64,000 nucleotides of DNA from Cyanophora paradoxa CCMP329 (lineage: Eukaryota > Plantae > Glaucophyta): positions 1 through 64,000 of the forward strand of contig QPMI01000005.1 in NCBI GenBank assembly GCA_004431415.1. The letters run 5' to 3'. This document shows positions 1 through 64,000 of this stretch, one piece after another (within the stretch, counting starts at the first letter, position 1; every line of letters starts with the position of its first letter). Under the pieces are notes generated by a model, which worked only from the letters and a program-made list of their open reading frames with translations, was not told where the DNA came from and ran no database searches. The position numbers were made by a program, and so were the translations under genes.

Positions 1-742
1 CGCGCCGCCCGCGGCCGCGCCGGCGCCGCTGTGCTCGTAGCGCGCAAGCATACGCGCACGCGCGGGTCGACGGGGCTCGAGCAACCGAGGGCGATTGTGT
101 GCGATCCGCCGGGCGCGAGGCCCCCGCTCGCGCGCGCGTGTTCGGTCGTACATGTGCCGGCGCCGCGCGCGAGGCGAAGCGAGCTCTGCGAGCCTCGGCG
201 ATCAGAGCGGTACAGGAGCCGAGTGAGAAGGAGCGCGAGCGTACCAAATCGCAGAGAAGCATCGCTGAAGCCGTGATCAGAAGGAGCCTGCACAGCGGGC
301 TGTACCCCAGGCCGGGCAAGATGATGCCAAGATCTCGCTCCAAAGCGAGCGGGCGGACAGCCAGGCGGCCCGAGTGCTGCTGGATTTACAGAAGTACTGC
401 TGAACGAGGAGCGGGTCGACCCGCCACCGCGGACGGCGCTGTGCTCCGCCATGGCCTCGGGCCCGGCTGCCAGGCGGCAGCTGCCGGTGCGCAGGCGCAG
501 CTGCATCTTGATGACTGCAGCTGCAGCTGCGCCTGCGTCCTGATCATGCATATGATCGCTCTGGAAGGCTGGCGCACGATGAAGTGTACGGGTAGTAGTG
601 CACCGGTCCGGAACGCCGTTTATAGGTATATGCAGCTCACAGACCCGCCCGCCTGCCAAGAAAGCAGCGGAGGCCTGCGGCGCGACCGTACCCCGGCGCT
701 TCGGCGTGGCCGTACCCAAGCGCTTCGGTGAATCGGCATTCA

Positions 743-1054
743 TCGCGGCAGGTGCGAAGCCGACGGGTTTCTGGCATCGCTCGCCTGTCGTTCGCTCATT
801 GCTTGCTTGTACCGGCGCGCAGATCCACAGGGCAGCGGGCGAGCGGCCAGCAGATCTAGACAGCACGCGACCGGCGAGGATTTCTGACCGGGCGGGCTCC
901 GTCGGTTCCGAAAGCTCGGCTCTGTTGCGTCAAGGCGATCCGTCGAAGGTGCGCTCCTCCGGGCGGGCGCAGAACCCCGGTTGCTCGCTAGTTGCCGCTG
1001 GGCGGACCCCGCCGGTCTAGAATCTACGAATCGCTTCGAATTCGCTCTGGGCCG
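743..1054 (+). repeat. 5' region shared by the two LRR-TIR paralogues (copy A)
   Basis: Closely matches 9690-10002 (tcgcggcaggtgcgaagccgacggg...cgctctgggccgc). Contains splice-like GT/AG sites, so probably 5'UTR exons and introns. Confidence 0.9.
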
Positions 1055-1472
1055 CACGGTCCACCTAGCAGCGTGCGAGGGGTCGCACTGATCCCACCAA
1101 GCGACGCGGCGGGCGCGCGGACGTTGGCTAAGATGCGGGGCGAGTTGTCGGTGCCGGGCCTGTGGGGGGGGCCCCACGCTCCGGCGTCGCTTGCTGCCTC
1201 GTTCGCCAACCCACGAACGGGGGGAGGGGGGGAGGACCCAGCGCGCGCCCGGGCGTGGGGGTGCAATCTCCCATAGGCCGCCATCGCTCCCCCGAGCCGC
1301 GACTCGGGCGGGGCGGGGCGGCCGGTAAAGGCAGAGCCCGGCGCGCGCGTGCACCGCCCCTGCGGGAGGGGCTCAGCGCGGGCCGGGCGGCCCCCCGCAG
1401 GCTGGGGACCCGCCGGGCGGGGCGGGGGCGCGCTCCCCGCGGCGCGCTTCTGCCGCTGACCGCCCCGCAGGC

Positions 1473-3114
1473 ATGGGCAAGGGGTGGATCCCGGCGGAGG
1501 GGAAGCTGGCCCTGGAGGAGGAGGGGCGGACGGAGTGGCCGGCGGCGGAGATCGCGCGAGCGGGGCCGGCGAACATCCGCGAGCTCGACCTCGGCTATAA
1601 CAAGCTCACGCGCATCCCGGGGGCCGAGCTCGCGAAGCTGACGAACCTGGAGAAGCTGTGGTTGAGCAACAACCGGCTGACGGCGCTACCGCCGGAGATC
1701 GGCCGCCTCACCGCCCTGCGGTGGCTGAACGTGCAGGGCAACCAGCTGACGGCGCTGCCGCCGGAGATCGGCCGCCTCGCCGCCCTGGAGACGCTGGGCG
1801 TGGGTGACAACAAGCTGACGGCGCTGCCGCCCGAGATCGGCCGCCTCGCCGCCCTGAGGTGGCTGGACGTGGGCTTCAACCAGCTGACGATGCTGCCGCC
1901 GGAGATCGGCCGCCTCGCCGCCCTGGAGACGCTGTACGTGAGCGGCAACCCCCTCACGGCCATGCCGGAGCTCCTCAAGAAGAAGAACACGGCTGAACGC
2001 CTCGCATACCTCCGCTCCCTCCCCGCCCCCGCCCCCGCGGTGCGCCCCGCCGCCCCGGCACCCGGCCCCGCCCCTCGCCACCGCGCACTCACCCCGGCCC
2101 CGGCCTCGGCTTCCACCGCGCACTCACCCGCCACCGCAGCCCGCCGCCCCCTCTGCCCCCGGTCCGTGTACCCCGGTGTACCCCCGCCCGTGCTTCCCTT
2201 CCCCCGACGCGAGCCCGCCCCGCAGCGGCGCCCTCTCCGCCGGCCGCCCAGCGCCCCCAGCAGGCGCCTGCTGCAGTCCCGCAGCACCCGCCCCCGCTGC
2301 AGCCGGCCGCCGACGGCAAGGCCTGGGACTGCTTCGTCAGGCGAGTTGCCCGGCCCTCGCCGCTCACCGCAGGCCCTAACGCCGCCGTGCAGCTACGCCC
2401 ACGTCGACGCGGCGCTCGTCTTCCGCTACTGCGACGCCCTCGAGGCCGCCGGCTTCAAAATATGGTTCGCCCCCCTCCAAGGCCTCCCCTCTCCGTGGCC
2501 CCCTCCCCCGCCCCCGCTCCGCTGACGCCCTCGCCCCTCGCAGGGTCGACCGCGAGCTCAAGGCGGGCCAGAGGTGGATGGCCAAGATCGGGGTGCGCGT
2601 CGCCCACCGCTTCGCGCCTTCCAGCGTGCCGAGCGCGCGGGGCGCGGCGCGGGCGCAGGAGGCGATGCAGCGCTGCCGGACGTATGTCTGCTTCCTGTCA
2701 CCGGGGTACATCCGATCCAACAACTGCGACGACGAGGCGCGCCGCGGCCCCCGATTCACGTTCGGGCCGACGATGTTCCTGACCCTCCCGCAGATGCAGT
2801 TCGCCCACCACCAGCTGCGCATCCCCAAGTTCCCCGGTGCGTGCCGCGGCGCGCCCGCCCCGGGCCCTGCGCCCCGCCCCGCCTCACCCTCGGGCGGCAG
2901 TGTGGCTCGTCGACCCCAGGACGGTCGAGCTGCCGGTGGACTACAGGGCGCGCTGCTACCCGCACCCTGCGCTTTCCTGAAATCAGCTTATGCACGTCCC
3001 CAGATGATGCTGGCGTCGGTGAACTGGACGATGCAGCGCGGGGAGGGGGCAGCGGCGGCGGACGCGGCGGCCGGCGACCTGATCGCCGGCCTGCGCGACT
3101 TCCTGCGGCGCTAG
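1473..3114 (+). CDS. LRR-TIR protein (copy A, intact): N-terminal 23-aa LRR array, Pro/Ala linker, C-terminal TIR_2-type domain
   Basis: First coding exon has LxxLxVxxNxLTALPPEIGRL repeats. Splicing at GT/GC-AG sites gives WDCFVSYAHVDAALVFRYCDALEAAGFKIW|VDRELKAGQRWMAKIG|EAMQRCRTYVCFLSPGYIRSNNCDDE|MQFAHHQ...FLRR*. This carries TIR box1 (FxSY) and the alphaC C-x-x-E Glu. Confidence 0.88.
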
Positions 3115-3313
3115 CCGCGCTAGCGGGCCAAGTTGGAGAAAAGCCAGTTGGAGCGTCTGGTTGGTTGGTCTGTTTATATATTGATTCAGTGGGGTAACTT
3201 TCCAATCCAGCTTCGAGTTATGGTAGGCCCCTGATATATATATACATATCTGTCTTAATGTAGCTGATAAATAATACGCCAATACGGCTTAATGTAGCCT
3301 ATACAGGGGAGGG

Positions 3314-3314
<1 letters not shown>

Positions 3315-3407
<93 letters not shown>
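3315..3407. repeat. poly-G tract (~93 nt, one T)
   Basis: Read directly. It abuts the apparent 5' end of the MORN gene. Confidence 0.95.
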
Positions 3408-3408
<1 letters not shown>

Positions 3409-6400
3409 AGGAGGCCACCACCACCGCCGCCACCGGTGCGCCCGCGGAGCCGCGAATGCTCGTCGCGCACATCCTCTGACGATTGGGGACCGCCGCGCAG
3501 CCGCCGGAGGAGCCCGCGCCGCCTCCGCCGCCGCCTGTCGAACTTCCCGTGCTCCCCGAGGTCGATGGAATCCGCGGGGCGGTCGAGGCACGCTGCTCTA
3601 CCACGACGGCGCGAAGTACGAGGGGTGAGCCCGAGCCGCTGCGCCGCGCTCCTCGTGCTCCCGCTTCCCGCGCCGCCGCACCGCCGCCGCACCGCCGAGC
3701 GACCGCCGCGTCCGCTTCCGCGCCCGCGGACCACAGGAACTGGACGAAGGACGTGCGGCACCGGTACGGCACGTACCAGTGGGAGAACGGCGACCTGTAC
3801 GAGGGAGAGTGGGTCGACGATCGGCGCGAGGCGAGCGAGCGAGCGAGCGCGCCGCTCGCTCCGAGGCTCCGCCTCTCCGCCCCTGCTGACCTCCGAGGCT
3901 GCAGGGCTCGGGCCAGATCACGTACAGCGGCGGGGACCGCTTCAAGGGCGCCTTCGTGAACAACCTGAAGCACGGGCCCGGCGAGTACTCCTACGTCAAC
4001 GGCGACCGCTTCGTCGGCGTCTGGGTCAACGACGCGCGGCAGGGCAAAGGTGCGGGGGTGGCGAGCGGGAGGGCGGGATTGCGGGCGCCAGCCGCCCGGG
4101 ACGGTTAGAGTTGATAAAAGGGCACCCAGTGCGAGCAAAGCCTAGACACGCGTGCCGGGCACAGCCTAGACACGCGTGCCGGGCACAGCCTAGTCTTAAG
4201 TCTACGCCACACCTAAGCCTCTTAGGCTATCTCTCCGAGGGCGCCTTCTAAGAGCCTGCTCCTTCTAAGAGCCTTCATCCAGCCTTTAGCGCCCGTTTCC
4301 TGAGCCCAGGCCCCGCAGGCACCTTCTGGTACGCGAACGGGGACCGGTACGAGGGGTACTTCCTCGGGGAGCACAGGAACGGCATCGGTTAGGCTCAGAT
4401 CTCACCTGATCTGATCTGATCTGATCTGATCCGATCGGATCTGATGTTATCTTCGCTCAGGTATGATGCTGTACGCGACCGGGGAGCGGTACCAGGGGCG
4501 CTGGGTAGAGGGGCGCCGCGAGGGCAAGGGCTTCCAGCACCTTCCGAACGGTACCCCCGCCCGTTCTTCCCCCCGTTCATTCCTCCGGCGAGGCTTGTGA
4601 CGGGCGGGGCGGGGGGGTAGGGGATACGTTCGAGGGCGACTTCCGAAACGATTTGAGGCACGGGAGTGGCACGTGCCGCTTCCAGGGCGGAGACGTGCGT
4701 ACCCCTCCTTAACTCCTTCCCCTCCTTGGAGGGGCTTATGAATTGTTTCCCGGGGGGTACAGGTCTACGAGGGGCCGTGGGTAGACGGCCAGATGACCGG
4801 TCCCTCGGGTCTCATGAAGTTCTCCAACGGCGACGTCTACCAGGTACCCGTACCCCACTTCGTCTTCCACCCCCCCCCCCCCGAACCGTCCTGGGGTGCA
4901 GGGCCCGTGGAGGGAGGGCGCGATGGACGGGGCGGGGGGTACGATGACGTACTGGGACGGCCGCGTGTACACGGGCGACTGGCGCCGCAACGTGCGGCAC
5001 GGTGCGAGCCCGTACCCCTCGACTCTTCCACCCCCATTTCTAAAAATAGCGCAGGGCGGGGCGTTATGCTGTACACGAACGGGGACAAGTACGAGGGGGA
5101 GTGGAACCAGGGCGTCCGGCAGGGTCAGGTGGGCCCTCTGCTCCGATCTGATCTGATCTGATCTGATCTGATCTGATCTGATCTGATTTGATCGGATCTG
5201 ATTCGATCTGATCTGATTTTATCTAATATGGCGCGGCGGCGCAGGGCGCGCTCACCGTCGCCGAGTCGGGTAGCCGCTTCTCGGGCGAGTGGCTCGAGGA
5301 CGGCCTCCCCTTCGGTGACCTACCCACCATCCCCACCTTCTAAGCCTCTCAGCTAAGCTTCTAAGCTTCGCAGGGGTGGAGGAGCACCCGAGCGGGGACG
5401 TGTACGAGGGCCCCTTCACGGGCGCCCACGGCCACTCCATCGCCCGCCACGGCCACGGCACCCTCCGGTCCGCGCCGCTTTCTTGGGTCTTGGCCGCCTC
5501 CCCCTCTAGCTTCTTAGGTTTCTGAGCTTCTAATGAAAGGAAGGACTTAGGGCTTCTAAGTACAAGCCGCCTCGCGGCCCACTCGAAGCCGACTAGACTC
5601 GAAGCCCGAAGCTAGCTACTCAGGGCTGATCCGATCCCATCCCATCCAATCCGATCCGATCCTCTCCACTCTCGCGCAGGTTCGGGCCTGCCCTGGGCCC
5701 GGACGGGGAGGTCCTGTACGTCGGCCCCTTCGTCATGGGCGACCGCGACGTGCGCCCCGGCCCCGCCCCCGCCCCGGATTGCCCCCGCTAGATTGAACTC
5801 TAAAAGCTTAACGGACCTAAATGCGAGGCACCGCCCCGCCCGCCCATCCGCCCGGCGCGGCGCGGCGCGGTGCGGCGCGGCGCGGGGCCGCGTTGACCAC
5901 GAAGCGCCCGAGCCTGACTCACGGGGCGGGGCGGGGCGCAGGGCCCCGGGGGCCACGCCGAGTACCGCAACGGCGTCGTCTACGACGGCGGTGCGCCCGG
6001 CCCGGCACGGCGCGGCGCGCATTTCTGCGCCTCGAGAACGGGCCGGGGTCGCCGCCGCTTCTAGAACGGAAGCTCGCCTAGGCGCCTGGCGCCGCGCTGG
6101 CGCGGCCAATACATGGGGCGGGGCTCGCGTCCCTTCGAGCGTCTTCTTAAGAATCTAATAGTTTAATTCCTGGGCGGCTCAAGAGTCTGAAAAGAGCTCG
6201 AAAGCGTTTATTGTCTTCTGAGAGTCGCATGGACGCTGATCGCAAGGGGCCGTCGCTCAGATTTCAAGTCCGGCGCCCGCACCGGCCGCGGCGCGGCGCG
6301 GTACCCCAGGAAGCCCCCGCGCGCCCCCCCGGCCCCCGCCCCGGCCCCAGCAGCGGTCCCGGCTGCTTCCTCTGCGCAGCCTTTTGTCCCCCCCGGCGCC

Positions 6401-7565
6401 TCGCCCTCGCCGGCGCCCTCCCCGCCCGCCTCGCGGCCGGGTACCGCCCCCTCGGAGGCCGCTCAGCCGCCGCCGGCGCCCACAGCGGCGCCCGCGGCGC
6501 CCGCGGCGGCGGAGGGGCGGAGGGGCAGCAGCAGCCCCGCCCGCCCCGCCGAGCCGGCGGCAGAGGAGGAGACCGTCTGGGAGACCTACGAAGGTGCGGG
6601 CGGGCCGCGTACCCCCATTTCTTCCCCCCCCCCATATCCCCGCGCAGGGGACTGGCTCGACAACAAGCGGCACGGCACCGGCACCATGCGCTACATGTCC
6701 GTTACCCCTCCCCCGCCCCCCCCCCCCCCGCTTCCGCCTCATCTGATGCGCCCCGACGGACAGGAACGGGGACGTGTACGAGGGGGAGTGGGCCGGCGAC
6801 TTCAAGTGCGGCCGGGTGCGGCCTGAGCTCAAACCTATTATGAAGCCTAAGCCCAAGAATTAAGAATCTACTAAGATCTAGCTAAGATCTACTATTGAAG
6901 AAAACGACTAAGCCCCTACTAAGATCTATACCAAGGGGGGGCTCGCACCCCCCCCCCCCCCCCCCACCCTCTTGGAACTCAGTCCCCCTCGCCCCGCGCC
7001 GCGCGGCGCCTCTCTTAGACGGCCGGCGCCGCCCCACGCCCTCCTCCTCGCCCCTCCGGGCCCCCCCCCCCCCCCCCCCCCCCTCTCTCTCTCCCCCCTG
7101 AGCTCGAGGGCGCAGGGCCGCGTGCTGTACGCCAACGGCGACGAGTACATCGGCGCCTTCGAGCCGCCCCCGCCCCCGCCCAAGGTCCGCTTCCGCCTGC
7201 GCTAGAGGCCCTTGTATCCAGCTAAGTTTATTGGCGGCTCAGAGTTAAAGGCTCTGAAATCTAAATTTATTAGCGGCTCCTGGTCCGCCGCGCTCGGCTC
7301 CGAGGCCCGCTCCGCCGCGCTTAGCTCACGCCTGCGCCCCGCTCCTTCTATTTATACAAATAGGCCCTTGTATCTAGCTTCATTTATTCACGGCTCACTT
7401 TACTGTCTCCGGCCGCAGCCGGAGACGCCGCCGCCGCCGGCGCCCCCAGCGGAGGCGGCCAAGCCAGCGGAGCCCGAGCCGCCGAAGGAGGCGGCCCCCG
7501 CGCGGCCGGCGAGCCGCTCGGAGGTGGCCCGCAAGACGCCCCCCGCCGGCGCCAAGCGGAAGTAG
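3408..7565 (+). CDS. MORN-repeat protein, multi-exon; 5' end not resolved
   Basis: Many exons encode YEGEWxxxxRxGxGxxxYxNGD motifs (e.g. YGTYQWENGDLYEGEWVDD, TMTYWDGRVYTGDWRRNVRHG, MLYTNGDKYEGEWNQGVRQG). Pro-rich C-terminus ends AGAKRK* at 7565. No clear ATG, and a possible frameshift near 3575. Confidence 0.85.
4125..4235 (+). mobile_element. short intronic dispersed element (copy 1)
   Basis: Shares the 5' end CCCAGTGCRAGC, internal CACGCGTGCC repeats and the 3' end CGCCACACCTAAGCC..TTARGCTATCTCTC with 44775-44874. Confidence 0.6.
5144..5217. repeat. (GATCT)n intronic microsatellite; related tracts at ~4397-4445 and ~5627-5660
   Basis: Read directly. Confidence 0.9.
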
Positions 7566-9689
7566 GCGGGGCGGGCCGGGGCTGTGTCCGCGAAGTGTTC
7601 TTGGAAGTGTGCTTTCTTGGAAGGAAGGAAGCTCAAGGGCCGACCTGGGCTATCCGGGCATGCAGCTAATCATGATCATGAAACAGTCAACGATATCTAG
7701 AATAATCGCTGAGGATCGCCAGCCTCAGAGCTGCAGCTGCAGCTGATCATCATGGCCCAGTGTGGCATCGGATCGTGCCCGTGATCATGACTCGAGCTCG
7801 GCGATCGTGATCAGCCGCTGTGCAGCTGACCGCTGCCAGGCTGATCATCACCGAGTCCGACGGTCATGGGATGCATGACCGTGTGACTCTCAGTGATGGA
7901 TCGGATCACAGCCTGCAGCTGGCAGCCAGCTGCAGGCTGAGTCATGAGCCTCCCGGCGCAGCCTGCCTGGCAGAGCAATTGCAGTGCAGCTGTGGCAGAG
8001 AGCTTCGCAGGTTCACCTCTCGGATCTCGAGGCTGCATGCGCTGTCACGGATCCGGAGTAAGAACACAACTAAAGTAATTACAAGACGCGATCAAAATAT
8101 ATAGACTTCAAACACAACTAGAACTTCGGAATACGGGCAAAAACATAATACGGTGTACAGAATTAAGAGCAAGGGGGTCACGTCGCCTCCGAGGCTCCGA
8201 GGCGGCGTGGAGGGGGGCGGGGAGCGGGCACGGGGGGGTTCCGTGGGAGGATCTGGATCCGCTACATTCAGTCGAGGCGCCGACTCGGAGACGAGGCAGC
8301 TTGGGGGGGAAATCCCGAAAGGCTGCGTGGGACTGCAGCTGGGGAGGTCGGGAGCTAAACGGGCGAGCCTCGAGGGGGGCTAAAAGCGAAGAGGGCCGGG
8401 CGGAAGTGAGCGAAGAGAGGTGGAGCGTAGATCGAGAGGCGGGCCGGGGCGGGGACAGCGAGAGGGACAGGAAAAGGCAGGGGGGGAGGGAGGGGCGGCC
8501 GGGGGAGAGCCGGGGCGGGGACGGCTCAGACGGCTCAGACGGCTCAGATGGCCCCGAGACAGCGGCCCGGGGGCGGCCCGGGGGCGGCGGGGGGGAGAGC
8601 GGGCAGCGAGGCCTGCGGGAGGCGCGGGGGGCCGGCGCCACAAGCCTGCGATCTGCGGGGCGAGGGCGTGGGGGCGAGGCGAGGGCGTGGGGGCGAGGCG
8701 AGGGCGTGGGGGGGGGGGGGGGGGGGGGGGGGGGCGAGGGGGGTAAGCGGGGGTTTGGGGACGAAGGGGTACGGTGTGGCGAGGTGGGCCCTGGTCCCGA
8801 GAAGAAGAGGGGCCGGCGGGAGGGGTACGGGGCGGGCGCCCTCTCTCCTCCGGGCGCGGAGTCTCGGAGGGAGAGGGGGAGGGGCCGGGTCCGGCGGCGT
8901 GCCCGGGGTGCTCGCGCTTCGCGCCTCGGCGTCCTAAGTTAGATGGCCGCCACTCCGCCCTGCCCCGGCCCGGAGTCCGCCTCGCGCTACGCTTCCCTAG
9001 CGACCGCCACTCTCCCTAGCCATAGGGGCGCCGGCGCCGCCCTCACAATCGGCGCTGCGGCGGAGGCGCCCCGCCGTTTCCCGCCGCGCCGCAGCCCGCG
9101 CAGCTGCAGCTGCAGCTGCAGGCCATCGGAGCGCTACGCGATACCGGGTACCGCGGCGCGGCCGCTATATATATAGCTAGCGCTGGCAATCGGACGGCCG
9201 GCGCTCTGCTTCGGCATGGCGTCCGCGAAGCCGGCGTCAATAGTTCAATAGCTAGCGCCAATAGGACGGCCGACGCGAGTGCTCCGGCGCTGTGCTCCGA
9301 TCGATATCCGCCGCTGTGCTCCGATATCGATCCGCCATAGCCTAGCTATAGGCCTCCGCTAGCGCTGCGGCTGCCGGGTCCGAGTCGACGTCGACGTCTC
9401 GCCCGCGTCCCGGTCGCCGAAGCCGGAGACCAGAGCTTCGCTGCTGATTCGGCTGCGTGCTGCTGCCAGTCTGCAGTGGGAAGTACTGAAGTGAAAAGGC
9501 ATGCGCAGCGCTGACAGGTCCGCTCACCACAGCCATATGCATGGAAGCAGCAGTGCCCGAGGTGCGTCCGCACCCCGTACCCCGGCGCTTCGGGCGGCCG
9601 GCCGCGGACGGCGTCGGACGGCCTCGGACGGCGTGTACGTACCGACGCCGCAGAGGGCCTCGGTGTTACGGCGGTGTAGGCGGTGTTTG

Positions 9690-10002
9690 TCGCGGCAGGT
9701 GCGAAGCCGACGGGTTTCTTGCATCGCTCCTGTCGACGTCGTTCGCTCATTGCTTGCTTGTACCGGCGCGCAGCTCCACAGGGCAGCGGGCGAGCGTCCA
9801 GCAGATCTAGACAGCACGCGACCGGCGAGGATTTCTGACCGGGCGGGCTCCGTCGGGCCCGAAAGCTCGGCTCTTCTGCGGGAAGTCGATCCGTCGAAAG
9901 TGCGCTCCTCCGGGCGGGCGCATGGCCTGGATTGCTTGCTAGTTGCCGCTGGGGGGATCCCGGTCTAGAACCAACGAATTCGAATCGCTCGCTCTGGGCC
10001 GC
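9690..10002 (+). repeat. 5' region shared by the two LRR-TIR paralogues (copy B)
   Basis: Matches 743-1054. Copy A has about 400 extra bp before the ATG. Confidence 0.9.
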
Positions 10003-10016
10003 GCGCCCCCGCAGGC

Positions 10017-10847
10017 ATGGGCAAGGAGTGGATCCCGGCGGAGGGGAAGCTGGACCTGGGGGGGAAGGATCGGGAGGAGTGGCCGGCGGCGGAGATCGCG
10101 GCGGCGGGGCCCGAGAACATCCGCTGGCTCGAGCTTTGGGGAAACGAGCTCACGAGCATCCCGGGGGCCGAGCTCGCCAAGCTGACGAACCTGGAGTGGC
10201 TGTGGTTGAGCAACAACCGGCTGACGGCGCTGCCGCCGGAGATCGGCCGCCTCACCGCCCTGCGGTGGCTGAACGTGCAGGGCAACCAGCTGGCGGCGCT
10301 GCCGCCGGAGATCGGCCGCCTCGCCGCCCTGCAGACGCTGTACGTGGGTGACAACAGGCTGACGGCGCTGCCGCCGGAGATCGGCCGCCTCGCCGCCCTG
10401 CAGACGCTGTACGTGGGTGACAACCAGCTGACGGCGCTGCCGCCGGAGATCGGCCGCCTCGCCGCCCTGGAGACGCTGGGCGTGGGTGGCAACCAGCTGA
10501 CGGCGCTGCCGCCGGAGATCGGCCGTCTCGCCGCCCTGCAGGGGCTGGACGTGGAGAAAAATCAGCTGACGGCGCTGCCGACGGAGATCGGCCGCCTCGC
10601 CGCCCTGCGGTGGCTGAACGTGCAGAGCAACCAGCTGACGGCGCTGCCGCCGGAGATCGGCCGCCTCGCCGCCCTGCAGGAGCTGTACGTGTGGAACAAC
10701 CAGCTGACGGCGCTGCCGCCGGAGATCGGCCGCCTTTCCAACCTGCAGAAGCTGAGCGTGGAGAAAAATCAGCTAGCGGCGCTGCCGCCGGAGATCGGCC
10801 GCCTCTCCCGTCTGCAGACGCTGGACGTGAGCGGCAACCCCCTCTGA
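10017..10847 (+). CDS. LRR array of LRR-TIR copy B (276 aa, stops right after the last LRR)
   Basis: Uninterrupted ORF with nine LP(P/T)EIGRL-type 23-aa repeats and an N-terminus paralogous to 1473. TGA at 10845-10847. Confidence 0.85.
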   Translation: MGKEWIPAEGKLDLGGKDREEWPAAEIAAAGPENIRWLELWGNELTSIPGAELAKLTNLEWLWLSNNRLTALPPEIGRLTALRWLNVQGNQLAALPPEIGRLAALQTLYVGDNRLTALPPEIGRLAALQTLYVGDNQLTALPPEIGRLAALETLGVGGNQLTALPPEIGRLAALQGLDVEKNQLTALPTEIGRLAALRWLNVQSNQLTALPPEIGRLAALQELYVWNNQLTALPPEIGRLSNLQKLSVEKNQLAALPPEIGRLSRLQTLDVSGNPL

Positions 10848-11587
10848 ACGCCTGAACGCCTCGGATCCCTCCGCTCCCTCCCCGCCTCCGCCCCCGCCCC
10901 GCGCCCCGCCGCCCCGGCCCCCGGTCCGTGCACCACCCCGGAGCAGCCGGCCCCGCCCTCCCCTCACGCCCCCCCGCAGCGGCCCAGTACGACGTCTCCC
11001 TCTCGCCCTAGCAGACCTCGGCCGGCCACCTCGCCCTCGCCCTCAAGCTCCAGCTCGAGCAGGCCCGCCCCGGCCTCCGCGTCTTCCTCGACGTCGACGA
11101 CTCCCGCCTCGAGCTCCACCAGTGCGCCCCTCTGAGTCGGAGCGCTCGCCGCGCTCTCACCCCAGCCGGCCCCCCGCCCCGCAGGCTCGAGCGGATCATC
11201 GACGCCTCCGCGAGCGTCGTCCTCATCATCTCTCAGGGTCCGTGAGGCTGCCGCCACGTTCCTGCGGCGCCTAATCTTACGGTGCCGTGCAGACGTCCTG
11301 TCGAGCCACTACGTGCTGGGCGAGGTGCGGCACGCGGCGCGGGCGGGGAAGAACATCGTCCTCCTCCACGACGAGAAGTCCCTTCCCCGCTTCCTCGCCC
11401 GTGCGCCCCCGCCCCAGAACCACCCCGCCAGCCAACCGAATTTGATCGCCCCTCAGCGGGGGAGATCCCGTCCGACCTGCGGCTCGTGTTCGCGCGCGTG
11501 GCGATCCCGTGCTACGCCGAGGCGGCCTTCCGGCGGGTCAGCGTCCGGCTCCTGCTCGAGGCCTGCGACGAGGCCGCCCGCCGCTGA
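10848..11587 (+). pseudogene. disabled SARM1-like TIR domain of LRR-TIR copy B
   Basis: In frame beyond the TGA and after splicing: QYDVSLSP*QTSAGHLALALKLQLEQARPGLRVFLDVDD...VVLIISQ|DVLSSHYVLGEVRHAARAGKNIVLLHDEK...AARR*. A second stop (TAG) lies at 11009-11011. Confidence 0.78.
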
Positions 11588-12239
11588 GTGCCCCGCCCGC
11601 CCGCCCCCCGGCCCCGTGCACCTCTTCGCAACCTTCTCATCGACCGCCGCCGCCGGCGTCAGTCTAGAGTCTTCGCCAAAGTCTTTCTCGCGAGTTCCCA
11701 AAGTCTCTTTTCTCCATTAATATTCGTCTTACGAAATTGCCCGCCCCCCTGCCCGGCTCCGGCCCGCCTCCCTCCCCGGCCCTTCCCTCCCCCCTCCTCC
11801 CTCCTCGAGGAGGCCGCGGGTGCTCTCGGGGCTCCCGAGGTTCAGCCCTCCTCCGCGAGGCCCCGCGCTCCGCATCCGCCAAAGTCTTAGATTTCCCTTC
11901 GAATTCGGTTGAATTGTTCAGGCGGCTGGACGTAATTTGTCTTTCCAAATTGTGATTCTTGTCTAGCGGTTCTGTCCTAGCTGCCTAAGAGTCTGTCTTT
12001 GATCATGAGTCTGTCTGTACGATGTTTTTCGGCGAGATCGACTGCCGCAGTGCGAGGGTAGCTCGGGCTCGCGATCGGGGCTCGGGTTAACGTTTGGCCG
12101 CCGGGCAGGCTCAGTGGGATGCCGGAATATATAAGACACAACGCTAACTAGAATAAGGACAAAACCATAGTGCACAGAAGAGCGAGAAATCGCGCTAGAG
12201 TCACGTCGCCCCCGGGGATCACTCGTGTACTAGAGAGAG

Positions 12240-15200
12240 TCACGCCGCTCCCGGGGGCAGGTGCGGGCGGGCGGGCTCCGCGGGGACCGTCGCGGGGCGG
12301 GCGCCGGAGCGCAGGCCCAGGCCCCCGAGCGAGGGGGCCGACTGCGTGACGGAGAGGTGCCCGGGGCCGCGCCCGTGGGGCCCCAGCCCGGCCCCGGCGC
12401 CGGCGCCGGCGGGCGGCGGTTCGGCTCCGGCGGGCGCCAGTATGCTGCTCCTCCGGCGCCCCCCGCCCGACGCAGAGGAGCGGCGTACCCCGTCCGCCGT
12501 GGACGCCCGCCTATTCCGCGGCGGGGGTACGTATCTGAGGCCCGGCGGGAGGTCGCCGGGCGGGGGGGGTAGGTCGCCGAAGGAGAGGCTCCCTGCGGAC
12601 GCGCTCATGCCGGCCTCGTGCCGCAGCCTCCGCGCCTCCGCCCGCGCGTTCGCAAAGTCCAGAGCCTGCCGTACCCCGGTCAAGGGGGGCGGGCGGGGTG
12701 AGACGGAGGCGGGGATGGGGGTACGCGCACCGCCTGGTGGACGGGGTCGAGGGGGGTAGAGACGCGGACGCGGCCGGCGGCGGTCTGGGCCCGGGGGGGA
12801 GAGGCCGAGCGGGAGTCCGGGGAGGGGGAGCGGGAGCCGCGCTCCCTGAGGAGCCGCATGGACGGGAGGGGTACCGCCATGTACTTCCGGAAGAGGCGGG
12901 CCCCCACGCCGCCCGACTTAAGCGGCCCTTTCGCCGCAGCCGCGGCGGCCGCCCTGCCCTCCTGCCCGGGGGCCGCGGGCCCCGCCCCCGCCCCCCGGTG
13001 CCGCGCCTTCTTGGCCTGGCGAGCGTTCGCCCAGCCCGTGAGGTTCAGCGGGTCCTCCTGTACCCGGGACCACCATCAGCGGACAGCAAACGGAATCAAA
13101 CAACAGCAAACAGCGGCGGGCGCGCCTCGCGCATCCTCTCCTCTTCGGCCTCGTCCTCTTCCTGGGCCGAGTTGGCGGCCGCCTCCTCCGCGCTGCTCCC
13201 CGAGCTGCTCTCCTCGCTCCACGCGCCGGCCCCGCCGCCGCCGCCCACCGCCTGCCGCAGCGGCGAGCCGTCCGAGCTGCGCCGCGGCGAACGAAGTGAG
13301 CCTCTGCGGACGCGCCGAAGGGAGGAGGGCGGCACCTCAGAAAGGCGGAGACCTCGGCGCCCTGCGCGGCCAGCTCGGCGAGCTTCATGAGGGACATGCG
13401 CCGCGACATGCGCCGCGCGGCGAGCTGCGCCACCGCCCCCGCGAGGCCCGGCGCCAGGCCAAGCGCCCCCGGGGCCGTCGCTGAGTGCTGCAGCTGCAGC
13501 TGCTGCAGGGCCGCCGGCGTCGCCACGCGCTCCGCGTCCGCCCGCGCCTCCGCCGCCGCCTGCCGCGCCAGCCTGCGCGCCACCGTCAGAAGAGGCCTCG
13601 TTCTCTAGCATTCACGGTGCAGTAGCTCTAGACGGCTACAGCTAGCGACGACCTGGCGCCGGGGCCGGTGCGGGGCCGGGCGGCTCGCACCGGCGGCGGC
13701 GGCGGAGGCGGCGCTCCTCGCGGGCGAGCTCCTCCGCGTCGAAGACCACGGGGCTCGCGTCCAGCAGCGCCTGCCCCCGCGATGAGGAGGAGGGCGCGGG
13801 CGGGCGGCGGGGGGGCCGGGCCCGGGGCCCCTCGGCGGGCGTTCTCTAGGCTCTTTAGGCTCTAGCGTCAAGTCCAGGTCCGGCCAGATTCAAGCCTCTT
13901 GGGGACGGCCGCCTGCAGGGCGCACCTGGAGGGCGCTCAGGCCGCTCGGCCGCTTCGGCGGGCCCGCCGGCGCCGTCTGCGAGGGGCGTGAGGGGCGGAA
14001 GAAGATTCGAGGGGGTAGAGAGAGGAAGGGGTCTGTTAGAGGAGGCTCAGTGGAGTCTCACTCACTTGGGGCGGGTTGAGGAGGACGGTGGATGCGAGGG
14101 AGGTGCCGGAGTAGGTGCGCGGCAGGCTCGCCGCCGTCGACGCCCGCCTGCACGCGGGCGGGTCAAGGACAGGTGGGCAGAGATGTAAGGGTAGACAGAG
14201 CGGCCAGCAAGCATCTTCTGTGCGGCGCAGCGCAGCGGGCGGGCGGGCGGGAGGACGGGCGGACCTGATGCCGGCGATGACAGCGCCCGGCGGGAGGAGG
14301 CTCGAGCCGGCGAGGCCATCGCTCGTCGAGGGCCGCCGCTGGTCCGGCTGCTGCCAGCTGAAGGAGTCGGGGCGAGAGCCCGGGACGGAGGCGGCGGCGG
14401 GGGGAGAAGCCGACGCCGCCGCCGCCGTTGTTGACGGGCGGGGCGCGGCGGCGCCGGCGGCGGCGGCGGGCGGCAGCGCGGGGCGGGGCTTGAGGGTCGC
14501 CAGGAGCCCCGCCGCGTCCGGGGCGGGGGCGGCCTCCAGGGAGGCAGCGCTCCCGATCGAGGGCGCCGCCTTCCCAGGGCCGGGGGACCGCTGGCCCCTC
14601 TGCACGCCCGCCGGCCCCTGCCCCTGCGGCGACTTCGCTGCGGCCGCCCGCGCGGCCCCGGCCGCCGCCGCGACCGGCGACGGGGAGGAGGGGGAAGGGG
14701 AGGGGAACGGTCGCCTGCAACGTCGAGCGGCTGCGGCGCGGCGAGCCGCGCCGCTTTCCTCGACGGCTGCGCCGACTCGGGCGGCCCCGGCAACGGCTGC
14801 GGCGACGGCGCGTCGGCGTCCGGCCCCGGGGAGGGCACGCGCGCCCTCTCGGGGTCCGCCTGCGGCTCGCGGGGCGCCGCCGCCTCGCGGGGCTCGGATT
14901 CCGTACCCCCCCGCGGGGCCTCCCCCCCGGGTCCCTCTGCGCCCTCGTGCGGCGGGGCGGGGCGCGGGTCCCCCGGCTCGTCCTCCTCGGAGCCAGTGGG
15001 CGACGGCTGCCCCGACGAGGACCCCGGAAGGAACGACACCAGCGATTTCATCCCCCGGATCTTGCCGCGTACCCGTCAGCTCACGAGCGAGGAAACGCGC
15101 GGGAACAAGCAAGAGCGTGCTCGGACCTTCTTCAGGGCCCCCTGGATGTGCCGCGACTCAGAGACGAGGGAGCGGGGGGGGAAGAGCCCGCCCTTGATCC

Positions 15201-18200
15201 ACTGCCAGGGGCATCACCGCGGCCCGCGAGGCGGGGTACGGGGCCCGCAGAGCCCGGCCGGGGTACACACCTTCCCGCAGTTGGACAGGTACTCGATCCT
15301 AAGGGCGTACCCGATCTGCAAAGCGGGGAGGGGGGCGGCGCTGAGGAAGGGCGGGGGAGGAAGGCAAGAGGGGTACGGCAAAGCCTGCCTGCTGCGGCGC
15401 CAGCATACGCCGCGCGAAGTAATGTTCCGCCGTCACGCGCGATAGGACGCCCTTACCGGGCGGGACGTCACGGTGGGCGTGACGTCACGGGGAGGGGAAG
15501 CATAGGAGGGGGGTAGGATACCTTGACGTCCATCTGGATGACGTACGTCAGCTCGCTGCTGCGCTCGTCGACCTCCCGAACGATGAAGCCCTGCCGCCCC
15601 GCGCCCCGCCCTGTCAGAAGGCCCTCTTTCTAGCGCTCCCGAGTCGAGACGCGAGCTAGCGGAGCTGCGTTGCGCTGGAAGGGAGACATCGATAGCCGCG
15701 TCCCGCCGCGCCCCGCCGCTCGGCGTATCCCCGCCCCCTCTCGCTCCCCGCCCCGCCCCGCCCCGCCCCGCCGCGCGGCGCACCCCCTTGAAGACGTGCG
15801 CCCGGATGAACTGCCCCTCCACCTTGACTGCGCGCCCCGATTCAGAACAGCGCAGCTCCGCGGAAAAAGAGAAGCAGGGTAAAGCAGGGTTAAGCGGAGC
15901 ACCCTTCTTGTGGATGACGGATCGGTAGGCGATCACGAACATGCGCGCGTGCAGGTCGCGCTGCAGAGAGAGGGAGCCGTGTCAGCGGGACCGGCGCCCG
16001 CCCGCCCTCTCGCCCCAGAGCCCGGCAGCCAGACGGGTGCTGGCGCCCACCTGGACGGTGGCGACGAGGACCATGTTGCGGGGGAGGTGACCCGGGAGCA
16101 GGTTCGTCTCCTCCACGTAGTCGACCCGCGTCGTCCGCTCCAGCTCGTCCACCACCCCGCACCGCAGCGCCAGCTGCGCGGGGGGTACCGGAGTCAGTGA
16201 GTTTAGCTAAGGAAGCTAGATAGAAAGCTTCTTGGAAGATAAGCTTAGATCTATGAGATCTGAGCTCCGCTACCGGATCTACGAGATCTAATCTAGGGAT
16301 CAAATTCAAGGATGGTCGGAGCTAGCTCGCGCGGGGCCGCCCGCCGGCCAGCCCGCCGCCCAAGATGAGCTTAGATGTGTGGGATCTGTCTTAGGGGGCT
16401 CGGAATCCACGAGATCTAATCCAGGGATCAAATTCGAGGACGGACGCACCTTGTCCCACTTGGTGCGGCTCGTGGGGTCCCATAGGAAGTTCGCCGTCCG
16501 CCACGCCGGCGCCTGCGCGCACGTTCAGAGATCCGTTCTGGCCGGCTAGCTAACGAGCCCGGCCGGGAGGGCGCGCTGACGCTGTTCGAGACTCTAGCTA
16601 TAGCTATGGAAGCTTCTGAGACTCTATAGAAATGGAAACTAAGGAAGCTTTTAATGTAGACGAGCGGGCGGGCGGGGCGGGCGGGCGGCGCGGGCGGAGC
16701 GGACGGACCGGGATGATGAGGGCGGACTTGAGGATGGGGGGCCGGTTCGGGAGGGGGTCCTCCCGGTGCATGCGCCGGATCTGGGGGGCGGGGGCGCGTG
16801 AGGGGCGCGTGAGGGGCGCGCGAGGGACGCCCGGGCGTGGGTAGGTAGCCCGGGTGGAGGCCGGCGGATTTGAGTCCGGCGTGAGCGCATAAGGAGCGGC
16901 ACGGCGTGGAAGATGGCCCGGGGGCGAGTGGATTGCGAGGGGTCGAGAGCCCGCCGGGGGTAGAGGCCCGCGGGTGAGGGCCTGACCTTCTCGCCCGGGA
17001 GGGGCCCGTGGTCCGTCCAGAGCAGATCGGCGCCCGAGAACTGCGGGGAGGAGTCAGCTCGGGCCTAAAGAGAGGCGGATGCCATGCAAGGCCCCGAAGC
17101 AAGCCAAGCTAGGTTCTCGGGCCTCGGATCGCAGCCGCCGCCGCCCGCCCGGCCTCCCTCCCTCGCTCACCTCGCGGCGGACGTCGAGGAGGGCGTCGGC
17201 CGCCTCCCGCTTGTAGTACTCCTTCGCGTACATCGTCTGCTCCGGCTGCGCGGGCGCGGGCAGAGCGGGGCGGCTCGGCTCGGGTCGGGGGGGCGCCGGC
17301 GAGCGAGCGAGCCTGGGGGCGGGCCGGGGGCCGGGGGCCGGGGCGGGGCGGCGCGGGGCGGGCCGGGCCGCGGCGCGCAAGCGTGGCGTGGGGCGGCTAG
17401 CTTCCTTTCTAGCAGCCGCGGGCTCCGGCTAGCTTTCGGCTCGGGGGCCGCGAGCGGAGCTCGGGGGCGAGCGAGCGCGGGCGCAGGGCTCCTGAGCGAG
17501 CCGGGGGTCGGGCGTCGCGCGGCTAGCTTGCTAGCAGCCGCGAGCCCCGCCCAGCTTCATCTCGCCCTCGACCGTAGGCGCGCTCACGCGCCGTGGCGAC
17601 CCTCTTCGAGCCGATAGATAGAATAAAGGTCTAGATCTAGATAGAAGAAGGTCTAGATCTAGAAAGAATAAAAACAGATAAAAGTCTAGATAGATAGATC
17701 TAGATACTCGCGGCTCTTGTAAAAGAATCTTATAGAATCTTAAGAATCTGTAGATAGATCTAGACCTCCCCCTTGAAAACGCGCACCGTGGCGACCTTCT
17801 TGGCGCCGTGCGCCTCGCCGCGGTCCACGCCGAGGAACAGCACGTGCGCCATGTCGAACCTGGGCGGAGAGTAAAGTAAGCTAAGACCAAGAAGGCCAAA
17901 GACTAGGTAAGCCAAGCTGTAAAGGCTAAGAGCAGAGAGTAAGCCAAGCTGTCGAGGCTAAGAGCGGAGAGTAAAGCAAGCTAAGACCAGGCTATCGAGG
18001 CCAGGCAGAGGCGGACCGGGGGGTGCCCTCCTCGGCGGCCGGGCCCTCCGGCTCCTCCCACGAGGGCGAGACGAGCCGCTCGGCCCACTTCAAAAAGTCC
18101 TTGGCAAGGGCCCGCCCGCTCTTCATGAAGGCTCGGAAGAGGCCCATCTCGTTCATGCAGAGCACTGCGCGCCGCGCGGCGTCGGGTGAGGCGGGGGCGC

Positions 18201-18690
18201 CGGCGGGACGGCGGCCCCGCTCCGCTACACGGACCGTCCTTGTCGACGAAGTACGAGGGGCTGACCTCCTCTCGGATGCGGTAGAACGCAAAGCACTCCT
18301 CCCTGCCGCGCCCCGGCCATCGGCTCGCGCCAGGGCCCGGCGAGCCGACCCGGCGAGGCGCACCGGGGGAGAGTCTCCAGCTCGATCTCCAGCAGCGCGG
18401 CGACGTCCTGCGGGCGTGCGGATCGGCTCGGGCGCCCGGACCCTAGGGGCTGGGCGGGGCGGGACCTTGGCCAGGAGGACCTTGCGGCCCGAGCGCTCCG
18501 CAAAGCGCAGCAGGCGCGGGGCCGGTAGGTCGGCGTGGCTGAACTCCAGGGTTCCCTGGAGTAGCTAAGTCAGCGAGGCGCGCCGCGGCAGGCTGGGGCC
18601 GAGCTGGCTGGCCTGCTTGTCGGAGAGATTGACCTCCATGTCGCCATGGTGCGGCACGCCGCTGGGGCCGTGCCTCCTGGTGACCTGCAT
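12240..18690 (-). CDS. BRO-N domain + START domain protein with long low-complexity/coiled-coil tail; start codon uncertain
   Basis: Exons at 18555-18050 splice in frame to LRFAERSGRKVLLAKDVAALLEI...VLCMNEMGLFRAFMKSGRALAKDFLKWAERLVSPS (BRO-N-like). Exons at ~17040-15150 give ILKSALIIP|APAWRTANFLWDPTSRTKWDK, PRNMVLV, FVIAYRSVIH, FIRAHVFKG, GFIVREV..ELTYVIQMDVK (START). The tail ends at TGA 12240. Confidence 0.72.
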
Positions 18691-19070
18691 GCTTTCTCAG
18701 CCTCGCGATGAGTCTCTGCGCATCCCTAACCCCGCGTGTTTCCTCGGCTGCTCACGGTGGGTGCCTTGCGGCTCGGAGCAGGCGTGTTGCTGTTCCCCCG
18801 GTCGCGCTGCCGGCCCTGAGGGTCCGCCATTGCTGCGGGACGAGGACCTACTCTGCGAATCCTATGCTACGACGAAAGCGGGCTGGAAACGCTCGTCATT
18901 GCCCGAGCCCGGCGCCGCCTCTCAGCGCCGCGCGACAGCTCTTTGTCGATCAGTTCTGCTAGCTAATAAAAACGGGGCGCCGAGGCTGGGGTCGCTGAGT
19001 CGAAGCCTCCGAGAAAAGAAAGAGGAGCCTCCACGAGTCGAACCCGCCCAGACAGTCGTTCAAAAGGCCT

Positions 19071-21195
19071 ATGGAGCCCCCCGAGACTCCCGCGGACGGC
19101 AGAGCCGCCGTGCAACAGCCGATGGACATCGCTGGCCGGCCGAGCGACGACGGCCCGCGCGAGCCGCTCGGGCGCTGTTCCCTTTGCGCCGCGGAGCTGT
19201 ATGCGCGGGACCTCGTCGTCGAGTGTGGTTCGTACGCCCGGATGCCCGCACAGCTCGCACTCACTCCTGCCCAGCCGAGTGCCTGGACGTGCGGCTGTGC
19301 TTCCAATGCTTCCTGGCGAGCAAGGAGGGCGCGGGACACAAGGCGGTGCACATGTACACACGCATCGAGAACGCGAACTTCCCGCTCCTCTCGGACGACT
19401 GGTGCGCATGCGTCGGGCACTCGGGGCTGCTCGACGCTCACCTTGCGCAGGGGCGCCGACGAGGAACTGGCACTTCTAGAGGCGCTTGAGCGGCACGGCA
19501 TCGGGCCCTGGCAGACTGTCGCCGAGGAGGTGCGCTAACAGGGCGTTCGAATTCAGACGCGGAGGTCCGGCAGCTAAGACCGCCGAATCAGGTCGGCACG
19601 AAGACGTGGTGGGAATGCGAACGGCACTACGCGCAAACATACCTTCAGGGCATGAGCGCCCCTCTTCCTGTGCATAATTTTCCAGCATCTCATCTTTGCT
19701 CGGGTTCTAAGAACCGTGCAGGATTTCGAGAAAGCTTTCGGTGGAATCGGGACGCCCGTGAAACCGCGTGAGCAGCAGGCCGAGCGGCCAGCACCTCTTG
19801 CCGAGCAAAGGTGGGATCGTCCAAGAGGCCAGCAAGGATCGAAACGCCCGTCAAAAAAGCCCCGCTCACATCTGGCAGTGAGTTTCTGCTTGCGCCATCT
19901 TTGACGTGTTCTCAGTGCTGCTGTGCAGCAAGGGGAGGAGGATGGATGCTACCATCCAGACGTTCGAGGATACATGCCGAAACGTGGAGACTTCGATACA
20001 GAATGGGCCAACGATGCTGAGGTTGTTATTCAGGTCAGCTTTTTCGGACAATAAAGCCCAGGATCATTTTGACCTTCTTGCCAGGATATTGCATTCGACC
20101 CCTCGGACGGCCCCAGGGACCGAGGTGCAGACACATTCTTTCTTGGCTATGCTCTTGTCCAAACATTTTCTGCAGCGCTCAAGCTGGAGGTGCTGCATGC
20201 ATACAATGCAAAATTGACGGAGCGGGAGTTCAGGAAGACGTTCCTGATCGAAAGAGGGCTGCTGGACTTGAAGAAACAGCATGCAGCAGAGAGACGGAGA
20301 GGCAAGGATGATCGCGATACATTGGTGCGAATGAAGCCATTTGCCAGGTTTCACGCAGCAAAAGAGCACGAGGCATTATTCCACGGTCTTGTAGGTTTGT
20401 GTTATTCCCAATTCGTTTTGGGCTGGCATTGCCCTGACACATCTCAGAGGAGCGCAAGCTCAGAGGAGAGATAGCAAGGCTGCAGCGGTATCGGAGGCTG
20501 GGCATTCGATCACTTGCTGAGACACACGCCTACGAGAATGATCGCCGGAAGAGGGTGAGCTCTAACATGTGGACTTTGCCTAATGTCTGATCCTGTTTTG
20601 TAGGAGATTGAGGCAGATGAAAAGAAGGCGAAGTGCTTCATGAAGCTTGGCTCCAGTTCAGTCACTCAATCTTCTGGAACGACCAGTGCCAGGCGCTCGA
20701 CCAAGGTGTGTGTCAAACTTTCGTGGCAGCAGATTCTTGCTCACACTTCGTGCAGGGAGAGCCCCTGCTTATGCTTGGTGCGGATGCCGATAACAACAAA
20801 CGAAGGAAGAAGAAGGGAAAGGGACCCAGTCTGCCCCCCCTAGCTCTCCACGGACTTCCGGGCGAGGATCAGCTGGAGCCTGAGGAGTTGGCCTTGTGCT
20901 CTCAACTCCACATGCTTCCAGAGCAGGCGTGTTGACGTATTCCAGATCTCGCGCATGCAGTCCTCCTCGTCTCTGACCCAGATGCACACAGTACCTGCTC
21001 GCGAAGGACGCGCTCATCTGTGCAGACACTCCAACTGGAAAGTGCTCAGCAGCGGATGCTGTTAAGATCCTTGCACGCCGACTGGGTGCTTTGCTTGCGG
21101 ACTATCATTCTTGTTGCGTCTGACCCTTTCTTCTAGATGCTGGGCGGGCAACAAGCATCCACAACTTGCTCATCTCGAAGGGGTGGATCGAGTAG
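19071..21195 (+). CDS. ADA2: transcriptional adaptor ADA2 (ZZ zinc finger, SANT, SWIRM)
   Basis: CSLC...[15 protein letters not shown]...H...Y; DW|[26 protein letters not shown]|VGTKT..CERHY; [13 protein letters not shown]; C-terminal [18 protein letters not shown]|YL...KGWIE*. Confidence 0.92.
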
Positions 21196-21400
21196 CACAG
21201 ATACTGGAACCTTTTTGTGCAAACCTTTGTCATGTCCACTGGGCTCGAGGTTGCAATTGCTCTGAGCATGACGCGTTGGTGCCGACCCCGAATTTAAATC
21301 GAGCGCTATATAGCTAGCTCGAGCGCTAGCTGCATATGCATGCATGCGCCACTTGCGCGCAGTACTAGTCGGCTGCGCATGCGGGTGACTGCAGCTGGCC

Positions 21401-21625
<225 letters not shown>

Positions 21626-21917
21626 TGGGCGTCCGGACGATATCGATATCGATATCGATATCGATATCGATGCCATGATGGTGCAAGTGCTAGCGCTAGT
21701 CCGACGGTCACTGAGTGGCATCTACGGCGCACTAGCCTAGTAGCGGTCGGTGCGTCGAAGCTGGTCTAGCCCTCGAGCTTGATCTGCGGTGCTGAGAATC
21801 GCCCGGCCGCGAAGGCAGTTACTAAGGAGCGAGGACCGGGGGTACGTCGCTCGTGAGCAGGGCGTGAGTCAGGCACGACTTCCCGCGCCGCGCCGAGCGA
21901 CGCCAACCGCCGCCGCG

Positions 21918-24116
<2,199 letters not shown>

Positions 24117-24581
24117 ACATCCGATGTATAGATTCCTTACTATGTTGATGGTACAATAAACCGAGTCCTCATGAAAATGCTCGAAATTCCTGCAGTCAGC
24201 TAGCTGTGGGCTTTCAGGATGAGGATTGATGCATGGAAGCGCATGCATGTGTACATTGGAGTGCTGTTCTTGTGTAGGTTTCCTTGTTACACTTCCTAGG
24301 GTTCACAGAAATAAGCTGCAACACTCAAACTGGAACCAGAGTTCAATAGCATAGTATATGTGGAGAAGATATGGACGCGCGACAGTGCTGTGAGTGTTAC
24401 GAAAGGACGAAAGCAAGGGGATGCATGATGGGAGCATGACGGGAAGGAATACAAAACAACGAGGAAAGGTCTTAAAAAAGGACTGCATGCCCCGTATGTA
24501 CATGAAATGGGTTCTGTGAGCGGATCCAGAAGTGTTACTAAAGTACAGGAGTTTCTGCAGGTCGAAGCTGGAGCTGCCGAA

Positions 24582-25135
24582 CTATCGCGGTTGCTCCTGC
24601 GGTTGACCTTCCGATCCGCCCGGATGCGACGTCGGGAAAGGATGGTCCTTGCCAACATTCGCGTCCTGCGTGTGGCCGGTGGCCTTTGCCTGCGCCCAGT
24701 CCGCCGAGTCGAAGTACTTCCGATCCTGAGAAACCGCGGCATCGCGGCGTCATTAGCGGAAGCAGCAAGTCGAGAGCCGCTAAGCGATGTTGCCTAGGCG
24801 GCACATTCCCTGGGCGACACGCCGCGCAGGAACGCGCCGCTCGGCGCCAGGTGGCCGCGCAGGATCACAAGCGATGGCCGCACCTTTGCTTCCAGCTTCT
24901 TTTGCAGCAATGCCTTGTTATTCGGCAAGTTGCCGTACTTCTTCTTGAACATCTCCTCCTGCAAGTGGCTCATGCTGTCGATCGGGTTGCGCGAGGTGCC
25001 GGAAAGCTTGGATGATCACGGACAGTTGCGCTGATGGCTGCGTGGTACGTGTGGCTTGTCTCTGCTGGCGAGTGCAGTCTTCTCGGAACTTGCTCTGTGC
25101 GGGGGTACACGCTTTCGGCACGAACACGCCGCCAT
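24582..25135 (-). CDS. ENSA: endosulfine / ARPP19 (Igo1-like)
   Basis: Spliced EEMFKKKYGNLPNNKALLQKKLEAK|DRKYFDSADWA. FDSADW is the Greatwall phosphosite motif. Confidence 0.88.
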
Positions 25136-25383
25136 GTCGTCGACGTTGACTAGTCTAATAGTGCACGTGCTGCCGCTGTGCGCCGCTAGCCTAGTTCTTC
25201 CCTTCAACTGAACACAGCAGCATGCGCTTGGGCATGGCAAGAGAATTAATCCATGCTAATGCCAGGAGGGAGATGCAGGACCCTTGCGCACGCGCATGCA
25301 GGGCAGGCTGCAGGCTGCAGCCTTCAGCCTGCAGGCCCATGCATATGCTGCCGCTGCTATACGTAATAATAAATGGAGATGAA

Positions 25384-26497
25384 CTACCTTCTTAGGGGGC
25401 TAAACACAACGGTCACAACCGCAGATCCTGTGGAGCCACCAAACGAGAAGACTGGATAATCGACCTGCCCCACAGCCTGGAACTCGGACGAGAAGCTCGT
25501 GATCAGCTGAGCATGCAATCACAAGGATGAGATGGGACAGAGCAGAACAAGGCCAAGGAAAGACGTCAAACCTCATCTTTAGTGAAATTGCAGGACGTGA
25601 TGATGAGACGGCCATCTGGCTTTACGAATGAGCGGACAGCCTGAACGTATGTGGAGCGAGGATCCGGAAGGTCGGGGTTCAGCGCGATGGCATCGAGGGT
25701 CCCCTTGTCGAAGACAATCTAAACAGCAGACAAAACGGAGTGAGCCAGGAAGAGTGCAATGCAGGGTACTGGCAGGCAAACATCAAACTGTTCAGTGATC
25801 TTGCTGTGAAGGATATCATCCACTTCAAATCGTGCTTGAACTCCTTCTGACTCTGCAAGTTCGCAAGCGAGAACAACAGCCTCTTCAACGTAGTCTGTGC
25901 CCATGACATTCGAGAAGCCTGCTTTGGCCTGCAAAGCGGAAACAACACGAAACATAACTCAACGAGTAAGTACTGCTCTATCTGAAGCAGAAAATCACTG
26001 ACCAACTCGACAGAGCTGTGGCCATTTCCACATCCTGCGTGAATCGTAAGGGTGACAAGCCTCATCTACAGTGCCTGGCGACTTGCCTATGTCAAGGACA
26101 GCGCTGTCCCTCGAAAAACCACTGTTCTTCTTCATCCAAGACATGAGCCTCCCCATGCACTCCTCAAACCAGATCTCGCTGCGATCAAATGTCATTGAAG
26201 AAACAAGCGATGTAGCTAGAGCGGCTAACGCTCAATACGCTCCCGCACACCCAGGGTCGCCCGTCTCGCGGAAGTTTGTGAGCTCTCGCGTGTATGCAGA
26301 CTCCCAGCTGCGCGTGTGCGTCGACGTCAGAGCGATCGAAGAGCGCTAAGCGCGGCCGCGACCGCTGCTGCATGATTGCTTAGCTATCGCGCAAACCGCG
26401 CGCATTTCACGCACTGCTCTTTGGTGCCCAGGCGTGAGCGAGCGAATCCAACGTCACCTCCGGCGCCCTCCGCGCTGCCCGCGTGCCCGCTCGCCAT
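25384..26497 (-). CDS. EFM4: eEF1A lysine methyltransferase EFM4/METTL10
   Basis: SRLGTKE..WESAYTRELTNFRETGDPG|EIWF; VLDI|GCGNG; DKGTLDAI; IITSCNFTKDE; YPVFSFGG. Confidence 0.92.
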
Positions 26498-26609
26498 ACG
26501 TGCGCGCTACTTTAGCTTCTTCAACCGCCGACGGATGTGCTTGAGCGGGCCGAGGCGGCTAACGCCGAAGTCGCTGACGGGGGGATACCGGCGAAGGGAC
26601 CGCCAAGCG

Positions 26610-27136
26610 ATGGTGCGCGGGCCTTCGAACGCCGGCGGGCGCCTCCTAGCGCTTGCGAGCATTGCACCTCGAGCGCGCGGCTGATGAGGCGCGCAGGCGA
26701 CGGCCTTCTTGATGGGCGTAGCTGTCGCCGGCACGGCGTATGGGGCGCGCTTCGTCCTCCGCGCCATGCAGAACTACAAGGGCGGTGCAGGCGCTGCCGG
26801 CGCTGCCGGCGCCGGCGCCTTCAAGGAGACCGCAAGCTCCTTCTCGAGCGCCTTCCGGAACTATCCCGGCACCGCCGGCAAGTTTCCGGGAGGCTTCAAG
26901 TCCAAGATGGACCGCGAGGAGGCCATGATGATCCTCGGCGTCTCGTGCGTCCTTGCACCGCTTCGCCGCGACATATGTATGCTCGCTCACTCTTGTGAAG
27001 GCCCAGCGCAACCGCCCAGGAGATCAAAGACGCGCACAGGAAAGCTATGCTAGCAAACCATCCCGATTTGGGGGGCTCGCCCTTCATCGCTTCGAAGGTT
27101 AACGAGGCGAAAACAGTGCTTCTCGGCCGTGTTTGA
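26610..27136 (+). CDS. PAM18: mitochondrial import motor J-protein PAM18/TIM14
   Basis: GGFKSKMDREEAMMILGV; IKDAHRKAMLANHPDLGGSPFIASKVNEAK. Confidence 0.95.
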
Positions 27137-28453
27137 TGCGCTGGACTCCTCGCCCCTTTCCGACTCCTTCGAATTTCGGCCAAACGACTGAGCTGCAGGC
27201 ATTCTTTTTCCAGCGTCCGCCCGCTTTCTCGCCCAGAGGTTGACTCGGTGAACGGCCTCCATCATGATACTTTTCGGATGCTCTTCTGATCCGTGGCCAC
27301 AAAGCTGAGCGAATGCGGCTCATCGAGCTTTCGCCCTCGTCGAAAAGCAGTTTGAATTTCGCTTCTTCAACTAGTCTCGTCATCTGCGTCCCGGTTTTCA
27401 TGCCCTGGATGTATGTCCACAAGACAAATTGCAAGGAATTCGCCTGTCACAGTGTGCAAGGGGCTGTACCTTGCAAGCTTCTTAAAACTCTAGCATTTGG
27501 ACACGTACTAAAGACGCAAGTCCGGGCTACAAGTGTGGGATGTACACTGCGGCTGCCTTGCCGAGGTCCCGCCCCACGGCCGCGCCGCGGGCCACCAGCA
27601 AGCTGGCCAGCCAGGCCCTGCGGGGCCCCTAAGGACGCCTCCCTGTGGACTATTTACCTAGCCAGTTACAGGTGTCCGACGTCGACGGTACGCACAGCGG
27701 GTGCTGCAGGCAGGCTGCATCGCATCTTGTGGCGGCGGGGGTCGTCTTCAAGGCCTCCGAGGCCTCAGGGCCTATAGCGCTAGCTAGGCGTCCGCATCCT
27801 AGGCATTAATATTCAATGATTGGTTTATTGATCTGGCTAGTAGCCCAGCAACTTGGCAAACCCTAATATTAATTCATTGATGTTCTAGGCCCCATATGAT
27901 TACACTGTGACAGGTTCGGATTCAACACCAAGTCTGAATAAAAAAGCACAGAGCGACTCGGCGAGAAACTTGACTCAGTAGTAAGCTTTGAAATGCATAT
28001 GCACATGCATCAATTGAATCTATATATATGTGCGTATATGCATATGATATCGATATGACATGATCATGACAACTACGTGCACGTGACGTGTACCTTTATA
28101 TGAACGGAACAGGGACACTGCTGTCGCAGTGGCCCTGTTGGAGGGGAAGGACCTCTAAGTTCTGGGCAGGAAAGGGCAGGTTTAGGTTACAATTACGAAG
28201 TAGAGTCTGGATCACTAGCAGACCGCGCCCGGCCCTGTGCAAGTGCGGCAAGTCCGGGCCGCGGGTGCAAGGGGGGGTACTTGTACACATTGCAGGGTAC
28301 TGGGGCGGGGGGGGGGGGGGGGGAGCGGGGCCAGAGAGGCGAGGCGGGCGGCCGGGCGAGGCGGTCGGCCGGGCGAGGCGGGCGGCCGGGCGAGGCGGGC
28401 GGGGTGGCGAGGCGGGCGGGTGCACGTGGGGTGGCGAGGCGGGCGGCGGCGGC

Positions 28454-29010
28454 GGCGGGCGGGAAAGCGGGAGGAGAGACAGGTGGCGCCGGCGCCGGGC
28501 CCTGCGCATAGCCTGCACATACGCAGAGCCGAGGCGTCAGCTCGCCCCGGACAGAGGCCGGCCAGCGGTGGCGGCCGGGCCAGGTGCGCAGCAGCAGCGG
28601 CGGGGCGAACCTGGAGTCGGCGAAGCTGAAGCATCCGGCGGGCGGCGGGCGGGAAAGCGGGAGGAGAGGTAGGTGGCGCCGGTACCTGCTGATAGCCTGC
28701 GCATGCGCAGAGCCGAGGCGTCAGCTCGCCCCGGACAGCGGCCGTGCGGGGGCGGGGCCCAGCGGGGACGGCCGGGTCACTGAGTCAGGTGCGCAGCAGC
28801 AGCGGCGGGGCGAGCCTGGAGTCGGCGAAGCTGAAGCATCCGGCGGAGCGGCGAAGCTGAAGTAGCCAGCGGGGCCGCGGGCGAGGAAGCGGGCGGGGCG
28901 GCAGGTGGCGCCGGGCCCTGCGCATAGCCTGCGCAAGGCCGAGGCGTCAGCTCGCGCCAGACAGCGGCGGCGCGGGGGCGGGGCCCAGCGGCAGCGGCCG
29001 GGTGAGATGC
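28454..29010. repeat. three degenerate tandem copies of a ~190-220 bp GC-rich unit
   Basis: Recurring blocks aggtggcgccgg..catagcctgc..gccgaggcgtcagctcgc; caggtgcgcagcagcagcggcggggcga..ctggagtcggcgaagctgaagcatccggc occurs in the first two copies. Confidence 0.8.
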
Positions 29011-30790
29011 GTAGCATGCGCAGCGAAGCTGATGCGGGCGGGGAAGTCGATCGAAGCGGGTGGAGCGGGAGGGCCGAGGCGTCAGCGCGCCCTGCCGGAG
29101 AGCGGCGGTGTGGGGTCGAAGCCCAGCCCGGCGCGGCGTACTAGGAGCAGTTGCGAATACTGTAACGCCGCCACCATCTCGGGTCGCTGGCCGCGCGCGG
29201 GTCAAGACACGCGGGTCAAGACACGCGTGCGTGCACGTGCACTGCGGCCTGCACTCGATCGCGAGGCGCTTGAAGGGCTTGAAGGGTTCTAGATGTGCTT
29301 GAACCGAAGCCCGTCAGAAACCGAGCTCGAGAGCGTAGGCGAAACGCCGCGAGCGCGCACCGGAACGCGGCGTCGCGGGCGCGCGAATTGCTTCCGGTTG
29401 CAAGGCAGCTCAGCCCCGCGACCTCATCCACCACGACGCGCCATGCTCGTGTACCCAGCAATCGCCACAAACTCTCAGGAGCACTTTTTTCGGGCGCCCG
29501 GTACAACAGGTACTTGAGGCGGCCTAGCGCGCCACCCTGTGCCCCTTCGGTCTCGGCATGTATGACATGAATCGTCGGGCTCATCAGGCGCATTCAGGCG
29601 CACTTGGTCCGGCAGATATATCGCCACTTGGTGAGGCGCTAGATCACATTTTCGTAAAATGTGTTATTGCCCATTCCTGGCCCACCGGACGGGGCCCGGA
29701 TGTCCCGGAACATATTTCCGGGCTTCTAGGGGCATGCCTTGCGAGGATCCGGCGAGAAAACCAGGCTTTTTGGAGGTCGGGACATTTCGTTTTGGCCTAG
29801 GGTGGGCACCCGAACTTCGGAACAAGCGAGTCCCTGCGGAGCAGGAGTGGCCTTGGGTCTTGGGGCTTCAAGGCGTGAGGGTGGCAGCTCTTTGTTTTTA
29901 AACAGGGGCCGGCGCCCGCAACCGCGCGCGGTTACGGGGGAGGGGGGAGGAGAAACAGAGGGTCCACTAGGCAAGGGTACACACTCAAGTGAGAGGGTAC
30001 AGAATTGTGCCGCAAGGGTACAGATATCGATGCGGGGCCCAATCGGCCGCAATTGTACCGAGTACAGGCCCCGAGGGGCCCATTGGTCGTCTCAGCTGAA
30101 TGAAAACGACTTTCGGCGCTTCTTGCCAAATTGGAGGTGGTTAATAATTATCTATGAATCATTTGAATGTAATTCGCAGTAATAAGGCTCTGTCTAAATT
30201 GTTTATTTTGATAATCTTTCAACTAACGCATCAAATACTTTTAAATCCCACATCGTGGCACACTGCGACCCTGTCTCATACAAATTTGCTGGCCGGCAAC
30301 GTGGCGCTCCGTTAATTTGGAAACTATTTCCTAGCGAATGGGGTGCGGTCTCTTGAAATTAATAATTTTCAAATTTCGACTTGGAAGGCCAATGTGATTT
30401 GCGCTTTCTATTTTTTTCCGGGAAAATGCTTTTCTGTGCTTTTCGACGTGCTGTTACTGCCCATTAGAGGCCTCTCATAGGAAAACGGGCCGCACCAACG
30501 TGCTCCCCAGGGTCAAAAATGGGGTAGTAGGTGTCTTCAAATATACGAATTTCGCTTTCTAAAATTTGTGACAAGATACCAACAGACCTAAGGGCCTCTC
30601 CTTTCCCCAAGGCCGACACCCCCAAGTGGGGGAAGGGGAAGGGGGTCCTTCCCCAATAATTAGCTGGTCCGTTGAGGCTCCGAGGCTCGCGATCGATTTC
30701 AACTTGGCAAGTAAATTTAAAGAGGATATACTCTTGAGGTTCGCTCGTCCTCACGGGTACACGTTCAGGCGAGACGGCTGCGGCGACGCC

Positions 30791-32873
30791 ATGATCGGGT
30801 CGGCTCTACGGAGCGCCGCGCGCGCTGCGCCGCGGCTTCAGCGGTCTCTCTTGTTGAGGCGGAGCCTCGCCTCAGCCGCCGCGGGCTCGACCGGCTTCTG
30901 CGGGGCGGTCTTGTCGCAAACAGCCCGCGCGTACAGCAGCGCCATTGCCGCTTCTCCGCGGCGTCAAGCTGCTTCGAGCTCCTCGCAGGGTTCGTACGCG
31001 CCGGCCCGCCCTCGCATGCGTCGTTCCACGACGCCAACGCATGAATCCCCCGCAGATGCCGTCGCTGGCTTCAACGTTAGCGGAGAAGCGCGTGCTGGAC
31101 GTCCTATGTACCTGGATATGCAGGCGACGACCCCGCTCGACCCCCGCGTGCTGGATGCCATGCTGCCGTTCCTCACAGAGCAGTTCGGCAACCCACATTC
31201 GCGTACGCATTCGTACGGCTGGGAATCTGAAGAGGCCGTCAAAACAGCCCGCGAGGTCTGCTGCCTTCGTCGAAGCGCCAAGCACCCGTCTTTTCGCTTA
31301 GCGAGCGCAGGACGTTGCAGCGCTGCTCAAGGCCGATGCGAAAGAGATTATATTCACTTCAGGTGCGACAGAGTCCAACAATATGGCCATCAAGGGCGTC
31401 GCGCACTTCTTCCGTGGCGAGAACAAGAAGCACATCATCACCACTCAGACTGTGAGCAACGTGATGAATATGCAATTAGCATGCACGTGCGAGCGAATGT
31501 GCGGCGCAGGAGCACAAATGCGTGCTGGACTCGTGTCGCGTTCTGCAACAGGAGGGGTTCGATGTCACATACTTGCCCGTGAAGAGCAATGGTTTGCAGT
31601 GACATACTTCATCAGCTTTGCTGCTGCTGTTGATGCTTCCCCCAGGTCTTATTGATATGAATGAGCTTGTGGCTGCCATACGGCCAGATACTATTCTCGT
31701 GTCGGTAATGATGGTGAACAACGAGATCGGCGTCGTTCAACCTGTTGCAGAGATTGGGCGGATCTGCAGGCAAGCCGTTGGGGATGTTCGTCTCGTGTTC
31801 TTCTGTTTTATTGAGTTTTGTGTTCTGCAGAGAGCGCAAGATATTCTTCCACACGGATGCTGCCCAAGCTGCTGGCAAGGTACGCGACAATCTCAAAAAA
31901 AGACAAATCAGATCTGAAGTGTCGCAGATCCCGATCGATGTCGATGCCATGAACATCGACCTCATGTCAATAAGCGGACACAAGTTGTACGGCCCGAAAG
32001 GTGTTGGGGCGCTGTATGTTCGGCGCCGGCCACGTGTCCGTCTTGAACCTCTCATCAATGGTGGTGGCCAAGAGCGAGGCCTGCGTTCTGGCACCCTTCC
32101 AACTTCCCTCGCCGTGGGTCTGGGGGCTGCAGCACGGGTCGCTTTGTGCGCTTTATTCGTGCTTGATTGGTTTTATTGTCACGTTCGTGGCCTCTGATGC
32201 AAAACAGGGCCGACATGGATCGGGACCACAAGCGCGTGACCGAGCTTTCTCGCCGGCTTTATGATGGAATTGTGAGCAAGGTCCCTCATGTGGTATGCAC
32301 TCTGCTACGCGGCACTTTGCACTTTTCCTGTTTACATGTTGCTTGCTGGCAGATTCTCAATGGCGATGCTGAAGCCCGCTACCCCGGAAACTTGAATCTC
32401 TCCTTCGCTTACGTGGAGGGAGAATCACTCCTTATGTCCCTGAAGGATGTGCGTGGCCTTCGTGGCCCCTCTTATCCTGTCTGATGCCTCTCCAGATTGC
32501 TGTTTCCTCTGGGTCAGCATGTACCTCGGCATCGCTTGAACCCAGCTACGTTCTGCGTGCCCTCGGTGTTGAGGAGGATATGGCACACACGAGGTTTGTC
32601 TTCTTGTGCAGACGTCTGCGAGGGCATGCCGTGTGATCCATCCCACAGCATTCGTTTTGGCATTGGGCGGTTCACAACGGAGGCAGAGGTGGATCAGGCT
32701 ATTGCAGTGAGCCATCTTTTCTAAACTTGCATTATCATTCTTTTGCTCTATCTCACACAAACCTACGCCAGCTCTGTGTCAAGCACGTAGGCCGGTTGCG
32801 TGATATGAGCCCGCTCTGGGAAATGGTCCAGGAGGGTATCGACCTGAAGACAATCCAGTGGGCACACGACTAG
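30791..32873 (+). CDS. NFS1: mitochondrial cysteine desulfurase
   Basis: Arg/Ser-rich presequence; [14 protein letters not shown]; [13 protein letters not shown]; [10 protein letters not shown]; FHTDAAQA; [12 protein letters not shown]; [17 protein letters not shown]; IQWAHD*. Confidence 0.97.
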
Positions 32874-32945
32874 GGCCGATGTAGAGCTGTACCACCCCTT
32901 AATGTATCATACGCAACTCTAACAAAGTTTCTGTATTGTATCACA

Positions 32946-33441
32946 TTATTTCGCTCCGAGCCACACACGCTGTCTCAGTTTCTTTGTTGCACTGATGCTT
33001 TGCTGCGATTGCCAGAAGAACCGGGTCCCGCCTCCGCGACACACCTTGCAACTGGTGACTCCCTGAGAAAGGCAAAAAGGGCATGGCTGAGTCTGCATGC
33101 GGGTCAGGGCAGGACTCTGATCATCAGAAAGGAATCAATCCTCACCTTGCGTTTTCCCAGAATGCCCCGGCCTCCACAAGCCTGCGCAGATTGCAAGGAG
33201 TTATTTAGAGCAGAACGCATCTTTACGTAAGATCTGACAGGCGGTCACCACGCATACTGTCCGGCCACGGCCCAAGCATTCTCCGCATCTTCGAAGGCAC
33301 GCGGACTTTCCCAGCTCGAGCGCCATGCCCACGGCCATAAGCTTAGCGAGCTGAGCCCTCGAAATAAGCTCCAAAACAAGGCACAGCGGGTGGGAGCCCA
33401 ACCTGTGCGTAGGGATTCGGCTCGCCGGGTCCTGCCATCAT
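32946..33441 (-). CDS. small DnaJ-type zinc-finger (CxxCxGxG x4) protein without J domain; 5' end uncertain
   Basis: Spliced CGECLGRGRTVCV|ACGGRGILGKRK|TQPCPFCLSQGVTSCKVCRGGG. Confidence 0.72.
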
Positions 33442-34091
33442 GCGCCGATCCGCTGCAGTGCGCGCGGGTCGCAATGCTGCCGAAGTCCGTTGCTTGAAAC
33501 GGCGCGTACGTCTCAACACCTCGTTCCCCCAGACGCGCGAGGCGCGTTGTTGTGCGGGCGCAGCGTGCCGCCGTGCTTCCGCAGCGGCGCTCGGGGGACC
33601 GCGCGCTCGTGCTGCTCGCTGGCGCTGCTGGACAGCGCGGAATTCAGAAAGATTGTCAGGCTCCGCGCAGCGTCGAAACGGGGAAACGTGAAGGAGCGGA
33701 CTCTCGCTGACTATCGGCTGCCGGATCCGGCCCCGGCCGGCTGTAGCGCTAGCGCCGGGCGCTAGCTAATCGATGACAGCTGCCCGCCGCGCTCGATCGA
33801 GCTGCGACTATGTCAGCGCGCGCGAACGAGGTGCTCTTCAAGCTTGGATATTGGTGTCCCCCGCTCGGAGCCCGGTTACCCGAATTCTGAGGGCCCCCTT
33901 GACTAAGTCCTCTATAGCTACGCGCGATGCCCTCAGCCGCCGCTCTCGCTCGGGCACGGGAAGCTACGATACGAATCACGAAAAACTTAGAATCAGAGGG
34001 ACCGAACTGCAAGGGGATTGTCGAGCCAGGAGCGGGGGTACTGAGGGCGGGGGGGTAGAAGGAGAGGAGGTGGGATGGCAGGGCGATGGGA

Positions 34092-37000
34092 TCAGTGGAA
34101 GCCGGACGGGCCCTGGAAGCCGCCCATCTGGTCCATGCCGGGCGCCATGAAGCCTCCTGCCTGCATGCCAGCCATCGACATCATCCTGCGAACGCCCTCG
34201 CCGTCAGGACAAGGATGGGAGCGGGGCCGGGGGACCTTGCACGGCTCACCCGGCTGGCGGCATCATTCCGGGCGCCATCCCGCCTGCCATAGACATCATG
34301 CCTGCGGGCGGCATCCCGGCGCCCGGCATCATGCCTGCGGAAGCAAGCGGTGAGCCGCGAGAGCAACACAGCAAGAGGTCCGGCGAGCAGGACCCACCCG
34401 GCATCGTCGACATGTACACGGCGTCCATGACGGGGGCAGACATGGCCGCTGCGGCTGCACGGGCGTCGGATCAGAGGCGCGCGGCGCGGGGGGTACGGCC
34501 TGCGGGGGACGCAGGGGGGTACGTACACATCGACATGTACGCGGCGCCCGGGACGGTGGCGTGCAGGGCGGTGATGGGGTCCACCATCACGGGGCCGCCG
34601 CCGACATCCGCGGGGCCGGCCTCCGCGACCGCCGCGATCGCCTTTTCTGCCTCCTTTGCCTTCGCCTCAAGCGTGTCGACCTTGCCGGTGTACTCGGCGA
34701 CGACCTGGATCATGTAGGGCATGGCGAAGTCCATGATGTTGTGGCGCCAGGCGAGCTCCAGAACCACGTCGGGCTTGATGAGGTCGTACGCGACGAAGAG
34801 GCACGCGGCGAAGCACTCGAACAGCTTCTCGTCCACGAAGAAGCGGAGCAGGTCCTCGACGACGTCCCGCTGGCCCGAGGCCGCCGCGGTCTCCATGGCG
34901 TCCTTGTACAGCTTGTCGGCCTTGGAGAGCTCGAGGGACTGGCGCCAGCGCGCGGCGCGCTTGTAGAGGTACGCCGCGATGCGGCGGAACTCGAGCAGCG
35001 CGTGCTTCTCGCACTTTTGGGCCAGCGCATTGTTATCGAAGTTGTCGAAGCGGTCGATCGAGTCGCGGAGCGAGTCGAAGTCCTCCTCGTCTACGTAGAG
35101 CTCGTTGAGCGCCTCGTTCACGGACGGGATGTTGACCTCCTGCACGGAGACGAGGTACGGCTTGATGAGGAAGAGGTGGCCCGCCTTGCGCAGCTGCGAG
35201 ACGACGCGGCTGTGGTCCACGCGCCCCTTGATCGCCTGCAGCAGGTCGTTCAGCATCATCGGCTGCTCCGCGAGGTAGAACGCCACGGCCTGCGAAAAAC
35301 GGTGAGCTGCGCAAAAAGCGCGAAAGAAAGCGTGCGAAATCCGCTAGGAGGCGTACCCGGTAGAAGATCTCCTGGTTGGCCACCTTGACGATCACCTCCT
35401 TGAAGATGGCGTGGTCCCACGCGTCCGGGGAGTGCGTGATCATCGTCTGCGCGGCGCCGCGCGGGGTGAGATGATACAGGCGTCCTGAAGGCTCGGCGCA
35501 GCGCGGTGCGCGAGGGCGGACGGACCTGCGCCGCGTTGTCGAACTCCTCGCTCTCCACGTACAGGAACCGCATCTCGGCCCAGAGCTGGCACTGGTCGCA
35601 CACGCGCAGCAGCGCGGGGATGTTGATGCGGTTCGAGAAGAGCTTGATGTGCTCCATGAGCTTCGCCGGCCGGTACTTGGCGTAAAGGGCGCCGAGGCTC
35701 GTGAAGATGCCGCGGTGCGCCCGCTCGAGGCCCGTGCCGCTCTCGAGGAGCCCGATGACCTCCTCGACGTGGCCCCGGTCCTCGTAGAACTTCACGAGCT
35801 CTTCCAGCTCGTCGGCCTGGACGATGATGTGCAGGCCGCAGATCTGCGCCAGGCGGAACTCCTTCGCCTCCACGCACGCGAAGTTGACCTCCTTCCACGT
35901 CCTGCGAAGAACGAAGCGGCCGTCAGCCCAGCCCCGAGCGAGCAGCGAAGATCGAAGGGCGAAGCACCGGATGGAGTTGGCCTTGCGGGCCGACTCGACG
36001 GCCGCCTGGAACTGGCCGAGCTTGACGAGGCAGCTCGTGAGGCGGGAGAAGTTGGAGAGGTTGGTGAAGAGGATGCGCCCCGCCTCGTACATGCCCTCGT
36101 CGAAGCACCGGTCGCCCACGCTCTGGATCTGCGGGTGCGCGGGACATTGGGAGAGAACGCGCGGGCCCGTCCATCTAATCCACGACAGCGCGGCGCGGCA
36201 TTTCTTCTTCTTAAGAACTTCTTTATAAGAACTACTATACAATGTGTTATAGTGCGGTATAAATGTATCAAAAAGCGCACGGCGGCGACGTTGGGGGCCG
36301 AGACGAACTCCTCGAGCTCGGAGAGGCGGTTCGTCTTGGCGAAGGCGTAGATGAGCTCCGAGTCGATGGCCGACTCCTTGACCTTCGAGGAGAAACAGTA
36401 AGCAAACTCTACTAGATACTGCTGCTCCCCAACTAATCAAGAACGATACGAATATATATTCACCTTCTTGCGGGCCATCTGCAGGAACTTGACGAGGTCC
36501 TCGAAGACGCTCGACTGCTCCGCGGCGCGGATCACGTCGAGGAACTCGGCCGGGTCTTGCGCCTTGAGGAAAGATCCTGCGAGGCGGAGGGAGGGAAGAG
36601 GAGGAGGAGGAGGAGCCGCGCGTGAGCAGCTGGCGAGAGACAGGGCGAGCAGCGAGCGGACGGACCGATGGCCTCGGCGGCCATGCCGGCCTTGAGCTGG
36701 GAGCGGGCGAGGCGGCCCCAGACCTCGGGGTCGTTGATGCGCTCCGCAAAGTCGAGGGCGCGGGGCAGCGAGGCGGAGAACTCGAAGTTCTCAAGGAGGA
36801 CGTTGATGGCCGCCACGTTCTGGTTGAACTTCTTGTAGCTGCGCGCCGGCGCGTCAGACTTAAATGAGATAGACGCAGGATGCTTAAACGAAGATAGAGT
36901 TGAATGCGGACGGGGCGCCCGAGCAGGGTGGGGGGCCGCGAGGGGGCGAGGCGGGGCGGGGGCGGGGCGGGGCGGCGAGGGGCGGAGCAAGGGGCGGGGC

Positions 37001-40000
37001 GGGGCGGGCGGGGGCGGGGCGGCGAGGGCGGGGCGGGGCGACGTGGCGAGGAACGGGGCCGGCAGAGCAGCGAGGGGCGGGGCGGGGCGGGACTAGGGGC
37101 GAGGCGGGGCGGGGCGGGGCGGGGCGGGGGGGGCCAGCGCGGCGGCAAGGGGCGGGGAGGGGCGGGGCTGCGAGGGGCGGGGCGGGGCGGGGCGGGGCGG
37201 GGGCTTCGCTCGCACATGAAGAAGGCCTCCTCGAAAAGGGAGGAGTTGACGGCGATCTTGGCGATGTCGGGGCCGTCGTAGTTGTCGAGCTGCGGGCGGA
37301 GGTCGATTAGTTGCGGGAGGTTCACCGCGTAAGGCGATTAGTTTAGTGTTCAGAGATTGGTTAGTTAGTATTAGTATTAGTCTAGTGATTGGGGGAGGGC
37401 GGAGGGCGGACCTTCTCAATGTAGTCGCGGACGCGGGTCTGGTCGGCCTTGATGGCGGTGAGGATGAGCAGGTTCTGCAGGTTGCGGATTCCCGCGAACT
37501 GCGTGCCGTAGGAGTTGAGCGATGGGTTTAGATCCCAAGCTAGGCGCGGGGTGTGGCGGAGGCGGAGGCGCCGGCTAGGCGTGCTCCCGTCCAAGAAGCG
37601 GCGGCGTCCCCCGTTCGCGGGCGGGGCGCAGAAAACAAAATGCGCGGCGCACCTGCGTGCCGTGGAGCACGAGCTTCTCGAGCAGCTCGATGAGCTCGTT
37701 GGGCAGATCGGCCGCCATGAACGCCTTCACGGCCGTCGCCACCTCCTCCGGGTTCGTCGACTCGGGCAGCGCCGTCTGCACCATCTGCGGACGCGCGGGT
37801 CGGATCGGGGCCCCGCCGCGAAGCCTACTTCGAAGCGAGCGCGGGGCGCGGGGCGCCGACGGACCTGGTCGATGACCTGGCGCCGGTAGATGTTGTCGTC
37901 CGCGAGGACATGCGCGAAGAGCGCGGCGTCCTGGCGCTCGATGAGGTACCGGGCCTGCAGCGCGCGGCGCGGTGAGCCAAACGTTGAAATAGTACGATAA
38001 GACACTGCATGGTTCTGATCTTGGAATCATGTAGTACTAGGACGGACCTGGTTCTTGAAGAGGCCGTTCTTGTTGGTGACGTCGATGAGCTCGTAGTCGC
38101 AGCGGCCGCGCTTGAAGGCGACGAACGCGAGCTGCGGGTCGCGCTTCTCGCAGTACTTGCCGACCACCAGCGAGTCGTAGAACTGCGCACGAAGGTGAAT
38201 CGGTTAGATAGAATTCGCTCGTTATCGATCTGAAGCGTATTAATTATTTGGAGCACGGAGCGCGTGTATCAGTAAAATAGGATAAGCTCTCTTTATCGAT
38301 CTAGAGCGTATTATTATTATTATTTGGCGGACCGGGTTGTTCAGCAGGAACTTCTCAGGGTCCTTGTTCGTGTCGATGTAGATCTTGGCGAGGGCGTTGT
38401 GGAGGGCCGGCTCCTTGTTGCCCTCCGCGAAGCGCTGCTCGAGCCAGGGGAGGAGGATCTTGAGGCGGTTGCGCTTCTCGCACTGCTCGACGAGGGGCTC
38501 CACGGGGCAGAGGTTGCGGACGGACATGACGACGTTGCGGATGAAGTCCTCGGGCGCGTCGGCGTCGAGGAGGGCGCCGACGACGGCCGGCGTCTGCGTC
38601 GCGTTGACCTTCTGCACGTAGAACTCGATGAACTGCTTCATGTTCGAGGAGTAGAGGTAGTGCATAAGCTCATCAACGAAGCCGTGCCGGTCGCAGACGT
38701 TGATGAGCGGGCGCGGGTCCGGCAGCTTGTTCTCCTTCAGGAAGTCCTTGATGGCGGCCGCCTCGTAGAAGGACGACTCGCGGGTCACGCGCTCGACCTC
38801 CTTCAGGTCGCCCACGCGCGTGGCGGCCATGATGTACTTGTTGTGCACGGCGGGGACCTGCGAGAAGTTGACGACGGCGCCGAGGTAGTAGTAGAGGCCC
38901 TCGTTCGAGTTGAACGACTCGAAGAGCGCGATGAGGCGGTCGGCCGTCAGCTGCTCGCTGTACTTGGTCGCGATCTGCACGGCGACCTGCAGGTTCTGCC
39001 GGATGTTGTTGTGCAGGAGCTCCTTGAGGCACTCGAGAGCCGCCTCCATAGGCAGCGTCCCGAAGTACGCCACGAGAAACTCGGGGGCGATGAACTGAGT
39101 GTTGACAATGCAGCGCTTGATGTCCGCGATCTCGCTGTAGTGCTCAAGCGCCTGAGAGCTGAGCAGTGAGCTCGAGAAGCGGGCGGGCGGGCGACAGGAC
39201 GGGCGAGGGGGCCGCTCGCACCCGCTGGTACAGGCCGGCCTTCTCGCAGAGCTGGGAGACGCGGGCGCGGTCGTAGTGCGAGAACATCTGCGGCGGGAAT
39301 CACGAAACGTGCCGAGAACCGTGGGGCGGGGCCGGCTGGCGCGCCTTGGTGTTGAGGATAGCGTCGGCGACCTGGGGCGCTGCGATGAGGTTCATCTCGA
39401 GGAGCTTGGTCTGCAGGGCGCCCTCCTCCGGCCGGTTCGCCTTGAGGGCGTCCAGCAGGAAGCTGGTGGCCTCCTGCAGGCAGTTGCGGCGCAGGAAGAC
39501 GTCGGTCACGGTGTTGTAGTCGAGCAGCGGGCCGCCCTCGCCCCCGATGAGCTTGTTCGCGAACTCCAGGCCGGCCTTCGGGTTGAAGGCAACCAGGTTC
39601 TCGAGGAGCTGCGCCCCAGGGTCAAGGTCAGAATCAGGCCGAAGGATTAGGGGGAGGAAGGGGCGGCGGCGGCACCTGGGGGTAGCCGGGGTCCACGCCC
39701 ATCTTGCGGCAGTACAGAACGACCTTGTCGTACTGGCCCGTCTCGACGAACGTCTGCACGACCTTGCGCACGGCGTTCCCCTTGACGTAGATCTGCAGCG
39801 CCATGTTCGGGTCGCTCTGCTTGACCAGGTCGCCCAGGTCCTCGCTGCACTCAAGCTGCGGGCGGCATGCGGGTCGGGCGGGGGCGCTGGGCGGGTTGGT
39901 TGGGTAGTGTGGCCGGACCTTGTCCTCCTTGAGCCACTTGTCGAGGAGGTTGGCGCGGCCCTGCATGATGACGAGCTTGGCGAGCTCCAGCGACTCGTGC

Positions 40001-41989
40001 GCGTTGAGCTTGCTCTTGTCCAGCAGCACGCCAAAGTAGACGAGCAGGGGGCTCTGCTGCCCAGGCTGCACCGGCACCTGCGAGAACTGCTGGATCGTCT
40101 GGGGCGTCCGCAGCGAGCCCTGCGGAGGCGGCGGAGGTCAGAAAGCCGTGGGACGGTGCGCGTGGGAAGGGGCGTGCGCGCCTGGGGGGCGACGGCGGCG
40201 AGCTCCGCAGCCTCCTTGAAGCGCATGGCTTGGAAGAGGTTGTTGAACTGGGCGATGAAGAGGGGCTCGGCGCCCGGCAGGTTCGCGCGCGAGGCAACCT
40301 TCAGAGCCAGCTCCGGGCTCATCATGCCCAGGTACTGGACGATGGCGCCTTCCTCGATGGAGACGCTCAGGACCTGCGCGGGGCGGGCCTCAGCAATCCA
40401 GAAAGAGAGGCGAGGACCGCGGAGGAGGCGGCGGCGCCAGCGGACCTGGCCGCGCTTGTTCACACCGATGACGCCGTCCGTCGACTCGTGCTTCGCCGTG
40501 ACGAAGATGGTGTCCATTGAGACGCGGTTCATGTAGATCTGCTGGCCGCTCTCCAGGTCGAACAGGAAGATGTAGCCGAACTTGCTGATCACGAACACAA
40601 TGCCGTACTTCTCGCTGATCTGGACGCGCGGGTAAGCAGGAGCGGAGGAAAAGGAGGGATGAAACCGGCCGGCCGGGGCGGACCTGCATGGCGACCGGGA
40701 AGTCCTGCGCGGCCTCCGGCGGGAAAACCATATCGACCGCCTTCTTGCCGAACGCCGGCACGTCCGCCGGGCGCTTCTCGCCGCCGACCTCCACCACGTG
40801 AAGCTGCGCGTCCGGGCCGGTGTCGAAAACCGAGGCGGGCGGCAGCGCGAGGAGGGAAGAGAGAGCGCGCGAACCTTGGCCCCCGTCGCGGTGCGGACAG
40901 CGAAGGAGAAGAGGAGGTAGGGGTGGGACATGCCAGTGCCCTTGAAGCTGGCGAACGCCGCGGCGTGGCCCTCGATAGGCTGGCTGACCTTCTTCTCCAC
41001 CGAGTAAAGCTGCATCTGCCCGCCGACGCGACCGCCCTCCTGCGAGCGCCCGCGCGTCAGCCCCGGAGGCGGCGGGGTCCGGACCGCCCGCCGCACCTGC
41101 GCGGCGATGCCGACAAGAACGAGCCACTGGCCGGTCGGATCCACGCGGTAGTTGATGATCTGCGAGTTTGCGAGCGACGCGTGCCTGTCGAACATCTTCA
41201 CCGGGTTCTCGGCGCCTGCGGGCGACAGGCGCATCAGCGCGGGCGCGGGGTCCGAGAGAGAGCGGCAAAAGCACCTGTCAAGCTCCAATGATACACAGCT
41301 GTCGCGGACACGAGCGCGAGCGTCGTCTGGTTGATCCACTTCCAGTACACGATGTTGTCCGTGATGGTGTACGACTTCAGCTTAGCTTTCGTGTCCAAGT
41401 TGAAGATTTGGAGAACGCCGGCCGCTAATGACCCGCAGATGCCGCGTGAGGCGCGTCGGAGGCGCGGCGAGGGCGGCAGGGAGCCAGAGAGCGCGGACCT
41501 CGGAGCGCGATGATTTTCTGGTTCGGGTCCGGGCACATGAGCGCGGACTCTGCCTTCATGGGTCTCCTAACAATCGCCGCCGGGTTGGCCTGCGCCGCAA
41601 AGCTTTCATTCGAATGTCGAAGTGTCAAGCGTGGACAGGCGCGAACTGTGTCGATGATGATGACATTGCTCTGCTCGCCCTGCTGTTCCCTGCGCGAGAA
41701 TGAGAATGCGCGAACAAAGCGCGTGCCCGCCGCCGACGCAGCAGATGGCCACACGTACCGAACGCAGATGTACTTGTCGCTCTCAAAGCTGAGCGTGCCG
41801 AACCCGATGGACGTCGGCTGAATGCCGAGGTTCACAAGCTACGAAAGGCGTGAAAGAGCCGGTAAGCAAGGGTCGTCGAGGGCGGGAGCCGTTTAACCAC
41901 ATCCCGCCAATCGCGCTGGCGCGCGAAACCCACGAGGAACTCACATTCAGCTGCTCTAGGAGCCTGATGGGCAGCGGTTGGGCCGCCAT
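34092..41989 (-). CDS. CLTC: clathrin heavy chain
   Basis: MAAQPLPI..; [11 protein letters not shown]; QIINYRVD; [20 protein letters not shown]; [15 protein letters not shown]; [20 protein letters not shown]; [16 protein letters not shown]. Met/Gly-rich tail ends at 34092. Confidence 0.98.
36905..37205. repeat. (GGGGC)n-rich intron of clathrin heavy chain, G-quadruplex-prone
   Basis: Read directly. A similar (CCCCG)n tract lies at ~48240-48290. Confidence 0.85.
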
Positions 41990-42066
41990 CTCTTCCTAAA
42001 GCCTCGCCCGCCGCACTGCTTGGCCTATACCCCCCCTTGCCAGGCGACTCGGCGGCGAAACCCGCA

Positions 42067-45000
42067 ATGGGGCGCGGCCGGCGCAATGAGAAGGCCTTCT
42101 CGTTCGTAGACGACCTCGATGCGAGCGAGGACGACGATGCTGGCATGTTCGTGAAGGCAGGGCCGACCGGGCGCCGGTGCGCATGCAGATGCGGCTGCGC
42201 TCGGTGCGCTGCGCTGCGCTGCGCAGAGGCTCAAGCAGCCTGCCGTGCGCAGGAAGGGCGGGCGCGAAGTCGAGGTCTTCATTGTCAACCCGCGCGCCAG
42301 CGCTGGCGGGCGCAGCGGGGGCGGCGGCGGCAGCGCCGCAGCCCCGCGCCTCCGCGCCCCTGCAGCGGCGATCATGCAGCTGCGCGAGCTCTTCCCCCAC
42401 ATTGAGGACAGCGTCCTCGAGGCAGTCCTCGCTGACACGGCCGGAGACGTCCACCAAGCGGCCGAGGCGCTGCTGGGGATGATGGGACCGCACGAGCACG
42501 CCAGCGAGGAGCTCCCCGCGGCGGCGGCGGGCGCGGACGCAGTGCCTTCCGCGGCCTGCAGCTCGTCTTCTTCCGCCGCGCCCGCGCGCCCAAACTCGAC
42601 GACCGCGTTCGACACTCTGCCGACCGAGGTCCGATCCAGAATTCGACGGCGGCTGCAGCGGCCAGCTGACGTGAGGGCACGCAGCTGATGCTCCGCGTGT
42701 GCTCCTTTCTGGAGCCAAGCGATTTCATAGCGATGGGCTCGGCGTGCCGCGGCCTCCGCGCCTTCATTCGCGAGGAGCTCTTTGCGAAGAAGGAGACGCT
42801 GACCGTGTCCGGACCGGCCGCGCGCAAGTGGAGGGCCGAGAAGGTCGCCGCGTTCATAGGGCATCACACCAACCTTGTGCCCGCTCTCGGACCTGTTCCC
42901 CAACCCCGTACCCCCCGCGAACCTGACAGCCGGGTACAGAGTCGCCTGTCGCTCGGCAATCTGCCACTCTCCGCGAAATCCATCGCGGCCATCAGCATGC
43001 TTCCCGCGGCCGAGCGCATCGTCCACCTCGATGTGTCCGGCTGCGGTGGCCTGACCGACGCCGCGTGAGCCGTACCCCTACCTTCCTTCGTCCCTGGTCC
43101 GCCCGCCCCGCGACCTCGAGCTCACAGTGGAGCGCAGCTTGGAAACGCTGACGTCGCACATGCTGTGCCTCGCAACTCTGGACGCATCGCGTACCCCCAT
43201 CGGCCCGGCGGGCCTGGCGGCCATCGGCTCCCGCCTGGAGGCATTGCAGCGCCTCTCGCTGGCCTCGTGCCCCCTCGTCACCGACCGCGCCGTGTCCCAG
43301 GTACCCCCCCCCCCTCTCCCTCTCTTTTTCATCCCCCTTCTCACCCCGGCGCGCAGCTCCTCTGGGCGACGCGCTCGACGCTGACGGCGCTGGACGTGAG
43401 CCGCTGCGACAACCTGACGACGGCGGCGTTCGCGGCCCTTCAGGAGACGAAGAAGGCAGCGGTGGGGCTGGCCCTGCAGGTGCACGGGACGGGACGCTGC
43501 CTCCAGCCTCAGGCCGGCTAGCTTAATGTAACATCGAACTCTGATCTCTTCATATAATATCAAACCTCCGAACGAGCTCGTCCGAACCTATCTTATACCA
43601 AACTCCCTGAATTCGTTTAAATTCTTCTTTAAACTCTTGAAAATGCATGGGACGACGCCTCCACGGCCGGCCGACCCCGCGCACTTGCGCGGCTCATTCC
43701 GAACTCCCAGGACTCTAACTAGGAACTCATTCTAATACCTATCCTAGGAAGGAGTCTAATACCTATCCAGAACTAATATCAAACCTCCGAACCTATCTAA
43801 TGCCAGACTCCCAGGAGCTCGTCGCGAACGAGCTCTTCGGCGTCAAGGGCGACCTCCGCATCCGCTGCAGGAGCCTTCGCTCGCTCTCCCTCGCCAACTC
43901 GAAGGTGTGTACCCCCCGCCCGCCGCCCGCCCGACCCGTACCCCCGCAGCCCAGCGCCCGTACGCTAAGCTAACGCCGCGCCGCGCCCCGCCCCGCCGCC
44001 AGAACCTCTTCGAGATCGATCTCGTGGAGACGCCCGAGCTGCGCGAGCTCTCCGTCGCGACCTGCAAGCAGGCGCGCGCCGCCCGCCCGCCCGCCCGCCC
44101 GCCCGCCCGATAACATTTCATTGTTTAAAGGCAAGAACAAGAACGAATGAATGAATGACTCTTTAAGATACTATCTTTAATGACTCTTTTTATTCGGTCC
44201 CTCCCTGGCTTATCCTGCAAGCAGCTGCGCGCGATCAACGCCGAGGGCGCCCCCGCCCTCTCCGTCCTCTCCGCCCCGCACTGCTTCAACCTGGCCGCCC
44301 TCTACGTCCAGGGCTGCAGGTACTGACCGTACCCCCGGCTTCTTACCCCCCCCCCCCCCCCCCCTCCTCCTCTCTCTCTTAAAGCCCGGCCCGGCCCGCA
44401 GCGCGCTGCGGGAGGTGAGCCTCTTCATGGCCCGCACGCTGGGCGACGAGGCCCTCGCCTCCCTCCTCGCCGCCGCCGCCCCCTCCCTCCGGTGCGCCTT
44501 TTTCAAGCTTCGGCCTTTATGTAAAGTCCTTAAGCTCAAGCTTCCTTAACTTCCTTAAGCCTTCCTTAATCTTAAGTCCTTAAGTTAGCTTCCTTAACTT
44601 CCTTAAGCCTCCTTAAGCTTGCTGAAGAAGCTCCCCTCGAGCAGGAAGCTGAACGCGGGGGGCCTGCGCGAGATCACGGCGCTCCGTGTCTGCCCGGACC
44701 CGGCTGTGCCCGGCAGCCTCGCGGCCCTCGAAGGTCCGAGCCAAGCCCTCTCACCCACCCGCTGCCATACATACCCCAGTGCAAGCGAGGCACGCGTGCC
44801 AGGCACGCGTGCCAGGCACACGTGCCAGGGTCTGTAGGGCGCCGCCACACCTAAGCCAACTTAAGCTATCTCTCTTCTCACCCACCCACTGCCATACATA
44901 CGTGCATTCCTCTCAGTCCGTCTGCGCTCTGAAGCCCGCGGCCCTCCCGCCCGCCCGCTTCTTTCAGAGCTCGACGTGACGGGCTGCGCCCGCCTCGTGC

Positions 45001-45344
45001 GCCTGGAGGTGTCCGCCCCGGCCCTCGTCGCCCTCCACACGGCCGGCTGCACCTCGCTCTCCACTGTGGACCTGGACCTCCCGGGGTACACCGCGCCCCT
45101 CTCGCTCGACAAGCTCCCCGCCCTCGCCTCCCTGCTCCTGTCCGCCCCGCGGATCCCGAAGCTGGTCCTCGACGACTGTGCCTCCCTCACACGCCTCCGC
45201 CTCTCCTGCGGCGCCCTCCGGACCCTCGACGTGCGGGGGACGGCCCGCCTGCCGCCCTCGGCGCTCGCGGCCGGCCGCAGGGGGATCCCCGCCAGCGCCA
45301 GCGTCCTCTCCGCCGGCAGCGCCACCTCCCTCGACCCGCTGTGA
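42067..45344 (+). CDS. CUE domain + F-box + cysteine-containing LRR protein
   Basis: IMQLRELFPHIEDSVLEAVLADTAGDVHQAAEALL (CUE, FP motif); FDTLPTE|LMLRVCSFLEPSDFIAMGSACR (F-box); HLDVSGCGGLTDA, LQRLSLASCPLVTD, ALDVSRCDNLT (LRR_CC). Confidence 0.85.
44775..44874 (+). mobile_element. short intronic dispersed element (copy 2), flanked by 26-bp direct repeats
   Basis: Same termini as 4125-4235. Flanks 44749-44774 and 44876-44901 (TCTCACCCACCCRCTGCCATACATAC) differ at one base. Confidence 0.65.
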
Positions 45345-45568
45345 TCTCCCAGGCTGTAATTACACAAATGTTCGAATTCGAATTCGAATTCTCTTTGATT
45401 CCAACTACTTGAGCAAAGCTTCAAGGCTAGGGCTTAAGAGCCGACAGTAAGAATTAAGACTGCGGAAAGGCGAGGCCAACGCTCGATAGCTTTGATTCGC
45501 AATATTAATTATAATATGCTACAAGATTAAATTTACAGGGGATGGCAAAATTGCAAGGGCGGTCATAA

Positions 45569-46804
45569 TCAGTCCTCGTCGACGTCTTCGCATGGGGCCG
45601 CGGGGGCTACGCGGAGCGGCGGGGGCAGGGCGAGGCCCATAGTGAAGAACAACGTGCCAAAATGTGCACCGGCTCGCCCCGAGAAGGCCAAATTCGTGGC
45701 CTTCTGGAGCAGAATTCGCTTGTGGAGCATGGCGTAGACGCAGGTGCTGGCGACAGCGCCCGCCGCGTTCACGTAGCGCCTGTCCAAAGCCCCACAAATA
45801 AGCTAGAGTTTGATATCTAAGCGTTCTTCAACGAGCGGGGTCTGCCACGCACCACAAAGTCGGGTCCTACAAGAACCGCGAATTCCAGAATTGACGCAGG
45901 CGAAGATAAGCGGAAAAAAGAACTCTTTCGGGCTGCCGGTCGTTAACGGCGTCAGGCATGACAAGACTCGAGAGATCTACATTCGTGGAGAAAGAAAGTG
46001 CTCGCCAGGGCCGCCCTTGCCAGGGATGCGTTGAGCGCTTCCTGCGGGAGGGCCGCGGGCCGTCAAGAGGCGCGAAAGATGCCCGATTCGCGGACCTTGG
46101 CCTCCCTCTCCCTCATCTGCACGCGGAAAGCGTCATGATCAGCGCGAGCGCCTGGAAGGCGCGGACCTTGGCCTCGTTCTCACTCACCTGAACGCGGAAA
46201 GCGTTATGCGCAGCGCGAGCCTCGGAGCGGCAGCGCATGCGTGTGACGCAGCGCGCACCTTGGCTTCCTCCTCCCTATCCTTGAGCGTTGAAAGCTTCAT
46301 GATCAGCGCGAGCGCGGGCGATGCGCCTGGAAGGCGCGGACCTTGGCCTCCCTCTCCCTCACCTGAACGCGAAAAGCGTCATGATCAGCGCGAGCGCGGG
46401 CGATGCACCTGGAAGGCGCGGACCTTGGCCTCCCTCTCCCTCACCTGAACGCGGAAAGCGTCATGCTCAGCGCGAGTGCGAGCGAAGCGCCGGCGCGGAC
46501 CTTGGCTTCCCTCTCCCTCATCTGCACGCGGAAAGCATCATGCTTCAGCACGAGCGCGAGCGATGCGCTTGCGGGCGCGGACCTTGGCCTCCTTCTCGCT
46601 CGCCTAAACGCGGAAGGCCTCATGATCAGCATAAAACCAGTAAACGAGAAGACGGCGAACCTGCAGGGCCTCAATCTCGGCCTAAAGTCGACGCAAAGGA
46701 GCGTCGTCAACCGCCAATTTACTGAAGGCCGCGCTCATGGCGAACTTCACCTTGAGATGCTCAATCAAAGCCTGTCGATTGCCGACATCATCAGGGCCCG
46801 ACAT
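45569..46804 (-). pseudogene. degenerate gene with tandem coiled-coil-like repeats
   Basis: MSGPDDVGNRQALIEHLK...RRL*AEIEALQ...DHEAFRV*ASEKEAKVRA, then about seven repeats of (D/E)HDAFRVQVREREAKVRA broken by frameshifts. In-frame TAGs at 46682 and 46604 fall where Gln is expected. Confidence 0.6.
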
Positions 46805-47118
46805 CGATCCGCTCGGCGCTAGAGGCGCGACGCCCGCTCGATGCCGCTCGATGCACGCGCGAGGCTGGCGGCCGAGAGAATTAATGCGGTCAGCTGAGCC
46901 CTGGACGCGCGCGCGCCGGTGCCGGAAAGAGGCTCGGGTGTGGTTGTGGAGAGTTCAACGTGTGTACCCCGACTGGGGAAGCAGTCTCGGCCAAACAGCG
47001 CCCGAAGGGCGAGGGCGCCGGTCGTTAAGTTCAGTCTAGGAACACGCTCGTTCGCCCTATCGATCGCGGCGTCGAACGGAGTTCGGGCGGCAGTTCGGGC
47101 GCGGCGCTCGGCTGGCTG

Positions 47119-49784
47119 ATGGAGCAGGCATCGCATGCCCCGGGCTCGCAGGTACATCCGGACCCCCAGTCCCGAGAGAAAACAGCGCTACCGCGCTCCG
47201 ACGCGCCCGCATCGGCCCGCAGGCTGGGCCGCAGCTGACCCTCCGCGCCCCTCGGCAGGCGTTCCTGACGAAAGCAACGCACACTGCGCATGGGCAGCAC
47301 AAGGGCAAGTCGAACGCTTGGAATGCCGGGACGCCCACGCAGAAGCTGCACTCGATTCTCGGATCGTCCGAAGTCGTCGACCGGGAGCGGGAGAGCGCTC
47401 TGCTGGCTATCTTCGCGCTCGCAGGTATCAAAGCTGTGCTCGTGCCGCGGATCTTCCGGGCTGAGGCCGGCCCCCTGCAGACGGGGACGAGCTGAACAGG
47501 CTGCTGTCGCGGCTGTCCCTCGCGCAGCTCCGCAAGCTCCTGGCGAAGACAGAGCGACTGAAGCACACTCGGGCTGCGCTGCTGGACATCTTCAGCGCAA
47601 AGCTCAGCTCGCTGTCCACGCGGTCGAAGCTCGCCATCGTGAAGGCGCTCCAGCATGCCGGCCTGGACCCGCTCGGCGAGTCCCTCCTGCGCGACATCTT
47701 CGTGTCCACCGAAGGCGCGCGCGCCCGCCTCGTGCTCGAATCGGCGCGCGTCCTCAGCTGAGCCGGGCGGCCCGCAGGCCACGAGCTGACGAGGCTGAAG
47801 GAGCTCGTGGACTGCGGCTCCGACGGCTCGCTGGATGCGGGGTTCTTCCACCGGGATCTGCACGAGCTGCTCTTCGTCGACGTCCAGAGCGAGGCGGTCC
47901 GCGAGGAGATCCTGACGCACATCTGGACGGAGGGCATGCGCCTGCGCGTCGCGGAGGACGCGCCGGCGCGGCGCAAGCGGAGGGACCCCGATGCCCCAGA
48001 GGCCTCCTCCGAGGGCGCCGCCGCCGCCGGCTTCGACGACGGCGAGTGGGAGGACGTGTCGACGGTCTCCGTACCCCCGCGCCCCGACGCCGCGTCCGCG
48101 GCCGCGGCGGTCTTCGCCGCCCCCGCCGGCTCGCCCCTGCAGAGCGAGGGCACGCCAAGCGCGTGGGTCAAGCGCGGCGGCAGGCGACACCGGCACATTA
48201 AGATCATAAGGTCCGCTTGGGCCCTTCCCTCCTTTTCCCGCCCCGCCCCGCCCCGCCCCGCCCCGCCCCGCCCCGCCCCGCCCCGCCCCGCCTCTTACCC
48301 GTACCCCGCCCCAGCGACATCGACGACACGCTGTATGTCGGCTGGAAGGATACGAAGTTCCCCAGGGGTACAGGTCCGTCGCGCGACCCCCGCCGCGTGC
48401 CGTCCGCCGGTTCGAGTCCCGCGCGCAGTGTACCCGGGGGTGCTGGACGTGTTCGCTGCGCTGAACTACAAGTACGAGGACCGGCACAGGCACAGGAGGT
48501 CGCCGCTGGGCATCCTGCAGCCCCGGATGCCCTCGCCCGTACCCCTTTCGGGCCCCGCGGCCCCTTCCGAGGCCGGCTCGTTCGCCTCCGCCTCCTCCGC
48601 CTCCTCTTCCTCCTGGGGCGGCTGGGTCGCCGGCTTCGTGGGCGCCGGCATCGGCCTCAGCACGCTGGGATGCATGGCTACGGCGCTCTCAGGAATCATA
48701 CAAGTCCGGAGCCCGGAGGAGGCGGCGGCGCAGGACGTGGCCTCCCTCGTGGACTTGCTGCCCGACGAGCCGCCGCCGCCGCCGCCGCCTTTGCGGGCCG
48801 ACAGCGCGCCCCGAGCGGCGGCGGAGGACGACCCCGCGGCGGCGGAGGCGGAGGCGGAGGCGGCCGCCTTTGCGGAGGAGGCTCAGGTGGCGGCGGAGGC
48901 GGCGGAGGCGGCGGCCGCGGCCGGGGACGGCGCGGCGGCGCCGTCGGCGGGCGACGTGGCGGCCGACGTGGCGCCGTTCAGCGTCACTTTCATCACGGCG
49001 CGGCCGAAGCTGGTGGGCAACCTCTTCGGCAAGGTCACGAGGCGGCTCCTGCGGCGCAAGGGCATCGCCAACGCGACCGTCCTCTCTGGAAGCATCGACG
49101 CGTGGCTCACGCCTCAACGCATGGAGAACAAGGCGAGCGAGCGCCGCCGTTTCTGTACCCCCGCACCCTTCCCCCCCCCTCTCACTCATCTCTTCCTCCC
49201 CCCCCCCCGAGCAGAAGTACTTCAACTTCGTTCGCTACCGGCAGCTGTACCCCGAGTTCGACTTCGTTCTCTTCGGGGATTCGGGACAGCGGGACATCCA
49301 GCTCTGCGAGTCGCTCCTGGGGCGGCACCGCCCCATCGTCGCAGCCGTCCTGATCCACGACGTGGTCGCCATGCCGCCCGCCGACCGCGGCGGCCTGCGG
49401 TCCCGCGGCATCGCCGTGTACGACACGTACATCGGGGCGCTGCTGGAGGCGTACCAGCTGGGACTTCTGGACCAGGCCGCCCCGCCCGACGCCGAGGACG
49501 GCGCCGCCGCGGGGCCCTCGGCGCGGCCGCACAGGGCCGTGCAGGAGCTTCTCCAGCGGACGGCCGAGTCGACGGTCGAGCAGCTTCGGGCCGTGCGCTT
49601 CGGCGACGCGGCCGTGCGGCAGGCGCGCGTCGCGGAGCACAACGCGGACATAGACCGGCTGAACGCCCTCCTGGACCCCGACCTGCGGCTCCGCCACGTG
49701 GACGCCGCAGAGCTGGCCCCCGTCGGGCCCCCCATGGACGTCGACTCCGAGCCCGCCTCCTCCAAGCACCTCGCCGTCTTCTAA
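47119..49784 (+). CDS. APP1-type (HAD-like) phosphatidate phosphatase domain protein
   Basis: SDIDDTL; VYPGVLDV; VTFITARP; YRQLYPEFDFVLFGDSGQRDI; VAAVLIHDV. Confidence 0.85.
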
Positions 49785-50184
49785 GGCCCGCCACCCCCGC
49801 CTCTCGCGTCTCCTCTCCTCGCCTCGCCTCCCCCATCCACCCTTTCCCCGCGTCGATAGCGCTAGCCTCCCGCGCTTACTGAGATATGTATGTCCAAGAT
49901 CCCTTCATGATCATGAAGCGTCAGAGTCCGCGTACTTGTTCCCGGCGCGGGTCCCAGGCACGCGCTTGTTTCAACTAGTACTTGGCGATGAAATTAGCAT
50001 GCTGCAACCGCACTTCCCAGCAACCGCATGGGACTTGGCGCTGCGCGCAGTAACCCGGACGGCGCGCAACTGACTTCAGTTGGCGGAGACGGTCCCGGGG
50101 CAGGGCGGCAAAGAAATGGAGACTGCATATGAGAAAGTATTACGATGCGCTAGCTAAGAAGAAGAGAAGTGCGCTGACGACGGT

Positions 50185-51319
50185 CTACTTCTTCGCAGCG
50201 GCAGCCGCGGCCGCGGCGGCCTGGGCCGCTTCCCAGTCCGCCTTGGCCTTGCCCAGGTCGCGGCAGTGCGGGCCGCGGGGCTCCCCGAAGAGAGAGGTCT
50301 TCCCGCCGAAGGGCTCGGCGCCGATACGGCCCTTCTGCGAGCCGCCCTTGACGGGCCGGCCGGCCTTCAGGTCGTCCAGGACCTTCAGAGTCGTCGGGAT
50401 GTCCAGGTCCTCCTGCGCGGCGCGGGCGCTCAGGTTTCCGCGCAGATCGGCGGCGCGGGGCTTTCGCTGCGTCGCGAGCGCACGTAGTAGACGTAGGAGA
50501 AGTTGCTCGGGTCCCGGTAGTCCGAGACGACGATCATCGGGGCGTGTACGCAGGCGCCCATGCACTCCATCTCGCCGAGGGTGAACCAGCCGTCCGCGGT
50601 GGTCCCTGCGGCATCGAGCTAAGAAACGCTCGATAGCTACGGCGCGAAGCTCCGGCGCACCGCCCATTTCTATGTGCAAGTGCTTCTCGATGGCCTTGAT
50701 GAGGTCATCGCAGCCGCGGATCTGGCAAGGGGTCGTCACGCAGACTTGAACGAGGAACTTGCCCACGGGCTCGCTGCTCGGGGGGTCAGGCCGCGGAAAG
50801 GCGCAAAAGGAAAGCAGGGGCACGGGGCGCACCGGTTGAACATGCTGTAGAAGGTCGCCACCTCATAGACGCGCATCGGCGGCATGTCGAGGACCTGGGC
50901 AATCTTGTTCATGGCCGCCAGAGAGACCCAGCCGCCGTTCTGGATCTGGGCGATGTCGAGGCATGCGATCACAGCGGACTGCTTGTAGTTCGGCGGGTAC
51001 TTCTTGAGCAGCTTGTCAATCTTCGCATAGTTCTCAGACGTGAAATCGAACGGCGTGTTGGGGTTGTTGTAGGAGCTGTCGCGGTGCTGTGGCGCCGCGT
51101 GAGGCCGGCGCGCCGGAACTAGGAGGGCGGCCGCTGGCTCACGATGTTCAACGCGGTGGAGTAGTGCCTGAGCGGAGTGGAAACCGCCGCGCGCTGAACG
51201 CGAACCTGGCCGGCGACGTATCAGCACGCATTTGGCCCGGGCGATCGGCAGCAGCGCACCGGTGCCACCGACCGCACCGCGGTTGTCCTGGCAAGCTGGC
51301 TGAGGGCCCGGCCGAGCAT
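50185..51319 (-). CDS. NDUFV2: complex I 24-kDa subunit
   Basis: [20 protein letters not shown]; [12 protein letters not shown]; [13 protein letters not shown]; [13 protein letters not shown]. Confidence 0.97.
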
Positions 51320-51748
51320 CGCACTCTTTGGGGGGGGAGGGACGAGGCGAGAGGGGGGGACACGATTCTCGGCGTGCAGCACCGGGCACAGCGCTAGCTA
51401 GCTGCAGGCACACTGGCAGTCACACACTACCGGCGCTTTGACGCGCTCGGCAGCTCCGCGTCGGCACCCGCAGGCACGCTGTGCCTCGGCTTGCGCAGGC
51501 GGCAGCGCGGCGCGAGGCGCGATTCCCGAGCGCGGCACGGCTCCCGAGTGAGGCTCAAATATGATTGCGCACTCAGAGCGCACGCGTGCGCAGCGCGCCG
51601 CGGCACCCGCACCTAACTACCCCCGAACTCCGCCGCCACCCACAGCTTACTTCGACTTCTGGCAGTTGAAGCAGGCAGAAAGGAGTGCTAGCTAGCTGGC
51701 TACCTGGCTCAAGGCAGTCGTGTTGGCTGGCTCTTGAACGGCACAGCC

Positions 51749-51830
51749 CCGCAGCTCTGGCTCGCCCAGATCCGCCTCGAGGCGGGCAAGGCCCGCGGCC
51801 AACAAGAAGGCCGCCATCGCCGCCCTCGCC
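51749..51830 (+). pseudogene. isolated, frameshifted PRP6-like (HAT repeat) fragment
   Basis: PQLWLAQIRLEA / ANKKAAIAALA resembles the PRP6 segment LWLxxIRxExRxxNKxxAxxxMAKAL. Recalled similarity, not searched. Confidence 0.5.
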
Positions 51831-52222
51831 GTACCAGCTTCTCTCTCTGCTGGACTTTAGCGCTCGGCCCCGAACGCAAACGCAGAAACTTTACGACATG
51901 GAGCTCGCGCTTCGAAAAGATTGTGCTCGATCCACTGATCTTCGGATCCGAACAGTTTTATGCAGAAGTGACGCGCAGAAGGTGGGATCCTTACAGGTTT
52001 GCAGAATCTTATTCATAAAATACCTGATCATGAAATACCAATCTGATCGTGGGATTTCTCAATCCTGTGCAGACTTGCTGATCATTCAGTTCGGCTGAAT
52101 TATCCCACGTGTATGTACCAGTCTCGGACGCTCACCGTGATATTTGGATTGCAGCCACGACAAGCCACTGGTTGTTGGCTTACACTTAAATGAAGCACTT
52201 TCTGGCTCATGGAACTCTTCGT

Positions 52223-52359
52223 TCACACTTCGTGCAGGGAGAGCCCCTGCTTATGCTTGGTGCGGATGCCGATAACAACAAACGAAGGAAGAAGAAGGGA
52301 AAGGGACCCAGTCTGCCCTCCCTAGCTCTCCACGGACTTCCGGGCGAGGATCAGCTGGA
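52223..52359 (+). repeat. 137-bp near-identical copy of an internal ADA2 segment (20741-20877)
   Basis: Direct comparison shows one substitution. The copy includes the intron 3' end (TCACACTTCGTGCAG) and part of the exon. Confidence 0.97.
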
Positions 52360-54349
52360 CTCGTAGCCAGCTAGGCTCCGATCCCCTTTTCTCCATCAGG
52401 GCACCAGTCCCTGCGGGTTACGCTCTCACCCAAACAGCACGGGTACAGTTAAAGCGCTGTAGGTAGGAGGTCCGGCGCGCCCGTAGCGTAAAAAGAGCAG
52501 CCTGGCTGTTGTGACCTCGAAGCTGTCGGCCCAAGTTCCATCATCGGAATCTGTGCTCAGGTCGGTCCTGTTCTGATAGAGGCTGCAAGCTGGCCTCGAT
52601 GAGCTGCTCGGACCTGGTATACCTCCTGGAGCGAAAGGCATGCCTGGCACTTTCAAGTCGGCTCGACGATGTCTCAGCCAGTGTCCTTAGCAGGTTCTCG
52701 AGCCCCTGGCCTGCAGCTGTTAGCAGCGGCCACAGGGATTCAGGTCGGCTGGTATGGCGCCCTCATCATCAAGCTTATGCTGATATTCTAAGCTATGATC
52801 GTGATAGCTGTAGCTAAAGCAGTTTGAGGGGTTTCGTTTTGCAATAGTGGACGTCGCATTGATGCACCACGGCACATGTACCAACCGTTGAACGTTGTAC
52901 GTGACGTGCCCTTCCGACCGATCACTATATAGCTATATAGCTATCAAGCTGAAGGTGCTATATATATCTAGTTGTCGCATGGGTTGCTCAATATGGGAGG
53001 TTTGCCTGAGTGGGTGACGTACACATCATGGCATGGTTTTCGGTGATAGCCGTATTAAGCAACTGCTGCTGTGCACTTGAGCAACTGACACTTCGACTTG
53101 GCGCCGCGGCTACAACTTCATAGCAAATTTAAAGAAACTTGAAAGTTGCCAGCCGTAGTGCAGGGCTAAGTGCTGGGAGGGGAGGATATCAAGATCATAG
53201 TATCTAGATCTTGCTCATGATCAGCCGGCGCCTCACAGTCACTGAGCCTCGAGCTCGCAGCCCAGCAGTCTAGATCTGTAGCCTAGTACAGACCTAGCCG
53301 CAAGCTTGTAGGCTGTCATACTATGATAGTATCATAGTACTACGGTATTAAATGATTGTGCTGTGTAAGTATACGTAGTTGGATACGTAGCATACTATGA
53401 TAGTATTGCGCTATGTAAAACATGCATATCATGGTCACCGGGTGTGGATGGATACCATAATATGGGAATTCTTGGATCGAGGCCAATCAAGATTTGTCAC
53501 AGTGTGACACAACTTGGGCAAAATTGCGAGTCACTGAGTCATACGATGATCGGATCCCGGAGGCCGGATCATATATGCATGGGATCATGGCGCGGCATCA
53601 TGCAACAGGGCTATGCCATGTACATGTTTATGCATAAGAGGCCATGATCATCGATCATGATAACGGTACACGTTCGACTCGAGGAGCTCAGTGTTTGCTA
53701 TTGCGCATGCGCATGCAAGTTGCCAAGTTGTGGCAATCGTGGACGTTCTGCCAAGCTTAACTTGCAAGTTCTGACTCAGTGACTTCGAATTTAAGATCTA
53801 GATGAAGGCATTAGGATCTCAGCTGAGCTAGGGCTCGAAGGCCCCAGCCGCTGGGCCGTGCCGAAGTGCATAAATCATTAAAATGGAAGCTTCAGGGTAG
53901 AAACATTGAAGCCTTCAAGGGGCTTGAAACCCCAGACATGATTACGACAGTCAATTTGCAGTCATGAATATCACCATCAGCACGGCAGAAACCAAATCTA
54001 CTGTTGCAGACAGTCACGAAATATATCTGGTTCGCATTGTATGCATCGCTAGCTGAAAGCCAACGAAACACTGTGACATCTGCACATTGGAACGGGGCAA
54101 GGGCGGTGCGCGATGCGATTAGGGAACCGCAGCACATCATCTTTCCTCTGAGCAAGAAGAAGAGGCACAGGCGGGGCAAAGAAGTGCTGGGCATTGCGGC
54201 AGGGAAGGGAAAGGAATGGGCGGGATGGAGCGGTCCAGAAAAGAACGAAAGAAGGAACGTGGACTGAATGGGGCGATGGGAGCCAGACTGGAAGAAGGGC
54301 AGGGTCTGGTTTTGGGGAGGCGAGGCGAGAAATCGATCAAGTGTCGCAC

Positions 54350-55196
54350 TCACATCTCCTGCGAGCGGCGCACGAGGCGAGCGACCTTCTTGCGGAACTC
54401 GTCGCGGTTTTCCCGCCACTCTTTCTGCGCAACCGAGGGTCGAGCCGAGTAGGGCGGGTCAGACAAGACGATGCATGCGTCTTGACGAGCGCTGCTGGGC
54501 TGGCGAACCGCGGCGTCGACGTTCGCAGGCGATTCGTCGGTGGGGCTCGAGAAGAGCGAGATCACGCTAATCATGATGGTCTCGACGGTCTGCACGGGAC
54601 TCCAGCGCTCCGCGGCAGTCTCGAAGCCGTACGGATCGTTTCCCGGTGCGTGCAGGATGGAGATGCATACGCGACCGTCTGGGCGATTTGGAACAGAATG
54701 TTAGCTTTCGATATGCACAGCGGCCGCAGCAGTCAGCAGGCTGACGCGGCAGAGTGGTCTTCTCACCAGAGTACACATTGGGGTGCCACATCTCCGACGT
54801 AAACCGCATCTTTGGAGGATTTACAGGGTATTCTTTCGGGAACGACAGAATCGCGCGGAAGATGCCGCCCTCGCTGCGACGCCGGTCAGGAGCTCGGCTG
54901 CAGCGGCGGCGGTGCGCGCAAGGCGCACTAATACGAGTCTGCAGGCCCAATGATTGTGACCTCCCACTCGAATGGGTTGGACTCGTCGATGAGGCCGGCG
55001 CTGAAGCCTTCGACAGGGTGCTTGTTCAGCTCTACGCCAGCGGGCGACACAGGAACAACCAGAATCAGACATGCTACAACACGGCAAGGCGTGGCGGCGC
55101 GGCGCTAGAGCACACAGGGCCGCATGGCCAAATGGGCGGCGCACCGCGCAGCTGCTTCATAAGCAGCAGAGCCGCCTGAGAGGTCTCTGCCGACAT
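54350..55196 (-). CDS. UBC7: ubiquitin-conjugating enzyme E2, UBC7/UBE2G1 type
   Basis: [17 protein letters not shown]; [10 protein letters not shown]; [24 protein letters not shown]; [30 protein letters not shown]; ESPANVDAA; VRRSQEM*. Confidence 0.95.
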
Positions 55197-55709
55197 CGCT
55201 CGCACTTCCGCTTCTGTTGACTGCCGCTTCTGGGCCGCTGGAAAGAACTTTCTGCGCTTTGTGCAGGTCTTTGCGGGGGTAGAGGGAAACCGGCGAACTG
55301 GCGGGGTAGTTCGCTGAGCCTCAGCAAAGCGCGAAACCGCAAGCTTGGCGCGTGTTGTACCTTCTGCTGAGCGCTTGTTCGACTCGGCGCGTGTCTGTGC
55401 GTGGCTGCACGCAGCGCACCATTGCCAGCATCTCCCAGCCGCCCGCAGTTGTTTCCGCGTGTCCGTACACGGCTAGACGCAGCTGCATCATTTGCCAGCA
55501 TCTCCCAGCCGCCCGCAGTTGCTTCAGCAGCCGCTCGAAACCAGTCCACGTCCGAGCGCCCTCTCTCACTCGGCAGCGCCAATGTCGACGATCGCTCCGG
55601 CGAGGGCATTCGGCTGGAGACGCGGCACGATAGCTACCGGTAGCTAGCGCGCCTGCCGTTGACCGAGACCTGGCGCTGGCTGTCCGCCGATCCAAGCGCC
55701 AACTCGCTG

Positions 55710-58459
55710 ATGGGCAATGAGTCTTCGCTGCTGGTCTTCTGCGGATGCGTGTCGGAGGATCGCCACGCTGCGGTTCGCACGCTGCGGGCCTTCTCGCATG
55801 TCGCAAGGGGCGCTGACCCTCGCGCAGGCCGCCGCGCGTACCGCGCGCTCCGCGACCCAGGCGCCAGTCGGCTCCGCCGAGCCCGACCTTGTGGACATTC
55901 AGCTGTACAATCACGATCTCTTCCTGTGTCACAACGAGTCCGCTGCCGAGCTGGCGGAGCGACTCCGCGCGGAGCTCGAGCTACTGCGTCCGGGGATCAA
56001 GATCCTCGTCAGCAGCGACGTGAGCGGCGCGGGGGAGACTCCCAACTTGATCCAGTCTTCGCGCTGCTTCGCGCTCGTTATCAGCCGAGGTCGTTCCTGA
56101 GGCTCTCGGTCCTGTCCCGCTCCGCGCCCGCCTGACAGCTCGCCCCCGTACAGATGTCCTGAAGAGCGAGCCCGTCGTGCGGGAGATCGTAGAAGCCGTG
56201 AGGCAGAAGCAGAGGATCGTCCTCGTCTGGTTTGCATCGTCCCGCGCCCGCCCGGTCGAACCTAGTACTCCCGACCGGCGCCGTTCACTCTCAGCGACGC
56301 ATGCGCAGGGACAGGCAGAAGTGCCCGTCTTTCCCGGTCGTCCACGCCTCGACGCCCCTGCCGGCCATCGAAGGCACGCCCCCGAAAGACCTGCGGGCCA
56401 TCCTGCAGCGTGTCTTCGTCCTGCAGGCGAGCGCCGCCGCCGCCGCCGCCGTCGCCGCCGCCCAACCTATCCACGGGCCCGCCCGTCCCGCGTTCTGACC
56501 CGCCCGCGCCGGCAGGCCGTGCAATTCTACCGGGCAAAGGAGAAGAGGGATGTTGCCCTGCGCGAGTTTCTGGAGCGGGCGGACCGCGCCACGCCCTTCG
56601 TGTTCGACTGCGTGCGCCCCGGCCCCGGCCGCCCCCCGGCCCCGTCCCCCGCCGCCCTGTCCAGGCCGACTCGGGCGCCGCAGATGCACCACCAAGACGC
56701 CGCTGCCTCGCCCGAGGGATCGGAGCGGGCGCCGTCCCTGGACGGGGTCAGCCAGCTCCCTTCCCTGTCGCGCGCCCGGGGCGCCCGGGGCGCCGGCCCA
56801 CTCGGGGCGCCCGCAGGAGCAGGAAGCGCACTCGGCGACGAGCGTGTGGAGCTCGCGGCCCTCGGGTGGGGACGGCGCCGGAGCGGAGGCCCAGGCTGAC
56901 GACGTGGTGGCCGACGCCCGTGGGCCCCCGCACGGCCTCCGGACCATATGCGAGGCCCTCCGCTCCGCCCGCGACGCCCGCCGCGTCCGCGTCGCCCCCG
57001 GGAGGTGCGTGCGGCTGCTCAGCTCGCTGCTGCGCCTTGGCCGTCACCTGAGCTCATCTGAGCTGGGCAGGTACAAGGAGAACGTAGTGCTGGATCGGGA
57101 CTACCGCGTCGTTGCGGCGCGCGGGGCGGTCCTGGAGGGGACCGACTCCGGCCCCGCGCTGAGCTGCGTCGGCCCCGCGGCGCCCAGCGTGCGGGGCCTG
57201 GCCGTGCGCAGCCGGAGCGGGACGCACCCGGCCGTGCTCGTCGCCGACGGCAGCGCGGCGGTGCTCGAGGCGTGCGACGTGAAGGCAGCCGGCGTGGCCG
57301 GGATCGAGGCGCGGGGCCGCGGGACGCGCCCCACGCTCCGCCGCTGTGTCGTCCACCACTGCCGCGGGGCCGGCGTACGGGTCCACGAGGGCGCGGGGGG
57401 TACCCTCGAGGCGAACGAGGCGCGCCGCCCCCGCCCCCGCCCCCCCTCGAGGGCTGACCGCGAACCGTGCGCGTCAGGTGCACCGCTGCTCAGGCCCCGG
57501 CATCCAGCTGCACGCGGCGCAGGAGGCCGTCGTCCGCGACAACAAGGCGAGCCCCGCGCCTGGCTTCGCCCCGCGCTCTCTGATCTGTATCTGTACCCCC
57601 CGCCGCAGGTCCACGACGGGCGGGGCGCCGGCATTGTCTGCCAGGACTGCGGCTCGGGCTCGATCGAGGGCAACGAGGTGGCGGGGAACGCGCTCGCCGG
57701 CATCGAGCTCAGCGGCAAGTCCTGCTCCATCCTCGTCCGCCGCAACAAGGTGCGAGCGCTCGGCTTCGAGCGGCGCCCGCCCCCGCGCCCGCGCCTCGCG
57801 TGACGGGCGCGGGGCGGCAGGTGCAGGGCGGGCAGGGCCCCGGAATCCTCGCGGCCCTCGAAGCGCACCCCTCCGTCGAGTCGAACGAGGTCGCGGGGGC
57901 GGGCCCCGGCATCCGCGTCGAGACGGGGGCCGACCCCCGCGTCCGCGCCAACGACCTCCGCGGCTGCACCGCCGCCGGCATCGCCGTCGTGGACGGCGGG
58001 CGGGGCGCCTTCGAGGGCAACGACGTGATCGGCGCGGCCGGGCCCGGCGTCCTCATCGAGGGCGGCGGCAGCGCCGTCGTCAAGGCGAACCGCATACGGG
58101 ACGGGAAGGTGCAGGGGGTACTCGTCCAGAGCCGCGGGAGGGGTACGATCGACGGCAACGAGCTGACGGGGAACGCCGGCGCGGCGGTCGCGCTCCAAGG
58201 GGACGGCACGGAGGCGCAGGTCCTCTCCAACTGGATCCACGGGCAGGCGGCGGGCGTCGACGTCAACTGGGGCGCCCGCTGCTCCGTCCAGAAGAACAAC
58301 CTGGAGGGCGTCACAGACCCGTCCTACGCCAAGGCGAGGGGGGTACGCGTGCACGCCGGCGCCCGCGCGGCCGTGAAGGACAACGCGTTCAAGGCCCACC
58401 CGGGGCAGCCGAGGCCCGGCCTCCAGGACCGCATCAGGAAGCTCGTCTCTTTCAGTTGA
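55710..58459 (+). CDS. predicted N-myristoylated SARM1-like TIR domain + right-handed beta-helix (PbH1, FBXO11-like) protein
   Basis: MGNESSLLVFCGC..|..HDLFLCHNESAAELAERLRAELELLRPGIKILV...FALVISR|DVLKSEPVVREIVEAVRQKQRIVLVW. This is followed by TICEAL..RVAPG|YKENVVL and many GIxVxxGGxGxxEGNEV repeats. Confidence 0.8.
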
Positions 58460-59234
58460 CCAGCTATATCGATCGCTATAGCACCAGCAGTGGTCGATTT
58501 GCCAGCAAGTTGCAATCATCTGAATTGATCCAGGGGTCCCGCTACTGCATTTGAGCGCGGCTGCCGGTGCAGTGCATCAAACGTTGCTGCAGCTGCTTGC
58601 GGTCTACTAGTTCTGCCACGGCGCGGCCACGGCGCGTGCGTGCAGATATCGATCATCCGGCCGCGGCATGTGCATCGCGTGCCGCGCAGCGCGCATGCTC
58701 AGCGCGCAAAGTTGCGTCTCGCGCGCGCACCGCGCGCGCGGCTCCCGGACTCCGGGTCTCGACGCGCGCCGCGCCGCAACCGCCGCGGCGCGCGCCGCGC
58801 GCGGCGCGGGCGCGCGCGCCCGGCCGGCGCCAGCTGCAGCAGGCGTTGGCGCGGCGAATACGTCAGCGCTGGAGTAATGTTCGTCCCCTTATTGTGTGTT
58901 AGGCGCCGGCGCCAGCCCGGTTTGACAGCAAATCCTGTTCGACCCGGACAGTCCGCAGTGCGATCAAATTTGGACATTGCCCCCCCCCCCCCCGGCGCAC
59001 CTCGGGTACTGGACCGCATTCAGGTAGTTTTTTTCCCGTTCGGAGGCCCCTTCACTGGGATGCAATGCTTCTGGAGCTATCCTGAGCGCGCTCCTAGCGC
59101 TCTATCTTTAGCACCAGCTCCTAGCAGCGGGCTCCTAGGCCGCCCCCTAGGCCGAGACCTTGGCGCCGCACAGTCACACTCGTCTCGTGCAGCGAATTCA
59201 ACCGCTACACCTATACATCTATCTACATAAAGCT

Positions 59235-60182
59235 ATGGCCCGCGTCGCCGCCCTCGTGAAGCTGTTCGAAGCGTCCAGCGCGGACACGACGCTGCTGTCA
59301 AAGCCCAGCTGCAGCGCGGCGCTGCCGGTGTCTACCGAGCCGTTAGCTGCCTGGGACTCCACTTCCGACCTCAGCGCTCCGTCGCTCGTCGACGAGGACT
59401 GTGACGTGTGTTCCGCCCCTCTCCCCTCCCGCGTGCGCCGCGCTCGGCCTGACGTCGGCTTCCGCAGTTGTGGTCCCACGACACCGTCTCGGAGCGCGAA
59501 TCCTTTTACTCGGCTTGCTCGGACGCCTCGTTCTACTCGGCGCTCGAAGAGCCCGAGGACGAGCACCTTGCGACGCCGGAGGTCGGCTCCATCCACGTCG
59601 AGGACGTGAAGGTGTGCTCCCTCTTGCGCTGGCGCCCAGTGCTGCGCGGCCGCTGATCCGCGCCTGTTCGTACCACAGGCTCTTGGCGTTCAGTCTGCGG
59701 AAGAGAAGGCGAAGACGTGGACGACCTCGTGTGAAGGGGAGAGCTCCTTCGACGACAGGAAGAAGTTCTTCGAGCGCCTCGCGGACTGTAGTCGCAAGGA
59801 CGTCGTCGTTGGAAAGCCCGTCGTCGCGGCGGCTGCGAAGATCGCTTCCGCGGTGAACCTCTTCGAGTCCCTTGTCGCTACCGCCAAGAAGCCCGTCGTC
59901 GTTGTCGTGGAGAAGAAGACGTCGGGCCTTGTCGCTGGAATCAAGGAGAACCTCGCCAAGCTGGTCGCGTCGAAGAACGTCTCGGCTCCGGCGACGGCGG
60001 TCCAGCCCAACCGGCTCCCGGCGGCGCTGGACGACGCGGAGTTCGCTAAGGTGAAGAAGAACGTCGCCATCGGGTTCCCGCGGACGCTGTCGAGCGACAA
60101 GCCCTTCGTCTGCTTCCCGGCGCAACTGGCGAAGGAGCTCTCCCAGAAGCTCGCGGCGATCGCGCTTCTGCGGACCGCGTAG
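59235..60182 (+). CDS. hypothetical protein, 3 exons
   Basis: ATG 59235, two GT-AG introns, coherent codon use. Acidic Ser-rich N-half and Lys/Ala/Val-rich C-half. Confidence 0.7.
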
Positions 60183-60195
60183 ACGCTTCCTGTGT

Positions 60196-60975
60196 GACCC
60201 CAAGATCGTCTTCAAGATGACTGCCTCCCGTCCTGCTGCTCTCCTCACGGAGATTGCTGCGGCGGGTGGTGGTACGACTTCCGTCGCTCTGCTCTCTGAG
60301 TCGCACCTTTCGGGGGCTCAGAGATTGTGCCGGCGGGACCCCAAGATCTTCTTCAAGATGACTGCCTCCCGTCCTGCTGCTCTCCTCACGGAGATTGCTG
60401 CGGCGGGTGGTGGTACGACTTCCGTCGCTCTGCTCTCTGAGTCGCACCTTTCGGGGGCTCAGAGATTGTGCCGGCGGGACCCCAAGATCTTCTTCAAGAT
60501 GACTGCCTCCCGTCCTGCTGCTCTCCTCACGGAGATTGCTGCGGCGGGTGGTGGTACGACTCTGCTCTCTGAGTCGCACCTTTCGGGGGCTCAGAGATTG
60601 TGCCGGCGGGACCCCAAGATCTTTTTCAAGATGACTGCCTCCCGTCCTGCTGCTCTCCTCACGGAGATTGCTGCGGCGGGTGGTGGTACGACTTCCGTCG
60701 CTCTGCTCTCTGAGTCGCACCTTTCGGGGGCTCAGAGATTGTGCCGGCGGGACCCCAAAATCTTCTTCAAGATGACTGCCTCCCGTCCTGCTGCTCTCCT
60801 CACGGAGATTGCTGCGGCGGGTGGTGGTACGACTTCCGTCGCTCTGCTCTCTGAGTCGCACCTCTCTGGGGCTCAGAGATTGTGCCGGCGGGATCCGAAG
60901 ATCGTCTTGCGCCTCCTGTCGCTCTGCTCTTGTCTCCCCGTTTGTGGGGGTGAGAGATTGTGCCGGCGGGATAAG
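60196..60975. repeat. tandem array of 141-bp hairpin-rich units (5 full copies plus a degenerate sixth)
   Basis: Units start at 60196, 60337, 60478, 60610, 60751 and 60892. The third unit lacks 9 bp. Confidence 0.97.
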
Positions 60976-62605
60976 CTAACGGAGGCGCTTGAGACTGAGG
61001 TCTCTCCCCTCGCTGTCTCTTCCCTCGTTAGAGGGATAGAAGCTGCGCCGGGGCCCATACACATTCTTCATCCTCCTTTCTCATAGGTGTGTGTCCTTCT
61101 TTCGTTCGTGTTCTGTCTTCGAGAATTCGAGAACGTTTTTAACACCACCACACAGGCAGCTGATGATACCAACGGCGGCGTTTTTCTCTCCATACTTTCT
61201 GGTGCGCTGGTGCGCTTCCTTTGATAGCTCCTGATATCGCGCTTTGAGCACTGCTCACCCTGATGAAGACTGTAGCGGCGGTTGAGGCTCGGGCGGCGGC
61301 TCGGGCGGCAATCATTCAGGCAGAATCCTTCATGGTGCGTGTCCCGTCAATCACGCGCTCTGAGCACTGCTTACTCTAGAATTGCATCGCAGTGACGGCG
61401 GGCGGATGCAAGCGGCTGCGGGTGGCGGCAAACACGGGCGAGACATTTCGCCTTTCATTCCAAAGCTAGGCGCCCCAGTAAAATGTTTCAACGACTAGCT
61501 AGAACGTGGCAATGCAATGCAGAACGTGGCAAAGCATTCTTCTACTCGGACTGCGTAAAACCAGACTATAAAAATAAGAACCACTGGGCCATACCTCTAT
61601 ATCTTACGTACACTTAGCTAAAACTGGCGGCGCTGGGCATTAAAATGCGCTGCTGGGAATGGGATCGTGCGACGGTGGGCTTCCAGCTATAGGGCAGCGG
61701 AACGGCTCCACGTCGTCGTGGAAGCACCCAGCTGCAGGCGCAAGCAGTTGGACAAGCACGGGGAGACACGAAACGCCTAGGACGGTTGTACTATGGCAGA
61801 AACTGCTCGAAACACAAACCTGGGAGGCGGTTCCCTGGGATGCGGCGCCGGCCTGGGCGGCGGGAGCTCGCGGCCGCGGGCAGACGAGGGTGTTGCTGCG
61901 CGGCATCCCACGCGCTCAAGACTTCACTTCTGCCGACGTCGTCGCAAGGGTCGAAGGCTCAAGGGTCGACGTCGTCCCAAGGGTCGAAGGCTCGTCGCTC
62001 TCTCGGTTGCTTTAACATGATTACCTGTGCTGTGCGATCGATAGCCGGTGCGGCTCCGGGGGCTGTTGGCGGCGCGCCGCGGGCCACAAATTTGATCACC
62101 CGGGTACGCGTATATAAGGCTGCAGAGTTGGCCGCGGCTGCAGCCTTTCGTAGACACGTCGGGGCGCCAACCAGGCGCTTTTCCAGACATCTGCAGGCAG
62201 GCGGCGTGTGGGCGAGCGCTCTGCAGCCAGGAAGGCGCGGCCCTAGCAGGCAGCAGCTGAAGCAGACCGCGGGAGCAGGCGAACGAGCGAGATCCCAGGA
62301 ACGAGCGTCGCGTGCGCGGGATTTGCAGTCGTTCCGCTCCGCTGCCCCGCTCCGCAGGGCAAGCTTACGTCGCGGCAGGCAACAGGCCAACGAATCCTGC
62401 GTGCGTTCGACCTAGAAACACCACAAGCGCACGAAAGACCGATTTCCGGTCGCATTCGCTCGCAGCGCGTCGAATTCCTGAAAGCAGCGGCGTTCTTCGG
62501 CAGCTGACGCCCGGGATCGGCTTTCCGGTGAGAGATGTTTGCCTCATGATCAAGCGTAAGCTCACGGCGCACGGCGGCGCGTCAAGATCTAGATTCAATC
62601 GAACG

Positions 62606-64000
62606 ATGGCGGATCATAATCAACAAGGCGGCGCGGGCAGTGCGAACGTGATCGACTGGCAGGAAGCAGAAAAGATGGAGACATTCAAATTTAACCTTGA
62701 TTGGCCTCATGATGTGAAGTACTTCCGGATCACGAAGGTGCGCCTCGCAATGCATTGTTGCGATCAAATTGTTTGATTCAACAGCGCTGTTCGCAGGGGG
62801 CGGCGCTGTTAATTGGCTTCAGCAACAGCACAAAAACATTCTACTGGAGAGCGCCGAGTGCCAATGACCGGCGCAATGGAAGCTTGCCGCTTCGCGACGT
62901 GCATCGATCGAATCTAGTTGCCGAGAACCTGACTCTCAAGGCGTTTAGGTCCGGGCAAATCTTTGTTGCAGCATACTCTTCGAATTCGATTCTTTGGCTA
63001 ACCTTGATGCACGCTCGCAGGATCGTGAGCAAATTCGTGTTCGAAGCCATTCTCACGAACTGCTCCGCTGTGCGCATCGTCGTCGACTCCCAGTCATTCA
63101 AGCCAGTGATGAGCATCAATCCGAAACGTGATGAGCGTGCGGAGGTCACTTCTGTTGTCCCGCTGGACAAAGTTCTGCCTTTCGGCTCCTGGGACGTTGG
63201 GGACTTCAAGGCGTTCGATGCCGCCAACCAGTCAGCCGTGTCGGCGGTGCGCCTGAGTCTGCTGATGCCGACAATCTTCTCTGATCTAATTCTGTGCTAA
63301 TTATAATATGCCTACAGCAAGCGGAGGTTTTCGCCTACAAGTCGCAAGAAGGTCACATCCACATGTTCGATAAGACTGGTGAGAAAAAGACGATCTCTGC
63401 GAGCGAACTCAAGCTCGAGCTCAAGGGTGAGATTATCGACCTCGCCGTCGTGAGTTTCATTTATTACGTGGCCACTCACCTTCATGTGGACGATCTAATA
63501 ATCCTTCCTTAGTCTGATTATGGCGACCTGGGTATTTTCACGGACGCGGGCAGGCTCTACACGTATGCGAAGTCCCAGGGGAGGGTTTCCCCCTCAGTAC
63601 TTTTCGATGCTTCCACGGAGTGCATGCAATTCTCGAAGGTGCACGTGAGCGGCTGGCCATAAATCTCTTCTTGCCTTGCGCCCCACACTCTCTCGCAGCG
63701 CAATGATGCTCTTGTGGCTGTATCGAAGACGGAGATGCGCTTCTTCCCGAAGAAGCGGGGGCACGACTTCGTGCTCCAGGGCCGCGACGTCGCCACGCTC
63801 CGATTCGAGCCGGGCCTTGACGGCAAGCTCCTGGGGCTGGCCGTCGCCCCTGTGAGTGCCTCCAGCTTAGCATTGAGTCGCTTTTAGTCCCATCTTACGA
63901 GCGACGCTTGCAGGACTTCTACTCCACGTGTGTTGTCCACTCGCGTGCAGCCGACAGCCCTCTGACCGTCGTTGTGTACCACCACGTCACTGATTCCAGC
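62606..64000 (+). CDS. hypothetical multi-exon protein, possibly beta-propeller-like; runs off the window
   Basis: MADHNQQGG..YFRITK|GAALLIGFS..; GEIIDLAV|SDYGDLGIFTDAGRLYTY; GKLLGLAVAP. Canonical splice sites join open exons. Confidence 0.65.

Follow-up and report, generated by a model that had tools for sequence, protein, structure and literature searches.

The locus raises the question of how LRR and TIR domains come to stand in one protein. Two genes, referred to here as copies A and B, lie in the window (the whole 64,000-nt stretch of Cyanophora paradoxa DNA that was analysed). A sequence-only reading had proposed that they belong to a modular receptor family, in which a shared 5' cassette and a variable LRR array are placed ahead of interchangeable TIR effectors. 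It must therefore be asked how far the two copies are alike, whether each is an intact LRR-TIR gene, what their TIR domains are, and whether they have sister genes.

The shared 5' half and its boundary

Copies A and B are paralogues on the + strand, 8544 bp apart, and the window holds no further family members besides them. As the sequence-only reading had it, they have upstream DNA, cap and LRR framework in common. The 5' cassette of about 300 bp (A 744-1031, B 9691-9979) is 89-92% identical between the copies (89.4% over 292 nt by blastn) and has no match in Rfam. It is followed in both by the MGKxWIPAEGKL cap. Over its initial 300 nt the coding sequence is 90% identical between A and B, and identity drops further into the LRR array. 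The LRR unit measures 69 nt in both copies, and its residues vary at no other places than the x positions of xxLxVxxNxL. In the N-module, A shares 97% identity with P0001 and B 99% with P0013.

The loss of similarity had been placed within the Pro/Ala linker; it actually occurs further downstream. A/B similarity extends about 75 nt into the linker, is weaker through the following intron (alignment score of 32 for the linker-TIR intron region, against 13.1 +/- 4.5 for shuffled sequences, 1 of 500 shuffles reaching 32), and is gone past the acceptor of this intron. The exon beyond that phase-1 acceptor gives no A/B alignment. The features of both copies are collected in Table 1.

Table 1. Positions of the features of copies A and B, counted from the first letter of the window.
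Feature	Position	Strand	Basis
Copy A, shared 5' cassette: putative promoter, non-coding exon 1 (end 948), start of 5'UTR intron	744-1031	+	blastn against B 9691-9979; MAFFT alignment
Copy A, predicted 5'UTR intron, GT..AG, 522 nt	949-1470	+	homologous intron in B, supported by RNA
Copy A, coding exon 1: cap MGKGWIPAEGKL, 6 LRRs, C-cap GNPLTAMPELLKKKNTAERLAYLRSL, Pro/Ala linker	1473-2175	+	ORF; Pfam LRR
Copy A, exons 2-8: remainder of linker and TLR/MyD88-like TIR (TIR-A)	2226-3114	+	stop-free joined frame; paralogue identity
Copy A, exons 2-8 singly	2226-2340, 2393-2464, 2544-2592, 2659-2736, 2794-2836, 2901-2947, 3004-3114	+	exon model
Copy B, shared 5' cassette; non-coding exon 1 at least 9827-9899	9691-9990	+	MAFFT alignment and blastn; RNA-like contigs over 9827-9900
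Copy B, 5'UTR intron, GT..AG, 115 nt	9900-10014	+	RNA joint 9899>10015
Copy B, LRR ORF: 276 aa, cap and 11 LRRs, ends in TGA 10845-10847	10017-10847	+	ORF; Pfam LRR, E down to 1e-47; alignment to A
Copy B, predicted phase-1 intron, linker to TIR	10924-10979	+	in-frame join ..APAP/AAQYDVSLSP
Copy B, SARM1-like TIR exons (TIR-B)	10980-11121, 11185-11237, 11293-11400, 11457-11587	+	translation; 90% identity to the P0002 TIR

An apparently intact copy A and a decayed copy B

The exon model of copy A (1473-3114, + strand) comprises 8 exons and encodes 405 aa without internal stops, up to the stop codon at 3112-3114. From N to C terminus the product consists of the cap, 6 LRRs, the Pro/Ala linker and the TIR domain; exon 1 matches LRR_4, LRR_8 and LRR_1 of Pfam (E 1e-20 to 1e-25). 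The donor (CGAAG/GTGCGC) and the acceptor (CCCCGCAG/GCATGG) of the putative 5'UTR intron are both homologous to those of B. The loose end of an RNA contig, CAAGGCGATCCGTCGA, is identical to A 931-946 and is joined to ..AG/GCATGG. Some 420 nt without counterpart in B sit inside this intron, between cassette and ATG. For the first intron of the coding region, the sole in-frame GT-AG pair is 2176-2225, so that exon 1 is predicted to end at 2175; a 97-nt insertion in the linker throws the donor homologous to that of B (2162) out of frame. The best-scoring alternative joins need odd GC donors (GCCACC, GCCCCG), and the GT-AG pair was preferred; GC donors are found in three of the seven introns of the model. 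No TM segment was detected in the copy A model (maximum Kyte-Doolittle 19-residue mean, 0.94), nor was a signal-like hydrophobic stretch seen at its N terminus, and N-myristoylation of the MGK start is presumably unlikely, given the consensus. Most probably, copy A still works as a gene and encodes a soluble LRR-linker-TIR protein of 405 aa.

For copy B, read contigs from two DNA runs (X1, X2) and from RNA-like runs, X15 and X18 among them, were examined. The 5'UTR intron shows up as joint 9899>10015 in X15 and X18, and in neither DNA run; its acceptor precedes the ATG by 2 nt. A zero-mismatch RNA contig covers 10496-10607 within the LRR ORF. It can also be observed that the summed depth of DNA contigs climbs several-fold from about 9662, a mere hint of multiple copies.

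Copy B had been taken for an intact LRR-TIR gene, which the contigs contradict. No uninterrupted frame leads from LRR to TIR, the reading frame being broken by TGA 10845-10847 and TAG 11009-11011. The TGA adjoins a 30-nt deletion, seen in the alignment to A, that removes part of the LRR C-cap, an element conserved across the cap-LRR family. The TAG lies in strand betaA of the TIR domain, where copy B reads QYDVSLSP-stop-QTSAGH and an intact paralogue QYDVFLSHKQSSAGH; this strand also carries a Phe-to-Ser change. Zero-mismatch DNA contigs cover the TGA (10779-10886 in X1, 10808-10897 in X2) and, in both runs, the segment 10929-11043 with the TAG. Since both stops are thus present in two DNA runs, copy B is either a fusion that has decayed or a gene for LRRs alone. 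At best, it now yields an LRR-only protein. Splicing the donor GTGAGC at 10827 to the acceptor CCCTAG at 11011 would keep the frame and avoid the stops, but betaA would be lost and the RNA contigs show no such joint.

Confirmation of splicing by RNA is partial: the 5'UTR intron of B is supported, but among the RNA contigs none was seen to link LRR to TIR in copy B, across the joint of intron 10924-10979. The GT..AG joints of the TIR-B introns 11122-11184 and 11238-11292 occur in an RNA-like contig of a paralogue. Over the TIR-B exons, the sequence of the RNA contigs departs from copy B and is that of a paralogue or allele (CGC>GGC at 11066, and after 11381 the SCRFPAP form, as in P0013). The spliced contig over 11036-11381 therefore gives no support to copy B's own TIR exons.

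The TIR domains, the cap-LRR family and known systems

In an exon-by-exon Pfam search, only exon 5 of copy A matched TIR_2 (E 0.019). Such a search is too weak for the short TIR exons, and TIR scores and folds were obtained from paralogue models, P0005 and P0003 standing in for copy A (94% identity to both in the TIR) and P0002 for copy B. Against TIR_2 (PF13676, gathering cut-off 28 bits), P0005 and P0003 score 63.5 and 70.9 bits, and P0002 scores 31.1 bits, barely over the cut-off. Since both TIRs match TIR_2, the opposition of a TIR_2-type to a SARM1-like domain does not hold at the level of Pfam. That the two are of different types, from unrelated lineages, is nevertheless borne out: BLASTP detects no similarity between A-type and B-type TIRs (E = 5.9), and among solved structures TIR-A comes closest to TLR15/2/6/1 and MyD88 (E from 4.5e-5) and TIR-B to SARM1/TIR-1 (E 2.2e-5). 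The intron positions of the two TIRs differ as well, by the exon models and, for two TIR-B introns, by the RNA joints mentioned above.

Structure prediction on the proxies agrees with the HMM scores in identifying the C-terminal parts as TIR domains. For the TIR-A proxy (pLDDT 79.6), the top 28 Foldseek hits in the PDB are all TIR domains. For the TIR-B proxy, the top 34 hits are SARM1/TIR-1; its pLDDT of only 60.8 denotes low confidence, and fold support for TIR-B is therefore weaker. The alphaC Glu is retained in the TIRs of both window copies. In TIR-A it belongs to the motif NCDDE, is found in all 8 sequences compared and aligns with the YEL Glu of TLRs; in TIR-B (VLGEV) it aligns with HKEI of SARM1. 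Judged from these residues, both TIRs might be NADases. The same Glu is present in TLR-type TIRs, although these serve as scaffolds, not as NADases, which makes catalysis by TIR-A doubtful.

The closest proteins to the window genes are all C. paradoxa models (EukProt EP00741). An architecture census found the cap-LRR module in at least 22 gene models of this species, with at least five types of C-terminal end (TIR-A, TIR-B, SAM-TIR, SAM and coiled-coil-RING), so that the family is larger than two and diverse in its effectors, as had been supposed. In 10 public models the cap-LRR module is joined directly to TIR-A or TIR-B, and in 5 more via a SAM domain. The family signature consists of an MG[KR]GWIPAEGKL...WPAAEI..AGP.NIR cap, LTALPPEIGRL-type LRRs and a C-cap/linker ..YLRSLPAP; in the window, the cap is present in both copies, and the C-cap is full in A and shortened by the 30-nt deletion in B. 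The C-terminal types are scattered over the N-module tree, in which P0015 (TIR-A) and P0127 (RING) form a strongly supported pair with near-identical N-modules. TIR-A has other partners too, namely SAM, IBR, beta-helix and myosin-LRR. Members of the family are clustered in tandem. With PADLOC, generic TIR similarity (SAVED_TIR model) was all that emerged, and no defence system was assigned. A literature search that reached few subscription journals turned up no paper about Cyanophora LRR-TIR genes. The GC content and short introns of the region agree with the genome paper (PMC6704402).

The absence of TM, NB-ARC and Roc domains was upheld by the Kyte-Doolittle profile of copy A and by Pfam, which gave no NB-ARC or Roc hit in the family members scanned. 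It is not the unusual feature it had seemed, as metagenomic prokaryotic TIR-LRR and LRR-TIR proteins pair LRRs (units about 50% identical) with TIR_2 and likewise lack NB-ARC and TM. These proteins differ in having no cap, Pro/Ala linker or introns, and the TIR comes first in P0010, P0036 and P0095, the order LRR then TIR being found only in P0071. Bacterial TIR-LRR proteins are already described in the literature (PMC7145615). As far as sequences tell, the pairing of TIR and LRR without NB-ARC or TM is not unique to Cyanophora.

Each of the eukaryotic systems resembles the family in part. SARM1 and C. elegans TIR-1 (ARM-SAM-SAM-TIR NAD+ hydrolases) are close to TIR-B in sequence (about 24-26% identity at the E-value given above) and predicted fold, the catalytic E642 and the GKNIV strand being aligned, and sister genes carry LRR-SAM-TIR. 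They differ in that an LRR array replaces ARM, the copy B type lacks SAM and has a Pro/Ala-rich linker, and the TIR-B copy of the window is broken by two stops; Pfam gave no ARM or SAM hit in TIR-B type proteins, which thus do not have the SARM1 architecture. Toll-like receptors and MyD88 (PF01582/PF13676) match TIR-A best, and in Toll-like receptors the LRRs are also N-terminal to the TIR. Copy A, unlike these receptors, has no TM helix, its LRR-TIR spacer is the Pro/Ala linker, the LRRs of the family are of the intracellular 23-residue SHOC2/Roco-like kind, and the gene has short GC-rich introns; some LRR search hits bear the source name SHOC2, and others have Roc/COR domains. Plant TNLs (TIR-NB-ARC-LRR) likewise combine cytosolic TIR and LRR, with the alphaC Glu and with clusters of variable LRRs and pseudogenes, but the Cyanophora genes lack an NB-ARC/STAND ATPase, have the order LRR then TIR, and their TIRs are not plant-type. 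Finally, the sister members P0048, P0077, P0127, P0129 and P0067 end in coiled-coil and RING, or in SAM, as in E3 ligases of the LRSAM1 type, with their LRR-coiled-coil-(SAM)-RING layout. This resemblance is architectural only, and A and B themselves do not share these ends.

Origin and possible working of the family

Taken together, the two copies are probably members of a lineage-specific, tandemly clustered C. paradoxa family of modular origin, A being a working gene and B a decayed fusion. Each member would have a conserved promoter, a non-coding first exon and a 5'UTR intron, followed by one long coding exon for the cap, a variable count of 23-residue LRRs, the C-cap and the Pro/Ala linker. 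The LRR scaffold would be invariant, with varying residues on its concave face, and alternative sets of 3' exons would follow the phase-1 intron. Tandem duplication may have given rise to the family, together with exon shuffling or gene conversion for which the intron that follows the linker was the site. In copy B, the same sensor exon would have been joined to a SARM1-like TIR, and the fusion later decayed by the 30-nt deletion, the TGA and the TAG.

Concerted evolution could account for the shared 5' half without shuffling, if cassette, cap and first LRRs of old LRR-TIR-A and LRR-TIR-B genes had been homogenised by gene conversion. A/B identity indeed peaks (about 90%) in the cassette and the initial 300 nt of coding sequence and drops into the LRR array, P0015 and P0127, with their almost identical N-modules, are neighbours, and the family is clustered in tandem. 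Yet the boundary of homology is an intron, 3' of the LRR C-cap and of part of the linker, and the module is common to at least five C-terminal types. We regard conversion as the sole cause as possible but less probable than a modular origin; shuffling and conversion may both be at work.

If the modular family is functional, the LRR face would bind a ligand, which would relieve autoinhibition or cluster the protein; self-association of the TIRs could follow, and with it NAD+ cleavage or signalling, of the kind known from SARM1, plant TIRs and bacterial TIRs. By this analogy, the proteins might be cytosolic sensor-effectors of an immune or cell-death type. Tentatively, they may represent a glaucophyte innate-immune-type system that is cytosolic and free of STAND ATPases, in which a rapidly varying LRR sensor exon with its own conserved promoter/5'UTR cassette was shuffled, at a phase-1 intron, onto a TLR-like TIR, a SARM1-like TIR, SAM-TIR or RING. 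Were this true, it would be a combinatorial receptor repertoire, NLR- or TLR-like in logic but built differently.

A non-immune role is rather unlikely in our view. The fusions would then be real, but would act as regulated NAD+-consuming or scaffold proteins in stress, cell death or development, with an autoinhibitory or partner-binding LRR. This would suit the proximity of TIR-B to SARM1, a metabolic sensor, the ends in SAM-TIR and coiled-coil-RING, known from SARM1 and from proteins of the LRSAM1 type, and the CaaX-like tail (CSVQ) of some members (P0003 and P0015). Against it speak the variation focused on the concave LRR face, the varying LRR number (6 versus 11), the tandem clusters and the frequent pseudogenes, all of them typical of receptor families that are subject to diversifying pressure (NLR, VLR, TLR).

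It is more improbable still that LRR-only and TIR-only genes are merely adjacent and the fused models prediction artefacts in stop-poor, 70% GC DNA: the LRR ORF of copy B does end in TGA before the TIR, its LRR-to-TIR RNA joint was not seen, the genome also has models for LRR alone (P0126) and for TIR alone (P0121, P0143), and the genome's models are said to need manual curation (PMC6704402), but copy A has a stop-free LRR-linker-TIR path and no ATG-led TIR ORF of its own, the family has the 10 directly fused and 5 SAM-linked models, the phase-1 join of linker and AAQYDV in copy B is in frame, as for a former fusion, and nothing suggests a further promoter cassette ahead of the TIR exons.

Animal TLRs and plant TNLs are both built around the pairing of LRR and TIR, and it is debated in the evolution of immunity where this pairing originated and how many times. 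The modular family couples a soluble LRR straight to a TLR-like or SARM1-like TIR in a glaucophyte, that is, in an early-branching lineage of Archaeplastida. If functional, it would indicate that sensor-TIR coupling is possible without an oligomerising ATPase, and would offer a natural set of chimeras, the same sensor on different effectors, for the study of how TIR activation is controlled. The value of the locus itself is more modest: with one apparently intact and one decayed member, it documents birth-and-death turnover in the family.

Two paralogous cap-LRR genes and their common 5' cassette

The anatomy of the LRR-TIR pair is real, and the locus holds one apparently intact TLR-like LRR-TIR gene (copy A) and one broken SARM1-like copy (copy B). 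The sequence-only reading had described two paralogues about 8.5 kb apart that have in common some 310 bp of upstream DNA, an N-terminal cap and an LRR framework, and this description holds. A direct-repeat search put the copies 8544 bp apart, with an identity of 90% in the first 300 nt of coding sequence, and found a further upstream repeat of 225 nt at 92% identity, which alignment and blastn extended to about 290-300 nt. Both ORFs open with the same cap (A, MGKGWIPAEGKL...; B, MGKEWIPAEGKL...), followed by 23-residue LRR units, of which A has 6 and B 11. In the 13 canonical units, LTALPPEIGRLAAL hardly changes, and every variable residue is an x of xxLxVxxNxL. Such a distribution is that of a variable concave face on a constant scaffold.

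Contigs from four sequencing runs, X1 and X2 of DNA and X15 and X18 of RNA-like type, were aligned to 9500-11900. A GT..AG joint, 9899>10015, is found in both RNA-like runs and in neither DNA run. Thus, the cassette contains a first exon without coding sequence, which spans at least 9827-9899, and the beginning of a 5'UTR intron. In both copies, the ATG lies 2 bases past the acceptor of this intron (..CAG, then GCATGG; 10015-10019 in B, 1471-1475 in A), so that the first exon is non-coding throughout. In two additional RNA contigs, different first exons are joined to the same acceptor. The loose end of one, CAAGGCGATCCGTCGA, corresponds exactly to copy A 931-946; the A-type first exon, whose last base is 948, is thus spliced likewise. 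The 5'UTR intron thereby implied in A encloses the about 420 additional nt that separate cassette from ATG in this copy. The loose end of the second contig has no match in the window and must stem from a paralogous gene. From about 9662, the summed depth of DNA contigs, which is not copy number, climbs several-fold; this rise is compatible with a multicopy cassette. An Rfam search of the cassette returned no match.

Coordinates of the features of the locus
Feature	Position	Strand	Basis
Cassette, copy A	744-1031		alignment and blastn
Implied 5'UTR intron, copy A	949-1470		loose end of an RNA contig
Copy A exons	1473-2175, 2226-2340, 2393-2464, 2544-2592, 2659-2736, 2794-2836, 2901-2947, 3004-3114	+	paralogue-guided model
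MORN-repeat gene between copies A and B	3480-7200	+	Pfam MORN in ORFs 3483-3959, 4793-5161
Cassette, copy B	9691-9979		alignment and blastn
Copy B 5'UTR intron, 115 nt	9900-10014	+	RNA-like joint in X15 and X18
Copy B TGA	10845-10847		zero-mismatch DNA contigs
Copy B putative phase-1 intron	10924-10979
Copy B TAG	11009-11011		zero-mismatch DNA contigs
Copy B open TIR exons	11185-11237, 11293-11400, 11457-11587

An apparently intact copy A and a broken copy B

The exon model of copy A was guided by the public paralogue models P0005 and P0003. Its joined exons encode 405 aa without stops, and its introns measure 50-79 nt, with four GT and three GC donors. In the TIR part, the model shares 94% identity with P0003 and P0005. 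The joined protein served for frame and identity only; TIR family scores and folds come from the paralogue models. Exon by exon, Pfam gives strong LRR matches in copy A and a marginal TIR_2 match, in exon 5. Intron 1 is the weak point of the model: a 97-nt linker insertion in A shifts the donor homologous to that of B (2162) out of frame, and the sole canonical in-frame pair is GT 2176 with acceptor 2225. The absence of a TM domain, claimed from the sequence, is confirmed for this model, where no TM-like segment is found (maximum Kyte-Doolittle 19-residue mean, 0.94). P0003 and another TIR-A model, P0015, run on beyond ..FLR, their tail closing with EKSCSVQ, which resembles a CaaX box; copy A ends at FLRR, and 3115-3160 after its stop contains a possible tail remnant (..KLEKSQLE..).

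Copy B is not an intact LRR-TIR gene. A TGA terminates its LRR ORF. In the alignment with A, B has lost 30 nt coding for the family-wide C-cap (TAMPELLKKK), and TGAACGCC is duplicated. The linker past the TGA stays in frame, and the phase-1 intron would join it in frame to AAQYDVSLSP-stop-QTSAGHLALALK. A TAG occupies the Lys position of the intact paralogue P0002 (QYDVFLSHKQSSAGH), and the betaA core Phe is replaced by Ser. Zero-mismatch DNA contigs cover the TGA (10779-10886 in X1, 10808-10897 in X2) and the TAG (10929-11043 in both runs), so that neither stop is an assembly error. No stop interrupts the other TIR exons, which share 90% identity with P0002.

Introns 11122-11184 and 11238-11292 appear as GT..AG joints in RNA-like contigs. 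The contig with the TIR-B joints shows CGC>GGC at 11066 and an SCRFPAP form past 11381, both as in the public model P0013, and is hence to be assigned to a paralogue or allele. In the X15 and X18 contigs, the LRR and TIR parts of copy B are nowhere joined, and RNA depth is zero across 11444-11524. The B-specific LRRs at 10496-10607 are covered by a zero-mismatch RNA contig, so the LRR part is transcribed. We read copy B as an LRR-TIR fusion that has decayed and may persist as a gene for the LRRs alone; the family does include models of this kind, for instance P0126. At 11382-11395, every X1 and X2 DNA contig differs from the window by a 3-nt deletion and 2-3 substitutions (SCRFPAP instead of SLPRFLAP) and agrees with it in all other bases as far as the end of the following intron. 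The discrepancy reflects either variation between strains or alleles or a local misassembly of the window.

Two TIR types and the boundary of homology

The C-terminal parts had been read as TIR domains of different types, with different intron positions and an alphaC Glu, and each of these points is upheld. With Pfam TIR_2 (cut-off 28), the TIR-A proxies P0005 and P0003 score 63.5 and 70.9 bits and the TIR-B proxy P0002 31.1 bits. The best solved sequence matches of the TIR-A proxies are TLR15/TLR2, TLR6, TLR1 and MyD88 (E from 4.5e-5), and the NCDDE Glu lines up with the YEL Glu of TLRs. The P0002 TIR matches those of SARM1 and TIR-1 (E 2.2e-5), with VLGEV over SARM1 HKEI and GKNIV conserved. 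In Foldseek, the best 28 PDB matches of the TIR-A AlphaFold model (pLDDT 79.6) are all TIR domains; the TIR-B model is of low confidence (pLDDT 60.8), its best 34 matches still being SARM1. BLASTP between the two types gives E = 5.9. Under the exon models, TIR-A introns lie in betaA (phase 2), at the betaB end (phase 2), in alphaB (phase 0), directly past the Glu (phase 0), in betaD (phase 1) and past DYR (phase 0), and those of TIR-B before betaA (phase 1), at the alphaB start (phase 2), past betaC (phase 1) and past betaD (phase 1); no position coincides.

Similarity between the copies was said to be lost in the Pro/Ala linker; in fact, the loss follows the acceptor of the phase-1 intron behind it. 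A/B DNA similarity extends beyond the LRRs, about 75 nt into the linker. The linker-intron region scores 32, versus 13.1 +/- 4.5 for shuffled sequences (1 of 500 shuffles equally high), and the exon 3' of the acceptor gives no A/B alignment. The homology boundary therefore lies at this intron. Such a position is compatible with exon shuffling, of which it is no proof.

The cap-LRR family and the surroundings of the pair

The family extends beyond two members and has varied C-termini, as the sequence-only reading anticipated. Searches yielded the cap-LRR module in at least 22 models of C. paradoxa, whose C-terminal parts are TIR-A (5), TIR-B (5), SAM-TIR (4), SAM (1), coiled-coil-RING (4) or other (3). 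An LRR-SAM-TIR model with a divergent cap, P0142, came from the TIR-A profile search and is outside the 22. The models occur in mixed clusters on tig00000841, tig00000532, tig00000042 and tig00000600. Outside Cyanophora, the cap gave one weak match only. As far as gene models go, the modular-family reading is supported.

On the N-module tree (93 columns; short and poorly resolved), C-terminal types change 14 times, for a minimum of 7 and a shuffled mean of 15.4. P0015 (tig00000600_g2261, TIR-A) and P0127 (tig00000600_g2263, RING) are near neighbours with almost identical cap and first LRRs; their near-identical N-modules group with support 100/99. Recent swapping of C-terminal parts would yield this picture, as would gene conversion between neighbouring genes.

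Searched with the TIR-A profile, 1.84 billion representatives again yielded best relatives from C. paradoxa, with architectures including LRR-SAM-TIR. Unusual TIR-A-type models combine a myosin head, LRRs and TIR (P0137), BBS1 and TIR (P0133, possibly a merged model), SAM, TIR and IBR (P0136), or TIR and a right-handed beta-helix (P0132/P0134). LRR and TIR without NB-ARC or TM also occur together in metagenomic proteins, as TIR-LRR in P0010, P0036 and P0095 and as LRR-TIR in the single case of P0071; the combination is not unique. TIR-LRR is mentioned for bacteria (PMC7145615). Our literature search found no paper on these Cyanophora genes, on which the genome paper is silent (PMC6704402). We infer that the family could have a cytosolic immune sensor-effector role and NADase activity.

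The window has a G+C of about 70%, and many introns of 50-80 nt break up its coding regions; the C. paradoxa genome has 67.6% GC and 9.2 introns per gene (mean 86 bp), with the identifier style of the EukProt models (PMC6704402). The LRR ORF has its closest proteins exclusively among EukProt EP00741 Cyanophora paradoxa models (tigNNN_gNNN.t1), and identity to the window's genes falls short of 100% in every public model compared. The window therefore represents another assembly, allele or paralogous copy, from C. paradoxa or an organism very close to it. Introns of the MORN gene contain GATCT-type microsatellites (4374-4450 and 5116-5232). Long C-rich/G-rich low-complexity tracts (3269-3465 and 8425-8819), translating as poly-Pro or poly-Gly, are grouped by the repeat finder as one family, D2. 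Finally, tblastn with the TIR + beta-helix protein P0132 gives a weak match of its C-terminal part at 58013-58171 (+) (47% identity, E 1.4e-8).

What the first reader, a model, noticed from the sequence alone, without database searches (positions are those of the whole stretch)
10186..10847. LRR modules with an invariant DNA scaffold and a hypervariable, combinatorial concave face
Seen: each 69-bp unit has a nearly invariant ~45-nt scaffold (cagctgacggcgctgccgccggagatcggccgcctcgccgccctg), conserved even at synonymous sites. The exposed xxLxVxx positions vary: RWLNVQG, QTLYVGD, ETLGVGG, QGLDVEK, RWLNVQS, QELYVWN, QKLSVEK, QTLDVSG. Copy A adds ETLGVGD, RWLDVGF and ETLYVSG. The same sub-blocks (RW/ET/QT; N/G/D/Y; GD/EK/SG) recur in new combinations, and there are 4 versus 9 LP(P/T)EIGRL units. 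Known: agnathan VLRs and brown-algal ROCO LRRs diversify the same surface by module shuffling. Inference: recombination or gene conversion through the scaffold generates a repertoire of binding specificities.
Basis: partly seen in the sequence, partly recalled or inferred. Interest (0 to 1): 0.82.

Follow-up and report, generated by a model that had tools for sequence, protein, structure and literature searches.

The report
Fast-evolving repeat face, algal LRR gene
Two neighbouring receptor-like genes of the alga Cyanophora paradoxa carry leucine-rich repeats that are almost identical DNA copies except at the five exposed residues of each repeat. This is the classic mark of a binding surface under pressure to change, and it arose by inherited copy gain or loss plus point changes, with no sign of programmed shuffling.

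Summary
Window 10191-10844 holds nine full 69-bp LRR units and one partial unit. The paralogue at 1647-1955 holds four full units and one partial. Variation sits in codons 2, 3, 5, 7 and 8 of the 23-codon unit, which lie in or beside the beta-strand of a confident model.

The scaffold's synonymous identity is real. Codon choice is position-specific, and non-repeat exons of the same genes use CTG/CTC and GCG/GCC about evenly. But the scaffold is not specially conserved. Conserved codons interleaved with the variable ones are just as uniform (pS 0.071 versus 0.078). So whole units are young copies, and only the exposed codons have changed fast (dN 0.94 versus dS 0.08; ratio about 2 to 12, depending on correction). 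A bacterial array with the same protein layout gives a ratio near 1.

Across 16 family genes, related units keep their order (125 of 141 matches), and arrays differ by in-register unit gain or loss. There are no introns between units, no cassette bank and no reordering. Somatic change could not be tested.

Gene B has stop codons before and inside its TIR part.

Verdict: plant-R-gene-style diversifying evolution in an undescribed glaucophyte LRR-TIR family. First readers noted the same idea on other DNA of this genome.

The parts
9900..10014 (+). 5' UTR intron of gene B (GT..AG), ending 2 nt before the ATG
   Evidence: Joint 9899>10015 in contigs of the RNA-like runs X15 and X17
10017..10847 (+). 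Gene B LRR exon: a 276-codon ORF with Pfam LRR_8/LRR_4/LRR_14, ending at TGA 10845-10847
   Evidence: AlphaFold2 model with pLDDT 94.1 and pTM 0.90, with regular strand/helix repeats
10017..10190 (+). N-terminal cap (residues 1-34) and a first, irregular 24-residue LRR (unit 0, 10119-10190)
   Evidence: The N-terminus is identical to that of paralogue P0002
10191..10811 (+). Nine full 69-bp / 23-codon units, B1-B9
10812..10844 (+). Terminal partial unit B10 (LQTLDVSGNPL)
10980..11587 (+). TIR-type exons downstream of gene B: about 10980-11121 (with in-frame TAG at 11009-11011), 11185-11236, 11292-11381 and about 11480-11587
   Evidence: tblastn of P0001. Frames checked. GT..AG joints 11121>11185 and 11236>11292 in X15. 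P0001 carries Pfam TIR_2
1473..3114 (+). Gene A: an apparently intact LRR - proline-rich linker - TIR gene, collinear with paralogue P0030
   Evidence: Intron positions are inferred from homology only
1647..1955 (+). Gene A array: four full 69-bp units A1-A4 (1647-1922) and terminal partial unit A5
743..1058 (+). Non-coding 5' flank of gene A, 87.6% identical to 9690-10005 upstream of gene B; used as a neutral yardstick for the A/B duplication

Best explanation
The stretch is the sensor exon of one member (gene B) of a Cyanophora paradoxa family of soluble LRR-TIR proteins. A second member (gene A) lies 8.5 kb upstream. The exon is a head-to-tail array of 23-residue LRRs of the SHOC2/LRRD1 type. 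The units are young copies of one another, made and lost by in-register tandem duplication and deletion (unequal crossing-over or replication slippage through the 69-bp repeat, within and between paralogues). That is why all codons except the exposed ones are nearly identical, including at synonymous sites. After copying, the five solvent-exposed residues in and beside each beta-strand (x in LxxLxVxxN) accumulated amino-acid replacements several times faster than silent change. This is diversifying selection on a ligand-binding concave surface, as in plant resistance-gene LRRs. The process is germline and evolutionary. Shown here: the anatomy, identity by descent of units, the nonsynonymous excess, collinear arrays with unit indels, and the strand location of the variable residues in a model. 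Inferred: selection by ligands (pathogen-derived or other), unequal crossing-over as the mechanism, and an immune-type role. Gene B itself stops before its TIR part and has a second stop in the first TIR exon. It is therefore either an LRR-only product or a decaying copy.
For: Variation is confined to codons 2, 3, 5, 7 and 8. Between units, face dN is 0.94, against dS 0.08 in the other 18 codons. Over disjoint pairs the median pN/pS is 5.8. On minimum change counts, face nonsynonymous changes run at 1.60 per site and synonymous changes at 0.46 per site (binomial p = 0.001). Units B4 and B7 differ at 0 of 54 nt outside the x codons but at 9 of 15 nt inside them; B4/A2 give 0 and 8, and B5/B7 give 1 and 10. 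Synonymous diversity is the same in the conserved codons inside the variable block (0.071) as in the scaffold (0.078), so whole units share recent ancestry. Codon choice is position-specific (permutation p < 1e-4 for Leu, Ala and Arg). Non-repeat exons of the same genes use CTG 39% / CTC 61% and GCG/GCC about evenly, so codon bias does not explain the uniformity. In the homologous A versus B comparison (codons 1-104), face dN is 0.277, other LRR codons give dN 0.026, and dS is 0.063. Negative control: a bacterial array with the same protein layout (L001) has face dN 0.57 and dS 0.58. In the family (16 genes, 77 units), entropy is 1.9-3.2 bits at face positions and 0.6 bits or less at core scaffold positions, there are 61 distinct faces, and genes carry 3-9 units. 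Related units stay in order (125 of 141 matches), and P0002 equals gene B minus units 3-7. Strands fall on unit positions 3-7 in a pLDDT 94 model. The closest solved relatives are LRRD1, Leptospira LIC proteins and SHOC2. Paralogues carry Pfam TIR_2.
Against: Only 13 full units are available as DNA, pairwise comparisons are not independent, and repeat units are not strict orthologues. With GC3 = 0.97 the Nei-Gojobori method may overcount silent sites. If silent sites are cut to one third, the median ratio falls to about 1.9 and the minimum to 0.8. Against the non-coding A/B divergence (about 0.135) the A/B face dN (0.277) rests on only about 9 changes. Gene B has two premature stops, so part of its variation could be recent neutral decay. 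No ligand, phenotype or population data exist. The unit order of the array could not be checked against reads, because the contigs break in every scaffold.
Confidence: 0.7

Rival explanations
1. The faces are old and the scaffold is converted. The variable faces are ancient and kept by selection, while ongoing short-tract (possibly GC-biased) gene conversion among units and paralogues keeps wiping differences from the 42-45-nt scaffold. The contrast would then reflect homogenisation, not fast change of the face.
For: Scaffold distance between units is the same within an array and between arrays A and B (3.5 versus 3.4 nt), as exchange between paralogues would give. Gene conversion is common in clustered LRR genes (PMC3113787). 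The scaffold amino acids T12, A13, P16, E17 and R20 are more uniform across the family than LRR structure requires.
Against: The conserved codons 1, 4, 6 and 9 are interleaved at 3-6 nt with the variable codons and are just as uniform at silent sites (pS 0.071 versus 0.078). A conversion tract cannot skip the x codons in between. Third positions of x codons 2 and 3 are invariant G in all 13 units while first and second positions vary. Whole-unit turnover plus fast change at x codons explains both facts. This rival can still contribute as a partial process.
Confidence: 0.15
2. Programmed or somatic diversification. The arrays would be rearranged within a clone or lifetime by targeted recombination or copy-choice through the scaffold, as in agnathan VLR genes or as hypothesised for brown-algal ROCO genes.
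For: The invariant 45-nt scaffold would be an ideal substrate for homology-guided copy choice. Unit number differs between close paralogues. Zambounis et al. proposed this for Ectocarpus (PMC3341825).
Against: Both arrays sit in complete germline ORFs with a start codon, cap and terminal unit. All 13 scaffold copies in 64 kb lie inside these two ORFs on the + strand, so there is no cassette bank and there are no reversed or orphan units. Unit order is collinear among paralogues. Contigs from runs dated 2019 and 2024 match unit-specific junctions without a mismatch: 10499-10599 in X2, 10496-10607 and 10233-10312 in X15, and 10779-10886 in X1. The only joints inside the array have 21-25-nt sides and most likely come from paralogues.
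Confidence: 0.03
3. Neutral decay or mutation bias. Gene B is a pseudogene and the scatter of differences reflects relaxed constraint or a local mutational hotspot, without selection for change.
For: Gene B ends at TGA 10845-10847 before its linker and has TAG 11009-11011 in the first TIR exon.
Against: Relaxed constraint cannot raise dN above dS, nor confine change to five structurally defined codons while the other 18 stay near-identical. The apparently intact gene A and the predicted gene models of the other family members show the same pattern. The 276-codon ORF is unbroken. RNA-like runs hold exact pieces of the LRR exon.
Confidence: 0.05
4. Assembly artefact. The number and order of units in the window are wrong because near-identical 69-bp repeats were mis-assembled.
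For: The scaffold (45 nt) is longer than the 31-nt words of the contigs, so no contig bridges two variable blocks. Unit order therefore rests on the assembly alone.
Against: Each variable block, together with its unit-specific scaffold variants on both sides, is found without a mismatch in independent runs, for example B5-B6 in X2 and X15. The array has no indels and an open frame. The order is collinear with paralogue P0001. The central result (face versus silent sites) does not depend on unit order.
Confidence: 0.05

Closest known systems
LRR domains of plant resistance genes (NLR and Cf-type clusters; e.g. the coffee SH3-CNL cluster, PMC3113787)
   Same: Ka/Ks above 1 is confined to the x residues of xxLxLxx. 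The genes are clustered paralogues, with gene conversion or unequal crossing-over and birth-and-death evolution. LRR number varies between paralogues. Decayed copies lie beside intact ones.
   Different: There is no NB-ARC domain: the LRR is joined directly to a TIR through a proline-rich linker, and the LRR is N-terminal. The repeats are far more regular (a 23-residue SHOC2 type, with units about 92% identical at silent sites). The host is a unicellular glaucophyte. No resistance function is known.
Ectocarpus and other brown-algal ROCO LRR genes (PMC3341825, PMC11378527)
   Same: These are an algal candidate receptor family with very regular LRRs of the same LxxLxLxxNxL type, diversifying selection on the LRRs, variable LRR number between recent duplicates, and recombination invoked as the source of variation.
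   Different: In the brown algae each LRR is its own 72-nt exon. Spare or reversed LRR exons lie in the introns, and the order is visibly rearranged. Here the units are contiguous in one exon, all are on one strand inside the ORF, and the order is conserved. The partner domain is TIR, not ROC-COR.
Agnathan variable lymphocyte receptors (established knowledge: incomplete germline gene, flanking LRR cassette banks, deaminase-linked copy choice)
   Same: Both have LRR modules with a conserved framework and a hypervariable concave face, and short homology in the framework could guide joining.
   Different: Here the germline genes are complete, no cassette bank lies in the 64 kb, and there is no evidence of somatic assembly. 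The proteins are cytosolic-type, without a signal peptide or stalk.
SHOC2 / LRRD1 / Leptospira LIC-type 23-residue LRR proteins (PDB 7tvf, 9fqr, 4u08)
   Same: The repeat class and consensus (LxxLxLxxNxLxxLPxxIGxLxx) are the same, with sequence E-values of 1e-73 to 1e-109, and the solenoid has the strand on the variable positions.
   Different: Those are single conserved genes or bacterial surface proteins. No unit-level DNA identity or face-specific excess has been shown for them here.
Highly regular bacterial LRR arrays (P0003 from GCA_016124945.1; P0004 from a JGI metagenome)
   Same: They show the same protein picture: an invariant NQLTxLPPEIGxL scaffold and variable faces, 57-59% identical to gene B.
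   Different: Silent sites between their units are diverged (dS 0.43-0.58) and face dN/dS is about 1. Their scaffold is held by protein constraint, whereas in Cyanophora whole units are recent copies.

Membership tests
23-residue SHOC2/LRRD1-type leucine-rich repeat | Repeat consensus LxxLxLxxNxLxxLPxxIGxLxx with significant Pfam LRR matches | tested here: met
   LRR_8 at 3e-42 and LRR_14 at 1.4e-47; unit consensus; PDB sequence hits to LRRD1 at 8.5e-109 and SHOC2 at about 1e-73
23-residue SHOC2/LRRD1-type leucine-rich repeat | Solenoid with one short beta-strand per unit on the LxLxL segment and a helix on the convex side | tested here: met
   AlphaFold2 pLDDT 94.1. Strands fall at residues 61-65, 84-88, 107-111 and so on (unit positions 3-7), and helices at unit positions 16-20. 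This is a model only.
R-gene-style LRR under diversifying selection | Nonsynonymous excess restricted to the x residues of xxLxLxx | tested here: met
   Face dN 0.94 versus dS 0.08; median pN/pS 5.8, or 1.9 under the harshest correction; p = 0.001 on minimum change counts; a bacterial control gives about 1. No codon-model test was possible.
R-gene-style LRR under diversifying selection | Paralogues differ in repeat number by in-register recombination, within a clustered multigene family | tested here: met
   Genes carry 3-9 units. P0002 equals gene B without units 3-7. B3 and B4 have identical faces and differ at 2 nt. The arrays are collinear.
R-gene-style LRR under diversifying selection | Shown role in recognising a pathogen or other ligand | not testable with these tools
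   No functional data exist, and no paper was found on Cyanophora LRR-TIR genes.
VLR-type somatically assembled LRR receptor | Incomplete germline gene flanked by banks of partial LRR cassettes | tested here: not met
   Both arrays lie in complete ORFs with ATG, cap and terminal unit. All scaffold matches in the window lie inside them.
VLR-type somatically assembled LRR receptor | Different assembled arrays in different cells of one individual or clone | not testable with these tools
   Only 31-mer contigs were available, and they cannot bridge the 45-nt scaffold. Unit junctions that could be checked were identical in runs of 2019 and 2024.
Brown-algal ROCO-type LRR exon shuffling | Each LRR encoded by its own exon with phase-compatible introns | tested here: not met
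   The ORF is continuous over all units, with period exactly 69 and 0% indels.
Brown-algal ROCO-type LRR exon shuffling | Spare, inactivated or reverse-strand LRR units around the gene, and rearranged order between recent duplicates | tested here: not met
   There is no scaffold match on the minus strand or outside the ORFs. Order is conserved between paralogues.
Brown-algal ROCO-type LRR exon shuffling | ROC-COR GTPase partner domain | tested here: not met
   Pfam finds LRR plus TIR_2/TIR in the paralogues and no Roc/COR.
Cyanophora LRR-TIR family | Shared N-terminal cap (MG[KRG][GE]WIP...), an LRR array, a linker and a TIR domain | tested here: met
   Gene A is collinear with P0030 through the TIR exons, and P0030 hits TIR_2 at 3.5e-17. 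Single exons searched by reference were too short to hit Pfam. For gene B the feature is met only in part, because stops at 10845-10847 and 11009-11011 break the frame.

The most novel reading that the evidence does not exclude
The 45-nt invariant scaffold serves as a recombination guide. Cyanophora would then change unit number and content of these arrays at a high rate within clonal cultures or between closely related strains, giving a population-level or even somatic repertoire of LRR-TIR sensors in a unicellular alga.
Probability: 0.04. Interest if true: 0.9.

Novelty: new member of a known kind. Interest (0 to 1): 0.45.

Why it matters
Glaucophytes are one of the three primary-plastid lineages, and nothing is published on their immune-type receptors (within the library searched). 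This finding adds an evolutionary signature to the bare domain architecture: replacements concentrated on the predicted binding face, and rapid gain and loss of repeat units. In plants that signature marks receptors engaged in arms races. It points to the concave-face residues as the place to look for ligands. It suggests that the LRR-plus-TIR logic, without an NB-ARC switch, is used for recognition in a unicellular alga. It also gives a simple, amplifiable locus for testing between-strain or within-culture variation. The pattern itself is textbook for LRR receptors, so the surprise is moderate.

Tried and rejected
1. DNA of paralogues. The exact-protein look-up of P0002 found nothing, and a metagenome scan for the 27-nt scaffold core found nothing. 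DNA-level statistics therefore rest on the 13 full units of this window.

2. Reads. All 24 runs are kept as 31-mer contigs. The one read-laying run (2,201 letters) confirmed introns and unit junctions. It cannot show unit order, copy number or rare variants. The other letters and the short joints inside the array (for example 10206>10621, side 25) are best read as paralogue contigs; for example 10395-10396 GC>AA matches the ...RLAN variant of P0043. I do not count them as alleles or rearrangements.

3. Codon bias as the cause of silent-site identity: rejected.

4. Free combinatorial assortment of sub-blocks: rejected as stated, because face positions 2-3, 2-5, 3-5, 5-7 and 5-8 are significantly associated.

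5. Within-array homogenisation stronger than between arrays: not seen.

6. Pfam on single TIR exons by reference gave no hits because they are only 25-37 residues long. Full-length paralogue proteins P0001 and P0030 served as proxies.

7. I did not use complex prediction, the big representative search, fold search or the atlas. The family and the fold were already clear.

Full report
WHAT IS THERE

The window is GC-rich (about 0.50-0.75 across 2-kb windows), intron-bearing eukaryotic DNA. The best protein matches are EukProt gene models named tig..., which earlier follow-ups of this scan assign to the glaucophyte Cyanophora paradoxa. I did not verify the species name independently.

Tandem Repeats Finder reports a 69-bp array of 9.0 copies at 10212-10829 (87% matches, no indels). 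A second array of 4.2 copies lies at 1663-1950. Both lie in ORFs on the + strand. Gene B is 10017-10847 (276 codons). Gene A starts at 1473.

In protein register, gene B has a 34-residue cap, an irregular first LRR (10119-10190), nine full 23-codon units from 10191 and a terminal partial unit. Gene A has four full units from 1647 and a terminal one. Pfam scores both as LRR proteins (LRR_8 at 3e-42 for B). The nearest solved relatives by sequence are LRRD1, Leptospira LIC proteins and SHOC2, that is, the 23-residue LxxLxLxxNxLxxLPxxIGxLxx class. An AlphaFold2 model of gene B (single sequence, pLDDT 94.1, pTM 0.90) is a regular solenoid. Its strands fall on unit positions 3-7 and its helices on positions 16-20.

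The 45-nt scaffold occurs 11 times with 3 or fewer mismatches, and a 27-nt core occurs 13 times. None is expected by chance, and all copies lie inside the two ORFs on the + strand. Column by column, differences among the 13 full units pile up in codons 2, 3, 5, 7 and 8. A few fall in codons 10, 12, 22 and 23. Codons 1, 4, 15 and 17-19 are identical in all units, third positions included.

IS THE SILENT-SITE IDENTITY MEANINGFUL?

Yes. Synonymous codon choice is position-specific. Leu is CTG at positions 1, 4, 11 and 14 but CTC at position 21. Ala is GCG at position 13 but GCC at positions 22-23. No shuffle of 20,000 reached the observed sorting for Leu, Ala or Arg.

In the non-repeat exons of the same two genes GC3 is 0.97, but the G/C choice is roughly even: CTG 39% and CTC 61%, GCG 28 to GCC 19, and GTC more frequent than GTG. 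Codon bias therefore cannot explain 26 of 26 CTG at positions 1 and 4 (about 2e-11). The units are identical by descent.

A bacterial array with the same protein layout (P0003, locus L001) makes the contrast plain. Its scaffold amino acids are invariant, yet silent sites between units have diverged (dS 0.58). Its face dN is 0.57, a ratio near 1.

THE SCAFFOLD IS NOT SPECIAL; THE EXPOSED CODONS ARE

Silent diversity in the conserved codons that sit between the variable ones (codons 1, 4, 6 and 9) is 0.071. In the scaffold it is 0.078. Third positions of variable codons 2 and 3 are G in all 13 units while their first and second positions vary. So whole units share recent ancestry, and only the x codons have moved.

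- Pooled Nei-Gojobori estimates give face dN 0.94, against dS 0.08 in the remaining 18 codons. Those 18 codons have dN 0.077.
- Over random sets of six disjoint unit pairs, the median pN/pS is 5.8 and the minimum 2.5.
- A minimum-change count gives 20 replacements on 12.5 sites at the face, against 9 silent changes on 19.5 sites (p = 0.001).
- Units B4 and B7 differ at 0 of 54 nucleotides outside the x codons and at 9 of 15 inside them. B4/A2 give 0 and 8. B5/B7 give 1 and 10.
- For the strictly homologous comparison of genes A and B (codons 1-104), face dN is 0.277, other LRR codons give 0.026, and dS is 0.063. Their non-coding 5' flanks are 87.6% identical.

Caveats. There are only 13 units, the pairs are not independent, and with GC3 = 0.97 the number of effectively free silent sites may be overcounted. 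If silent sites are cut to one third, the median ratio falls to 1.9. The A/B face estimate rests on about nine changes. I therefore put the excess at roughly 2- to 12-fold. That is real in direction but needs codon models on the whole family.

SHUFFLING OR ORDERED DESCENT?

I collected 14 further family proteins and parsed 77 units from 16 genes. Entropy is 1.9-3.2 bits at positions 2, 3, 5, 7 and 8. It is 0.6 bits or less at positions 9, 11, 14, 15 and 17-21. There are 61 distinct faces, and genes carry 3 to 9 full units.

Faces that recur do so in the same relative order. Counting unit pairs that share at least 3 of 5 face residues, 125 of the 141 matches possible in any order are collinear. 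Among the close relatives the figures are gene B/P0002 5 of 5, B/A 4 of 4, B/P0006 5 of 5 and B/P0001 7 of 8.

Paralogue P0002 has the same cap and the same first two and last three units as gene B, but lacks units 3-7. That deletion lies between the two RW-N-Q units, as in-register unequal crossing-over would produce. B3 and B4 have identical faces and differ at two scaffold nucleotides, which marks a recent single-unit duplication.

Face positions are not freely assorted. Neighbouring positions are significantly associated (2-3, 2-5, 3-5, 5-7 and 5-8, p <= 0.005), while the most distant ones are not. Related faces mostly differ by one or two nucleotides.

Together this means unit gain and loss through the repeat, plus point replacement at exposed codons. 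It does not mean reordering of modules or mixing of sub-blocks. Recombination in the scaffold could in any case only move whole variable blocks.

In Ectocarpus ROCO genes each LRR is a separate 72-nt exon. Spare and reverse-strand LRR exons sit in the introns, and recent duplicates are visibly rearranged (PMC3341825; PMC11378527). Here the units are contiguous in one exon, none lies outside the ORFs or on the other strand, and order is kept.

VLR genes need an incomplete germline gene and cassette banks (established knowledge). Here the genes are complete and no bank lies in the 64 kb.

The best match is the behaviour of plant resistance-gene LRRs: Ka/Ks above 1 only at the x residues of xxLxLxx, with gene conversion, unequal crossing-over and birth-and-death in clusters (PMC3113787).

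READS

All runs found are kept as 31-mer contigs. Laid on 9600-11800 (2,201 letters), the RNA-like runs show GT..AG joints at 9899>10015, 11121>11185 and 11236>11292. They also hold exact pieces of the LRR exon, so the locus or a very close paralogue is probably transcribed.

Contigs from a 2019 run and a 2024 run match unit-specific junctions without a mismatch: 10499-10599 (which links the B5 and B6 scaffold variants across the B6 face) and 10779-10886. No contig can bridge the 45-nt scaffold. Array order, copy number and any within-culture heterogeneity therefore remain untested.

GENE CONTEXT

Gene A is collinear with paralogue P0030 through a proline-rich linker and all TIR exons. P0030 scores TIR_2 at 3.5e-17.

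Gene B ends at TGA 10845-10847. A run of five C at 10838-10842 is read as if it were four in P0002's model. Its first TIR-type exon carries TAG at 11009-11011, where P0001 has Lys. A DNA contig agrees with the window across the first stop. Gene B is thus an LRR-only product or a decaying copy.

I searched exons singly by reference.

VERDICT

Units are recent copies in their entirety, and the five strand-associated codons have diverged several-fold faster than silent sites. The mechanism best supported is ordinary germline evolution: unit turnover by in-register unequal recombination, plus diversifying selection on the concave face. The setting is an undescribed glaucophyte LRR-TIR family; no paper was found. 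Programmed or somatic shuffling is neither supported nor fully excluded.

First readers of this scan noted the same idea on other DNA of this genome (s1-611649 and s1-515306). Earlier follow-ups described the family.

Noticed in passing
window 10838-10847 and 11009-11011: Gene B cannot reach its TIR in frame. TGA at 10845-10847 follows a 5-C run that paralogue P0002 reads as 4 C. A TAG replaces a Lys codon of P0001 in the first TIR-type exon. A DNA contig of run X1 agrees with the window at the first stop.
   Followed up: partly
window 1473-1490 and 10017-10034; P0001-P0074: All family members begin Met-Gly-(K/R/G)-(G/E)-Trp-Ile-Pro. The invariant Gly2 could be an N-myristoylation site that tethers these soluble-looking receptors to a membrane.
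   Followed up: no
L001:501-1862 and L002:501-1691: Bacterial and metagenome LRR proteins 57-59% identical to gene B have the same invariant NQLTxLPPEIGxL scaffold and variable faces, but diverged silent sites. The L002 scaffold DNA is within 2 nt of the Cyanophora 27-nt core, probably through shared GC-rich codon choice. A bacterial origin of the family was not examined.
   Followed up: partly
window 1512-1532 versus 10056-10076 (cap residues 13-20): The N-terminal cap also differs sharply between genes A and B (ALEEEGRT versus DLGGKDRE). Cap dN is 0.165 against dS 0.11, so a second fast-evolving patch may lie outside the repeats. The numbers are small.
   Followed up: partly
window 3306-3407: There is a run of 102 G (94% pure) between the two LRR genes. 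On the minus strand it reads as a long poly-proline ORF.
   Followed up: no
window 3483-3959 and 4793-5161: ORFs between genes A and B carry repeated YEGEW / NGD.Y.G.W motifs that look like MORN repeats (by eye only).
   Followed up: no
window 21403-21622; 20741-20877 and 52223-52359: There is a perfect (AT)110 microsatellite inside a lower-GC island (about 50% GC, against about 70% around it). A 137-bp pair of 99% identical repeats lies 31 kb apart, possibly ends or relics of a mobile element.
   Followed up: no
window 60196-60908 and 46089-46630: Two further tandem arrays are present: 141 bp x 5.1 copies (95% matches) and about 82 bp x 4.7 copies. Their nature is unknown.
   Followed up: no

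What the first reader, a model, noticed from the sequence alone, without database searches (positions are those of the whole stretch)
15150..18555. Domesticated BRO-N domain apparently fused to a START lipid-binding domain
Seen: four exons splice in frame to a BRO-N-like sequence (R..ERSGRKVLLAKDVAALL ... MNEMGLFRAFMKSGRALAKDFLKWAERLVSPS). It matches the recalled consensus WFVAKDVAxxL...INESGLYxLIxRSRKPxAKxFxxWVxxEVLPS. Further exons continue without a stop, and the START-region exon PEQTMYAKEYY begins at a splice acceptor in compatible phase. Known: BRO-N is a DNA-binding domain typical of baculoviruses, large DNA viruses and phage antirepressors, and plants couple START to homeodomains as ligand-regulated transcription factors. 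Inference: a virus-derived DNA-binding domain that gained introns and a lipid-sensing partner, i.e. a possibly undescribed regulator architecture.
Basis: partly seen in the sequence, partly recalled or inferred. Interest (0 to 1): 0.8.

Follow-up and report, generated by a model that had tools for sequence, protein, structure and literature searches.

The report
Bro-N plus START-like fusion gene
In the alga Cyanophora paradoxa, a gene annotated as two genes is transcribed as one spliced message. It joins a phage/virus-type Bro-N domain (well supported) to a probable START lipid-binding domain (not yet confirmed by a profile) and a long disordered tail, an architecture that resembles plant lipid-gated transcription factors.

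Summary
The window comes from Cyanophora paradoxa, a glaucophyte.

**One gene.** A minus-strand gene starts at ATG 18830. One 1727-nt spliced RNA contig runs from 18989 to 14804, and its length equals the sum of my exon model exactly. That contig joins the Bro-N exons to the START-like exons across a 541-nt GT..AG intron (17786-17246), in frame. The public annotation instead ends a 198-aa protein at TAG 17760.

- The donor of exon 5 is at 17786, not 17765.

**Bro-N: well supported.**
- Pfam gives Bro-N as the only hit, below threshold (E 0.042; 0.0094 for the domain alone).
- Five PHROG anti-repressor families match weakly.
- The nearest ESM clusters are Bro-N.
- The 35 phage tblastn rows listed as annotated (of 67 matching records) all lie in anti-repressor genes.
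- hhalign against ten confirmed Bro-N domains gives 96.5% probability.

**START: not confirmed.** It rests on my reading of motifs only. Exon-wise scans were blank, and I left out the search with the joined product.

**Viral origin: not shown.** I found no close relative anywhere.

The scan noted a similar Bro-N + START pair elsewhere in this genome. That note is unchecked.

The parts
18756..18989 (-). First exon: 5' leader with a short uORF, then the main start codon ATG at 18830-18828
   Evidence: RNA contig pieces 18754-18989 in X1, X2 and X4. P0001 begins MADPQGRQ..., which matches ORF 18726-18830.
18613..18684 (-). Exon B (72 nt), with a GC donor at 18612-18611
   Evidence: The P0001 sequence ...VTRRHGPSGVPHHGDMEVNLSDKQ|GTLEF and the contig arithmetic.
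18466..18555 (-). Exon 1: start of the Bro-N domain (LLRFAERSGRKVLLAK)
   Evidence: X2 record 10 has a piece at 18465-18554.
18364..18407 (-). Exon 2 of Bro-N (DVAALLEIELETLP)
18235..18302 (-). Exon 3 of Bro-N
18017..18164 (-). Exon 4: C-terminal half of Bro-N (MNEMGLFRAFMKSGRALAKDFLKWAERLVSPS)
   Evidence: RNA pieces 18015-18164 in X1, X2 and X4. hhalign.
17787..17859 (-). Exon 5 as used in the RNA (73 nt, linker), with donor gtgcgc at 17786
   Evidence: X2 contig arithmetic and the depth in bin 17701-17881.
17760..17786 (-). Read-through segment ending in TAG 17762-17760. It gives the annotated 198-aa stand-alone product, a possible minor intron-retention isoform.
   Evidence: The C-terminus of P0001...VRVFKGEV. 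There is faint X1 coverage inside the intron (record 5).
17246..17786 (-). 541-nt GT..AG intron that joins the Bro-N part to the START-like part. It contains low-complexity repeats.
   Evidence: X2 depth is zero across 17339-17700 while one contig lies on both sides. The exon lengths sum to 1727.
17171..17245 (-). Exon 6: first START-like exon (PEQTMYAKEYYKRE...). It holds the ATG 17233 that a separate-gene model would use.
   Evidence: Joint 17040/17171.
16987..17040 (-). Exon 7
   Evidence: Joints 17040/17171 and 16780/16987.
16709..16780 (-). Exon 8
   Evidence: Joint 16780/16987.
16450..16512 (-). Exon 9 (…DPTSRTKWDK)
   Evidence: Joint 16173/16450.
16051..16173 (-). Exon 10
   Evidence: RNA pieces 16051-16173 in X1, X2 and X4.
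15903..15960 (-). Exon 11
   Evidence: Joints 15960/16051 and 15827/15903.
15784..15827 (-). Exon 12
   Evidence: Joint 15827/15903.
15522..15590 (-). Exon 13 (…TYVIQMDVK)
   Evidence: Joint 15450/15521.
15389..15451 (-).
   Evidence: Joints 15450/15521 and 15315/15389, the latter printed as 'CT..GC'.
15271..15315 (-). Exon 14
   Evidence: Joints 15315/15389 and 15201/15271.
15127..15201 (-). Exon 15: end of the START-like region
   Evidence: Joints 15201/15271 and 15060/15127.
14265..15060 (-). Exon 16: Pro/Ala/Ser-rich disordered tail. The assembly lacks one G in the run 14702-14705 that the RNA contigs carry.
   Evidence: table 4 (a G put in after 14701 in X1 and X4) and joints 15060/15127 and 14146/14264. 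No Pfam hit.
14066..14147 (-). Exon 17
   Evidence: Joints 14146/14264 and 13976/14066 in X1, X2 and X4.
13926..13976 (-). Exon 18
   Evidence: Joint 13976/14066. The donor is read from the sequence.
12243..13770 (-). Probable further exons (basic/coiled-coil-like, acidic Ser-rich), up to a TGA near 12243. The structure is not verified.
   Evidence: Read from the sequence only. No Pfam hit. No reads were laid on this stretch.

Best explanation
This is one nuclear gene of Cyanophora paradoxa. Its main mRNA encodes three parts in order. The first is an N-terminal Bro-N domain (about aa 52-152), split by three spliceosomal introns. The second is a short linker followed by a region of about 245 aa that reads as a START/helix-grip lipid-binding domain, spread over 11 small exons. 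The third is a long, low-complexity tail with basic and acidic stretches.

Shown here: the exon structure, the splice joints and the continuity of the open frame from ATG 18830 to the end of exon 15 (437 codons), and the Bro-N relationship.

Inferred: the protein is a sequence-specific or chromatin-associated regulator, in which the START-like pocket binds a hydrophobic ligand and controls the activity of the Bro-N module through dimerisation, DNA-binding competence or stability. This would be analogous to the HD-ZIP III/IV START transcription factors of plants.

The public two-gene annotation most likely results from the unusually long intron (541 nt against a genome mean of 86 nt) and from a 1-nt assembly error further downstream.
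For: - Organism and annotated model.
- Exon model with AG/GT boundaries and a consistent frame.
- Spliced RNA contigs: X2 record 10 (1727 nt) has pieces on 18754-18989, 18465-18554, 18015-18164, 16051-16173 and 14804-15060. X2 has zero depth across 17339-17700.
- The exon sum from 18989 to 14804 is 1727 nt, and the CDS from the ATG to the end of exon 15 is 1311 nt, or 437 codons.
- X1 record 6 leaves exon 5 at about 17787, judged from depth.
- The DNA run X8 has no such joints.
- Bro-N evidence: Pfam PF02498 is the only hit, at E 0.042 for the whole protein and 0.0094 for the domain alone, covering profile positions 10-90 of 96. Five PHROG anti-repressor families match at E 0.02-0.16. In the ESM search, 14 of the 30 nearest clusters are Bro-N, with score 0.92 and 173 of 256 features shared. 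tblastn matched 67 phage records; the 35 listed rows that carry a product name are all anti-repressor genes, and the others listed are the same loci filed as hypothetical or one unannotated record. Ten of these are confirmed Bro-N at E 1e-13 to 1e-33. hhalign gives 96.5% probability, aligning aa 70-154 to template columns 19-102. That alignment includes the N-terminal half, which played no part in selecting the templates.
- Genome paper: mean intron 86 bp, and its authors say the gene models need manual curation (PMC6704402).
- Mechanistic analogy with plant START transcription factors: PMC10226595.
Against: - START identity has no tool support. Pfam on ten exon pieces gave 0 hits. PDB phmmer, the ESM atlas and plasmid tblastn with exon 10 gave nothing or noise.
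- The Bro-N score is below Pfam's gathering threshold (14.9-17 bits against 25.6).
- The hhalign templates were picked from weak hits to the query.
- The 17787|17245 junction was inferred from lengths and depth. It was not displayed.
- The runs are contigs and are labelled RNA only by guess.
- AF2 models of the Bro-N part were unusable (pLDDT 36 and 50).
- In phages, Bro-N proteins are anti-repressors, and whether they bind DNA or protein is unsettled.
- No orthologue was found to show that the architecture is conserved.
Confidence: 0.65

Rival explanations
1. There are two independent genes, as annotated: a 198-aa Bro-N protein ending at TAG 17760, and a separate START protein starting at ATG 17233. 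On this view the joined contig is a read-through or an assembly chimera.
For: The public model P0001 ends ...VRVFKGEV*. An in-frame ATG lies 4 codons into exon 6. X1 has a faint 160-nt contig inside the 'intron' at 17429-17588, at depth 3. The tool itself warns that a contig across two genes shows no single transcript.
Against: The joined form lacks exactly 17786-17246, which has GT..AG ends, and it stays in frame. X2 and X4 have no depth across 17339-17700. The depth over exon 5 fits 73 nt, not the 94+ nt that the annotated end would need. A de Bruijn contig needs reads that span the junction.
Confidence: 0.1
2. It is one fused protein, but not a DNA-binding regulator. The Bro-N module acts as a protein-binding module, as in phage anti-repressors, or as a targeting module for a START lipid-transfer or lipid-sensing protein.
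For: All the nearest sequence relatives are phage anti-repressors. Most START proteins outside plants are lipid carriers (general knowledge; PMC10377203).
Against: Bro-N is generally regarded as DNA-binding in baculoviral BRO proteins (own knowledge) and is listed among DNA-binding proteins of giant viruses (PMC13712841). The long tail with acidic and basic stretches fits a nuclear regulator. Nothing here tests either view.
Confidence: 0.2
3. The Bro-N likeness is chance, and the N-terminal part is an unrelated lineage-specific domain.
For: Every single-method score is weak: Pfam is below its cut-off, PHROG E-values are above 0.02, and the best tblastn E-value is 0.06. No homologues were found.
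Against: Five different methods all converge on one family, and hhalign gives 96.5% over 79 columns. Ten of the 13 invariant non-Met columns of the phage alignment are kept: D80, L84, G124, L125, S132, A137, F140, W143, V148 and P150.
Confidence: 0.05

Closest known systems
Bro-N domain (Pfam PF02498) of phage anti-repressors (Ant) and baculovirus/giant-virus BRO proteins
   Same: A collinear match over nearly the whole domain. The AKDVAxxL and NExGL[FY]...S...AKxFxxW...V.PS motifs are kept.
   Different: Identity is about 29%, and the score is below Pfam's cut-off. The invariant W-F pair is replaced by V/L-L. The domain is encoded by a nuclear gene, with three introns inside the domain. There is no KilA-C/ANT C-terminal partner; a START-like region follows instead.
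Plant HD-ZIP III/IV transcription factors (homeodomain + leucine zipper + START)
   Same: A nucleic-acid-binding-type domain lies N-terminal to a START-type pocket in one polypeptide. In plants, START promotes dimerisation and makes the transcription factor competent to bind DNA (PMC10226595).
   Different: There is no homeodomain and no zipper. The DNA-binding candidate is Bro-N. The organism is a glaucophyte, not a green plant. START identity is unverified here.
Annotated Cyanophora model tig00000042_g15390.t1 (EukProt EP00741, 198 aa)
   Same: Identical over aa 1-190, including the start codon and exons A, B and 1-4.
   Different: It ends by reading 8 codons past the donor at 17786 into TAG 17760. 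The RNA contigs splice instead to 17245 and continue for more than 500 further codons.

Membership tests
Bro-N (PF02498) | Score at or above Pfam's gathering threshold (25.6 bits) | tested here: not met
   14.9 bits (E 0.042) for P0001 and 17.0 bits (E 0.0094) for aa 50-160. It is the only family reported.
Bro-N (PF02498) | Profile-profile match over the whole domain to confirmed members | tested here: met
   hhalign against 10 phage Bro-N domains (each Pfam E 1e-13 to 1e-33): probability 96.5%, E 7.5e-10, 79 columns, aa 70-154. Caveat: the templates were chosen from weak hits to the C-terminal half of the query.
Bro-N (PF02498) | Conserved core residues (DVA..L; GL[YF]; S; A..F..W; V.P) | tested here: met
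   10 of 13 invariant non-Met columns of alignment A1 are kept. W26/F27 are replaced by aliphatic residues, and I102 is not kept.
Bro-N (PF02498) | Bro-N fold | tested here: inconclusive
   Single-sequence AF2 gave pLDDT 36 (whole protein) and 50 (domain). No usable model and no fold search.
START (PF01852) / Bet v 1-like helix-grip | Profile match to START | tested here: inconclusive
   Ten exon pieces gave 0 Pfam hits at E<=10. Exon 10 gave 0 PDB hits, atlas noise and 2 chance plasmid hits. The exons are 14-41 aa, too short to score. The joined product was not searched, and the annotated model could not be reached.
START (PF01852) / Bet v 1-like helix-grip | Collinear START hallmarks (R..WD; P-R-[DN]-x-V; SV.H; G..R; TYV.Q.D.KG) | not tested
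   Seen by eye in exons 9-13 and the extra exon (peptides) and compared with a consensus recalled from memory. This is a lead, not a test.
START (PF01852) / Bet v 1-like helix-grip | Hydrophobic ligand binding | not testable with these tools
   Needs a lipid-binding assay.
START-coupled transcription factors (HD-ZIP III/IV type) | A DNA-binding-type domain and START in one polypeptide | tested here: inconclusive
   One spliced in-frame transcript is supported and Bro-N is supported. START identity is open.
START-coupled transcription factors (HD-ZIP III/IV type) | Homeodomain plus leucine zipper | tested here: not met
   Pfam found no homeodomain in P0001 or in any exon or tail piece. This gene is not a member, at most an analogue.

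The most novel reading that the evidence does not exclude
Glaucophytes built their own class of lipid/sterol-gated transcription regulators by capturing a START domain onto a Bro-N DNA-binding domain. This would be a cellular, intron-rich eukaryotic Bro-N regulator and a START-coupled transcription factor outside green plants. It may be one of a small family: unchecked scan notes report another Bro-N + START pair and a START + HMG-box gene in the same genome. That would imply repeated, convergent 'domain capture' of START by DNA-binding modules early in Archaeplastida.
Probability: 0.3. Interest if true: 0.8.

Novelty: new variant of a known kind. Interest (0 to 1): 0.6.

Why it matters
START domains coupled to DNA-binding domains have been regarded as a hallmark of plant HD-ZIP III/IV transcription factors. 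Only recently were they shown to gate DNA-binding competence through ligand binding (PMC10226595). A glaucophyte gene that couples a START-like pocket to a quite different DNA-binding-type module would suggest that this regulatory logic arose more than once. That module, Bro-N, is otherwise known from phages, baculoviruses and giant viruses. The gene would also give Bro-N a cellular role that can be tested. I found no paper that mentions Bro-N together with Cyanophora, and none that describes a Bro-N + START architecture. On a practical level, the public annotation splits the gene, and the assembly carries a frameshift inside it, so proteome-based domain surveys would miss this architecture.

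Tried and rejected
- **Pfam, exon by exon:** no hits.
- **phmmer of exon 4 against 1.84 billion representatives:** only the gene's own model and one spurious bacterial CARDB protein.
- **Word search with P0001:** only itself.
- **Attempts to fetch the annotated START gene model through the tail exon:** two tries, in frame A (candidates 183-581 aa) and frame B (205-652 aa), both blank. The length filter may simply exclude it.
- **The look-up of encoding contigs for P0001:** not on record.
- **PDB phmmer with P0001:** only chance hits.
- **Exon 10 searches:** PDB 0 hits, ESM atlas noise at 0.80, plasmid tblastn 2 chance hits.
- **NCBIfam:** nothing.
- **Viral and metagenome scans with P0001:** no relatives. 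Exon 10 was too short for that tool.
- **AF2, single sequence:** pLDDT 36 and 50, so I ran no fold search.
- **Pfam on seven stop-free tail pieces and the exon 11-12 piece:** nothing.
- **Genome paper supplements:** neither the gene ids nor PF01852/PF02498 appear.
- **Paralogues in the window:** none.

Full report
**Source and setting.** A phmmer search with exon 4 against 1.84 billion representative proteins returned a 198-aa protein that is 100% identical. This protein is EukProt EP00741 Cyanophora paradoxa tig00000042_g15390.t1. The window is therefore nuclear DNA of a glaucophyte alga. The genome paper describes the genome as 67.6% GC and intron-rich, with a mean of 9.2 introns per gene and a mean intron length of 86 bp. 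Its Augustus models are said to "require additional manual curation" (PMC6704402).

**Check of the observation.** Every boundary has AG and GT, and the frame carries through. The start codon is at 18830, in a first exon at 18989-18756. A 72-nt second exon at 18684-18613 has a GC donor.

**Transcript evidence.**
- I laid Logan contigs of three presumed RNA runs (X1 and X2 from one study, X4 from another) and one DNA-like run (X8) on 13900-19300, which is 5401 letters and within the operators' limit.
- The RNA runs show canonical joints at almost every predicted intron. X8 shows none and has a contiguous 2.9-kb contig over 17846-19300.
- One X2 contig of 1727 nt has pieces on 18754-18989, 18465-18554, 18015-18164, 16051-16173 and 14804-15060.
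- The sum of my exons from 18989 to 14804 is exactly 1727 nt. That exon is shown by joints 15450/15521 and 15315/15389 and has a GC donor.
- X2 has zero depth between 17339 and 17700. Its depth over 17701-17881 corresponds to about 71-73 nt, not 94 nt.
- X1 record 6 (805 nt) behaves the same way. Its depth in that bin fits only the 73-nt exon, and the remaining 83 nt of the contig lie elsewhere.
- So the mRNA removes 17786-17246, a 541-nt GT..AG intron, and joins ...KKVAT to PEQTMYAKEYY... in frame. From the ATG to the end of exon 15 the CDS is 1311 nt, or 437 codons.
- Two caveats apply. The tool did not print the junction itself; it was among the rows not shown. These are also contigs, not reads.
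- A faint X1 contig inside the intron (17429-17588, depth 3) leaves room for a minor intron-retaining isoform. That isoform would give the annotated 198-aa product ending at TAG 17760.

**The Bro-N half.** Each single method gives a weak score, but all methods point to the same family.
- Pfam reports only Bro-N, at E 0.042 for the whole protein and 0.0094 for aa 50-160. The match covers profile positions 10-90 of 96 and is below the 25.6-bit cut-off.
- PHROGs reports five anti-repressor families at E 0.02-0.16 over aa 65-151.
- In the ESM-atlas feature search, 14 of the 30 nearest clusters are Bro-N, with score 0.92 and 173 of 256 features shared. P22 anti-repressor clusters follow.
- tblastn against 50,697 phage records gives 67 weak hits. 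All 35 listed rows that carry a product name are anti-repressor genes. The other listed rows are the same loci filed as hypothetical, plus one unannotated record.
- I fetched ten of these from eight host genera and one uncultured freshwater phage. All are genuine Bro-N domains, at E 1e-13 to 1e-33.
- I aligned them (A1) and compared P0001 with the profile. hhalign gives 96.5% probability, E 7.5e-10, with 79 columns aligning aa 70-154 to template columns 19-102.
- The N-terminal half of that alignment (RKVLLAKDVAALL against pWFVAxDVAxxLGY) played no part in choosing the templates, so it is independent support.
- Ten of the 13 invariant non-Met columns are kept.
- Single-sequence AlphaFold models were useless (pLDDT 36 and 50).
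- I put Bro-N membership at about 0.9.

**Origin of the Bro-N part.** I found no close relative anywhere: not by phmmer, the word search, IMG/VR or JGI metagenomes. Three introns lie inside the domain itself. The gene is therefore old in this nuclear lineage, and a viral source is not shown. Unchecked notes from this scan report Bro-N-like domains in Crypton-like elements (Bro-N + Ulp1 protease + tyrosine recombinase) of the same genome. That is an equally good candidate source, which I could not test.

**The START half.**
- This part remains a reading, not a result. The exons are 14-41 aa long, and none scores alone in Pfam, PDB, the atlas or plasmid tblastn.
- I tried to reach the annotated downstream model through the only long stop-free references. 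Both searches were blank. With the tool's length filter, this says little.
- By eye, exons 7-15 show the START hallmarks in the right order and spacing, as I recall them...SRTKWDK, LPRNMVLVATVQRD, FVIAYRSVIH, GQFIRAHVFKGGFIV, and SELTYVIQMDVKG followed by a helix-like stretch.
- On that basis I put START or a close helix-grip relative at about 0.8, and I mark the basis as recalled.

**The tail.**
- After exon 15 the RNA continues into a 796-nt exon (15060-14265) and at least two more exons (joints 14146/14264 and 13976/14066).
- The sequence suggests further exons down to a TGA near 12243. I did not verify these.
- The tail is Pro/Ala/Ser-rich, with an Arg-rich coiled-coil-like stretch and an acidic Ser-rich stretch. 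It has no Pfam domain.
- RNA contigs of X1 and X4 carry one more G in the run 14702-14705 than the assembly does (table 4).
- With that base, the reading passes from a frame that degenerates into Arg-rich nonsense to one that reads as a plausible disordered region and meets the next splice sites in frame.
- The assembly therefore has a 1-nt error here. Together with the 541-nt intron, this probably explains the split annotation.

**How it most likely works.**
- Shown here: there is one transcript with an open frame, and the N-terminal domain is Bro-N.
- Inferred: a Bro-N module that binds DNA, or possibly a protein partner, is coupled to a hydrophobic-ligand pocket and a disordered effector tail. 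In that case, ligand occupancy would tune dimerisation, DNA-binding competence or turnover.
- The gene is not a member of that family, because it has no homeodomain or zipper. It is at most an analogue.

**Novelty.** The paper library holds no article that mentions Bro-N together with Cyanophora. The only article with both Bro-N and START domain is a survey of prokaryotic toxin-antitoxin systems. The scan itself noted a "pair of Bro-N + START fusion genes" on another piece of this genome (s1-515190) and a START + HMG-box gene (s1-616243). Both notes are unchecked. If they hold, this gene is one of a small glaucophyte family. I class it as a new variant of a known kind, a START-coupled regulator with a different DNA-binding-type module. 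I set interest at 0.6, held down by the untested START half and the lack of orthologues.

Noticed in passing
window 14701-14705: RNA contigs of two runs (X1, X4) carry one more G than the assembly in a G-run inside exon 16. This is a 1-nt frameshift in the assembly, probably a long-read homopolymer error, and it would break genome-based gene models here.
   Followed up: partly
window 18990-19052: The 5' ends of this gene (18989, minus strand) and of a divergent plus-strand gene (RNA contigs start at 19053-19063) lie only about 60 nt apart, which suggests a compact bidirectional promoter. The neighbour's first ORF has a weak Myb/SANT hit (E 0.0028) and reads like a ZZ + SANT adaptor.
   Followed up: partly
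window 18611-18612 and 15387-15388: Two of the 20 introns of this gene use GC rather than GT donors. Both are supported, one by the annotated model and one by an RNA joint printed as CT..GC.
   Followed up: no
window 18866-18898: A 10-codon upstream ORF (ATG ACG AGC ... TAG) sits in the 5' leader, ahead of the main ATG at 18830.
   Followed up: no
window 14409-14470: Many unrelated RNA contigs pile up and break here, with loose ends and depth up to 335. It is a GC-rich Ala/Pro-coding low-complexity stretch shared with other transcripts, so depth here is not a measure of expression.
   Followed up: no
window 17600-17760 and 16230-16440: Introns of this gene hold AT-richer low-complexity repeats built on ctagatctag / tagatct units, unlike the GC-rich exons. 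Their nature is unexplained.
   Followed up: no
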